DNA from: Callorhinchus milii
Taxonomy: Eukaryota
Reading direction: 5' to 3'
Assembly (NCBI RefSeq): GCF_018977255.1
Contig: NW_024704743.1
Coordinates: forward strand, 28,336,001-28,400,000
Length of the DNA: 64,000 nucleotides
In this document: positions 1 to 64,000 of the stretch, in pieces
How the letters are laid out: each line of letters begins with the position of its first letter
Numbering within the stretch: the first letter of the stretch is position 1
Notes under the pieces: model-generated
What the model was told of the DNA's origin: nothing
Databases searched by the model: none
The model's input: only the letters and a program-made list of their open reading frames with translations
Made by a program: the position numbers and the translations under genes

Positions 1-647
1 TTGTCCTTATTATGTATTCTGCTCTTTCAAGATCTGCCTCAAGATCTTCTGCATTGAACGCACCTTTGGTCACCTCCAACCCCTTCCCCCACATACCACC
101 CTTGGTTTCCCCCCATCTTGGGTACCAAGCCGGGACTGGCTCGCACTTTAGGATGTCCTCTTGACCTGAAAGAGGCCATATAAACGTAAATTTGTTGTTG
201 TTGTACCAAATAATAGTAGCAGAAGACATGAGAATCACCTCAAAATGAGAAGATTTTGCTCCTGGCTGAGTTCACTTGCTCCAAATGCAGAAATTGTTAC
301 TGTCTCTCTCTCTCTTACAAAGAGGCAACTGGAGATTCAATTCAGAGTTACGTCCTGAAACATTCAGAGCTGGGAAAACTGACCATTTTACAGAAGAGTT
401 GCCTACAAGCAGAATTGCTGTGCGCAATTAGCTGCCGCGTTTCGTCCACAAAATATAGTCAATTCACTTTACAATATATTCTATGAAGCTCTTTGAGACG
501 TCGAGAAGATGCGATGAAGGGTTATATCAAAAGGATTATTTTTATTATTAATATAATTAGGGCTCCCTGCTAGCGTTCTTTCAGGGGAGATCAAAACATA
601 AGTTAAGTTAGCTAAGGTGTTTCTTTAAATACATCAACAGCCCTTAC

Positions 648-843
648 CGAATGCCAATCTTTTCTATCTTATTCCAGACACATTTTCTGTAGTAAAAAAG
701 CATGTTTTTCATGAACATGGTCTCAGTGATGTAAAAAAAGGACTTGAGCAGATGTACAACGTAAGTGCCCATTAACCAAAGGAGGAACTTGGACAGGATT
801 TCTTCACGTAACCGGTGTTCAGATGGTGAAACGGAGCATTGAC
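648..843 (-). CDS. TERT: TERT coding exon 3 (end of TRBD, telomerase T motif); gene continues beyond window start
   Basis: Translates (G)[64 protein letters not shown](R), matching [19 protein letters not shown]. Acceptor ctccag|GT at 843, donor CG|gtaagg at 648. Length 196 nt, as recalled for human exon 3. Confidence 0.97.
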
Positions 844-880
844 CTGGAGGAGAAAGATTGAGAAAGAGAAAATAATTACA

Positions 881-1060
881 ATAATAATAATCCTTGCATT
901 TGCTATAGTGCTTTTCACATCTTCTAGGCTTCTCAAAGCGCTTCACAGAATATGCTGTAAAGTGAATTGACCGTATATTTGTGGGCGAAACGCTGCAGCC
1001 AATTGCGCACAGCAGTGTCCCACAAACAGTCGTGGATTGAAAATGACCAATTTATTATTT
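881..1060 (-). mobile_element. Deu-type SINE 3' part next to the TERT exon 3 acceptor
   Basis: Shares the core gtcccacaaacag/cagccaattgcgcacagca and the aataataatccttgcattt tail with many copies in the window. Confidence 0.8.
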
Positions 1061-2193
1061 TTTTTATAAAAGATAATCAGGCTCATATCCACCACAGGCA
1101 CACAAGGCAGTTCATCAGACACCAGCTAATCTGTCCTAAGGTGCACATATTTAAGGTGAGCATCTTCTTCATCAAGCAGGAGGGGGAAGATAAACATAAA
1201 TAAGTGCTATGTCGTCAACAGCAGCTAACTACAGAGCAGCCCAAATAGATGCTGCATGTATTCTCTGCATAGGATTGCAATTATCTTAAAATAAACCCTT
1301 TTTCATTTATTAAGAAGAAATAATTTTAATATGGCACAATTCTAAGCCTAAATAAAAATACCAGCTCCTTTGAAATAACATTAATAACAATTGCCTAAAA
1401 AATATACAGCCACCCAACAGTATATCCAGTCAAGTGTTTTGAGACGTCCACCCAATATGAAAGACGCCATACCAAATGCAAGGATTATTATAACATTTCT
1501 CAATTATTAGATTAAGTCTTTTAAATGGGATAATGTGTTATAGTACTAACCTCTGAGTGGGGGGGCGGGGAGGGTGAAGAGGGAAAGAGGTAACTGCGGT
1601 CTTTTGCAGACTTAGTTGACTCTAAGGTGGAACTCCTAGCAACAGAATAATGGAATCCTAAATCTACCAAGATTAGGTAAACAGGGTGTATCCCTTCAGG
1701 GAAGAAGGAGAGGTACTTCATACCAGACAGATACGTTCATTCATGTGTGGAACTCTCAGGCTGATTTGAATACTCGAAGGAAGTGTGCTGATGGGTTTCT
1801 AGCACATGTCAGCCACCAGATTGACCAAATAACAGATGAATAAATAACAGCATTAAACACTCCAGTTTGTATAAAAGCAATATATGGAGGAAGTTAGTGA
1901 GGATGAGGCTAGTCACTTGGAATTCTGTGCACTTTGGGCTTGAGACAATATGCCAACACATTATGCCACACTTAATTCACCAAGCTCACAATGCTGACTG
2001 CAATATACAAGAACTATAAGTCAAGTGCTTTGCAATATAGAGGGAGCTAACTTAGAGATTTTTTTTTAACATAACAGCATTTGCAAGGCTCCATAGGGTG
2101 AGCTTCATACAGTATCTATTTGCTTAATAATATTGGCACAGTTAATGCAGCCAATCTCTTCAGAGGGAAGATTGTGTCTGTATTTCTAGCTCA

Positions 2194-2510
2194 ACCCACA
2201 ACAACAACAACAAAATTACATTTATAGCGTGTCTTTCACGTCGGGAGGACGTCCCAAAGCGCTGAACAGTCAGCTGTCGGGACCCGAGCATGGGGGAGGG
2301 GTGGTGTAGGGGTGAGGGAAGGCAGAGAGGTGGGAGGGAGACCAAAGGGACGGTCGAAGAGAAGGGTCTTGAGACCGCCCTTGAAGGAGGTAAGGGAGGA
2401 AGCGAGGCGAAGGGAGTCTGGTGCGTGAGAGTACACGAGCTGCAGAGTTTTGGATGATCTGCAGCTTGTGAAGGGAAGAGTTCGGAAGGCCGATGAGGAG
2501 GGAGTTCCCG
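2194..2510 (-). mobile_element. L2 LINE 3' fragment in TERT intron 2
   Basis: Encodes [20 protein letters not shown] (L2 ORF2 C-terminus); (TTG)n tail and gggacgtcctcc 3' motif. Confidence 0.85.
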
Positions 2511-2722
2511 TAAACCCTCCTCCGGTTTGAATGCAATGTGAAAAATAAAACCTCCAGCCACGGTTAATGATGACCACTGCAACTTTAAGTGTCGTGAAAA
2601 AAACAAACAGACTGTCCCTCAGAGAAACCCCATTTCTACTTCAAAAACAGCATTTCTTTTTCCAAAGAAACATCGTAAGTTATTATTTTTTATATACATT
2701 ATAAAAATGATTTACAGATTAC

Positions 2723-5111
2723 CGTTGTTGAGCTGAAGCCAAGTGCAGTCGTTCACTCTCATTTTCCACATCAGTTCACTGAGAGAGAACCGGTCATATT
2801 TCCCCAGGGAAATTAATTTCTTCACATTCTTTAGGAATCTGTATTTATTGTGGTTGGAGCCCCATAGCTCATCTGATATCACTCTGAGCAGACACTCCCT
2901 GACAAATCTGTATACCTGAAGCGGGCTACTGTACTGTTTGAGCAACTGTAGCAAGTCACCATCCGAACCAGATGCCATCCCTGTCTGATCGAAATCTGCA
3001 AATACTTTGAGCTCTTTATTTACTTTCTGCTTTCCTGCTGGGATTCCGGTTGGGCGTTTGTGTTGGCAGCGTAAATTAGGGATTTCTGAAGGTTGCAAAG
3101 AGCCCGTCTCTGCTTCCAAATGCAAGTCATTTGGACAACTGAGACCAGGGACACTCTTATTTACTGAGGTATGATCCTCCAAGTTTTTCCTCCTTAACAC
3201 GGGGCCCTGTGTTGCAATAAGGTTTGTTGCTCCGCCAGTAACTCGATTCACTTCAAGGTGGTCACTGTCAGGCTTGCAAGGCATCTTCACAGTAGAAAAT
3301 GAATTTGACTCATTTACTGAAGGGGTAGGATTTCCCTCAGAACATGAAACACTGTTGTCCTTCCGAATGATAACCGCACAATTTCTATTCAATAGCAGCC
3401 GATAAGGACATCTTTTATAATTTCGCAGCAACCTAAAGAACACGTTCTTCATCTTCCAGTAGCGCTTTGGGAGCCTCCTCTTTCTCCAGTAGTTGTTAGG
3501 CTGTTTTTTTCCATTGTTCCCAAATGCATCGCTGCTCAAGAAGATCGCTTCTACAAGTCGTTGACCCCCTGAACTACATCCCTGCAAGCAATTTAGTAGA
3601 AAACTTTTTGGCAAACATTCCCTGTTGTCGTTACAATAAATGATGTGCCCTCTTTCAACATAGACTGACCCCCATGTTCTCACGTTCTTCACTGTTGCAG
3701 CATCTGATGCATCTGCAGGAATTGGTGATGGCTTGGCTTGTCCTGACACACCAACTGCTGCACGACACTGTCCATCTGGGTTTAGGCCGTCCCAGCTATA
3801 GTCATTTTTGGCTATGCACTTTGTGCTCTGCCCGTGCTTTGCACTCCGACCAGGATTGAAGTGGTCATTGTCATCACCCTCGTTACTCGCTGCCCTTTTC
3901 GTTCCCCTCTTGTCTTTCCCCGCAGCAAATTTAGCGCATCTCTTACCAGATTCATCTTTTCTCTTTGCAACTTTGGCCTGCTTGCCTTTGGATTCTGAAC
4001 CTCTTCCTTCCAATAACACCTTTTCTTCATTACTTTCAGAATTAACACTTTTACCAAAAGAAACAGCCTCTTGGACACCCATGAAATGCCAACTCCTTTT
4101 GACTTCGACTCCACCTGCTCCAGTTGGGTGAGTTGCTTTGGCATCGGTCCCTGGAGCCTGTCTTTTGTAACCTGCGATGGTACCTTCTTGCCATGTTCTC
4201 TTTCTCTCTCGGGTGCTTCCCTGCGGGTATTTTCGTTGACAGCCAACACCAGTTTTAGCGTCTATGACTTTCTGTTCTACAAGTCCTCCTCTGGTGGAAT
4301 GAATGCTTGTGCTGTCAGATACCTCCACTTTCTCAGGAGACTCGTTCATTTTATTTCCTGCAGACAATATCTCGGGTGGGGTGGAATGAGGGATCGCACC
4401 CTCTGGCGATCTGTCTCGTTTTACCTTTTTTGCTGGAGATTCTGCTTTGTCCTCATCATGGAGAAGTCTTTTTAGCGGCCTTACTTCAGTAACCTTTGTT
4501 CCCGTGCTGGATACATCCCGTGGTGTGTCTTTGGCAATATCCGTGTCAAGTTTAGCTCTCTTTGCAGGTTTGCGAGTGTGTACACTTACTATTTGTGTCC
4601 ATTTTTGTTTGTTGCATTCAGTGGTTCCTCTTGCATCCAGGCAGCTATCCCTATCCACCAAAGTTCTTCTCTTTCTCTTTAGCAGGAACCCCTTGTGAAA
4701 TCGGATTCTCTTCTGAACAATCTTCAGCAAAATATTGAACCGAGCTCGGATTGGTCTCCTTCTGAGCCACAAAGCAGGCAGCCTGGTGCCAGCGGTGATG
4801 AGGCTGTAGATGGGAACGCCACACAGCTGATAGCAACAGCTTGGTTTTACCAGCATAAAGAGAGAGCAATGTTCTAACAGGTACATCATTACATCGTCAC
4901 CGATTCTGCTCAGCAACGTTTTCCACAATATACTGTTCTTGATTGTAACTGTAGTAGGATTTGGTTGGTAACTACATAGGTTGGGAGCAAACCTGACGGA
5001 CATGGAGCTGGTTTCCGTTACGTTGGCGTAACCAAAGGCTAGAACATTTTTTTTGCCTTTCTCACAAATCCTCTGAATTACTCGCAGAACCACATCACTC
5101 TGAGCTGAGAG
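2723..5111 (-). CDS. TERT: TERT coding exon 2 (TEN/GQ motif, long linker, CP and QFP motifs)
   Basis: Part of ORF 2712..5186: KNVLAFGY, LLSRIGDDVMMYLL..CYQLCGVPIY (GQ), RRLPKRYWKMK..CPY (CP), QYSSPLQVYRFVRECL..LWGSNHNKYRFLKNVKK (QFP). Acceptor tttttcag|CTC at 5111 (phase 0), donor AACG|gtaatc at 2723 (phase 1, matches exon 3). Confidence 0.97.
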
Positions 5112-5494
5112 CTGAAAAAAAATTGCAAAAACCAAGGATTGGTAAGCCAGGATTGTTAACTGCTTTGGGAAATCCTCCCACTGCAAAAAGCGCTATATAA
5201 ATTTGTACTGTACTGTAGTACCCAAGGCCCAAAATTGTTCATGGTTTTAGCTTTAAAATTTAAGGTTCAGCAGAATTTTAAAATACTCTTAAATTCTATC
5301 TTGAATTTGGAAGCTGTTTTTCAAAATCAAATTGAAACAGAATTTAAGTTGTTTTTTTAAAAAAAATTGATACTAGAACTGCATCAAAACTCTTCGGGAC
5401 AGTGCCTCTTGAGCAGTGGCCCTACGTGCAAACACACGTTTTGGTAAGAAACCAAAGATAATTGTGAAATTAATAGTTTACTATACAATAATAA

Positions 5495-5890
5495 GGATAA
5501 TAATAATAATCACTGCATTTGATACAGCACCATATCACATCAATAAATCTGAAAGTGCTTCTCAGGATATACTGTGAAGTGCATTCTGTGGAAAGTAGAA
5601 AACCAGCAGCCAATATGCACACGGCAATGTCCCACAAACAGCCATGGAGTGAGTGACCAATTTTTATTTGGGAGCTTGTTCGCCAGGACACCAGGAGAAG
5701 CTCCCTTCTCTTCTCGAATAGTGCCACAGGCTCTTTAACGTCCACCTGAACAGGCAGACAGGACCTCGGTTCAACATCTCATCCGAAGAACAGCCATCTC
5801 CGACAACGCGACGCACCCCCATCACTGCACTGGCGTGTCAGATTACAGACTATGTGATTCCAAGTCCTAACGGGGGGCCTCGAGCCCAAA
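5495..5890 (-). mobile_element. Deu-domain SINE in TERT intron 1
   Basis: Contains gtcccacaaacagcc and tttaacgtccacctga..cagacag..cctcggtt, typical of Deu-SINE bodies; similar copies at about 13290-13600 and 18280-18580. Confidence 0.7.
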
Positions 5891-5908
5891 ACTTTCGGAC
5901 TCCGAGGA

Positions 5909-5912
<4 letters not shown>

Positions 5913-5945
<33 letters not shown>
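5913..5945. repeat. (GA)n microsatellite
   Basis: Uninterrupted gagaga run. Confidence 0.9.
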
Positions 5946-5947
<2 letters not shown>

Positions 5948-6266
5948 CAACGAACCGAACCGAGTTTGGGCACCCAAAATATAGCTTGAATAAGGGAAGT
6001 AGGACTTGGGGAGAAAAAACAGCTGACTGGGGGTGTGGGGAGAAAGAGAGCGAGAGGGGGGCTGGAAGTGAGTGGGGTGAATGGGGGGGGTGGGGGCTGG
6101 TTTGCAGCAGTAAGAGTGAAGTGAGAGCAATCCCTGTTAAAACACTGGGTGTAAGAGTCTGGCAACGCAGGTCTTGTGTGTCCAGTCTGTCTGCTAAGGT
6201 TCACTGCCAAAGTAATAAACCCTGATCTCCACCTCTAGGAGGCGCCACAAGCATAGATTTTGGAAG

Positions 6267-6450
6267 CACACACATGCACACACCCACACACGTGTGCAAA
6301 CTCTCACATATATATGCACAGACACACACGTGTGCGCACACACACGCGCACATATACATAAGCACACACACACATGCACACACACATGCACACATATATA
6401 TATATATATGTGCATATGCATACATAAGGCACCCACATACACAACACAAA
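6267..6450. repeat. Compound (CA)n/(TA)n microsatellite
   Basis: Degenerate cacaca/tatata/catg runs. Confidence 0.85.
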
Positions 6451-6452
6451 CT

Positions 6453-7608
6453 GCACTGGGGTGGGGGGGGGTGCTGGGCTGCGGTGGGGGGTGCAGTGGG
6501 GGTGCAGGTGCTGGGGTGCAGTGGGGTGGGTGCAGTGGGGGGGGTGTGGGTGCTGGGGTGCAGTGGGGGGGGTGCAGTGCTGGGGTGCAGTGGGGGGGGG
6601 TGCAGTGGGGGGGGGTGCAGTGGGGGGAGTTCTGGGGTGCAGTGGGGGGGTGCAGTGGGGGGGTGCAGTGGGGGGGGGGGTGCAGTGCTGGGGTGCAGTG
6701 GGGGGGTGGGTGCTGGGGTGCAGTGGGGGTGTGCAGTGGGGGGGTGCAGTGGGGGGGGTGGGTGCTGGGGTGCAGTGGGGGGTGTGCAGTGGGGGGGGTG
6801 GGTGCTGGGGTGCAGTGGGGGGTGTGCAGTGGGGGGGGTGCAGTGGGTGGGTGCTGGGGTGCAGTGGGTGGGTGCTGGGGTGCAGTGCTGGGGTGCAGTG
6901 GGGGGGGTGCAGTGGGGGGGGTGCAGTGGGGGGGTGCAGTGGGTGCAGTGCTGGGGTGCAGTGGGGGGGTGCAGTGGGTGCAGTGCTGGGGTGCAGTGGG
7001 GGGGTGCAGTGGGTGCAGTGCTGGGGTGCAGTGGGGGGGTGCAGTGGGGGTGCAGGTGCTGGGGTGCAGTGGGGTGGGTGCTGGGGTGCAGTGGGGGGGG
7101 TGCAGTGCTGGGGTGCAGTGGGGGGGTGCAGTGCTGGGGTGCAGTGGGGGGGGTGCAGTGCTGGGGTGCAGTGGGGGGGGGAGTGCTGGGGTGCAGTGCT
7201 GGGGTGCAGTGGGGGGGTGCAGTGGGTGCAGTGCTGGGGTGCAGTGGGGGGGGGTGCAGTGCTGGGGTGCAGTGGGGGGGGGAGTGCTGGGGTGCAGTGG
7301 TGCAGTGGGGGGGGGTGCTGGGGTGCAGTGGGGGGGTGCAGTGGGGGGGGGTGCAGTGGGGGGGGTGCAGTGCTGGGGTGCAGTGGGGGGGGCAGTGCTG
7401 GGTGCAGTGGGGGGGGTGCAGTGGGGGGTGCAGGTGCTGGGGTGCAGTGGGGTGGGTGCTGGGGTGCAGTGGGGGGTGTGCAGTGGGTGCAGTGGGGGGG
7501 GGGTGCAGTGGGGGTGCAGTGCTGGGGTGCAGTGGGGGGGGGGGCAGTGCTGGGGTGCAGTGGGGGGGGGGCAGTGCTGGGGTGCAGTGCTGGGGTGCAG
7601 TGGGGGGG
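6453..7608 (+). repeat. G-rich minisatellite (GGGGTGCAGT[G/GCT] units) in TERT intron 1
   Basis: About 1.15 kb of variant GGGG(n)TGCAGT units read directly; G-runs of 4-11. Confidence 0.95.
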
Positions 7609-7612
7609 TTAC

Positions 7613-7875
7613 CTGCTGGTAGCTGGCGGCGGGGCTCAGGGGTTTGGTGTCCGGAGGGACACACACGAGGAGCAGCGACAGGAAGCGGCTGTAGCTCTCG
7701 GTGTCCGAGGCTCTCGACACAGCGGGAGCCCCCGCGCCCCCCGCAGCCCCCGCGCCCCCCGCAGCCCCGCAGCCCCCGCGCCCCCCGCCCCGAGCGCCGC
7801 CACGAACTGCTGCACCGTCTGCACCGCGGGGTACACCGAGCGGAGCAGCGGCAGCGGCCCCCGCGGCTCACACAT
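7613..7875 (-). CDS. TERT: TERT coding exon 1 (apparent 1-nt frameshift near 7765)
   Basis: ATG at 7875 gives MCEPRGPLPLLRSVYPAVQTVQQFVAALG (cf. human [20 protein letters not shown]). The 3' part, in another frame, reads SRASDTESYSRFLSLLLVCVPPDTKPLSPAASYQQ (cf. LVCVPWDARPPPAAPSFRQ). Donor CAG|gtaacc at 7613. Length 263 nt is one short of a codon multiple. Confidence 0.9.
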
Positions 7876-7930
7876 CCTCTCTCACTCACTCACTCACTCT
7901 CACTCTCACACTCACCGCAGCGCCCTCTAC
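7620..7930. promoter_or_regulatory. CpG island over TERT exon 1 and start site
   Basis: Very high GC and dense CpG in an otherwise CpG-poor background; (CTCA)n tract at about 7878-7915 just upstream of the ATG. Confidence 0.7.
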
Positions 7931-7949
7931 CGTCACTCACTGCACCTTT

Positions 7950-8545
7950 ACTCTCAACTCCCTCCTCCCTCTCCCCCCTCCTCACTCCCCCCTCCATCCC
8001 TCTCCTCACTCCCCCCCACTCCCCACTCCACCCCCTCCCCACTCCCCCTCCACCCCCTCCCCCACTCCCCACTCCACCCCCTCCCCCCCCCTCCACCCCC
8101 TCCCCACTCCTCCCCACTCCCCCACTCCCCCCATTCCTCACCCACTCCACCCCTCCCCCTCCTCACTCCACCCCCTCCTCACTCCTCCCTCCCACTCCCC
8201 CCTCCACCCTCCCACCCCATTCCCCCACCCACTTCACTCCTTCCCCACTCCCCCTCCCCTCACTCCCCACTCCTCCTCTCCACCCTCACTCCCCCTCCCC
8301 ACTCCCCCATCCCCCACTCCCATTCCCCTCCACCCTCACTCCCCCTCCCCACTCCCCCTCCTCCACCCCCACTCCCCTCCCCCACCCCCCCTCTCCACCC
8401 CCACTCCCCCATTCCCCCTCCATTCCCCACCCCACTCACCTCACTCCCCCTTACCCACTCCACCGTGCCCCCCACCACCTCACTCACCCACCCACCACCT
8501 CACTTCCCCCCCCCCCTCCACTCCCCACCACCTCACTCCCCCACC
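7950..8545. repeat. C-rich low-complexity minisatellite (CACTCCCC/CTCCACCC) directly upstream of TERT
   Basis: About 600 bp with almost no G on the + strand, so G-rich (GGGGAGTG) on the TERT sense strand. Confidence 0.9.
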
Positions 8546-8879
8546 GCGTTTCACCCACAAGATGTCCATCCAGTCAATACACTTTGCAGCCTACTCTGTG
8601 AAGCGCTTCGAGACGTCTCGAAGATGTGAAAAGCGCTATCTCAAAAGCAACGATTGTTATTATATTATTATTATTATTATAGTGGTGCAGAGAGTGGGGA
8701 ATGTGAATTAGCTAAGCTGAGGGCCAAGCAGAGGAGTGGGGTAGCAAGAGGTCAGAGAGATTAATGTCAGATGTGAATCCACTGTGGATTTTGTATGCGA
8801 GTGAGGGCGTTGAAATTAATCCTCTGGGAGAAAGGAAGCCAGTGGACTTAACGGTCGAACATAACGGTCCATCGGCAGA

Positions 8880-11800
8880 TCTGGCTGGACCTTATCAAAT
8901 CCTATTGCCCCGCTCCCGCCTCCGCTAAATCATTCATTCTACTCTAAGACAATCTTGGAAGCCACGGACAACCCCAGGCTCCTCTTCTCCATCACCAACC
9001 GGCTCCTCCGCCCACCCTCTAATGCCTCGTCCGTCTTCACCTCTAATGCAAACTGCGAGGCAATGCTGGACTTCCTCCAATCCAACGTTGAGGGGATCCG
9101 CTCAGCTGCCCCTGCCCTTCCATCTGCCACATGCTCCCCAGCCCCCCTCATCCCTCCCTCCACACTTCAAACCTGTCTCCCACTCCTCTCACCACCACTA
9201 TTACCGGCATGAAACCGACCACCTGCTCCCTCGACCCCATCCCTACCCCTCCTTACCTCCCAGCTCCACTTCCTTGTCCATCTACTCACAGACATCATAA
9301 ACCTCTCCCTGTCCAATGGACTGTTCCCACCCCAATAAAAACGGCCATCATCACTACTATCCTTAAAAAAAAATCCTCACTGTTCCCATCTCTGCTCTCA
9401 AACTACCGCCCCATCTCCAACTTCCCTTTCCATTCCAAGGTCTTGGAACGAGTTGTTCTTCTACTCCAGGATAATCCTGGAGGCGAAGAACAACCCCAGG
9501 CTACTGTTTTCCACCACAACCCGACTCCTCCGTCCCCCCCGCCACCCCGCGCAGGTCATCTCCTCCAACCTTCACTGCGAGGAGATGCTGGATTTCCTTG
9601 AATCCAAGATCAAGGGAATTCGCTCCGCGGTCACTTCCCCTCCAACATCCACCAACCCCCCACCCCTCACTCCCACACTCCGACTGCTACCCATCCTCCC
9701 CTACTCACTTTTGTACCCGTTTCCCCACCCTCTGTCACCAAACTCATCCTATCCCTAAAACCAACCACCTGCTCCCTTGACCCCATCCCCACTCCACTCC
9801 TTATCTCCCAGCTCCACTTTCTTGCCCCACATATCACCGACATCATCAACCTGTCCCTCTCCTCTGGCTCTGTCCCCATTCCCTTAAAAACTGCCACCAT
9901 CACGCCCACCCTGAAAAAACCCTCCCTTGATGCGTCGCAGCTATCAAGCTACCGGCCCATCTCCAACCTCCCCTTTCTCTCCAAGGTCCTGGAAAGAGTT
10001 GTCGCCTCCCAACTGCGCTCTTTCCTTTCCACCCATTCACTTTTTGAACCCCTTCAGTCAGGTTTCCGTGCTGCCCATAGCACAGAAACTGCCCTGGTCA
10101 AGGTCACCAATGATATCCTGACCATCTGTGACCAGGGCTCCCTCTGCCTCCTCGTCCTCCTCGACCTATCGGCAGCATTCGATACGGTCGACCACGCTAT
10201 CCTACTCCACCGCTTGTCCTCCCACCTCAACCTTCAAGGCACTGTCCTTGAGTGGTTTAGGTCGTACCTTTCTCACCGTCTTCACTTTGTCTCGACGAAT
10301 GGCTTCTCCTCCACCCCCCGTACTGTCTCATGTGGTGTCCCTCAGGGCTCTGTCCTCGGTCCCCTCCTCTTCACCCTCTATATGCTCCCCCTTGGTGACA
10401 TCATCCGCAGACATGGAGTTAACTTCCACATGTATGCGGATGACACCCAACTCTACCTTTCCTCCTCTACTCTCAACTCCACGACCACCGATGTCCTGAC
10501 AGCCTGTCCGACATCGAGTCCTGGACGAGAGACAACTTTCTTCAGCTCAACGTGCGAAAAACCGAGGCCCTCCTGATTGGCTCACGTCAGCGCCTCCGCA
10601 CCTCAGGCGCTGACACCATCAGCATCCAAGGCTGCACTCTCCACCTCTCAAAGCCAGTCAGGAACCTCGGCGTTTTGTTCGACCCTGAGCTGTCCTTTCT
10701 CCCTCACATCCGCACCACAACTGGCACCGCCTTCCATCACCTCCGGAACATCGCCAGACTACGGCATTACCTCACCCCTCACGCTGCTGAAACCCTGGTC
10801 CACGCCTTTGTCACCTCAAGGCTGGACTATGGGAACTCTCTCCTCGCCGGCCTTCCCGCCACCTCCCTCCACAAGCTGCAGGTCATTCAGAACTCTGCAG
10901 CTCGTGTACTGTCCCGCACCAGGCTTCGGGACCACATCACTCCCACCCTCGCTCGCCTCCACTGGCTCCCCATCCCCCAGAGGATTGATTTCAAGATCCT
11001 CATCCTCACCTACAAGGCCATTCACGGCCTTGCTCCCTCCTACCTCTCCAACCTACTATCCCCCTACCTACCTGCCCGTACCCTCCGTTCCTCTGGCTCC
11101 GGTCTGCTCCACGTCCCCCGCCCCAACCGCCCTACCATCGGTGGTCGGGCCTTCAGCCTCTCAGCCCCCAGGCTCTGGAACTCTATCCCCCAGTGCCTTC
11201 GCCGCCGCCTCCCTTTCCTCCTTCAAGGCCGGTCTCAAAACCTTTCTCTTTGACCGAGCCTTCAGCTCCCCTCTCGACTCTCTTCCCCCTCCTCGCTCCC
11301 TCCCTTCCCTCCCCTCACCCTGACCATTTCCCCCCTCCTCGCTCCCTTCCTTCCCTCCCCTCACCCTGACCATTTCCCCCCTGCTCGGGTCCTGACCCAA
11401 CTGTGCAGCGCCTTGGGACGTCCTCCTGACATGAAAGGCGCTTTATAAATGGAATCTTGTTGTTGTTATTGTTGCTTCCCAGCTTCGCTCGTTTCTCTCC
11501 CTCCACTCCCTTCATGAACCCCTCCAATTGGGCTTCCATGCTGCCCACAGCACAAAAACCACCCTGGTCAAAGTGATAAATGACATTCTGTCCATCTGCA
11601 ACCAGGGCTCCCTCTATCTCCTCGACCTCCTTGACCCCATCCCGACCCGTTGACTACTCTATCCCCATCCACAGCCTCTCCTCTCACCTCAATCTTCACA
11701 GCTCTGTCCTCGACTGGTTCACACCACCTCCACTTTATCTCCACAAACTGATTCTCTTCTAGCCTCCTCACCATCATGTGCAGCGTTCCTCAGGGCTCCG

Positions 11801-12725
11801 TCCTTAGTGCCCCCCTCTTGGTGACATCATCCGCAGACATGAGGTCAACTTCTACATGTACACGGATGACACACAACTGTATCTCTGCCTCCACCCCTGA
11901 CTCCAGGACCACTGCTGTCCTGACAGAATGTCTGTCAGACATCAAGTCCTGGATGAGAGCTAACTTTCTTTAGTTGACCGTCAACAAGACCGAGGCTCTC
12001 CTGATTGGCTCCCATCAGTGCCTCCTCATCGAAGCCTCTGACAGCATCACCATCCATGGATGTACACTGCATCTTGCTAAGCCAGTCCAGAATCTTAGGG
12101 TCTTGTTTGACCCTCAACTATCCTTTCTACCCACATCTGTGCCATGACTTGCACTGCCTTCCCCCACTTCCGCAACATCACCCAGCTCCACCACTGTCTC
12201 ACACCAGAGGCCGCAGAAACCCTCATACAAGCATTCATTACATCAAGGCTTGACTATGCAAACTCCTTGCTTGTCAGCCTCTCCAACTTCTCCCTCCACA
12301 GGCTGCAGATTATCCAGAACTCTGCAGCCTGTGTCCTCTGCCACACCAGGCTCCGTGACCCAACACCCCCATCCTCACCCGACTCCACTGGGTTCTCATC
12401 ACACAGAGGATTGGTCTTGCTCCCCTTTACTTCTGCAAGCTCCTAACCCCCTACCATCCTACATTCTCTCTCCGCTCAGCGGGCTCCAGCCTGGTTTGTG
12501 TCCCCTGCCTCGCCTGCACCACCATTGGCAGTCGGGCCTTCTGTCACAGTCCCTCCATCTCGCCCCCTCCCTTGCCTCCTGCAAGACCCACCTCAAGACC
12601 CTCCTCTTCGACCGTGCTTTCAATCACCCTGCTTCTCCACCTGTCCTCCAGCCTTCCAGCTCAGGTCTGAAACTCTGACTGTCCAGCACCTTGGCACTAT
12701 ACAAATATAATTTTGTTGTTATTGT
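8880..12725 (+). mobile_element. Older degraded L2 LINE, interrupted by a younger L2 (9458-11473)
   Basis: Sequence before 9458 ends at [19 protein letters not shown] and resumes after 11473 with the next ORF2 segment (cf. young copy gagttgtcgcctcccaactgcgc); ends in a TTG tail near 12720. Confidence 0.8.
9458..11473 (+). mobile_element. Young 5'-truncated L2 LINE (RT domain + 3' UTR)
   Basis: RT motifs [13 protein letters not shown] and YADDTQLY, then SRLDYGNSLL and [14 protein letters not shown]; CpGs retained, few frameshifts, (TTG)n tail. Confidence 0.93.
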
Positions 12726-14761
12726 TGTAGTAGTGGAGATTGGCGAAGACAGGGTGATGTGCATGTGGAGATGAATCTTGGTGAGGACCCAGGCAGGGAA
12801 GTTTTGAATGAGCCTGAGCTGTGAGGTCAAGTGTTGGCATATAGCCTGAACCCTCTTTGTTCTCTATTAATTCCATGGAGTGTGGTGGTTCCACTGCTGT
12901 TGGGACCAATGATGCATTATCAGTGGAAAGCAACTAGCCACGTTCAAATATTGAAGATATAGAAAGGTATTGTGGTGTTTTGCTCATCAATCTTTAGCCG
13001 TCAGAGAAACAATTCGCAAATGATTCTTCCGAAGTTTAAATAAGTGGTGAAGAATCCACGATATGGATGGTGGTAAAAGGCCCTTGGAAGGAGTGCAACT
13101 GATATGGTGAATGGCATGATTTGATGTTATGCTTTTATCATGCCGTTATTTCAACCTCATGAGACACAATTACAATTTTGGGAGTAGAACTATTTTGCAA
13201 GATAATATTGTTTACCGTAGCACATCAGAGTTTAGTTGCACAGTTGTATTATCGAAATACTAAAAATATGCCTTACAATAGCAATCATTGCATTTAATGT
13301 AGCACCTTTTTAATTTGTTGAAACATATCAAAGGATATACCATAAAGTGTATTTTGGATGTGAACCCAAAGGCAATTTGCCTAAAACAATATCGCACAAA
13401 CAGCTATCAAGTGAGTGACCCATTTTATTTTTGGGATTGTTGGTCAGGACACAGCAATATACTCCCTTCAATTTTCAAATAGGGCGATGGGATCTTTAAG
13501 GTCCATCTGGACAAGCGGACGAGACCTCGGTTTAACATCTCATCCAAAGGACATCACTTCCAACAATGCAGCACAGCCCCAGCACTGCATTGATGTGGAG
13601 GTAATTAAGTGTGTCTATGTGTGAAAGGTGGTTAAAATGTAGGTTGGTGGGAGGGGTGACATAAACCAGCCATGAGGTCGCCAATGATCATCCTGCCACC
13701 TCCGAGAGTACCAGTCCTCGGAGAGCGCCACAAATAGCTGGTGACATCAGCAACATCCAGCCTCAGCTCTGTCTAGAGGACTAGAGCAGATCCCTCTCCC
13801 ACTAAAACAAAGCAAAGATCCTTAACAGAGGAAGGAATGGAAGGGGCCAGGGAAGGAATTGCAGCCCATACGAAAGGTGCTGCAGTTTGGTATGAACCTG
13901 GGCTGGAGGAATTGCGGTAGAAAATATAGTCCTGTCATTTGGGGCTCGGTCAAGCAGTTGCTTTTTGATCAGCAGTTAAAGTTTGGGTTTTGGCTTGAAT
14001 GAGGTCTGCGGTAATTGATTTACTTAATGTTATTGAATGTTGAGTTACTTAAGAAGCACAAATAGTTCTCAAAGTAGTTTGCAGATTTACCAGTAATCCT
14101 GTAGTTATAGAATTACTCGTGCTTTTCATTAAATCCTCATCATGGCACCCTGTATTCCAAACAATTTGTTACATATTATGCATCTCCACAATAATTATTC
14201 TAGCATATATGCACTCTATTTTCATTAGAACTGTACTCAGACATGCATGTGCACCTTAAGGAAAGGAAAAGAAAATTTGAGGGTGATAGTAGGTAAACAA
14301 AAATACCCATTAAGGCTAAACAAAATTATTGGTGTAAATTATAAGGCTGGCCTATCAATAAAAGCAACAACAAATTGCATTTATAAAGCACCTTTCACGT
14401 CAGGAAGTCCCAAGACATTGGACAGTCTTCAGAGTTTGTACCCAAACTAGAATCATAAAGGTGGTGTGGGGTGTGTGAATGAAGGCACAGTCAAAGAAGA
14501 TCTTGAGGTGCATCTTGAATGAGGCAAGGGAACAACAAATTGCATTTATATAGCACCCTTCATGCAGGGTAGTGTCCGGGAGCACTTAACAGTGGCGAAG
14601 TCTGACCCCGAGCCATGGGGAAAGAGAGAGGTGTCCGTAAGCACGATCAAAAAGGAAGGTCTTTAGGCAGGATTTGAAAGTGGGGAGGGAGGTGGCAAGC
14701 CAGAGGGATTGGGGGGAAGAGAGTTCCAGAGTTTCGGGGCATAGTACTGAAAGCTGTAGTG

Positions 14762-15068
14762 TGGCCTGTAGCTCAGTGGTTAGAGCATTCGCTTTGCAAG
14801 CGAGAGACCTGGGTATGATTCCCGGCAGGGTGAAACCTTGAGCAAGTTTCTTTGCTCCACAAGCCTGATAATAATCCCTCAAGAAAATAAAACAATAATA
14901 AATTGGTCACTTCAAATCCACGACTGTTTGTGGGACACTGCTGTGTGCAATTGGCTGCTGCATTTCGCCCACAAATATAGTCAATTCCCCTTAGTTTATT
15001 GTGTGAAGCGCTTTGAAACATCTAGAAGACGTGAAGAGCGCTATATCAAATGCAAGGATTATTATTAG
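14762..15068 (+). mobile_element. Near full-length tRNA-Deu-L2 SINE
   Basis: tRNA-like head with A box tagctcagtggttagagc and B-box-like segment; Deu core ctgtttgtgggacactgctgtgtgcaattggctgc; tail gcgctatatcaaatgcaaggattattatta. Confidence 0.88.
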
Positions 15069-15075
15069 GATTATT

Positions 15076-15980
15076 AAAGCACGGCCGCTGATGGTGGAGC
15101 GGAGTGGATAAGGGATGAACAAGAGGCCGGAGCAGGGGGTTGAGCAAGTCGGAAACGAAGGGAGGTGCGAGGGCATGAAGGGATTTGAAAACAAGTGAGA
15201 GGATCTTGAAATCAATCCGTTCGGTAATTGGGAGCCAGTGCAGCCTGGCAAGGACTGGTGTGATGGGGTCCTGGAGTTTTGTGCGGGTGAGTATCTGGGC
15301 GGTGGAGTTCTGAATTAATTGTATTTTATATATTGTGGAACTGGGGAGGCCAGCAAGGAAGGGACGAGGTAAAGAGATTCCAGGATAGAGTTCCAGATGT
15401 TTGAGGCAGAAAGCCTGACCGCCAAAGTTGGAATGGGCAGGGCAGAGGACATGAAGCAGGCCAGGGCCCACCGAGCTTGTGTACTCTCGCGCAACAGGCT
15501 CCGTGACCCCATCACTCCCACCCTCACCCGACTCCACTGGCTCCCCATCCCCCAGAGGATCGAGTTCAAGATACTCGTCCTCACTTTTAAGGCCATCCAT
15601 GGCCTTACTCCCTCCTACCTCTCTGACCTGCTGACTCCCTACCAACCTGCCCATTCCCTCCATTCAGTTGCTCCGCCCTGCTCCATGTCTCCCGCCTGAT
15701 CCACCCTACCATCGGTGGCTGGGCTTTCAGCCTCTCTGCCCCCACACTCTGGATCTCCATCCCACGGTCCCTTCACCTCGCTTCCTCCCTTACCTCCTTC
15801 AAGGCCGGTCTCAAGACCCTTCTCTTCGATCGTGCCTTTGGTCTCCTTCCCACCTCTCTGCCTTCCCTCACCCCTACACCACCCCTCCCCCATGCTCGGG
15901 CCCCAACACCTGACTGTTCAGCGCTTTGGGAGGTCCTCCCGACATGAAAAGCGCTCTATAAATGTGATTTTGTTGTTGTT
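15076..15980. mobile_element. Cluster of L2 3' fragments in opposite orientations
   Basis: Minus-strand piece IQNSTAQILTRTKLQDPITPVLARLHWLP; plus-strand piece [27 protein letters not shown] with TTG tail. Confidence 0.82.
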
Positions 15981-16962
15981 GATTGGCAGATCATTTTTCT
16001 GGGGGTAATAATCCCTTCCAAAAATAATAATTTGGTCACTCAATCCACAACTGTTTGTGGGACACTGCTGTGCAGAATTGGCTGCTGCGTTTCACCCACA
16101 AAATACAGTCGATTCACTTTACAGTATATTCTGTGAAGCTCTTTGAAACATTTCAACCACATAAGGCGCAATATCAAATGCAAGGATTATTATTATCATT
16201 AGATTGCTGTAGGTCAGAAAGAAACTAAGAGAAATCTTTGTACTTGGTCATTGAACTAGTTTGACAGTTCTCTTCATTCGTTCAAACTTTCAAAGACAAC
16301 ACACCACTTCCTGTTTCTCTCAAGAAAAGGTTAAGATGAAAAGAGAAAACGCAAGGTTGATTAAGTCCAAAAAGGAAGTTAATGTTTAAATTCCCCTGAC
16401 AAAAAAAATCATGATAGACTGACTGTTGTTCGCCTTTCCAGTACAAGAAAATTACTTTTTGTCCTCATTCATCAATTATGGTAAAACATCACTGACACAT
16501 TAAATGATGTGAACAGTAGTGCAAGTGTGATATTAACTTTGAAGGGTTTCATAATTAACTAAAAGCTACAGGAGTACAGCTAAAAACAAAATGAGTAGCA
16601 GTCGGTTTGAACCTGGGTTTGGGAGAGGAGAAAAAGATACTTTTCCCATTCCCAACCATCAACCAACTTTTTAAAAAAATTGTGCCTTTGTTGCTGGAAA
16701 GTGCAAGTAGATAGACATCGAGTTAGGCACAACTGGAAATCCTTCCACAGTAAAACAGCTTGTCACAGATTCATGGCCTGAGCTCATACATCTAGAACGG
16801 CCGTTTGGAAAAGTCTGATGCCAGCTACGGAACTGTACTCTCAGCAAGGGTCAGGTGGCTTTCAAAGAGAGAAAATTGGCAAAATTATCATTTTTACACC
16901 TGATACTGGCTCCAAAGGTAACCTTGTCTAATGAACAAGAAGATGATAATGCCATGAACAAA

Positions 16963-17736
16963 TGTTAGAATTTACACTTTTTGTATAATGTTAGAATCAT
17001 AATAGATGTTGCGAACGGGTTAACTTTTACGTTAAGTGTGGGGGGCAACTAGACTGACACTCATGATTAACACTCAAGAGCAACAAAAGGCAACCCTCAG
17101 GAATAGCAGCTAAAGAGCAAGTTGCTTAAACAAGAGGACCTTGGTACCATCCTGGGATACTGATAAGAAATAACCAGTCACTTAAAAGGAATGTACTAAT
17201 GATCCCACCTAACAAAATAACGAGCATCAGATAACAGGGGTCTTAAGGACAATGTGTATGTGTACTGAGGCACGTACACACCATGAGGTGTTCACGTGAA
17301 CCCAGCATGATTTTGACCGGGTGATCTAATGTCCGCACCATGATTGGACCAACATTGGTATAAGAGTTCCGATAACTTTGTGTACGGGGCCGTCCCGGGT
17401 CGCGGAGACAAGGATACGGGACCGTCCCGGGCTGCGGAGACAAGGGTACAGGAGATGGAAGACTGAGAGCTGGAAACACTAAGACTGCGGATATCAGATG
17501 GAAGATTGAAAGCTGTAAGCAAGAAGACTGAAAGCATGAAGAATCAAGCTTGTGTGTTGCAAAGGCACAGTGTTGAACTCGAGATATCTACGGAGGTATT
17601 GTTCTGTTATAAGATCTCTTGATTGTACCGGCCTTTGGTCTGACCCATCGGGATATTGCGGAATAACAAACGAATAATAATAAAACACTCTGATATGTGG
17701 TTGCAAACGGATTATGGCTGATTTTATTTTCTAACA
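16963..17736 (+). mobile_element. Solo LTR (ERV- or Gypsy-type), 774 bp
   Basis: Termini TGTTAGAA...TTCTAACA (perfect 8-bp inverted, TG..CA); 4-bp direct repeat CAAA on both sides (16959-16962, 17737-17740); ATTGG boxes then TATAAG at 17359; AATAAA at 17679; internal ~24-bp direct repeat ccgtcccggg..gcggagacaagg; CpG-rich. Confidence 0.85.
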
Positions 17737-19017
17737 CAAAATAGGGAAGAAATGTCGGCAGAATTTCAAGTGCAGACATCAAAAAAGTGACAATGACATC
17801 AAGGTTGTTTTGCTCACTTTCTGGTTCAAGTTACTTTTATCTTGGTCAAAAAAGTTGAAAGCAAGTACAATACTTCTTTACATGGGAAGGGAATTCAAAC
17901 ATCAATTCATTACATAACACCACCTGGATTTATTGAGTCCAAAACGAAGTTAATGTTTAAATTCCCTGAACACTTAATCAGCAGATTCCATTTTCTCACA
18001 TTAAAGAGCCACCAAAAGATATCAGCAATTAAGCAATCGACTATTCCTTCAATGAAACCTAGGCTCCACTCTTCTTGGGAATGAGGAGCAGTTATAATAA
18101 TCCTTGCATTTGATATAGCGTCTTATCATGTCTTGAGACATCTCAAAGCGCTTCACAGAATATACTGCAAAGTGAATTAATTGACTATGTTTTGTGGGCG
18201 AAACTTTATGATGATGCACAAAAGCAACCAGTTTCCATATTTAGTGGAATAATTTTTATCGCCTGTAGCTTCAGACATCCTTACATTTGATACAGTACCT
18301 TTCACATCAGGACATCTCCAAGTACTTCACAGGTGATCCTGCAGTGTGATGAGCGTGTATTTAGCAGGTGAACATGGCGTACAATGTCCCACAAACAGTT
18401 ATGAAGTGAATTACCCGATTTTATTTGGGGGGAATGTTGGCCAGGAGAAATTTCCTTCTTTTGAATTGGTGCCATGGGATCTTTAATGTCCACCTGTAGA
18501 GGCAGACAGGACATCAAATTAACATCTTAGATGAAGTTCAGTACCTCCAAAAATGCTATGCACTGAACTGGAATGTCAGCCAAGTACAAATTCAGTGGCT
18601 GTTAAACTACAAAACAAATTTTGTCAACATGGTGGCTGAAATTTCAAAGATCCACTCCAAAGAGACACATTTCTGATGGTTGGTTTGCCAGGACCTGTAC
18701 CAAAGCAACTTGCATCTATATAGTACGCTTCACACAGTGTAGTATCTCTAAGTGCAGAAGCCGGATTAGGATGAACCTTTTTGATCCTGGTGATCGCCGG
18801 AAGCACAGTAATAATTTGTAGAAACTGTAATTATAATAAATAATAATAATCGTTGCATTTGATATTGTGCTTTACCACGTCTCAAAACACTTCAGAATAT
18901 ACTGTAAAGTGCAGTGACTGTGTTTTATGGGTGAAATGCAGCAGCCAATTGCACACATCTTAGAAACATCAAACACCAGATAACTCGTCACTCCAAGAGA
19001 AAAGGGCTCAATGACGA

Positions 19018-19290
19018 TAATAATAATCCTTGCATTTGATACAGCGCTTTTCACGTCGGGAGGACGTCCCAAAGCGCTTCACAGAACACACTGTAAAGTG
19101 AATTGACTATATATTTGCGGGTGAACGCGGCAGCCAATTGCGCACAGCAATGTCCCACAAACAGTCGTAGATTGAAAATGACCAATTTATTATTGTTTTG
19201 GGTTTTTGGAGGGATTATTATTAGGCGTGTGGAGTAAGGAAACTTGCCCAAGGTTTCGCCCTGCCTGGAATTGAACTCAGGTCTATCAGG
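19018..19290 (-). mobile_element. tRNA-Deu-L2 SINE
   Basis: Same family as 14762-15068, in reverse orientation. Confidence 0.85.
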
Positions 19291-20609
19291 AGTGACGAGT
19301 TAGGCATATGTATAAATACATATATAAATAAGGGTGGGATATTGACAGCATCATGACTTAACTGGTAGTGACAAGTTATCAGGAGTAAATCTTACCTTCA
19401 TTAAGAACCCCTCCAAGATGTCCTTTTTGAAAGCACAAGTCCTAACTAACTATTGAAATAACAAATCCCTCTTAACAGTGACGATCAGCTTCACTGTTTT
19501 CTTCAGTACTGCCTGCACATCTCGGGAAGGTCATAGTGAATTCTGAAATCAGCACTGTCCCTCAATCAGTCAGCAGTGATTGGGTCTTTCTCCTTGGTTT
19601 TAAATCCATCGACTCAAATCAGAATTATTAGTCCGACAAGATTTGAATAACACTGCCTCATTTGAGTTTAATAATAATCCTTGCATTTGATATAAGGTTT
19701 ATCAAAGTTTGGATGGAATGCAAAAAAGTCTTAAGTTCTGAGTGTATTTACTGTGATCTCAAATTAGAGATTTTGGTTTCACACACAAGTGCATTACACA
19801 GCCATTGTATACGTGGGAAAGAAAGAAACATGTACTACTTAAAATGGCATCGCACAACATGCAGGTTCGCTTGAATATTTTGTCCGTTAAAAAAATAAGA
19901 CAAAATGCAAAAGAACAGAAATTTATCATTATGATCTTGAATTATGGTTCTATCCAATATAAGATGATCCATAGTGCATCTTATATTAGTTGCACTATGG
20001 AGTTTAATTACTTGCAATTCTGTGTGAAAAAATAGCCGAAAAAAAGCAGTAAATCATAAACCTGCATATATGTATTCCTTATTGAATGTGGATGCAGACA
20101 CACAAAATAACCTTATGTAGACCAACAAATCTTTGTGCACCACACAATAGTTGCTCATTTCTTAATTGGCATTGGAAGCACCAATGTTACAATCCTACTT
20201 TAAATATAGTTGGGTTAAGCAGATTGCAGCTGCAATCATATGCAGCTTTCACAAAAAGCACATGGACAAGAGGCTTGATATGGAAGTTATTTTACAAATT
20301 GTTACTCTGGAATGCTCTGGCATTGGCTTAGTTAGTATTGCGTAGTAGCAATAATTTATTACGCATCCAATTTGGGGCCTGTATACTTAAAAAATAGCAA
20401 AAATTACTGAAGTTTTAAAATGTAATAGAATAATAATCCTTGCATTTGATAAGCACCTTATCATATCTTCAAGAATGTACTGTAAAAGTGAATTAACTGT
20501 ATATTTTATATATTTTGTGGGCGAAACGCAGCAGCTAATTGCGCACAGCAGTGTCCTAGAAACAGTTATGGATTGAAATAACCAATTTATTATTATTACT
20601 TTATTTTTT

Positions 20610-20920
20610 GAAAGAATTCAATAGTACTGAGCTTCAAAAATTTGAGGAAAGGAGGAAGAAACACCCGATTTTTGACCACATGTACATAAACTTGAAAAAA
20701 TTCTTCAATGAATGTTGTAAAAATAACTTTATGAACAGTCACAAATATGGAATGCATATTGACAAATGAAATCGAAAAAGCAAATTCGACCAAACGTCAG
20801 GTAAACTTAGACAAAGCAATGCCTTTTAGATCAGCTGGCAGCATCTATTCTGGAATGAGAAGCAAATTTTAAACTTGATATAAAGAGGATGTTTTTCAAC
20901 CTGACACTTCCCCAGAAAAC
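20610..20920. repeat. ~310-bp direct duplicate, copy downstream of the CLPTM1L stop
   Basis: Near-identical to 22300-22601 (gaaagaattcaatagtactgag...cctgacacttccccagaaaac). Confidence 0.9.
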
Positions 20921-21845
20921 TGATACTGTATTAAGTTATACATGGCCAATTAAATATATCAATTTAAATACTACCATATTTTGGCATGAGAGAAAATTGG
21001 TTCCTCTTTATTAATTGATTCTTTTCATTAAGCTAAAAATGATTTAAAATTAAACAATGAACCAGGTGATTCCATTCAGTAAAGCAAAGTGTTGAGGAGG
21101 TAGTTCAATATTTGAAAATCCAACATAGTCAAGCAAAATATTGCCGCTTCCAAACATTAAACTTGCAAACCATTGTATCCTCCATAAATCAATGAAGTGA
21201 TCAAGATGAAGCAACAAAAAAGCTGCACAATGCCAAACAATTTGAGTTAACATTCATTCATTTGGCCAAATCACAATTGATTTACTAATACAATGGATGG
21301 AGAACTACAGCTCTTGCAATTATTAACTATATCAACATCAAAGCAATGACATCATTAGTTGCTATAAGCCATTCACATTGTAAATGTCGCATAAATCCAC
21401 TCCATGACTCAAAAAAAAATTGCAGGCTAGTAAACTGATATCAAGCCCGAGTACAAGTGCAAGAGTTTAAAATAACCCAGTCCTTATGAAGTTGCAATAT
21501 TATCCTGCACCACTTCTTACCTCAAAAGGCTTTCTTTTAGTTAAAAGCCCAAGCCAATTTTTTTTCTTGGACCTTAACTCAAATATCATGGAGTTACAAA
21601 GTTATCTTGTGTTGCTATACAACAACATAATATTTTTAAATCTGCGTTTAAGCTCTATTTGAGAGTAATACTGTTTAACCATTATGAGATGGGATCCAGA
21701 ATTTGAAAAATTACAAATCCCAAAGGTTTGCACTGCTGGAAATCTATCCATACTGCAGTCCCAAAAGAAAAGATAAAGAAAGAAGCTGTGCCATAAGCAG
21801 CCGAGCTGTTTGATATGGCTACTTGCTGAAGTCCAATCTTAAAAA

Positions 21846-21933
21846 TTATTCTTTATGCAGTTTTCCCTCAGTCTCTTTCTCATCATACGATTCACCAAAT
21901 TCATTTATTCTGCTTTTATCCACTGGGTAAAGC
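21846..21933 (-). CDS. CLPTM1L: CLPTM1L coding exon 17 (last)
   Basis: [28 protein letters not shown]; acceptor ttgcag. Confidence 0.93.
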
Positions 21934-24900
21934 CTGCAATAAAAGACACACGTTGAACGTCAGAATTATGGAGGTAAATACACTTAGTGCAACAACAACT
22001 TGCATTTATATAGCACCTTTCATACGTGTAGCGTCTTAGAACGCTTAACAGTGGTGTGGTTTGACACCGAGCTGGAAATAGACCGAGGGTACAGTCAAAG
22101 AGAAAGTCTTCAAGTGTAATTTGAAGATAGGCAAAGATGGGCTAATCTTCACACACTTAGCACAAATATAGTTTCAGATATCATTGGGATTGTTGCACCA
22201 TACTGCTCTCGAAGCTTTGGTGGATGATGTAGCAACTTTGATAGGAGCATTTTAATATTATCAAAGGGATAATCATGCAAAGAATTCAATAGTAATCACG
22301 AAAGAATTCAATAGTACTGAGCTTCAAAAATATGAGGAGAGGAAGAAACACCCGATTTTTGACCACATGTACATAAACTTGAAAAAATTCTTCAATGAAT
22401 GTTGTAAAAATAACTTTATGAACAGTCACAAATATGGAATTGACAAACGAAATCGAAAAAGCAAATTCGACCAAACGTCAGGTAAATTTAGACAAAGCAA
22501 TGCCGTTTAGATCAGCTGGCAGCATCTATTCTGGAATGAGAAGCAAATTTTAAACTTGATATAAAGAGGATGTTTTTCAACCTGACACTTCCCCAGAAAA
22601 CATTATGTAAAATAAGTTCTAAACTAACACAAAAAAACAATGTTGGTGCAGTGTGTAGTATACAAACAGCTTGCTGTAATGCATCACAAAATGCAAAGCA
22701 GCTTCAGTAGAATTATCGAAGAAATAGAACTTCAGATGTTTACAGTACACAGTGGAATAAACATTCCATCATTTTTTGGGGCCGAATTTAAAGCCAGGAA
22801 GTGAAATTACAGACATGCAACACAATGAAGCAATCCAGGCCTCTAAACTATTCTTTCCTAATGAAAGTTGATGTTAGAAATTCAGATGAAATTTTAAAAA
22901 ATTTGCTTAAGTGCTGTTTGAACCTGGAATGCATTGCCTGAAAGGGTGATGGAAGCCAATTCAATAACAACTGTTAAGAGTAGATAATTATTTGGGGAGG
23001 ATAAGTTTGCAGGGCTATGGGGAGAGAGCGGGGGAGTGGGATTGGACTGGATAGCTCTTTTCAAAGAGCCGGCACAGGCACAATGGGCCGAATGGCCTCC
23101 TTCTGTGCTATACAATTCTATGATTCTATGAAGTGCTTGAATGTATTATTAGAACAAATATTGGAAAGCCTTACCATCTCTGATACAGGTAGACAAGAAA
23201 CACAACATCATCTCTGAAACATGCCAGTCTGTGTGATGTCGGCATAGTGATAATGAAAGCAAAGACATCATCAATGAAGGTATTGAATGCCTGAAATACA
23301 ATAAGAGAACGACTGTTACACCCAAACAGGAACATTAGGTCAAATCAAAAAAGTGGTCATATTGCACAATGCATCTTAAAATGTGTTCAGCTGCCCTCTG
23401 TGATGACTCAGCAAGTTTGCATCTGGTGATTTGTGAACAAGATTAAAATAAACAAATAGAATGAAGAAACAAGAATGAAGCCAGGAACTAAATGCAGCCT
23501 CATCATCGAATATAAATCTTACAACACATGCTTTTCTGTGCATGCGACACTGTCAGCTGATGAGATATTAATGTCATCACTAAGCACTATAATCTATTTT
23601 CAAGCTACATTAAAGAACCTCCTAAATCGATAGCTTTGCAATTGTAAAAGGGTAAAAGCCATACATGGTCCCAAACGCTTACTTTGTACATGAAAGCCTT
23701 CCATGGTAAATGAGCCACCGATTTCATCTGCAAATAAACAAAAGACATAAGAATACACTAAGATTCATAACAATTCCCTTACAGCAATCATCATTACTTC
23801 CCATTACAAATAATAGTTTTGGGATAGAGGATGGGAAAAGAGAAATATAAGAAAGACCAATAAATAAAACAATACATAAAGTGTCCCTGGGATATTTCAG
23901 TTGTAAGTAACATTGATTGGTGTTCCACGAATACATTCCACGAATTGCATTTTCAAACTGATTGCACATCAAGCTCAACAAGATCCAGATTTCATAGATT
24001 TTCAGTTGCCATCAATGTATGTCGCAATGTTGCTTGTACAACAGCAGCAGCAACTTGCATTTATATAGCACCCCTCACTCAGGGTAGTTCCAATGTTGCT
24101 TGTAATAAGCAGTGATTCTAACAGGTTTTATGTAACTGAAAATTGGAAGGACAAAGTTCTGGACAGTCGAGCTGGGGGTTGGATTCAAGAAGAGTGTGTG
24201 CGTGGGGGAGGGGTGCGAGGGGTTTGGGAAGATGCCCAAAAGCACAGTCAAAGAGGAAGATCTTGAGATGAATCTTGAAGGAGGCAAGAGAAGGCATGAG
24301 GGTGAAGGGATTTCTGGATGGAATTCCAGAGGGTGGGAGCAGAAAGGTTGAATGCCTGACCGCAGATGGGAGGGCAAGCCGGGCAGGGAAAATGAAGGTC
24401 AGTGCCTATCGAGCGATGGGAGCGAGCAGGTTGATAAGATTTTAGCAGGTCGCAGAGGTTGGGTATGACCATGGAGGACTTTAAAAATGAGGATGAGGCT
24501 CTTGAACTGGATCCTCTGGGAGATGGGGAGCGAGTGCGGCCAGGTGAGGGTGGGGGTGATAAGAACACAGAGCTTTGGCACAGGAGAGTACATGAGCTGC
24601 AGATTTCTGAATAATCTGCAACTTGTGGAGGGAAGAGTTAGAAAGTCCGACAAGCAGAGTTGGCATAGTCAAGCCTGGATGTGATGAAAGCATGGATAAG
24701 GGTCTCAGCAGCCTGAGGGAAGAGGTAGTGGCAGAGGAGGGCAAAGTTGTGGAGGTGGGGAAGGCTGAACGGGTCAAGGTATTGTTGTGTGGTTTGAAGG
24801 ACAGTCAGGAGTCAAACAACACATTGACATTCCAGACTGACTGTTAGATGGAGTATACATCCATATACAGTGATGCTGTCAGCACCTGAGGTGAGAAGGA

Positions 24901-27900
24901 GCCATGCCTCTGGATGACATTACTGAGCGAGAGCATGTAAATATTAAAGAGAGGACAAAAGACAGAGCCCTGAGGAACCCCACAACTGACGGTGTAGGGG
25001 CTGAAGGAGAAACCGTTAGCAGATATAAAGTGGAGATGATGGAGAAGGTAAGAGTGAAACCAGGCAAGGACAGAATCATTTAGGTGGAGCTGAGTGGAAA
25101 GGCAATGGAGAAGAATAGAGAGGTCGACAGAAATCCAAGTTAGGAATACAGACATTTCAATACAATATTAAAATTGATTTACTAATTTTATGTTCACAAC
25201 CACTGCAATTTTATGTCTACTAACCTTGTAATTAACAAACAACTGAGGCAGCATGAATAGAAACCCAAAGGCGTAGACACCTGGAAATAAGCACATTGGC
25301 ATTTCAGAGGGCATAAAATAAAATAAACATGGGAAATAGACATTGGGATCAATTTGACAATCTATTTGAATATTTTTTCAACAAATGGGACCTGAAACTG
25401 CACAACGTGGATCATCCCAAAGCTATTCTCAGGAGTGATGTTTGCAAAGCTCGGCTCACTAACCAGCAACTGGAGGCAGTTCAATGCCTCAATGCCAAAA
25501 GAACTGTTTTCTGAGGAACATTATTAATGGGGGAGGGAGCTGTATTTGACGCACCAAATATACATCAATCACTAAACTGACCTCACTAATGCATTAAAAA
25601 GTTAAGAGAATATATGAAAGACACTTACCATTAACTAAACTGTTAATTAACCAGGAGTACCAGCTGTGAAAAAAGTGAAATATTGTAAAGATCTAATTTT
25701 AATCTTTCACTTAAGATTCAAAACAATCAAATCAATTTGAATGAAGAACTATTTGAATAAAGCCTTACCTTTTGTATTTCACGTTTAGTAAAGAGTACAC
25801 TGCTCCACCAAAACACAGTGGATAAAGTACATACGACAAGTACTTCATGGCCTAAATGAAAAGGAATGATGCAATTGTGAGAATATCTTTGATACACCCA
25901 TTTGATAGATTTACATCAGTACAAATATAAACTGCAATCTGCTTTAAAAAAATACAAAAACTTCAATCTACATCTTGGATCGAGATGGTGAACTTTTTTT
26001 TTGCAAACTTGTTTCAGTTTCTCACCTAGAAATTATCTCCATTAATCTTCCTTGGACTAATCAACAGGAGACGACTCAGGGTTGAAGTATTTTAAATAAC
26101 CCAAGTACAATAATAATAATCCTTGCATTTGATATAGCGCTTTTCAAGTACGACCACTAGAACCCAAGTGACTACCTCATAGAAGATTCATTCCATTATC
26201 TTTTTAAATTTATATGCTATAAGAGCCAAAGAATACCTGAGTATCATACTCTTCAGTCTTCTTTTCAGATTCATCAAATGATCCAAACTGCAAAAGTAAT
26301 ATTTTAGGTAAGATATTTTATTGTACATCTAGAAACATACTTTTTTAACATAAATCATGTGTTTAAACACAAACAATACCCTGATCTATGCCCAGTTGCT
26401 GTGAAGAAGGAAGAGCGAAGCAAGACCTACCAAAATGTATACAACAACTTGCATTGATATAGCGCTTTTCATGTTGGGAATAAGCCTCAAGGCACTGAAC
26501 AGTTGAGGGCTTGCACCTGGGCCTAGGGTTGGGATCAAGAGGGTTGGGGGCCAAGCGATTTGGGGGTGGGAACACAACCGAAGGCAAGGTCAAAGACTAA
26601 GGTTTTGAGGTGGACCTTGAATGTGGCAGGGGGAAGGGGTGGGGGGGTGGGGAGGGAGGAGGGCAGGGGCGATGCAAAGGGACTGTGAGATGGTGCTCCA
26701 GAGGGTGGGGGCAGCTCAACCGCTGATGGTGAGGCGGGCAGGGCACATGAAGCAGGCCAGTGCCTGCCGAGCGGAGGGAGCAGGTGGGTTGGTTGGATGC
26801 AAGAAAGAAATCAAGTTCAACTGTGACATTGCAGTTTAATATGCTGCTTAGATTCAGTACCTGAACTTGCATAAGCAGGCAATTTGGTGAGATACTCAAG
26901 GGGAGCCAGTGGCTGGCATGAAACTATGCCGAGCAGAAATCACTGCATTGGGGGAGAAGATTTGAAAAGTCTATTCTTTATGCATGAAAAATGACATCTA
27001 GTTCATATTATATTATGACATCAGTCCAATTCCCTAGCGTACACCACACTCCAACAATCAGACTAAGAATGAAATTAGTAAGGATGAAGCTTCCTACATG
27101 TAATGTATTTACATTGTAATGTAATTTACATTACATGCTATTTACATGCAGTAAATGAAGTTTGAAGATGTACAGGAGTAGGGGAGTGGGATTGAACGCT
27201 TAGCTTGCTCTGAGAGATAGTGCAGGCACTTGACCAATGGCCTCCTCCTCCACTGTAAATTTCTATGACTACTTCGTAAAATTCAACAATTTGTCTTGTT
27301 TGCATTTTGTGGGGCTTAATTATAATGGCTGTCATTCCACTAATTTATATTGATATGCATGAAGTCTTTAGGAGTCTTTAGTGAACATACACATTCCACT
27401 TTAGTCTTCATATTTTACCTGGAATGTTGGTTTCAGGCCAACCCACTTGATTGTCATCTTAAAGGCCTTCTTAACTTTCCAGATCTGCAGTATAAATAAA
27501 AACACAACAGGTATATATAATAATCCTTGCATGTGATATAGCGCTTTTCACTTCTTCTAGACGTCTCAACGCGCTTCACAGAATATACTGTAAAGTGATT
27601 TGACTGTAAATGTGTGGGCAAAATGCGGCAACCAATTGCGCACAGCAGTGTCCCACAGTCAAATTGAGTGACCAAATTATTATTGCTTTTTTTTCTTGAG
27701 GGATTATTATCAGGTGGGTGGAGTAAGGATCCCAGATCTCTCGCTTGCGAGGCGAGCGCTCTAACCACTGAGCTGCAGGACTAGTTATATTCTTCATTCA
27801 TGTGAAATTAAAAATAGATACTGAAAAATATTGCTGAAAGAAAAAAAACTGAAATGCGAGCAAATTTTATGCAATTTAAAAACATCACTTAAAAAAAGGA

Positions 27901-30900
27901 CAGAATCAAAGGTATTTAGGATTATTATCTTACCTCAATGATAGCGCCAATTCCAGCTGGAATAAGTACTAATAAACTGGTTTGCTCATCCAGCAGGAAA
28001 AGAAATATCATGATAGTACTGAAGCACCGCCAAAGAACTGTCAGAAAAAGCAGAAAATTTATTTTTTACTAGTTACTTCTCCTCATCCCTTAAGCTTTAA
28101 TTTCTTCCCTTCCCATTTCGTACCACACACAGCTTATTAGTGAACAGTGTAGCCTGGTAATCTGCTGCTGCTTTTTTGACTTTTTTTGCTCCCCTCAAGA
28201 AATGATAGAATGATCCCATGGTCTAGATTAATACAAGAACTGGTTGTAAACAAGCAGCTGTTGCAATACACGTTAATCTCTGTAGGCAATTTATAAGGAA
28301 AAATGTTCGATTTTGCAGCAATGAAAGACACCAAATGAAAGGGGGTCAGAGTTGTTGAGATGAGGCCTGACAATTACCTGATGATAAGTGAACACCTAAC
28401 ATTATTGCTCCAGTAATGTGTTGACATTAGACATCCAGCCGTACATGCAAAGCAATTTGCAAGTGCTAAGTAAAGTAAAAGCCCCAGCATCAGTTTGGCT
28501 GAACACCACAAGCATACAAGTATGTGCCTTGTCCGTTATTAACACACACACACACTTTGGTTTATTTTCAAAATTATGTTCAACACTTACCTGCTTTAGT
28601 GGACATCCCAACCATGTTGTTCTTCCTTCTCCAAAAGCTAATATCATTTTTAAAGGCCAAGAAATCGAACAGGAGCTGCACAACAAGTGTTCTTTTTTTA
28701 AAAAAAACTATACAGCTTTTCATAAAAGGCAAAAACACATTGATTAATAAATGACTACATTTGGAATTTCCTACAAAAAGGATTTTCAAAATAAGATTAA
28801 TTCAGGTTTTTGTGTGCTGCTCCTAACTCAATTAGAAGCACTGGGTGTCCCGGACATTCTACTGAAATGTGTCAGAAAGAATATAATCAGAAATTTGTGA
28901 ATATCTGAAGTGTAAAGAAACAACCAGTTACATTTATATAGTGCCTTTCACAACATGGGACATCCTAAGGTGCTGGACAGTTAAGGATCTGTACCCAAAC
29001 TGGTGGATTGGATCAAGAGGTGTGGAGGGCAGGGTGGGTAGGGGTAGGAGGCACAGTTGAAAATGAGGATCTTGAGACGGGTCTTGCAGGAGGCAAGGGA
29101 GGGGGCAATGCAGAGGGACTGTGGCAGAGAGGCTGAAGGCCCGCCCGCCAATGGTGGGGCAGGCAAGCCGGGGGACGTGAAGCAGGCCGGAGCCCGCTGA
29201 GCAGAGGGAGCCGACAGGTTCGTAGAGGTGAGGAAGTCACAGAGGTAGGAAGGAGCAAAGCCGTGGAGGACACAGGTTTTGTGTCAGTGACTCCCAATCC
29301 AGTTGACTAAACTATCTGAGAATCCAAAGTACTGTACTTCCTCCGGACAGAAGTGGCAGTCATAGTCATGCTCTCCTCAGTTGGAGAATGATAAGTGTCT
29401 TATAGGTGAGCAGAGAGGGTTAAAATAATGGCAAGTGTACCCTGCATGTGTAAAGATCTAATACAAAACAAATGGCGATATTAAAAAAAGCTTTCAAATT
29501 ACATGAACATTAAATATTTATTCTGCATTCTGGAACCTTCTTGTAAGTCTTCTGAATGAGATTATAAGAACATAAGAATTAGGAGCAGGAGTAGGCCATT
29601 TGGCCCCTCGAGCCTGCCCCGCCATTCGATAGATCATGGCTGATCTTCTGACCCAAATCTAATTACCTGCCCTATCCCCATATACCCTAATGCCTCTGTT
29701 TTTTAAAAATCTATCAGTCTCAGCCTTGAAGATGTTCAAGGACTGAGCATCTACAGCCTTCTGGGGTAGTGAATTCCACTCTGAGTGAAGAAATGTTTCC
29801 TCAACTCTGTTCTAAAAGGCTGACCCTTAATTTTAAGACTGTGACCCCTGGTTATAGATTCTCCTACCAGGGGAAACAGACCCTCTGTGGCTACTTTATC
29901 AGCCCTTTAAGAATCTTATATGTTTCAATAAGATCTCCCCTAATTCTTCTGTACTCTAGAGAATATAGCCCTAGTTTATTCAGCCTATCCTCATAGGTCA
30001 GTCCCCTCATCCCAGGAACTAACCGAGTGAATCTACGCTGCACCCCCTCTAGGGCAAGTATGTCCTTTTTTAAATGAGACCAAAACTGCACACAATACTC
30101 CAGGTGCGGTCTCACCAAGGCCCTATACAGTTGCAGCAAGACTTCCCTACTCTTGTACTCTAAACCTTTTGCAATGAATGCTAACATGCCGTTCGCCTTC
30201 TTAGTTGCTTACTGCACCTGCAAACTAACTTTTTGAGACTGGTGTACAAGGACACCCAAATCCCTCTGAACACTAACGAGTCTCTCCCCCTCTAGAAAAT
30301 AATCTGCTTTTCTATTTTTTCTACCCAGGTGAATAACTTCACACTTCCCCACATTAAATTCCATCTGCCACCCACTCGCCCACTCCCCTAGCCTATCTGT
30401 ATCAAGTTGCAATCTTTTTGCATCATCCTCAGAGCTTACTCTCCCACCTAGTTTAGTGTCATCCGCGAATTTAGATACGTTACATTCAATGTCCTCGTCT
30501 AGATCATTGATATAAATTGTAAAAAGCTGAGGCCCAAGCACTGATCCTTGTGGCACTCCACTAGTCACATCCTGCCAATTCGATAATAACCCGTTTATCC
30601 CTACTCTCTGTTTTCTACCCATTCGTCACTCTTCAATCCATGCTAATGTGCTTCCATTTATCCCGTGGCCCTGCTTCATTGCACAAAACAAGGTCTAATA
30701 TGGCCTGTTCCCTGGTTGGCTCCTCGGCATACTGATCTAGATAATTGATAATTATCCCTAATACATTGTATAAACTCTTCCTCTATCATACTTTTCCCAA
30801 TTTGGTTGTCCCAATCTGTGTGCAGATTAAAATCACCCACAATTAATGCTTTTCCTTTACTACATGCTCTGCTAATTTCCTGATTTATACTTTGAGAGAT

Positions 30901-33900
30901 ACTGTGATTGCTGTTCGGGGGTCTATAAACTACTCCCATTAGAGTTTTCTGCCCCTTGTTGTTGCGTACCTCTACCCATACTGACTCTACTTCCTGCTTT
31001 TCTGATTTAAAATCTTTTCTCTCTACTGTTTTTATCCCATCCTTTATTAGCAGGGCCACACCCCCTCCTCGTTTACCACATTGCCTATCTTTCCTATACA
31101 CCACGTACCCTGGAATATTTAGTTCCCACCCTTGATCTCCCTGTCTCGGTGATGACGACCAGATCATACCCGTTTGTTTCTATTTATGCAATTATTATAC
31201 AGGGATTATTATACAGGGATGGAGAAAATTTCCTCTACATCGCAGCTGTCATCACCTCTATTTTTAAAGGAAGAATGAAAATGTCCATCCCTTGTCACAT
31301 TATCAAAAATAAATATGTAGAAGGTGCTTTCTGAGAATTAACTTTCTCTTCTAGTTGCAACTTACATGGAACGCTGCCACAAAAAATGTCAAAGCCAAAA
31401 AGTAGAGGTTGGTATCCACAAAGATTCCTTTTACTTCATCAACATCTTTTTCAGTGAAACCTAAAGTGTGAACAGACAGACACCAAAATATCAATTCAAT
31501 GCTAAACCAAAATTCTAGGATAAAGCAAAGCTTATTTGTAAAATAATAGTTGAGTAATCACTGTTGATACTGATTTTCTGTGGTGGAAGTACAATGGTAG
31601 AAGTGCTTCTAACAGGCAAGCACTTTGTGTAATTTCTGATGCTAAATTACACCATCCTCCACCATTCACAAAAGCCGATCACAGCATAAATTCAACTTTG
31701 TTTCAAATTTTCTGTGCTAAGTGCTTTGAAACGCTTTAATGGGATAAGGCATACAATCAATTATTATTAATCTGAGCAAGCGGAATCTTGACACTTGATG
31801 CCCAAAGTGGACAAATCTAACATTCCCAGCACTAACGTATTCAAAAATAATGAAAAATAAAATTCTATCCTAAAAAAAAGCTAAGAAATTAAAAAAATGT
31901 AAGCACCTTACCTAAATTACATTATATTCTAAACACTTTACACTTCAGAGATGAAGCTTGCTCTGTTTAATCAACTATGAGACACAAATGTGAAGAACTA
32001 ATCCTGATCAGTTGCTGTCCTGCAAAAACCAAGACAAACTCTTACTGTAACACGGAAAGCTTATTTTCGAGGACAGAACATACCAAATCGCTGTAATGAA
32101 AATACTGCTTCTTGCATGTGGGTCCAAAACCGTAATTTTCCTAGCGATATTGCTTCATAGCAGATAGTCAAAGGTAATGTAATCGATGTAGCATTTATGA
32201 TCTGTAAACGAATATTTAGCAGCATTAAGGAAAAAGAAACATGCTATTGTTCAGATAACCACTTGAAAGAGAATTTTACACTGAAATGTCACATTCTTAC
32301 TTCAAATCTAAGATTTGCTGTTTCTGACTGGTGGCACAAGACCAGCATCATTTCACAAAATATCACTGGTACATACTAGTTTTCAGCAATTTAAACATCC
32401 AACTCATTCAAATTATTTACTTCAATATGCATCTGGGAAAAAGTGATCCAACCCTCTGCGTCACAGATTAATACTGAATCACTATATCATTTTGATGCTC
32501 AGGCCTACACCATTTTGAGATGCCCCACTGCATTCATACAGTGAGTGAAACAGCAGACACCATGCCAATACGGATTAAGAGTACCAGTGTTTCATGCCAA
32601 AAGCTGAGCTTGCATTGGTAATTTCCCAGGCAGTGAACCATGTAGAGGCTGCAAGTTTCTTCTCAGATTGTCACTCAAAGAGACCAGAAGATGAGATGAG
32701 CCCCGATGGTCTAGTAGGCTTATAACTACAGAGACCGAAGAATCCCTTCTCTGAGCTAGCAGATCTCAGTAATCGGCATCCAACGCTTGGTTTCAATTTA
32801 CAAAATTACCTTTGCATAGCGCCTTTCACATCGGGAGAACGTCCCAAGGTGCTGAACAGTCAGGGATTTGGACTTGAGTAGTGGGAATGGGGAGGGATGG
32901 AGCAGGGAGGCTGGAGGGCAGGGAGGGTGGCCGAAGGCTGCGGTTGAAGAGGAGAGTTTTGAGGCGTGCGTTGAAGGAGCAAGGGAAGGAGCGAGTGAGG
33001 AAAAGGGACTGTGGGATGGCGTTCCAAAGGGTGGGGGCAAAGAGGCTGAAGGCCCGAATGCTGATGATGAGGCGAGCGGGACGGGGGACATGGCGCAGGC
33101 CAGAGCTGAGTGGAGGGAGCGGACAGGTTGATATGGGGTTAGCAGGTCAGAGGTTGGAAGGAGCAAGGCCATGGAGGGACTTGAAGGCAAGGATTTTGAG
33201 CTCTATCCTCTGGGGAATGGGGAGCCAGTGGAGCCGGCGAGGGTAGGGGTGTCAGGATCACAAAGCTTTCTTTGGTGAAAATAACAACAACAAAATTACA
33301 TTCGTATAGCGCCTTTCACGTCAGGAGGGCATTCCAAGGTGCTGGAAATTAAAAGGTCGGAGTGTAGAATGAAAAAGCCAACAGTTAAAACAAAATGCAG
33401 GTCTTCAGAATAAAAAAATTGAAAAATAAACTTACAAGCAGGTCTCTCACTCGATTGCTGAGCTCATCAAGAAACAGTATTGGAAGATACTGAACTTGCT
33501 TTCCGTGTTGCAACCTAAATTACCAAATAATAATCAAATAATTTACAACAAGATCTGGTTCAATGCTTTTTATAAAGCACAAAATGACATTTTCTTTCTA
33601 AAGCAGGTTCTCAAGTCTGTGTATCGAGGATACCAATTAACTGATGATTTGGTTAAAACATATTTTAATTGAACAAAATGTTTGAGTCTTAACAGTTTTA
33701 CTAGTGTATTATCTAACCATTCATTTTTCTAGCAAGAATCTTGCCATAATCACATGGCAAAGTAATGAAGTCTGTAAATTTTAAAGTATACTCAGCATTG
33801 TGTTTATATTTATTAAATTCTCAAATAGGTGTCTCGCTTAAAAAATAACCTAACTACCTAACCTCACATGTACAACTATGCTTCACTCTCATCAAATAAA

Positions 33901-36900
33901 TTTATGAACTAAATTGGAGAAAGCAAACACTATACAATATTCACTTTACAGTATATTCTGTGAAACACTTTTAGACATCTCGAAGATGTGATAAAGTGCT
34001 ACATCGATTGCAAATTATTAGTATATTAAAAAATGTAATTTATTATTTAAAAGGCTTATACTTAATCATATGTGGCACAGATTCTTACAATTCTGGAAGC
34101 TTCCCACAATGGTTCAACAAGCTTATCTGGTACAGAGACTTACATAAGCACAGAGGAATGTACCCCATGAAGGTCCAATATTCAGGTCCAATATTCAGGT
34201 ATTACTTTAGTTTGGGGGAGGGGAGATTTTTTTTAAAAAAATAGCCAGAATTTCCACTCCTAATAACTATCTATTGGAAGATGCACGTTTGGACTTTAGG
34301 TATGGACCGTAATTCAGATGTGCTGCCCCTACCCTTGAATGTCCTGCTGAAACTCACAGTCAAGGCTCACATACGAATGAATAATGGCCACTTACTCCAA
34401 GTACAAAATGGAGTGTGGCGCTTTCCCCAAGAGAAGGAAAAGTAGAGATATTGACGAGAAAAGGAAATTTATCAAATTTCTAATTGAAGAGGCTGTAATT
34501 TTGATGCTCAGCATCATCATATTTCCACAAATATGTAATTTAAAAAAGCAAAATTTACTTGCTCGCCTTTTCAGACTTTTGACAGGTTTCAGGATTCATT
34601 ATCAGCAGATTTGCAAACCTCGCCAACCAGTTTTCAGTATTTTGTAAATATTTTGCAATTCCAACAAAATCAGGTTTACAAGTCCTACAAATTGGATTCC
34701 AATTATTATAAACTTACAATCTCAGATATCTGTGTACATCAGCTGGAAGAGCAGATCCATCAAAAGTGAAGTTGTCTGTCATAATATTGATGGTGAGCCG
34801 GGATCTCCAGTGAGCAGCAGGCTGGTCAAACACTTTAGTTTCAGCATTAGTCACCACTGGCTAGTTAGCGAAGAAACAAAGTTTAAGACTGATTCAGAAA
34901 AGGAAAATTGTGTATCTTGCAGATAAGCTAAAGAGCAGCCAAACATGAAAACAACAACAATTTGCATTTATATAGTGCCCTTCACGTGGGGTAGCATCTT
35001 CGAAGGCAAGGGCATAAAAAAGAAGAAAGCTATTTGATAGTAGTTAGTAAACGTAGAGCAAACCAATCCTGCCAAGAAAGTCCTACAATTTTGTTCAGAT
35101 GCATTTCCTCTTAAATGTACCAATGGCAGTATTTTACCAAATTAACAGTCAGGTCAAATAAATCCATCGCTATCTGGTCAGTCCTTTCTTTGTGAATCAA
35201 TTGCTGTGACATGCGCGTATTCTAATTTGTCTGCTGCAGACTGCGCAATAAGATAATGAGATTTGCAAATTCTAAGGTGAACTTCATGCTTTACAACTGA
35301 GCAAACACGGGCAGGCTGTCCCCACAACAGATCATCAGGACACAGCGGTCTGGCTATCAAGACGGACAGCAGTGCTTATGCCTGATCTGCTTTGCAATAT
35401 TCTGCACCAAAGTAAGATTCTGGCAGTCACTCACAATCCTTTTCATTAGGCACTAGACATCTAGTCAGAAAAAGTGCAGAGAAATAGAATCATGCAGATT
35501 TACATAAGAAGCCTATAGTTGCTCAATTTGGGCTTACGTATAGGCTTTTTTAAAAAATATATATTTACAAATTTACAAATAGTAAATAAGTAAATAAGTG
35601 CATTCACAAACACTTTTCCTTAAGTTACTTCTAAAATATGGCATACAATCATCACATTAATGACAGGTTTGTATCCAACATTCATTTTTGAAAGTTCTCC
35701 ATCTCAGCTGGGCTTCTCTAGAGTAAAGAAACTGCAGTTCTTCAAAAAGAGGAGGAGGAGGAAAAGGCAAGTGAGTTACATGTATGCGCAGCAGCCAACA
35801 ATAGAGAAAGTAATCTCCCAGTCATAAGTAATATATTATCAGACTTTGGCTACTAAAAGACCTGATGTTTTTACGACAATATAACAAGAGGCTTTTAATA
35901 TTATATGGTTAACTTTGCATTACAGAACATTATAATTTTGTTCCCTCTTATTTAAAACATTATGTACCTGACCATCGGTCTCTCCTGTGATTAGGTTGAT
36001 TTCCTCAGGTTTCGGGACCATGTATGCTGTAAGGTGACCAACTGCATACACATGTTTGCTGTCATGCCAAGGTATCACACCAACATGATGGAGAAACAGG
36101 TGAGCGTACAGTGTTCCATTGCTGCGTGTTTTCTTTGGTAACGAAATATTGACAATCCTTGTTTAAAAAAAGATGAACAAGAGCATGTTGGATAAAACTA
36201 TTCAGAGGAATAAACAGTTGGAAAATACTGAAGAATGGCACAATGAGAATATGTCAACACCTTCTTACTGTTCAAAACTGAATTACGGTAAAAGTAAGAC
36301 AATGAATCAGTAACAAGGATGTGAAAAGAAATGAATACCTCAATGACAAGCCCCAAATCCTTTTGTTACTAATCCTCTGCTTTCCACTTTAACACTTTCT
36401 CAGTATATTTCTTTTTCCTTAAAGACATTTCAGCTCTATCTATTTGGGCTTCCCCTATTAAGAATTGGAGCTAAATGATGCAAACAACAGTCTGATTGTA
36501 GTGCTCACCTAAAACCTGTCCATTCCAACATCAAAGCAGAGAATTTGCCCTTAATTCACAGCACAATTAGAAATTTCTCAACCCGAATAAGTGATAGTCA
36601 AACACCATAACCAAGGAAGCAAGAAAATTATTATTATAACTACCAGCCAAGAAATCATTGATTGCTTCAGAGGAAAAGATTCAAACACCTCATTCATTTT
36701 TGCATTTGATGAACACAGGTGACACAGTAAATGCTTAGTCTATTTACAGTAAACGTATTAGAAAGTTGGCCAAGTTACAGTATCTGCCCTACAGCCTCGA
36801 AGTTGATTGTGGTGCTCTGACGTACTATCCTGCAATTTTGGGGTCAGCCAGGTGTCTGACACACATGGGAACACGTCACCTGGGTCAATAGAAAATTGGA

Positions 36901-39900
36901 GAAGTGTTTGCCCAAAATTGCAGGCCATTTGTCAAATTTTGCAGAAAATTGCAGAGGGCTAATTGGTTCTATTGAGAGACACATTTTGTGAAACAACCCG
37001 GATTAAAACCACAAGCATATATTTCCTGAAAATGCAGTTATGTTTAAAATACTGAAAATGTTAATTTGAATAGTGCAGCACCTACCAAGAATTTATAATA
37101 ATAATCCTTGCATTTGATATAGTGCTTTTCATGTCTTATCGACGTCTCAAAGCGCTTCACAGATTAGACTGTAAAGTGAATTGACTGTATGTTTGTGGGC
37201 GAACGCGGCAGCCAATTGTGCACAGCAATGTCCCACAAACAGTCGTGGATTGAAATGACCAACTTATTATTGTTTTTGTTTTTTGGAGGGATTATTATTA
37301 GGCTCTGTGTGGAGTAAGAAAACTTGTCCAAGGTTTCGCCCTCTGCCTGGAATTTGTCGCAGGAGATCAATTTAGGCCGGGCGTCAAATAAATAACAATA
37401 ATCCTTGCATTTGATGTAGCGCCTTATCACATCTTTGAGACGTCGCCAAACACTTCACAGAATATACTGTAACGTGAAACGACTGTATATTTTCTGGGCA
37501 TAACACTCCAGCCAACTGCCAACGTGTGTACAGGTTTGTAGCGGGGCCCAGCACACCGTGTGTACAGGGGCCCAGCACACCGTGTGTACAGGTTTGTAGC
37601 GGGGCCCAGCACACCGTGTGTACAGGGGCCCAGCACACCGTGTGTACAGGTTTGTAGCGGGGCCCAGCACACCGTGTGTACAGGTTTGTAGCGGGGCCCA
37701 GCACACCGTGTGTACAGGTTTGTAGCGGGGCCCAGCACACCGTGTGTACAGGTTTGTAGCGGGGCCCAGCACACCATGTGTACGGGTTTGTAGCGGAGGG
37801 GGGCGTTTGCAGATGATTCCGTGGTACAAGTGCGGCCACACTTTTCTATTGGCCCAGCCCATCACCATGCTTAAGAGTATCCAAACCAAGCTGAGATTTC
37901 CACGCATCCTACGTAGACATGGGAATTCCAGCGATAGATTGTTGGAATAGAACGCACACTCTTTCCACGGAGGGATGCATCCTGCTTTCCTAATTACAGA
38001 AAGATATATAATATAAATGTTAGCAACATGCTGTGAAGCGCCATTCCTCAGCTCATTTGCACATATCTAATATCAATCCTTGTTTGTTTTTTTTTTTTTG
38101 AACTGTTCAATGGCGGGCAGGTGCACCAGAATAAATGTTAAGCTTACCACAAATAGTTCAAGCACATGCTCAAATAGTTCATGCCTCAACATACGTTTTA
38201 ATGAGTTAACACTAATGCCCATTTAATATTTTTCACAATTCACTCCGGTCACTGAGGGCAGGGATTCTTATCACTTGGCTCTTGTTAACCCGACAAGCCA
38301 AAATGCCCCTTGCTGGACAAGTAGTGGGAAACTTACCAGACGGGGCTCTCAATAGCACGCTGTGGGGTTAATAACAACTTGCATTTATATACTATCTTTC
38401 ACGTCGCGAGGACATGTTTAAGTTAAACTCAAGCAGTACCTCAACGCACATTCTCGGGTACCTGAACCTTGGTCCTTGCCTTATACTCCACGGAAATAGG
38501 CAGGGTGCATCCCTCCAGGGAAAGAGTACGCAGTCCATTCCAGACACAGGAAAATTTCCAAGTGTACACATTGCATATGTGAAACTCTGTTTGGCTTGGA
38601 TTCTCTTACGCATTGGTAATGGGTTTCTGCATGTACCAGACACCCAGCTAACCAAATTTTAAAAAAAGGATCCTGGAGTGCCACCAATAAACACAAATCC
38701 AGCAACTCTATCTGGTTTACGATCTTGTATACAATATTTTCCTTCTCCTTCCAAGTACCAGAGTGAAGCTTAGGGTCGTTTTCGCAGAAATATGGGTAAT
38801 ACCACTTGGTGACACAATACCTCGAAGCTGTACGTGAACACTGACATTTAATGTATTAAGAAAGTTAAAACTACCATTAACTAATTGCCCTATTCCTGTC
38901 TGCTCCAAGTCTTGTCCTTCAATCTGCCATCTATCAGAGGCAAAGCCACTCCATCTTCCCATCTAACCCAAATTGTTCCTCATTCTCTCCCAATAAAAGA
39001 TTCAAGAAACATTTGACGCTGTAATTATTCCAGGTGTCCTCATTCCGTGCAAAACGTTTAAGCCACAGACAAATAGGAAAACTTCAAACTATGCCCCTCA
39101 AGCGATTTATGGGTATCCATACATGTATAATACAAAATATTTAATTACCTCTCAAATTTAGAGTTCACATCAAAATGGTCTATGTTCAATATGAGGTTTA
39201 GATTGGCTCCATCGGTAACACTGTTTTTTGTTGAAGTATAGATGCTCAGCTGCAACAACACACATATACACATTGTAAGCATATTTTAAAGAATCCGTGC
39301 ACCAGTTATTAGTTTTACAGATTAATTGCTGGGAATGCGTTCCTGAATAAATCCTCAGGTTAAGATTAACATGGTTCACACAAGCTACAGGGGTACAACA
39401 GACAATAAAACAACATTTGGACCATTATCAACCCAATGAGAACGACAAAACCGAGTGGCTGAAAGCTCAAGAGCAAGTTTAAGATGCAAGTTTCAAGTGA
39501 TCTGATCGTTGATGCCAATGAGCTGACAGTCGATTCTGTTAAGACAATTTATCTCATTGTAATATGTGTTCACCCTTTCAATAATAGACATGACATTCAG
39601 ATGGCAACAGAATGGCTAAATCCTTACCCCATACAATAGAGACAAGAAAACACAATTAACGAATTCAGCCCCCAAACAAACACAAAACATGTAGCTTTTC
39701 TGTGATGGCATGTCATTTTCTCCAACGAGATGCAGACTCAGGTGTAAGGCACAGCCTGAGACATGGGCCACGAGAGTCTATGGCGTCCAGAAGACTAACC
39801 TGCATCCTGGGGTTTTCAACCAGATAGGGCTTGATGCAGCTCTTGGTCTTGCGGCTTGCACAGGACTTAGTGTAAATGATCCCGTACATTACCCAGCACG

Positions 39901-39970
39901 TGTGGAGCACGTAGGCGACGAAGACGCCGACTATCAAGGTGGTGAAAGAGGTTTTCTTCAGCCCCAACAT
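21846..39970 (-). CDS. CLPTM1L: CLPTM1L (CLPTM1-like lipid scramblase), whole CDS span: 17 coding exons, 1626 nt, 541 aa
   Basis: join(39800-39970,39149-39249,35968-36157,34718-34860,33436-33514,32084-32201,31366-31460,28591-28675,27934-28037,27419-27484,26237-26287,25769-25851,25629-25663,25225-25280,23683-23727,23175-23290,21846-21933). All GT-AG, phases consistent, peptide matches CLPTM1L throughout, syntenic with TERT. Confidence 0.97.
22300..22601. repeat. ~300-bp direct duplicate, copy in CLPTM1L intron 16
   Basis: Near-identical to 20610-20920 apart from two small indels and a few substitutions. Confidence 0.9.
22920..23130 (+). mobile_element. CR1 LINE 3' end fragment
   Basis: atgggccgaatggcctccttctgtgct followed by a (tctatgat)n-type tail, typical of shark CR1 3' ends. 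Confidence 0.75.
23175..23290 (-). CDS. CLPTM1L: CLPTM1L coding exon 16
   Basis: [38 protein letters not shown](W); ag/gtaagg. Confidence 0.95.
23683..23727 (-). CDS. CLPTM1L: CLPTM1L coding exon 15
   Basis: [15 protein letters not shown]; ag/gtaagc. Confidence 0.93.
24045..25130 (-). mobile_element. Degraded L2 LINE in CLPTM1L intron 14
   Basis: Fragments CGVPQGSV and [18 protein letters not shown] on the minus strand. Confidence 0.82.
25225..25280 (-). CDS. CLPTM1L: CLPTM1L coding exon 14
   Basis: (G)[18 protein letters not shown]; ag/gttagt. Confidence 0.93.
25629..25663 (-). CDS. CLPTM1L: CLPTM1L coding exon 13
   Basis: (S)[11 protein letters not shown]; ag/gtaagt. Confidence 0.92.
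25769..25851 (-). CDS. CLPTM1L: CLPTM1L coding exon 12
   Basis: [27 protein letters not shown]; ag/gtaagg. Confidence 0.94.
26237..26287 (-). CDS. CLPTM1L: CLPTM1L coding exon 11
   Basis: [17 protein letters not shown]; ag/gtattc. Confidence 0.92.
27419..27484 (-). CDS. CLPTM1L: CLPTM1L coding exon 10
   Basis: [22 protein letters not shown]; ag/gtaaaa. Confidence 0.92.
27518..27780 (-). mobile_element. tRNA-Deu-L2 SINE
   Basis: tRNA-like head (ctaaccactgagct on +) plus Deu core and tail. Confidence 0.83.
27934..28037 (-). CDS. CLPTM1L: CLPTM1L coding exon 9
   Basis: (V)[34 protein letters not shown]; ag/gtaaga. Confidence 0.95.
28591..28675 (-). CDS. CLPTM1L: CLPTM1L coding exon 8
   Basis: [28 protein letters not shown]; ag/gtaagt. 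Confidence 0.95.
29565..31190 (-). mobile_element. CR1 LINE, internally deleted ORF2, in CLPTM1L intron 7
   Basis: Endonuclease fragment ([23 protein letters not shown]), RT fragment ([23 protein letters not shown]), C-terminus ([25 protein letters not shown]) and (ttcttatg) tail. Confidence 0.93.
31366..31460 (-). CDS. CLPTM1L: CLPTM1L coding exon 7
   Basis: (G)[31 protein letters not shown]; ag/gtaagt. Confidence 0.95.
32084..32201 (-). CDS. CLPTM1L: CLPTM1L coding exon 6
   Basis: [39 protein letters not shown]; ag/gtatgt. Confidence 0.94.
32798..33260 (-). mobile_element. L2 LINE 3' fragment
   Basis: gggagccagtggag (HWLP) motif and L2 3' end motif. Confidence 0.8.
33436..33514 (-). CDS. 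CLPTM1L: CLPTM1L coding exon 5
   Basis: [26 protein letters not shown]; ag/gtaagt. Confidence 0.94.
34718..34860 (-). CDS. CLPTM1L: CLPTM1L coding exon 4
   Basis: [47 protein letters not shown](L); tag/gtaagt. Confidence 0.9.
35968..36157 (-). CDS. CLPTM1L: CLPTM1L coding exon 3
   Basis: [63 protein letters not shown]; aag/gtacat. Confidence 0.94.
37097..37500 (-). mobile_element. Two adjacent Deu-SINE copies
   Basis: Two aataatccttgcatttgat tails with SINE bodies. Confidence 0.8.
37523..37795. repeat. Minisatellite, 34-bp unit cgtgtgtacaggtttgtagcggggcccagcacac with 24-bp deletion variants
   Basis: About 9 near-perfect units read directly, in CLPTM1L intron 2. Confidence 0.95.
39149..39249 (-). 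CDS. CLPTM1L: CLPTM1L coding exon 2
   Basis: [33 protein letters not shown](R); ag/gtaatt. Confidence 0.93.
39800..39970 (-). CDS. CLPTM1L: CLPTM1L coding exon 1
   Basis: [57 protein letters not shown]; donor gttagt. Confidence 0.95.
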
Positions 39971-40091
39971 CCTGGGAGAGATCAGAGCGGCCACTGGGGC
40001 ATCGTCCACCACAGCCACAGCACAGCAAGTCCAGACAGCAGCAGTGCTCTGCACCTCCCCACCCCCACAGCCTGCAGTCCCCTGATCTCCC

Positions 40092-41030
40092 TCAGTGTCT
40101 GCACACCCCCAAACCCTTCTCCCCTCCCCTCAGTGTCTGCACACCCCCAAACCCTCCTCCCCTCCCCTCACAGTGTCTGCACACCCCCAAACCCTTCTCC
40201 CCTCCCCTCACACAGTGTCTGCACACCCCCAAACCCTTCTCCCTCAGTGTCTGCACACCCCCAAACCCTTCTCCCCTCCCCTCAGTGTCTGCACACCCCC
40301 AACTCTTTCTCCCTCAGTGTCTGCACACCCCCAACCCTTTCTCCCTCAGTGTCTGCACACCCCCAACCCTTTCTCCCTCAGTGTCTGCACACCCCACCCC
40401 TCTCCCCTCCTCACACAGTGTCTGCACACCCCCAAACCCTTCTCACCCCCTCACACAGTGTCTGCACACCCCCAAACCCCTCCCCCCCTCAGTGTCTGCA
40501 CACCCCCAACCCTTTCTCCCTCAGTGTCTGCACACCCCCAAACCCTTCTGCCCCCCCTCACACAGTGTCTGCACACCCCCAAAGCCTTCTCCCCTCCCCT
40601 CACACAGTGTCTGCACACCCCCAAACCCTCCTCCCCTCCCCTCACACAGTGTCTGCACCCCCAAACCCTCCCCCTCCTCACACAGTGTCTGCACACCCCC
40701 AAACCTCCTCCCCCCTCACACAGTGTCTGCACACCCCCCCCCCTCCTCCCCTCCCCTCACACAGTGTCTGCACACCCCCAAACCCTCCTCCCCTCCTCAC
40801 ACAGTGTCTGCACACCCCCAAACCCTCCTCCCCTCCCCTCACACAGTGTCTGCACACCCCCCCCCCCCCCCTCCTCACACAGTGTCTCCACACCCCCCCC
40901 CCCCCCCCCCCCACAGTGTCTGCACACCCCCAGACCCTTCTCCCCCTCTTAACACAGTGGTTGCACACCACCAACCGCTTCTCCCTCTCCCTTCAGTGTC
41001 TGCACACCCCCAACCCCGTCTCACACAGTG
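40092..41030. repeat. Minisatellite (cagtgtctgcacacccccaaacccttctcccct.., ~30-40-bp units)
   Basis: Roughly 25-30 variant units between the CLPTM1L CpG island and the ATG exon. Confidence 0.95.
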
Positions 41031-41350
41031 CCCGCACCCAGACACAGGCTCCGGTGCCCTCAGTCAGTGTGTGGCTGGTGTGGGGGTCGGTGTGCGGCGG
41101 CGCCTCTCCTCCTCCTCGGGCTCCATTGCTCTGAGCCTCTGTCGGCGCGCGAAAGAAGGAGACTTCCGCCCGGATGTGACCTCACAGAGGGGGGGAGAGG
41201 CGGAGAGGGGGAGGAGCCGACGGCGCGCATGCGCGACCCCCCCCGCTCCGCCCGTCAGTGAGAGACTGTGCGCGTGCGCAGTGTGGGAGCGACGCTGTGG
41301 ATCAGAAGCGGCCCCGAGACCGCGGGACCTCCCGACATGAGAGGCGCTGT
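41030..41350 (-). promoter_or_regulatory. CLPTM1L CpG-island promoter with NRF1 and ETS motifs
   Basis: CpG-dense. NRF1-type palindrome CGCGCATGCGCG at 41224-41235 and TGCGCGTGCGCA at 41269-41280; ETS core ACTTCCG at 41162-41168; GC box ccgccc. Typical housekeeping promoter set. Confidence 0.75.
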
Positions 41351-41370
41351 TACACACATCACCTCAGTTA

Positions 41371-42470
41371 CCCCCTCACACCCCAACCGCACCCTCACCC
41401 CCCAACCCCTCACCCCCCAAAACCCCCCAACCCCTCACCTCCTCACCCCCCCACCCCTCACCCCCTCAGCCCCCAACCCCTCACCCCCCCCAACCCCCTC
41501 ACCCCCAACACCCCCCAACCCTCACCCCCCACCCCCTCACCCCCCTCACCCCTCACCCCCCAACACCCTCACCCCCCCTCACCCCCCAACCCCTCACCCC
41601 CCAACCCCTCACCCCCTCACCCCCAACCCCCAACCCTCACCCCTCACCCCCAACACCCCCAACCCCTCACCCCCAACACCCCCAACCCCCAACCCCTCAC
41701 CCCCCAACACCCCAACCCCTCACCCCCAACCCCTCACCCCCCAACACCCCCAACCCCCAACCCCTCACCCCCCAACACCCCCCAACACCCACCAACCCCT
41801 CACCCCCCACCCCCCAACACCCCCCAACCCCCCAACCCCCAACCCCCACCCCCCAACACCCCCCAACCCCTCACCCCCCAACCCCCCACCCCCAACCCCT
41901 CACCCCCAACACCCCCAACCCCCAACCCCTCACCCCCCAACCCCCCAACCCTCACCCCCCCAACCCTTCACACCCCAACCCCACCCCCCAACCCCACCCC
42001 CAACCCCACCCTCACCCCCAACCCCACCCTCACCCCCAACCCCTCACACCCCACCCTCACACCCCAACCCCACCCCCCAACCCCACCCTCACCCCCAACC
42101 CCACCCTCACCCCAACCCCTCACACCCCACCCTCACACCCCAACCCCACCCCCCAACCCCACCCTCACCCCCAACCCCCCCAACACCACCCCCCAACCTC
42201 ACCCACACCCCCCAACCCCACCCCCCAACCCCACCCTCACCCCCCAACCCCACCCTCACCCCCTCACCCTCACCCCCCAACCCCACCCTCACCCCTCACC
42301 CCCAACCCCTCATCCCCAACCCCCACCCTCAACCCCAGCCTCACCCCCTCCCCCCCCCACCCCCTCACCCCCCACCCTCACCCCCCAACCCCACCCCCCA
42401 ACTCCAAACCCCACCCACCCATTTCCCCCCTCCCTCCCCCCACCCCCCCAACACCACCCCCCACCCCCCA
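41371..42470. repeat. C/A-rich low-complexity tract built from CCCTCA and CCCCAA hexamer-like units
   Basis: About 1.1 kb, almost no G on the + strand. Confidence 0.92.
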
Positions 42471-42540
42471 ATTTGCCAGATACTGTATGTCACCTTAAAT
42501 TGTTGGAACTGCATGACTGGGAGAACAGACTCATCTCAGA

Positions 42541-42965
42541 AACAACAACATCAAAAGTACATTTGTAAAGCGCCTTTCACATCGGGAGGATGTCCCAAGG
42601 CGCTGGACAGACAGAGTTTCGGACCCGAGCTGGGGGCCAGGTTCGGGGAGGGTGGAGGGCGGGGGGGGGAAGCTGGGAGATCGAAAGCACAGTTGAAGAG
42701 GAGGATCTTCAGATGTGTCTTCAAGGTGGCGAGGGAGGGGACGAGGCGGAGTGACTGCGGGATGGAGTGCCAGAGGGTGGATGCAGAGTGGCGGAAGGCC
42801 TGCCCGCCAATAGTGGGGCGGGCGAGGCGGGGAACGTGAAGAAGGTTCAGAGCACACGTAAAGGAGGGAGTGAACAGGGTGGAGGGGGTGAGGAGGTCAC
42901 AGAGTTGGGAGTAGCAAGACTGGAGGGCATGGAAGGTGAGGACCAGGATCTTGAACTGTATCCTG
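42541..42965 (-). mobile_element. L2 LINE 3' fragment
   Basis: [34 protein letters not shown] plus tail. Confidence 0.85.
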
Positions 42966-45900
42966 TTCAAATTGTATCCTGGCTGGAAAAAGAATCACCA
43001 AATCCAAAGATTGTTGAAGTTTTCCCGTCAAAATGGAAAGAAGTTTTCCTGTCAAAATACCATCTGTTCAACGAATGCGAACTGCTTCTTTGATTGGAAA
43101 CAAGTTCCAAGGGCTGTTTTTTCAGCCAACAGTCAGCTCCAACACTGACGTCTGATGCCACTAGAGACTCGATCAAAGTTGTGACACTGCGTTTGGGATA
43201 ATGTCACGAGTACTCACTCAGTAATTCTTTGGTATCTCAGGAAGCTGTTAATGTCACTTATTGATACATAATTTACAATTTGCCCAGAACACAGTGGCAT
43301 ATCTTTTTAAACCAAGGTTAATGAAAGATGCTAAATATTTAAGATAAATATTTTCATTAAACAATGTATTTCGCTACACGCAAAAGCAAATAAACATATT
43401 TTAAAATCAAACAGGATTCAAATAATGCACATTTGTAACCGCACGAATCAGTTATTGTTTTGCAAGCACAGCGGCAAACATGTTACTCTCAAAGAGGAAA
43501 ATCTTTAGCAGATGCAATAGATACCGCAATACTTATTTTGGAAAGCGTCAAGAATGTAAAGAGTTAACAGTTCAGTATAACAGTTCTAGGTCCCACTTTT
43601 ATTAGAAGCTACCTTTTTATAAGATGAACGATGGTAAGATGAACACAATTGAAAATGGTATACCAACAACTGGATGTGAATAAGGTCCAAGTCATGAAAG
43701 AAAACTGCGTTGTATCAGAACACCAAAAATAAGCCATTCTTCAAGGCTGTTTGTTTTTAAAGGTCTTAAGCCACATAAATTAACTACAGCTGAGACAAGA
43801 AGTTGTCTGAACTAGACCCTGGGTTTTAAAATGTTAACAAAATGGAAACTATCATGATAAATTTCAAACTTCTGATTTTGTTTCTTGTAGCAACAGTATA
43901 CTATATTTGCTAATATACTAAATATTTTGATTTTTAATTTACTTGTATTTCTGTCAGGTTGATTGAATCGTTGGCTAGTTTCGAATTTCAAAGACGTATC
44001 AGGAAATATAACACTCAAAGCACTACTGTCGCACCTCTGAACAGCGGGGGTTTGAAAGGAGTCATCTGGGCTAGAATTCAATAACTTCATAACTTGTTTT
44101 TTTACTTGTTTATTATTATTATTATTCATAATTGCAATCCTCACATTATAAGAAACAAATGTAATCATAAAAAATAAATGAACATATATATCCGGTAGAC
44201 TATTTGGAGCCTGGATACCATCACGTAAAACTGCATTCAGCAAAGAATACTGAAACTTGTATATTGTTTCTTTATTCGCAGTAACAACATATTCAGAAGG
44301 CAGCTGGTGCAGGGACACAGCAAAATATGTTTTTTCCATTTTGGAATATATAGAAATAAAACATGGTAACCAAAACATCTTTAACAAAAGTTCCCATTTT
44401 TTTAAAAAAAGGTGAAAGGATATTTACTGAAACCATATTCTTTCAGAAAGAATTAGACATCAATTATCAGAATCAACGTCAATTATTTGAGCTGTTACAA
44501 AAACACAGATAACTCCCAGTTGAGAATCAATTCTAATATGTTTTTATGAGTGAAACTCAGCCCTGCTCAAATTGGAGCTTGCAAATACTACAATGAACAT
44601 TTATTCTTTCTACATAAACAAAATGCTACTCCTGATGGTAGCTCCCAGGCGGACAACAACAAAAATTTCCATTTATGTAACACTCTTTACACAAGTAAAC
44701 ACAGGTAGCGTCTTGGAGCACTTGTTAAGATTGACAATTAAGATTACATTTTGCACAGAAATTCCAAATTTAAACTGAGAGCAATATTTTAGACTTAAGA
44801 CAACAATACGAATAGTGGTTCTGTTTTTGTTCATGTATCTTTAGCATATTGCTCTTGCGATTAAGTTTGATTCAACACAAATTACAAATCTAGTTTTACC
44901 ATCTCACCAAAAACAGTTCCACAAAAAAATTGCCAGCAATAATTCCTAACTCTAATTCCTTAGTTGAAAAAGTGTGCCAAATAACATTAGTTGCAAGTCA
45001 ACAGAATAGATGTAATAGGAGTCACAAATTACTACACAAGTCAGTTGGATAAGAACTAGTCATAGCACCTGCAGGAACACTGCTCTGATGTGGTCTGTTT
45101 GCAGAGTTTCCTTAGGTCTGCATGACTAACTCCCAGTTAACAGCAGAATGTATCATGGGCATAGACTTACAGAACTGAGCCCAAATGTAAGGAAAATAAA
45201 TTAAGATGCACTTGTTGACAACAGTGCACCAAGATAGATACAAGTCATGTATCTTCAGCAAACTTTTGATGTTTAAAGTCTGATTTTCCTCTGCCAAAGA
45301 TGTATTGTTTGAGTTTTTACCATAGCACTGGCCTGAACACTAATCTTTGTTGTAGGAAAAATATTATATCTCAAGTTTTTTCTGGATAGATACAAGTCAC
45401 GTGTCTATGCTGAATAATTCAAAATACACAATATCTTCTTCAAGTCTGTTTTCCTTATTCAGTTATCTGTAAGTTATCCGCAGTTACTGTTTGGGAAAAC
45501 AACCAGCAGAGATAGAAACTAAAGGATGTTAAAGGTATTTTATATAACTGATTTCTAAAAACAGTTGCCAGTGTTATATGATCGGATCATCAAGATGTTG
45601 AGTAGGATGACACAAATATGCAAGACAAACTTGTTCCTCAAACAAATGTACTGACTTTTAATATATTCTGTCTATAAATGCTAGATTACCATCATTCTGA
45701 CTTTGTACTTACCAAAAAAAAACCTTGCTTTTTATGCAAATTGTATCCAACATCTATATTTTAACTTTTGCTGCAATTCTGTATGTATGCCTGCAAATAT
45801 TATGATTTGTAATCTTTCTGTACAAAAAATGCAGAGTTAAAGAGTCACAGCGGACCGAGGTCAAAAAAAATTCTTCTGGGAGTATTTTTGATGTGCAGCC

Positions 45901-46075
45901 GGCATAAGGCATTATAAATTGTCATGAAGTGTGCTTTACTTCTGTTCATTACACTATAAGTTAAATTACCCCATTTGTTAATTTTGAAAACAAAATTCTA
46001 AATGTAAATACTGTAAAACAAAAGTAATTCTCCTATCTGCACTCACTTCAATTACTGGTTATCTCACTCTGATCT

Positions 46076-48176
46076 TTAAAAACAAATACCATTTTTGATC
46101 TCGTGCTCTAGATTTTCCAGATCTTCATTACTTCTCACATTGCTGGATTCAACCGTATTTTCACCTATTGCTGACACATTAGGATGTGCCACCTCTAATA
46201 ATACCATAGATTCATATTTCTCTGAGGGTATAATCAAAGTGGTAGGACCATCATCCTTTGTATTATGTACTATTTGCCCTTTTACATTGTATCTTTCATT
46301 TGTATCTTTAGTGAAGGTATGTTCGTCGACATTCTTAACTGCATTGCTTACAGACTTTGTAAAATTCTCTGTGGATAATCCTTGACCATCTGTTTCAGTC
46401 ATTTCTAAGACCAGCTTTTCTTCATTAGGAACATTTGACTCTACTGAAAGAGAGCTGGTATACAGATTTCCTGAGTGCAATGTTTCTCCAGGCACTCCCA
46501 TTGCTGTTGTGACCGACTCATCTTTCTCCATAATCTTAAATATATTGTCCAAATTGGATGGTGTGTTGCTCTGGATGCAAGTGTCCAAGTCCAGCAAAAA
46601 ATGAACTTTTTTGCCAGGTTTAATAACATTCTCCTTTCCAACATATACGGTTTTCTCTTCAGAATTCTGAAGCTGCAGTGACCTATTTTGCTTCAACTCT
46701 TTTTCTTCCTTACATTCAGTCTCCCAAATTTTATCCACTGATTTCTCCTGACATTTAGCAGGCTGATTTAATTGTGTTTTTTCTTCTTGATCATCTGCTT
46801 TCACAAAGGAGGATTGTGGCTGCTTTGTTTCATATTCTGCATCCCAGTCTTCTTCACAAGCAACATCTTTTGTGGCAAAGAGTGTCTTCCCTTTAAATAA
46901 AGTGGGAGCAATTTTGGCACCACTATTTTCTCTTGTGTGCTCCGCTTGTTGCATGGTATCAGAGTGCCCTCTCTTCTGCTGCCAGCTGCCTCCAGCAATC
47001 CCTGACCAACGAGGTTGCTTGGATGATGAAAATGAATCTTGGCTGGAGAATGACGAGTTTTCTTCTTGACTTCTCTTCCTGTTTCCAAAATCTGATCTGA
47101 ATGATCTTTCTCTGCTAAAAGTACTCCCTCCGCTCTGATCTCCTCCACCTGCCCTCCAGCAATTGGAATTTGGACCACCATTATACTTTCCGTTGGTCCT
47201 ACCAACATTCCTCTGTTGCCATTCAGTTCCATCATTTTGACCGTTTTTCCAGTTTCCAGAGCTTCTCTGAGGTGAAGCATTCCTCAAATCATTTCTTGAG
47301 AAAGAAGCCCTTGATTGACTAAAGCTACCATTTCGCCTTTCAGTGCAGGAAGTCTCACCTTGGGTCTCCATCGATTTAGGATCATCCCATTTTTGTGTTC
47401 CAGTGCTGGATTGTAAAAAGCTGTTCTGTTTCCATCTTCTCTCTGGAGAGATTGTTTCCTGATATCTATTGACAACCTGACCAGCATTACCGTAATTCTG
47501 ACTTTGTACTGGCTTCATCTGACTAGGATAAGACCCTGTGCTATAAGTTACATTATTCGGATATACAGCACCTGTGGAATTCTGTTGCTGATTCACACAT
47601 ATAGGTACTGAACCATGGCCAACTGCAGTAGGTGTTCCCCTGTAACAGCAACAGGAGGTCTGAGGTATGTGGCCACAAGGGCTGGTGCTGATATTTCTAC
47701 ATGTGGCTGAACTGCACTGACCTCCAAAGCAAGAAACCTGTGGAATCATATTATAAGGACTCATAACAGCATGATTCAGCAAATAGGCAAGAACATCCAG
47801 ACGTATGGGCACAGTGACTGAAGATAAGTTCCCTGCTTTCTGAAGGGAGTTGCCCAATACTGAAGGCTGCATGTCTTTCTGAGTGGATCCCGGAAGTATT
47901 TGAGTTTCCAATGCACGATTTGTGATTCCACCAGAGCTCATTACAGTATTAGGATTACTCATAAAAGAGGATGTCTTTTTCAAGATAGAACTGGTTTCGA
48001 TGTCCTTCCTTCGATGGTTCTCTCCCTTGTGAAGACCTACCACAGCATTATTGTGGCTTGAACTGGGCTCTGAGGTGGCTGTTATTTCACTGGATCCACT
48101 AGGGGCAGTTCCCACGGCTGTCATGCTAATCATTTCTGACTTCACTTTAGCATGTGCATTTTGAGAATCTTGTATA
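46076..48176 (-). CDS. Large terminal coding exon of an uncharacterised, mostly disordered protein
   Basis: 2.1-kb stop-free frame in non-repetitive AT-rich DNA. Acceptor tttttacattacag|T at 48176 (phase 2) is in frame with ORF 46076..48145. No transposon motifs recognised. Confidence 0.82.
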
Positions 48177-48519
48177 CTGTAATGTAAAAAGTAAAAGTAT
48201 TGTTGGTTTTATTACAGTACATTTACATTAGATTGGGCAATTGTTTGGATTTAACACTATGCAAAAGAATTCATTGAGCACAAAATGTTCACAGCCTACT
48301 AAAAGTGTATGTTTATGATACTATAAAGCTTTCACTGTATGGAAAGTTACTTCTTGAGCTTTAGCATTAATCAGATATATCAAATGGAGAAAAGTGCTAA
48401 CAATCTAAGAAAATTCTACAGTCAATTCACTTTACAATATATTCTATGAAGCGCTTTGAGGTGGCTAAAAGATATGAAAAGCGCTATATCAACTGCAAGG
48501 AATATTATTATTATAAAAT

Positions 48520-48652
48520 GGTGGGGTCCCACACTGGAAGCCCCCCCAAAATAGCAGCATGTCAGAGAAATGTGGCCATAAGGGCTAATATTTCTACATG
48601 TTTCTATGCTGCATTGGCAAGACAGTTGTGGAATTATATTATGAGGACTCAT
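48520..48652 (-). pseudogene. Diverged partial duplicate of the Cys-rich segment of the 46076-48176 exon
   Basis: MSPHNIIPQLSCQCSIETCRNISPYGHISLTCCYFGGASSVGPH vs parent MSPYNMIPQVSCFGGQCSSATCRNISTSPCGHIPQTSCCCYRGTPTAVGHG (about 47614-47764). Confidence 0.75.
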
Positions 48653-50494
48653 GACTTTAGCAATTTTAAAATAATTAATTTGTTCTATTAATATAATCCT
48701 GAATTGGTAAACTTTTACCTATTCAAAATATACTTGCAAACTTGGCTATTATTTTAAAGTTTTTTTTTGCTGTCCACATTTCAAATGTATTTTAAATGTT
48801 TTTAAAATCACTGCTCCCTCCCTCCCTCCCTCCCAACAAACAAACAAACAAACAAACAGTAAAGTCAATGTCCTATATGTGCTACATCACAAAAAAAAAT
48901 AATTTGGTCACTCAATCCATGACTGTTTGTGGGACACTGCTGTGCGCAAATGGCTGACGCATTTCGCCCACAAAAATATAGTCAATTAACTTTGCAATAT
49001 ATTCTGTGAAGCTCTTTGAGACGTCTCGAAGATGTGATAAGGCGATGTATCAAATGCAAGGATTATTATTATGACAGCATGACCAACAAACAGGCAGTGT
49101 AATGTTTTCTGGTGCATTTCTTTTTATGTCCTCATTCCTACTCTGAAATATACTCCCCTTTCCAACCTTCGGATGTTTGTCCTATCTGAACCTTATATCT
49201 GTATGAAATGTCCTGCTTCATTTGTGTCTCACTGTACTAACCCTAAGTGTACCTGACTAGTATTCTCTTCAGCATTCCTCCACTGCTCCCCAATGACCGC
49301 GTGTTTGAAGCCTTGCTGCTTTATTCAAATATATATGTTCCACTCAAATTACTATTGTCAATGCCCATTCTCACACTGGGTCACTCATAGTTTATATTCA
49401 TCTAATATTGTACTGGATTTAATGACTCACCTCTTTAGCACTCCAGATCCTACCCAGTGTGAAGAGCCTACAGTTTATAAATGCTGCTGTTCTTGGCTTC
49501 CTACTGCAGTTCTCACCTTGAGACCATCTCACCACCATCCTTATCTCAAACCAGATCTGCCACATGAAATTCTAATGGGAAGAAGTTTCACCTGGGTCTA
49601 GATATACTCTTTTTTTATGTAGAGTTTCGGAGCTTCAGGAATTTGGCAAATTCTCAAATGCAGCCTTAATTTCGGAGATGATACTCTTCTTTTAAGAATC
49701 ACTGAAAACCGACTTCAAAGTTAAAACTGAATTCAGCCATTTGCCAAATTCTGAACGCTCCAGAATAGAGTAAGAGTCCAGATGGATTTTCTCATCAATT
49801 ATAATTTTTGAGAAAATTAAACAATAATTAGACTTGCATTTCATATAGCGCCTTATCACGTTGTCAAAACATCTCAAACAACTATATGTGAACCTATATT
49901 ACACATTTACAGCTCTCAGGCAATAGTAGAACACACATTATTTCCTTCTTTGTTATTTCTTCTGAATGTCAATATTACCTACTTAGAAAACGCTTTAACA
50001 ACTTTGTTTCAAAAGATGAAAATTAAAAGAATTACACTTAGCTCAAAAGATTTTATTCACACCAGAAAAACAATAATATTCTGTGAGTTAGCAAAATCTT
50101 ACTCGAAATGAATTAAATTCACTCACAGAGATTTTGCATCAATTTTCTCTTAGTTGCAACTCAAATCCCAACATCACTAAAATGTGAACGTTTCTGAGAA
50201 CATCATTTCTAACATTTCTTCCAAAAATGTACCACATCTATCTGAAACACTGGGAAGTGTTAAACTTCCCTTTCCCCTGCGGCTATGCTTTTAGAAATGC
50301 ATAAATCTTTAAAAAATGAACACATGTAAAATCGACCTTTTGGGCTTAAATATTTACAAGATGATATAAACTATGCAAAATTCCAACTAACATTTGCAGT
50401 ACAGTGCTGCACCTTACACCAACTCTCACGTTTCCTCCTTTAGCTGGTTTCACCCTGTGTTTTGGGTGAGGTTTGTGACCCCCCCAAGTCTTAC

Positions 50495-50535
50495 CCTTCT
50501 TTAAGTGTTGAATTCTCTCCTCTCTGCAGTTCCAT
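50495..50535 (-). CDS. Candidate first coding exon of the uncharacterised gene (MELQRGENSTLKEG)
   Basis: ATG at 50535 (+4 G), in-frame stop upstream, donor GG|gtaaga at 50495 in phase 2 matching the 48176 acceptor; gives a 713-aa product. Confidence 0.5.
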
Positions 50536-51882
50536 CCAGATCTCTGGCACCAGCCACCACTTCTCCTCTCACATTGACCATCACCTGCAGTCGCACCAGC
50601 AGCTCCAGGTTGTAATGATGAGATCAGCTCAGCCTCAGCACCAGTGAGTAGCACAGGTTTCTCTCCAGGATGCCACAAGCATCCAGTGAGGTTTGGGGAT
50701 AGAACAGACGCACTATTTCGGACCACACCCAAACCAGATGAGAAAATAGTTCAGGTACTGTACTGGACAGGGATGTTGAGTTAACTGTTGTTACAATGAT
50801 CAGGTATGTTTCTCTGATCTGTGTAAATGTGTGTTGTGCTTATTCTATAAATACTGAAGGTTGGATGAGTTAAATAAATACAATGTTAGTGTGGAATTAT
50901 TTGTTATTCTTATATCCGATTTTATTCTCAAAGCCCCTTCCTTGCCTTGGGTTCAGTGGCACAATTTTGGGGTGATATTCCATTCCAGTTTTTGTTCAGT
51001 TTTTGCATTCAAGCTGCAAAGGAAAGTTTGTTCAGCAGCAACATCTCAGCTGTTTGCAATCCTGCTTTTATTCTGCTTCAGTTTTATTTCATTTGCAGAT
51101 AGAATCAACTGCTTCCAGTCACACACTTCAGATGTGTTAAAATAAAACACAATTTCATAAGACAGTTTTATTGTTAAAGATACTTTATTTTTGACTTCCT
51201 TAACAGGAAAAGTAACATTAAGCAAAAACACATTCCATTCGATCAGTTATTTTGAAAATTAACTAAAATATTAATTAGACCCTACCTCATTTTGCATGCA
51301 AACTACATGAAACTGCTCCACAGATTTCACATTGATAAATGTTTTTTTCATTATACAGAATATTTTTACAAAAAAAGGATTTCCTGATCAGACAATAATT
51401 GTTGTTATGGTTATTTAATATGAATACAAATAATATTCTCAAAAAGTTGAATAGAAAACTAGCTCACTCGCAAAGTTATGCCATGAATCAGCAGCAACAT
51501 TTTTTTTTTAAATGCACTGCACAAAGCTGAGTAAAATTAAACTGAATTCTCAAAAATATTCCACTGGGCACTTAGCAATTGCAGTATTCCGATTCATTTT
51601 ACTGGTTAAAACAAAGCACCATTGTAGTTTGTGTGTAATGTTAATAATTTCAATGTGCCATAAAGCCAATGTCTTCCAAGCAATTTCTTAGCATAAATGG
51701 TAGACACTATTATGTTTATTTCGGCCATATAAAAAAAGAATAAAATGTACACGTGGCTGTGCTATTTAAAACAAACCGCACGCTCAGATTATCGGCTTCC
51801 ACCACAACTGTATAAATTCATTTAAAATAGGACTATTTAGCATATTGTAATAACAAAAATAAATTCTGTTGGAGGGGCTGCT

Positions 51883-52577
51883 TTACACCAGCGTCGCCAC
51901 GGATCGCTCTACTTTTTTCTCCTCCAAACGTCTAGCAGGGAGCCGATATTCATCCCCACTTAAGTCTGGCTGGATCTCAACATCTGAGTACAGAACTCTC
52001 TTGAGTGCCTTGACTTTTCTCAGTGTCAAGAAACTCACCACTGCACTCCCACAATACAAGCACGCTGAAATTAGACCAAACAAGGCCACAGAAGCATCCC
52101 CTCCCTGGACATCGCAATTCATAAAGGTGTATCCGCGACCAGCATACAAACGGTACCTCAATCTACATATTTCTGTGCCATTCACCTTAATTATCAGATG
52201 CAGATAGAGTCCTACAGCTATGATGTACCCGATACAGGCAAGCACATTAAACACCACCTCCCCTGTGAGCAGTTTAAAGGAGAGGCGGTGAGGAGGTTTG
52301 GCACCACCCACCAGGAAAAGTAGCGTGAGGGAGCCCACAACAATGGTGAATGCGACCCCTCCATATACTCCTGGAGCTCTCATCTGACTGTACTGCATGT
52401 CGAGCTCCCGCACCTGCTTCAGCTCTGTGCCTTGGAAGGGACTGTAGGCCGAGTCGATGCTGAAAGCTCCAGCCCCGAGTCCTCCCATCGATGTGTATCC
52501 AGATATCGCTACATGGGAAGCGGCTATGCAGATCAGGACCATGAGATTGGTTATAAGTTCTGAAAACTGCAAAACAC
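51883..52577 (-). CDS. MARVELD3: MARVELD3-like terminal exon B (complete MARVEL four-TM domain), distal
   Basis: (G)VLQFSELITNLMVLICIAAS..YSPFQGTELKQVRELDMQY..GVYGGVA..VNGTEICRLRYRLYAGRGYTFMNC resembles the human isoform with GVVQIVEVVLNGMVLICIVAS..YSPFEGTELEQVRQLDQQY. Acceptor ttcacag|GT (phase 1); AATAAA on minus strand at 51715-51720. May be a paralog rather than the ortholog. Confidence 0.85.
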
Positions 52578-54889
52578 CTGTGAACAAAAACGCAAAGATT
52601 GTAAACATTGTAAATATAAAATTTATGAAACTGTTATAAAAACTTTTATAAAACTCTTTTGTTTTCCATTTTTCACTAGTGACAGGTATTCTGGTGACTG
52701 GAGACGGACTGCGGTGTTTACAGCTCTGTATTGTTATTATCCTCCTCAGGAATTATGGTATAATTTGTCTGATGAACCCGATTGCCAGGACAATGGCTGC
52801 CATTATTTGTGCCCACCTGGGAAACTGTCTGATGCAGTAGGCTTACACTTCACAGGGCAAAGTTTCAATCCTGTCTGCTCTGATAGAACGAATGCCCCAA
52901 TAGAGATCAGACTGTATTTGCCTCTTCTCGTGGAAATACAAAAGTGTCAAGTGAGTCACCAAGATGGATTTGCACACTGCTGAGTGACTAAATCAAGAGC
53001 AACATTTGCAAGAGACCTGGACATGGTCATTCGCTTACCCTCTTAGTCGACTGTTGCATCTCATAAAATATGATTTTCTTTCTTAAAAAAGATAAATCAT
53101 TTCATTTATGGACATCAGGATGTCAAATGTGTATATGGTCAATCCTGTAAACATTACACTCAATGGTAAACTGGTAAACATACTTTCTAAATTACAAATT
53201 TTATGTCTGGGCTGCGTCTACTTTATTCCCTTTTAAAGTTCAGTGTGAATCTTTGTATACGTATGGACAACAGGAACTCCCCTTAGATACATGGCAGTTA
53301 TGCTTTAAGACAATAGTTGTCATCATCAGAATACTTCTAATTTAAAGATTAATTGGTTAGTTATCTCTTTGCACTGCATGGGATGCTGCTGGTGTAGATT
53401 AGTTGCCATATTCTGTATAATAATCCTTGCATTTAGCAATATCTTTTTACACTATTTCTTACATTTAAAGATAATTCATTGTATATGTTTTGAGAGCATT
53501 TCACACAATTAAATGGAAACATTCTTTATATTTTGAAAGTGAAGGGAAAGAGGAAATTGTAATCAACTCTCCATAACACAACAATATCCTACAACAGCCA
53601 TGAAGCGAATTTCAACTGGGGATTGTTGGCCAGGACACTGGAAGACTCTACCTTCGCTTTTCAAATACTACTACTACTAACAATAATAATCCTTGAATTT
53701 GATAAAAGCGCTTTATCACATCCTTGAGATGTTTCGAAGTGCTTCACAGAATATACTGTAAAGTGAATTGACTATATTTTGTGGGCGAAATATGGCAGCC
53801 AATAGCGCACAGAACATACTTAGACAGAAGTCCGTAACTCTGTCGAGCTCCTTGGGACGTCCTCCCGACATGAAAGGCGCTATACCAATGTAATTTTGTT
53901 GTTGTTATTTTAAAAATTCATTAAAAGAAAACTTATGGAGATAATTTGTAAATGCACAACAATAACAGAACAGAGTTAAGTTTAATTTTTGGAACGCACA
54001 ATGAGAATATTTCGACATTAACCACCAGCAATTCAAAAAACAAACAGTTTTAGTGCTGAAAGAAGTTTAACCTCCCATGTCTATTAGCATTAATTATTTC
54101 ATTGTTATGATGAATAAATCCTTTGTAAAATGTAGCTGAAAATAGCTGTTTTGCTGAATTTGAACAAGATAGCAGATTTAAATGACTACTTTTTCTAACT
54201 GAGGTTTCATAATGTTTTCTGAACTTTCAAGAAAGCAACTTTGATGGACGCTTCAAAAATAAACGTGAAATAGATTTTATTAAAAAAAACTTGTGGAGAC
54301 AATTTGTAAATGCATTCAGAATAAAGATAAGAAAACAAAATACTGTACCAGCATCCCAAAAGTACATAGTTAACATTTGATATTTAAGCTCTCAAGTATA
54401 AAGCTAAAGTTTCAGGTTGAAAATAACCACTTTCCCTGATCGCACACTTCACACTATTGTAACAGTCTCTAATTTGTTTATGTTTCAAAGGGCTTGCTTG
54501 GTACTTCCAGCAATTTCCAACACATGGTTCACATTTTGCAGAAAACAAGGATAATGGACTTGTTGGCTAAGGAATGTGATAGCATTTCTGTAGTGTGCAT
54601 AGTTACATTCAAACAAAGCAACAGAAAATACACTTCATTTCATTATCCTTCATTCTGATTTCAATTGTTTTAAGAAAAATAATGTGAAATAAAACATCCT
54701 ACATAAAAAAAATCCTTCAAATGGTGGAGGGTTAACTGAAGAGTTGTTCTGTAGCATTTGATACCAGAAACATAAGAATTTAATAGATTCTTTAATGTTT
54801 AAAGACACCATTCCAGTATTCTAAAAACATACACCTAGTTGTAAATTTATACAATGAAAGGGTTCAAAGGAAATTTAATTCAACTACTG

Positions 54890-55090
54890 CATGCATGTCT
54901 TTACCCAGAGAACATGGAACTCACGTGGTTGAAGCAGAAAGTAAGAATGCATTTAAGAGGAAGCTCAATACATACATAAGAGACGAGAATAGAAAGGTAT
55001 GGGGAAGGGAGGAATTGATTAGGATAGGTGGAGAATCATGGAGTATCAACCCTGGCATATCCTAGTTGGGCAAAATGACCGGTTCAATGT
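54890..55090 (+). mobile_element. Degraded CR1 3' fragment
   Basis: tggaactcac..gtggttgaagcagaaag..gcatttaagaggaagct resembles the CR1 ORF2 end and 3' UTR. Confidence 0.55.
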
Positions 55091-55751
55091 AAATATGTTT
55101 TTGTGACATTGACTCAATTGTTTGAATCTCAGGCGTTTTAATTTTCAATTGGCAAATTAACCAAGATTTTACATTTGATGATAAGTGAATGCGTCTTGAA
55201 AGAAAATATTAAGAGCTTAAAATTTTATTTTTTTTAAAAAAAGAATATGTTTAGATTTGAATACATACAAAAACTGCAGAACTGATGAAGAAAACATAAT
55301 GGTATCTTTGCCACACACTGAAACAGTGAAGCTGTCATCAAATGCTTCTTGCATGACTTCTACAATTCCAAGGTGAGGATGTGGCACAATGTAACAGAAA
55401 AACCTACAGTTACCAGTTTAAAAAGTCTATAAATGTGATATTGGTTACTCCAAGTTACAATGCACTTTGGCAGAAACAGCCCAGGAATAGTCTTAATCTG
55501 GTATCTAAATTGCTGTCCAGCATAATAAATTCTGTTCTGAAGTCCGTTGCCACTAAGCTTCCCTGAAAATGATCCATAGCGACCAAAAATTAAAATGAGG
55601 TAATGTAGTTTTTAAAAAGTCAACAAAGCACAGGGAAACTGACATATATACATACGCACACAGTGCAATTTATACAGCCTTTATACTAATATATATATAT
55701 ATATACTGTATACAATTTATACTACCCTTGAAAACAACCTGAAAAGTGGCT

Positions 55752-55984
55752 TCAGTGAATTGACTGTGTATTTGTGGGCGAACGCGGCAGCCAATTGCGC
55801 ACAGCAATGTCCCACAAACAGTTGTAGATTGAAAATGACCAATTTATTATTGTTTTTGGTTTGGGAGGGATTATTATTAGGCGTGTGGAGTAAGGAAACT
55901 TGCCCAAGGTGTCGCCCTGCCTGGAATTGAACTCAGGTCTCTCGTTTGCAAAGCGAGTGCTCTAACCACTGAGCTACAGGACTC
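55752..55984 (-). mobile_element. tRNA-Deu-L2 SINE with intact tRNA-like head
   Basis: Reverse complement of head cctgtagctcagtggttagagcactcgctttgcaaacgagagacctgagttcaattcc, plus Deu core. Confidence 0.88.
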
Positions 55985-56399
55985 CTCCTAGGTGACCTTT
56001 CTCTCTCTAGCCCAGGTGTACCGTGGTAGTCTCCTAACCATTACCTTGGCCGTGACCAGCAAAGTCAGCACAGACGAGAGGTCTTCCTACTTCGTGATTC
56101 AGTTACACACAAAAAATGGACAGGAAGTCTTAAAATTCCTTGAAATTAAAAGCTACTCCAACACACGATTAAAATGTTACACAGTCTCACTAGTAAGATA
56201 ATGAAGCAATGAACTAGAGTGTCAAAAGTGTGACCTTGAGCAATTGTATGTTCCTCAAACATTTAAGAAAATATATAGGAAAGCTTCATGTGACTATCTG
56301 TTCCGTAACCCTTCCAAAGGAATCTTAATGAAAGCATGCCATATATAATAGGGCATGGCACCTCTTTCCCCCTGTCTTGTTGCAAACCCACCTTTGTTT

Positions 56400-56625
56400 T
56401 GTATTATTAACATCTCTTTAACCCATCATCCCCTGTTCCTCACCCCATTTTCTCCTTTGTCTTACTTGTCCTGCCTCCCCACTCGCTGTTAGTCCTTAAA
56501 AGCCTTTCCCTCCCAACATGCCCCAGTTCTGATGAAGGGTCATGGATCCGAAACATTGACTCACTTTCCTTTCTCCATAGATGCTGCCTGACCTTCTGAG
56601 TGTTCCCAGCGACTTCTGTTTTTCT
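56400..56625 (+). mobile_element. Penelope-like element terminal remnant
   Basis: ttctgatgaagggtc..gaaac..tctccatagatgctgcctgacc..tgagtgttcccagc..ttctgttttt resembles the common chondrichthyan PLE terminal repeat as recalled. Confidence 0.6.
56525..56561 (+). ncRNA. Degenerate minimal type I hammerhead ribozyme motif
   Basis: AGTT-CTGATGA-A-GGGTC-atg-GATCC-GAAA-CA-TT-GACT: conserved core, 5-bp stem II, 4-bp stem I. Confidence 0.55.
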
Positions 56626-57242
56626 TCATATATAATATTTATATTCCCTGATACTGCCAGATCCTAAATAATTCCCTTTTCACCTATACAATATTCTAAC
56701 ACAACTAAGAAAAACAACCCTGAAATATAAAAGTAAGCCAAAGACATCTGACATGAAGTTCAAATTACTAATCATTAGAATAGGTTATTCTCTCCTTTAA
56801 TTCCTTCAAAAAGTTACCTTCATGAAATCCAATCTACCCGCTCTGTTAATATCACACATCTTCTGTTCTGTCAATGTGCTCACACAGTAGATAACTCCAA
56901 ACACTTTTACCTTACTTCATGGACTACCTGGTTATGATGTGTGAAACTTTGCCTATAGGTGGAGCCCTAGTGAAAACTTTAGCAGATAATCCCAGCGAGT
57001 TAAACAGAATCACATGAAATTTGAAACAATTTTAGCATATTCTCTGCAAAGTAACAAGTTCACAGATGTTTCTATCCTAAAGTTTTAATTGCTCATAGAA
57101 ATACAACTGGCTGTAGGCTGGCCAAAGAGGTCATGGGTACTGAAACCACATATTCCATCAATATATCTAGCTGATTATCAATGTAGTGATGAATAGTATA
57201 GCAACATTAATATGTTTGAATTTATTTTGAATTAATAACAGC

Positions 57243-57916
57243 TTATACAAAAAGGTCGGATTCCATTGGCACCACCTCAGAGGCTGCACTGCGTTTCCAC
57301 ACAGTAGAAGCCGCTGGGGGTTTTGTGCTTTGTGGCTGTGCCGCCCGTAACTCTCGGTAAGCCAAGACTCCAAAAACCACTCCGGCAATGTAAACAACAA
57401 TAAGCATGACAGCAAAGATGGAAACTGCAACCTCTGTGCCAAGTATGTCACATTTTACAGAGGTATAGCCATGCCGGTTATAGAGAGATTCTCTCCTTTT
57501 GCACATGTCAGTAGCATTTGTTTTCTTAATGTAATGAAGGTACAGTGCTACTCCTATGAGGTAAGCCAGACCTGAAAGAACATTTACAACACATTCTCCA
57601 AGCAGGACATTTGCATTTTTGTTGCTCCCCATCACACATCCAACTATGAGAAAGGCCAAAGCAAAGGCAAACAGAATAACACTGATCCCTACAGCACAGT
57701 ACACAGTTGCCGACTTCTTATAGTTGTATTGTACATCCAGTTCACCGATCTCCTGGACTTCCTTCCCTAGAAATCCACTGTTGGCATAACCCATGATGTA
57801 ATGATAGGTACTCCCGAAGCCTCCGATACTTTGGAACCCTGCAGAGGCACTTTGGGTTGTTGCAGCACAGATCAGGACCACCAGGTTCAGAATGATCTCA
57901 ACCAACTGCAAGAGTC
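57243..57916 (-). CDS. MARVELD3: MARVELD3-like terminal exon A (complete MARVEL four-TM domain), proximal
   Basis: (G)LLQLVEIILNLVVLICAA..YHYIMGYANSGFLGKEVQEIGELDVQY..MCKRRESLYNRHGY resembles the human isoform with YYYQFGGAYSGFDG..QLDVQF..CKERQALYQSKGY. Acceptor ttacag|GA (phase 1); AATAAA on minus strand at 57221-57226. Confidence 0.85.
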
Positions 57917-59799
57917 CTGTAACAACCAGAGCGAGGAAGTAGTTAGTGGTCATACCAGCAGCAACCAGCACACCACCAGCCCCACAACACCTTATCGCAA
58001 TAGTACTTGCATTCTCCTTTTTGATCGTGCTTACAGTCACCTCTCCCCTCCTTCTGGCTTGGGGTCAGACTCCACCACTGTTAAGCGCTCTGGGACATAA
58101 CCCAGTGGGAAGGACGCTATATAAATGCAAGTTGTTGTTGCACAAAGAGAACCAATCCACAACGAGGCATTGACAGACAGCTAAGAAATTTGCAAAATAG
58201 AATACAGATTCAATGAAATTTGTTTTTTTTCAAAACATAAGGTTATATATCTCTCTCTGAGCCATATGCTTGCTACAAAAGGCTGCAATGCACTGAACGG
58301 GCATTCACTGAAAATAGCCTTCCGCCACTCTGCATCCACCCTCTGGAACTCCATCCCGCAGTCCCTCCGACTCGCCCCTTCCCTCGCCACCTTCAAGACC
58401 CTTCTCTTTGACCATGCTTTCGATCGCCTTGCTTCCCACGCTGCCCTCCCCAACCCCGACCCTCAGCTCGGGTCCATAAATCTGTCTGTCCAGCACCTTG
58501 GGACATCCTCCTGACGTGAAAGGCACTATACAAATGTAATCTTATTGTTGTTGTTTAACTTGCGTCTTATTTGCTTTTTTGAAACTCCCAAAGTGACACC
58601 ACTGAAATCAATACTTTACGGTTTCTAATGTTAGATGGTTCCTAAATTAGACCTAAATCACACAAAATATATTTGTAGAGCTGAAGTTTGAGTTTAAAGA
58701 ATGCAATGAAATTTACATTTATATAGCGCTTTTCAGGTTGGGAGGACTTTTCCAAGGTCTTCAGTTTTTAACTCTGACACTACCCTGGGTGAAGGGTGCT
58801 ATATAAATACAAATTGTTGTTTTGTTGGATGGGCATCCAAGCTGAAGATAGGAGCAGAGGGGTGATGGAGAAGGGAAAGATCACCAAAAATGCGGTCAAA
58901 GAGGTACATCTTGAGACATGCTTTGAAAGAGGGGAGGTAGGCTATGAGTCGGAGGGACTCCGGGATAGAGTTCTAGAAAACAGGGGCGGAATGGCTAAAA
59001 ACCTGCCCACTGACGGTGGGATAGATAGGGCAGAGGACATGAAGCAGGCTGGTAGGTGCTCATTGAGTAAAGGGAGTGACTACGTGGGCAGGGTTGAAGG
59101 AGTTTGCAACACCATGGAGGAATTTAAAGGTGACAAGCAGGATAGGGGCGATAGACTTGCTGAACCTGCTTGTAGAAGAGGGCATGTACTGTAGTTTGGA
59201 GCAATTCTCTATTGGCCAGAAAGCTATCATCTATTGCTACTGTTAGGAAATGCAACACAACTATAATGCATGCAAACTGTGGGGCACCTCATCCATGGTC
59301 TACTGACTTTCAAATCATGAATACTTCTACCATCCTCAAGGACTCCCTGGAGCACAGATACATATTCACCATCTACACCAGGCAAGAGGATCTTTCTCCT
59401 TGTTTTTGTAGTCCTAATAGGCAATCTAGTTCACAGCACAAAACACTCTGTGAATTGCCAATTTCACAGAGAGGCTAAAAGGATGGGCAGAGTCGATAAA
59501 GGAAACGTCACACTGGTGCAACAGATCCTTTCCACTCAATGTTCAGGCAACCAAAACCCGTATGACGGAATATTGTACGCAGTTTGTTTATGGCAGGTTA
59601 CAGTATTTACCCGAAACAGCAGCTGGCTATGTGTTTTAAGACATAATTTGGGTCACAGGGTTATGTTGACATTTGCACACAATTGAAGTGTCATTCTCAA
59701 AATCAATCTAGTGAAATATAACTTTGCAACTAATTTAACTCACTCTCAGGGATCAATTGTTTAATATTAAAGATAAATCAGCTTTAGGGCTAAGCTTAA

Positions 59800-60170
59800 A
59801 CAACAACAACAAAATTGCATTTATAAAGCGCCTTTCACGTCGGGAGGACGTCCCAAAGCCCTAAATCAGCTTTAGTGCTAAGCTTAAACAACAACAACAA
59901 AATTGCATTTATAAAGAGCTTTTCACGTCGGGAGGACGTCCCAAAGTCAGGTGTCGGGGCCCGAGAATGGGGGAGGGGTGGTGTAGGAGTGAGAGAAGGC
60001 AGAGAGGTGGGAGGGAGACCAAAGCCACGGTCGAGAAAAGGGTCTTGAGACCGACCTTGAAGGAGGCGATGGAGGAAGCGAGGCAAAGGGACCATGGGAT
60101 GGAATTCCAGAGTGTGGGGACAGAGAGGCTGAAAGCCCGGCCACCGATGGTAGGGCGGGTCGGGCGGGGC
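59800..60170 (-). mobile_element. L2 3' fragment with duplicated tail
   Basis: [21 protein letters not shown]; tail plus flank repeated in tandem at 59774-59946. Confidence 0.85.
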
Positions 60171-61589
60171 AAAGACTTACTTCAGTAGAGACTTACTGAA
60201 AATACTGTAGGAGGACAAATGAGGAAACCGTTACACTGTAAAGGCAGTAGCGATAGAGTCAATCCAATCACAGGCAGCAACCACAATTAAGCGACTATCA
60301 ATGGCACCACTTCCTCACAGAACAAACATGAAGCATTATACAGGGCAACTCCTTTATAATGCAATGTCTCAGATCCAAAAGATTAGACACCAGATTATCT
60401 TGGGTCTAGCAAAAAAAAACAAAGACTGCTGCCTGCCCCCCAACATAGCCCCCCCACCCCAGCTGCTTGCGCCCCCACCGCCCCCCACCCCGCAACCGAG
60501 TCAGCAGATTGCTGCCAATGCCACTACTTGCAAACATGTGGACTATATGCAGGAAGTGCCACTGACTGAACTTCCTTCACGCTGTACACGGGTAAGTGCC
60601 ATTGATGTAATTTCCTTTGAGAAGGAGGTTAAGGTGAGTGGAACATCCTGCACATCGCACACAAGATGCAACATCGCAGGAGACCTGAAGACCCATAAGG
60701 TGTCTTTTTTTTTAAAAAAAAAGGACGCCAGCTTGTTAATGCCAGATGTTGGTTGTTCCAGCATATAAGCGACCCCTCCACCCACCCCGCACTCAAATGG
60801 GGTTCTTTCTAATCAGATCACCTTGTATCACTATTCAACTGATCAGTGAGCAACCACAGATCATGCGCTACAAGTGCAACTTTATAATGTTTACTGAGCA
60901 CAAAAACGAGGGCAGACACCTTCAGCTCCGCACAATTGATAATTTACCAGTGGTGAATCAATAACCGCTACAACATTTTTACAAAAATGCACACTAGCGA
61001 AAAGATATTGCTATTCATTATTTGAATTTACAAATATATTTTGAATGCATAGTACCTAGTCAAGTATCGATAATAAATAGGATGATTAGGTATGAAATGG
61101 CATTGAATTTCACTCGTTATTCACCTCACCTTGCTGCAAGTTTCAAACACAAATTCCACTTGAATAAAAAAATCATAAAGTTTTGTTCACAAAACAGCAC
61201 AGCACAGCAATGCATGAAGCTCCTTATCTCCAGAAGGAAGGATAAGCTTAACTTTTGGCCAGGCGCTTCACGTGACAAATACACAATTAAGATAGTGGAA
61301 GTTCAAATAAAAATGTGCTCCTTGCAATTGGATGCTGCACCACAATTAAGGTACAGCCTACAAGTAGTCCGAAACATAGTTTGGGCTAAAGCACTGAGTT
61401 GGAATTTGCGTGCCTATTCTTTATGACAGGATGGAGCAAATACAAATACAGAAAACATTGATTAAAGTAGGTAACACACAATGTAACCTAATAGGACTTT
61501 GTGGTTCTGTTTTAGAGTCCTCAAAATTGCTCTCCAGCTATCAATGTCACATGATATCTCATGTATGGCAATAGATAGATCTTCAGTTA

Positions 61590-61940
61590 ATAATAATCCT
61601 TGCATTTGATATAACACCTTATCACGTCTTTGAGACATCTCAAAGTGCTTCACACAATATACTGTAAAATGAATTGACTGTATATTTTGTGGGTGAAACG
61701 AGGCAGCCAATTGCGTACAGCAGTGTCACACAAACAGTCGTGGATTGAGTGACCAATTTATTATTATTATTTTTTGAAGGAATTATTACCCCGGAAAAGC
61801 AATCCACCAATTGACTAACAACCGGGTTCCTACTTACTGCTAGGTAAACTGAGGCACGTGGAGTAAGGAAACTTGTCCTGCCGGGAATCAAACCCAGGTC
61901 TCTCGCTTTCGAGTTCTCTAACTGCTGAGCTACAGGACTC
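61590..61940 (-). mobile_element. tRNA-Deu-L2 SINE
   Basis: Tail, Deu core and tRNA-like head as in the other copies. Confidence 0.85.
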
Positions 61941-62666
61941 ACAGTTAAGTTCTGTGATATAAGAAAATAGAAGCCTTGCACTTAATAGTTTTTAATCTTT
62001 TTCACATCAGGAATGTCACTCAAAACACTTCACAGGATATAAAGTGAAGTGATTGTATTTCGTTGGGGTTAACAGAACAGCCTATTTTCACACAGCAATG
62101 TTCCACAAACAGCCATGAAGCGAATTACCATTTTTATCTGGGGGATTGTTGGCAATAATTCAACAGCTGTTGTGATGACTATAATTCAGTATGATTTTTG
62201 AATCATCTAAGAAGCTCCAAGATTTTGACAAAGTCGTTTTCAGGTGGTAAAAATGCAATTTCATATAAGGGCAACTTACTTTCAAGAATATTGTACCAGT
62301 GTTCAAATTCATTCCCAAACTAGGCCCCAGTCCATCTACTGTTTACAATCATTGTATACATTCCAGCCCATACATTCCACTGTTGACCTCTGGTTTATTT
62401 TGTGCTCCTTTTTCTTTCGTCACTTATGGCTGCACTTTCAACTACCATACCGGCTTCAAAAGCTCCCCCCAAAAAATCTTTTCAATCATGTCTTTGATTA
62501 ACATAATCCCCTTTCTTTGACAAGATATTTGCACAGGTAGAAACTGCCATTAGAAACTTGGGTGGGGGGTGGGGGATTATGTCAGATGTCGTTTATGTGA
62601 GATTTAAAAATGGAGCACTCAGCTCCAAATCAACTAGCTTGTTTCCAAATCTTACTGTTATTTGGA

Positions 62667-63490
62667 AACAACAACAACAACAAGATTCCATTTATAAAGC
62701 GCCTTTCACGTCAGGAGGACGTCCCAAGGCGCTGCACAGTTGGGTCATGACCTGAGCAGGGGGGAAATGGTCAGGGTGAGGGGAGGGAAGGGAGGGAGCG
62801 AGGAGGGGGGAAATGGTCAGGGTGAGGGGAGGGAAGGGAGGGAGCGAGGAGGGGGGAAATGGTCAGGGTGAGGGGAGGGAAGGGAGGGAGCGAGGAGGGG
62901 GAAGAGAGTCGAGAGGGGAGCTGAAGGCACGGTCAAAGAGAAAGGTTTTGAGACCGGCCTTGAAGGAGGAAAGGGAGGCGGCGGCGAAGGCACTGGGGGA
63001 TGGAGTTCCAGAGCCTCGGGGCTGAGAGGCTGAAGGCCCGACCACCGATGGTAGGGCGGTTGGGGCGGGGGACGTGGAGCAGACCATAGCCAGAGGAACG
63101 GAGGGTACGGGCAGGTAGGTAGGGGGATAGTAGGTTGGAGAGGTAGGAGGGAGCAAGGCCGTGAATGGCCTTGTAGGTGAGGATGAGGATCTTGAAATCA
63201 ATCCTCTGGGGGATGGGGAGCCAGTGGAGGCGAGCGAGGGTGGGAGTGATGTGGTCGCGAAGCCTGGTGCGGGACAGTACACGAGCTGCAGAGTTCTGAA
63301 TGACCTGCAGCTTGTGGAGGGAGGTGGCGGGGAAGGCCGGCGAGGAGAGAGTTCCCGTAGTCCAGCCTTGAGGTGACAAAGGCGTGAACCAGGGTTTCAG
63401 CAGCGTGAGGGGTGAGGTAGTGCCGTAGTGTGGCGATGTTCCGGAGGTGATGGAAGGCGGTGCCAGTTGTGGTGCGGATGTGAGGGAGAA
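62667..63490 (-). mobile_element. Young L2 LINE 3' end, near-identical to 10690-11465
   Basis: Same ORF2 C-terminal peptide (ATSLHKLQVIQNSAARVLSRTRLRDHITPTLARLHWLP..) and 3' UTR. Confidence 0.93.
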
Positions 63491-63569
63491 AAGTGGAAGG
63501 AAAGTGGAGAGTGGAAGTACCAGAAATTTGGGTACATTCAAATGTCTTGACATAAACATCACCCTAACA

Positions 63570-64000
63570 TAACAGCAACTTGGATTTATATAGCGCCCTC
63601 CACGGCATCTCAGAGCGCTTCACAGTGACGGATCCCGGGGCCGAGCCAGGGGGGAGGGGGAGGAAGGTGACCAAAGGCGCGGTCGAAAAGAAAGGTCTTC
63701 AGCCGAGACCTGAAAATAGGAAGAGAGGGAGTGAGGCGAAGGGAGTGAGGAAGGGAGTTCCAGAGCCTCTGGGAGTAGTGGCTGAAGGCACGGCCACCAA
63801 TGGTGGAGCGGAGGATTCGGGCGACAAGGAGGAGGCCAGCCCCGGAGGAGCGAAGGCAACGGGCACTGTTGTGAGGAGAGAGGAGGTCAGAGAGGTAGGG
63901 GGGTGCAGAGGAGTGGAGGGATTTGAAGACAAGGGTGAGGATCTTGAAATCGATCCTCTCTGGGATAGGCAGCCAGTGCAGTCTGGCAAAGACTGGGATT
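63570..64000 (-). mobile_element. L2 LINE 3' end of another subfamily, runs off the window
   Basis: HWLPIPERIDFKIL-type coding on the minus strand and an L2 tail. Confidence 0.8.

Follow-up and report, generated by a model that had tools for sequence, protein, structure and literature searches.

Directly upstream of CLPTM1L and near TERT, the window, i.e., the whole 64-kb stretch of Callorhinchus (C.) milii (elephant shark) DNA that was analyzed and to which all positions refer, harbors a minus-strand gene composed of two coding exons of 41 nt and 2,101 nt, which together encode a protein of 713 residues without an internal stop. TERT (99.7%) agrees with the assignment of the window to C. milii. 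Coding exon 1 (50495..50535, minus strand) starts with an ATG, comprises 13 codons and 2 nt, and ends at a phase-2 GT donor (GG/GTAAGA), the phase of which matches exon 2. The predicted intron (48177..50494, minus strand; 2,318 nt, GT..AG) contains repeats, seen as pile-ups in mapped reads. Coding exon 2 (46076..48176, minus strand; 2,101 nt including the TAA) sits inside a 710-codon stop-free frame (with 41% GC, 700 open codons would arise by chance with a probability of ~6e-20), and its acceptor, with pyrimidines at 14 of the 18 positions before the AG, is the top one among 25 AGs listed in the region 48260-47900. In a second C. milii sequencing run, a contig that spans 46752-48444 has two substitutions and no gap, and the frame is open.

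Exon 2 is 43% identical to Scyliorhinus (S.) canicula P0001 across 98% of its length, and the identity to catsharks is 42-43% along about 690 aa. The catshark proteins also start with an equivalent mini-exon: when the first 60 residues of catshark P0007 are compared with all 64 kb of the window, exon 1 is the best match (8/14 identical, E 0.064), and catshark isoform P0005 is likewise built in two parts. In the intron of the window's gene, no match was found to the 34-aa insert of catshark isoform X1. The 2.1-kb open exon with a good acceptor and the phase-compatible 41-nt ATG exon that the earlier note had described are thus both borne out, and, as read from the sequence, the two-exon gene is real and intact, with a predicted 50495-48176 junction.

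Four of 12 listed sequencing runs were mapped, three of which, of unspecified tissue, were taken as RNA by guess. In these three, the depth is 0-2 on repeat-free bins of the coding exons, with one 211-nt contig (46234-46444), and in two of them the depth on a MARVEL-type exon is about 50-77. In the rows listed, the splice-junction table of the mapped runs was swamped by repeats, and the depths weigh neither for nor against expression of the gene. No run recorded as RNA was listed as containing the C. milii gene. Splicing into a MARVELD3-like transcript, which the earlier note had raised as an alternative, was not seen, i.e., the MARVEL-type contigs end at 51233 and 51330, and the shark relatives begin with the equivalent Met exon. 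A silent or dying gene, the expression of which had been lost, would fit the finding that the exon junction was not seen in RNA and that the protein searches listed no C. milii protein for the locus. However, the 713 open codons, the intact splice sites, the open frame in the contig of the second run and the nearly full-length identity to catsharks make such a gene very improbable.

Protein features and predicted fold

The conserved core of the protein (residues ~132-156; 47750..47824, minus strand) comprises the C19orf84 (PF17703) motif and the sole predicted helix, as defined by the Pfam match, the alignment and AlphaFold2. Eight of the nine invariant columns in an alignment of 20 sequences fall within this core. 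The AlphaFold2 model, based on 20 sequences, displays one helix (exon 2 residues 126-142, pLDDT ~88), while pLDDT is <50 for 584 of 699 residues, in agreement with the disorder proposed earlier. Mouse C19ORF84 is mostly disordered with one helix, through which SPOCD1 is bound. The core helix of the C. milii protein is likely a partner-binding helix.

The helix is followed by a Cys/His-rich stretch (47633..47737, minus strand) for which no fold is predicted; it is Cys-rich also in relatives, with variable spacing, and the 90 residues after the helix contain 5-10 Cys in 20/20 full-length family proteins counted (8 in C. milii). Next is a basic S/G/N/Q/R tract with seven spaced tryptophans (46976..47434, minus strand; net +11, 56% SGNQR). 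At six of these tryptophans, 9-15 of the 16 aligned tetrapod rows also carry a Trp, and the tract, which is conserved from chimaera to frogs, spans ~290-330 aa in sharks and amphibians vs 190-260 in reptiles. Within this tract a basic RKR patch (47069..47083, minus strand), present in alignments of sharks, salamanders, caecilians and turtle, is a possible nuclear-import signal. The acidic tryptophan motif EEDWDAEYE (46829..46855, minus strand; residue 458 of 713), predicted to be a likely second binding motif, reaches a local pLDDT of up to 65; its Trp is found in 15/16 tetrapod rows and the general pattern [ED][DN]W[ED]xx[YC] in 20/21 family proteins. A second, degenerate copy (46712..46732, minus strand) aligns with a full copy in catsharks, salamanders and turtle, and with Trp in 9/16 tetrapod rows. 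The protein ends with an acidic disordered tail (residues 521-713; 46079..46657, minus strand; net -15, pLDDT <50), which is poorly conserved and varies in length among relatives. All motifs listed in the earlier note, i.e., the hydrophobic motif, the Cys cluster, the tryptophans (nine in total), EEDW and the acidic tail, were found.

In the ESM Atlas, exon 2 gave two unrelated matches at 0.76 and the axolotl core gave none that was usable, while among PDB sequences no relative of the C. milii protein was found (best E 0.13). Disorder, spaced tryptophans in polar sequence and an acidic tryptophan motif are features in common with GW182/TNRC6 and Vasa, to which the protein had been likened. The GW182/TNRC6 proteins carry GW/WG repeats together with UBA, RRM or Ago-hook domains, and Vasa (also named DDX4), a DEAD-box helicase, has its acidic tryptophan at a terminus. 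Taken literally, neither likeness holds: from the helix to the acidic motif the sequence contains no GW/WG dipeptide, and Pfam gives no UBA, RRM or Ago-hook at E <= 1, while EEDW is internal and part of a family-wide motif, and there is no helicase domain. A transposon ORF was considered separately and rejected; no such Pfam domain was found, and the DNA-like run shows no repeat-level depth over the exon.

Relation to the C19orf84 family

The only Pfam family matched is PF17703, with E 1.7e-5 (25.1 bits) for exon 2 and E 7.8e-7 (29.5 bits) for a 96-aa core, both under the gathering cut-off of 40 bits. The alignment is short (~50-60 aa, model positions ~30-90), and the C. milii protein exceeds the 200-position model by 500 aa, i.e., it is ~3.5 times as long. 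The axolotl protein (30.4 bits) and two turtle proteins named by NCBI (32.1 and 33.6 bits) likewise score under the cut-off, which is passed by only one of 19 family proteins scored, a mammal-type fragment (99.8 bits), and which therefore marks the mammalian branch. The motif pattern of the core is present in 21/21 proteins examined. This core is what the C. milii protein has in common with mammalian C19ORF84 (named "piRNA-mediated silencing protein" in PF17703), and likeness to the mammal-type sequence is limited to it. The profile search retrieved no full-length mammalian protein, only one unnamed 103-aa fragment, and a search with residues 95-155 for shorter relatives gave one candidate and none at E <= 10.

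The link to a characterized protein is provided by axolotl P0004 (XP_069460919.1; 931 aa), which is 32% identical to the C. milii protein in a BLASTP alignment of 380 columns (E 1e-28). The published axolotl C19ORF84 (AMEX60DD015896) has a coding sequence of 20 + 2,776 nt, i.e., 931 codons and a stop, with a phase-2 intron, and is labeled with the caecilian LOC115081739 (PMC7618676, Dataset EV1). The latter is P0029 of the retrieved family (E 2e-30 to exon 2), and the identification of P0004 with the published protein is based on the exact length and this shared label. The C. milii and axolotl genes both have a small first coding exon, a phase-2 intron and one large second exon, and the proteins have the same order of elements (core helix, Cys-rich stretch, Trp tract, RKR patch, two acidic Trp motifs and acidic tail), but the C. 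milii protein is shorter and the tails are unrelated.

Toward amniotes, the Mauremys "C19orf84 homolog" (P0021) matches the C. milii protein with a pairwise E of 1e-13, and a shark-salamander profile finds a turtle protein named "C19orf84 homolog" by NCBI (E 9e-10). Profiles built without sharks were tested on 1,216 ORFs of the window and 1,001 shuffled or reversed controls, and picked the C. milii ORF alone among the ORFs. Its scores were 82.6 bits with an amniote-only profile (best control 16.1), 53.0 bits with a turtle and mammal-type profile (best control 12.0) and 206.1 bits with an all-tetrapod profile (best control 53.1). A chance likeness of an unrelated low-complexity protein to C19orf84 in one short helix would be in line with the short match, under the cut-off, to a mammal-trained Pfam model. 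It is scarcely credible, and already largely refuted, in view of the unbroken chain from shark through amphibian and reptile to mammal-type sequences with a common motif order and intron phase, and of profile scores far above those of shuffles. The Pfam match, the axolotl alignment and the amniote-only profile thus show that the protein is not an orphan, in contrast to the earlier reading of an unrecognized gene, and we are confident that it belongs to the C19orf84 family, very likely as the orthologue.

Distribution, neighborhood and descent

The profile search found 22 relatives in sharks, amphibians, turtles and squamates, together with the mammal-type fragment, including records from three shark species, a newt, six frogs and three squamates; none of the 22 was named as ray-finned fish or bird. 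With such relatives, and a human gene on chr19, the gene is not lineage-restricted as had been suggested. The elasmobranch members (S. canicula LOC119965835, S. torazame XP_072366042-45 and Chiloscyllium plagiosum LOC122564297), which are 42-43% identical to the C. milii protein over nearly their full length and resemble it in the first exon, are all annotated "uncharacterized", and none of six elasmobranch protein identifiers was found in a full-text literature search. A tree of 20 cores, built without mammals or an outgroup and without P0018, P0020, P0022, P0024 and P0025 (partial or lacking one motif), follows the species tree, with 5/5 groups monophyletic (bootstrap 97-100) and the remaining four shark-like rows as the sister group of the chimaera.

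A 2025 survey places the first C19orf84 in axolotl and scores the gene as missing from elephant shark, newt, frogs and lizard (PMC7618676). The intact elephant-shark gene, together with the shark, newt, frog and squamate relatives, implies that C19orf84 is older than early tetrapods, and the gene likely dates to the jawed-vertebrate ancestor, the node at which PIWIL4 originated. Named relatives are missing where PIWIL4 was lost, though cytoplasmic PIWIs persist there. Coelacanth, lungfish and crocodilians, which have PIWIL4, gave no named match; because the search also missed nearly all mammals, such blanks in the family range carry little weight.

The neighborhood of the C. milii gene differs from that in tetrapods. 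Assuming the same assemblies, the axolotl relative is on a 1,522-Mb contig and TERT on a 1,387-Mb contig, so that, unlike the C. milii gene, it lies off the TERT contig, and the Rhinatrema relative is on an 83-Mb contig with TERT on an 826-Mb contig. The turtle gene is on chr20 and one frog relative carries the label LIM2, while the mammalian gene has a chr19-type locus. TERT of S. canicula or Chiloscyllium was not among the best 120 of 219 rows. These differences could indicate that the gene beside CLPTM1L is a relocated duplicate that drifted in function, with the true orthologue elsewhere in the genome; in addition to the tetrapod relatives off the TERT contig, the bamboo-shark relative, on a 49-Mb contig, fits this scenario. 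We consider it improbable, as the tree needs no duplication, the C. milii branch is short (0.29 vs a median of 0.32), BLASTP and profile protein searches listed no further family member from C. milii, and the intron is retained, which also means that the gene is not a retrocopy. Orthology therefore remains the preferred reading, and the gene is, judged by sequence, very likely a newly recognized C19orf84 member in a species scored as lacking it (PMC7618676).

Proposed role in the piRNA pathway

In axolotl, C19ORF84 is gonad-restricted (0.42-21.5 in nine gonad samples, never above 0.23 in 32 somatic ones); across the nine gonad samples it does not correlate significantly by rank with PIWIL4 (0.45) or SPOCD1 (0.52). 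By analogy with this counterpart, the C. milii protein is probably a germline protein. Hence, of the lineage-restricted germline scaffold envisaged in the earlier note, the disorder stands and the germline assignment probably does, while the restricted, unrecognized origin does not.

Mouse C19ORF84 is nuclear, binds SPOCD1 and is required for SPOCD1 to be connected with DNMT3L, and the mammalian protein is a fertility factor through which the recognition of transposons by small RNAs is coupled to DNA methylation, according to two papers that cite Zoch et al. 2024 (PMC13757620, PMC7618654). Axolotl has both SPOCD1 and DNMT3L, whereas in elephant shark, which has PIWIL4, TEX15, SPIN1 and DNMT3A, these two and DNMT3B were scored absent (PMC7618676); transposons are methylated in elephant shark liver (PMC5437953). 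Unlike mammalian C19ORF84, the C. milii protein would thus operate without its known partners, as reported, and the mouse mechanism cannot be transferred as it stands.

The reading that we favor, and regard as fairly probable, is that the C. milii protein is a disordered germ-cell nuclear adaptor of the PIWIL4 transposon-silencing pathway; a nuclear piRNA role of the gene is, in our judgment, reasonably probable. The helix would fold on a scaffold, either an as yet unrecognized shark SPOCD1 or its PHF3/DIDO-type forerunner, and the acidic tryptophan motif would bind another partner, on either the methylation or the PIWIL4 side. The basic tryptophan tract may give weak RNA or protein contacts, while the RKR patch would import the protein into the nucleus.

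Alternatively, the family may have had an older job, where the long form of sharks and amphibians serves as a scaffold of germ granules or condensates, as the earlier note had suggested, and is held together by the tryptophan and arginine-glycine tract; the link to DNA methylation would have been added later, along with SPOCD1 and DNMT3L. The scored absence of these two factors, the nearly complete disorder and the conservation and greater length of the Trp tract in sharks and amphibians are consistent with such a scaffold. On the other hand, the best-conserved part is the helix common to the mammalian family rather than the Trp tract, GW/WG repeats are lacking, named relatives are missing where the nuclear PIWI was lost but cytoplasmic PIWIs were kept, and the survey absences are unreliable for C19orf84 in Xenopus, newt and shark (PMC7618676). 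We therefore find this scaffold role unlikely and retain the nuclear adaptor.

The complete set of factors for nuclear piRNA function and DNA methylation has been dated to early tetrapods (PMC7618676). The elephant-shark gene demonstrates that scored absences of fast-evolving, disordered factors are unreliable, such that SPOCD1 and DNMT3L merit a profile-based second look in sharks. Also, the few residues conserved from chimaera to reptiles, in the helix and the acidic Trp motif, offer direct targets for the mutagenesis of a human infertility gene. More tentatively, a nuclear PIWIL4-C19orf84 module may be older than SPOCD1 and DNMT3L, with the shark helix and acidic Trp motifs reaching chromatin or DNMT3A via an older partner. 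If so, piRNA-directed transcriptional silencing would be an invention of jawed vertebrates rather than of tetrapods.

Membership in the C19orf84 family

The two-exon, minus-strand gene at 46076..50535 is genuine and adds a new member, one that branches early, to a known family, C19orf84; it does not represent a new kind of scaffold such as the earlier note had envisaged. Comparison of exon 2 with Pfam returned one family, PF17703 (C19orf84), at an E-value of 1.7e-5 and 25.1 bits; the cut-off of 40 bits is missed by the elephant-shark protein as well as by accepted axolotl and turtle members. A word-index search (7,885 candidates) yielded four proteins, one from the catshark Scyliorhinus canicula (43% identity to exon 2, 98% covered) and three from salamanders that carry PF17703. 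For axolotl C19ORF84, coding pieces of 20 and 2,776 nt are found under the label of caecilian LOC115081739 (PMC7618676, Dataset EV1). These pieces give 931 codons and a stop with a phase-2 intron, which equals the length of the axolotl protein P0004 (931 aa), and the LOC115081739 protein is a member of the family recovered here.

A profile of the core, i.e., the conserved motif that includes the sole predicted helix, was made from the elephant-shark protein, one catshark and two salamanders, and recovered 22 proteins at E <= 0.001 among the 1.84 billion searched. Nineteen of these are named (3 sharks, 2 salamanders, 2 caecilians, 6 frogs, 3 turtles and 3 squamates), one turtle protein bearing the database name "C19orf84 homolog"; among the three unnamed proteins, one reaches 99.8 bits on PF17703. 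In a PF17703 scan of 19 family proteins, 15 matched at E <= 0.01 and one scored above the cut-off, the four non-matches being the three squamates and a Chiloscyllium punctatum model without the core. All three squamate proteins are missed entirely by Pfam. Unlike C. plagiosum P0009, the C. punctatum model (P0018, 299 aa) has no core helix and is missing most of its tryptophan tract; either the assembly or its annotation is incomplete at this point, or the segment was truly deleted.

To avoid circularity, three shark-free profiles were run on all 1,216 open reading frames of the window. Each selected the exon 2 frame alone, with 82.6 bits for the amniote-only profile (runner-up 4.7), 53.0 for turtle plus mammal-type and 206.1 for all tetrapods; the maxima among controls (1,000 locally shuffled copies and the reversed sequence) were 16.1, 12.0 and 53.1, respectively. 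In a tree of 20 cores, built without a mammal or an outgroup and with the partial P0018, P0020, P0022, P0024 and P0025 left out, five of five groups were recovered (bootstrap 97-100), Ascaphus was the outermost frog, and the chimaera was the sister of the other four shark-like rows. Judged from these sequence comparisons, the gene is very probably the C19orf84 orthologue.

Gene model and surroundings

The gene structure proposed in the earlier note was upheld. Coding exon 1 (50535-50495, minus strand, 41 nt, ATG to GG/GT) is joined in phase 2, at a predicted junction, to coding exon 2 (48176-46076, minus strand, 2,101 nt), which gives 713 aa with no stop, and the catshark layout agrees: the S. 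torazame isoform P0005 likewise has a short exon followed by a long one. The exon 2 acceptor has the highest pyrimidine count among 25 AGs listed in its vicinity, the 41-nt exon is the best match in the 64-kb window for the first 60 residues of catshark P0007, and 46752-48444 is spanned gap-free by a contig from another sequencing run. The catshark isoforms P0001 and P0007 differ from P0005 by a 34-aa insert directly after exon 1, for which no counterpart was found in the intron of the elephant-shark gene in this window.

The downstream gene is one that we, like the earlier note, take to be CLPTM1L. The TERT exon (5003-2721) matches Callorhinchus milii XP_007887823.1 along 761 residues with 99.7% identity, confirming that the stretch is elephant-shark DNA. 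Two single-exon, MARVEL-type tetraspan frames (57914-57243 and 52578-51883, minus strand) share 36% identity, the latter matching Pfam MARVEL at E 9e-5, and both are overlapped by contigs of runs guessed to be RNA; beside CLPTM1L and TERT, this pair resembles the terminal exons of MARVELD3, of which there are two alternatives. Both TERT and the CLPTM1L-like gene have long simple repeats, rich in C or in G and with strong GC skew, in the first intron and upstream (6200-8700 and 40100-42500).

Protein architecture and a candidate role

AlphaFold2 with 20 sequences predicts a single helix, at exon 2 residues 126-142 (pLDDT about 88), which also appears in a four-sequence model, while 584 of 699 residues have pLDDT under 50. 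Eight of the nine invariant alignment columns fall within or immediately ahead of this helix. For mouse, work by Zoch from 2024 reportedly describes the C19ORF84-SPOCD1 contact as helix to helix. In the elephant-shark protein, the helix is followed by a Cys-rich stretch, in which the spacing is variable, and by a basic polar tract. An acidic tryptophan motif, often in two copies, is present in 20 of 21 proteins counted; of the nine elephant-shark tryptophans, eight line up with Trp in tetrapods (9 to 15 of the 16 rows). The C-terminal tail is acidic and not conserved.

Mouse C19ORF84 is nuclear and euchromatic and binds SPOCD1 directly (PMC7618654), the SPOCD1-DNMT3L association requires it (PMC13757620), the origin of SPOCD1 has been assigned to the coelacanth (PMC11499256), and transposons are methylated in elephant-shark liver (PMC5437953). 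Expression of axolotl C19ORF84 is restricted to the gonads, with values of 0.42-21.5 in 9 gonad samples and <= 0.23 in 32 somatic samples. The elephant shark is scored with PIWIL4, TEX15, SPIN1 and DNMT3A, and as lacking SPOCD1, DNMT3B and DNMT3L. In the lungfish sheets of Dataset EV1 (PMC7618676) the best match is a Callorhinchus milii "DNMT3B-like" protein, despite the scored absence of DNMT3B there, which makes this another published absence worth rechecking.

Because of the mouse role, the axolotl gonad restriction and the elephant-shark PIWIL4 set, we adopted a reading in which the protein would serve the PIWIL4 pathway as an adaptor in germline nuclei. Its conserved helix would bind a scaffold of the SPOC type and its acidic tryptophan motif another partner, to which the basic tract could add weak contacts. 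A nuclear piRNA role in the elephant shark appears somewhat favored.

Family range and published absences

Neither relative search retrieved a full mammalian family sequence. The search therefore misses short divergent members, and the lack of matches from birds and ray-finned fish is consequently only suggestive. Coelacanth, lungfish and crocodilians, where PIWIL4 is present, gave no named match in the relative search. The neighborhood differs from that in tetrapods: the axolotl and Rhinatrema relatives reside on contigs other than that of TERT, and one frog relative is filed under LIM2, the human neighbor of C19orf84. Annotation names the Pseudophryne corroboree proteins P0017 and P0033 as isoforms of "lens fiber membrane intrinsic protein"; LIM2 was probably merged into this gene model by mistake, which at the same time points to the neighborhood in tetrapods. 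In Rhinatrema bivittatum, the near-identical P0011 and P0029 (LOC115076287, 83-Mb contig; LOC115081739, 0.4-Mb contig) are a recent duplicate or an unplaced haplotype.

Pleurodeles waltl and Xenopus laevis, which PMC7618676 scores as lacking C19orf84, yielded relatives, as did squamates and further frogs (P0003, P0014, P0015, P0023, P0026 and P0027). Six database identifiers of relatives had no mention in the literature full text searched, and beyond PMC7618676 no prior report on shark C19orf84 was found among the papers listed, an earlier mention in the Zoch papers or subscription journals being possible.

The elephant-shark gene contradicts a recent published absence in the same species. It moves the probable origin of C19orf84 back to the node of PIWIL4's emergence and makes the identity of its partner in the elephant shark a testable question.
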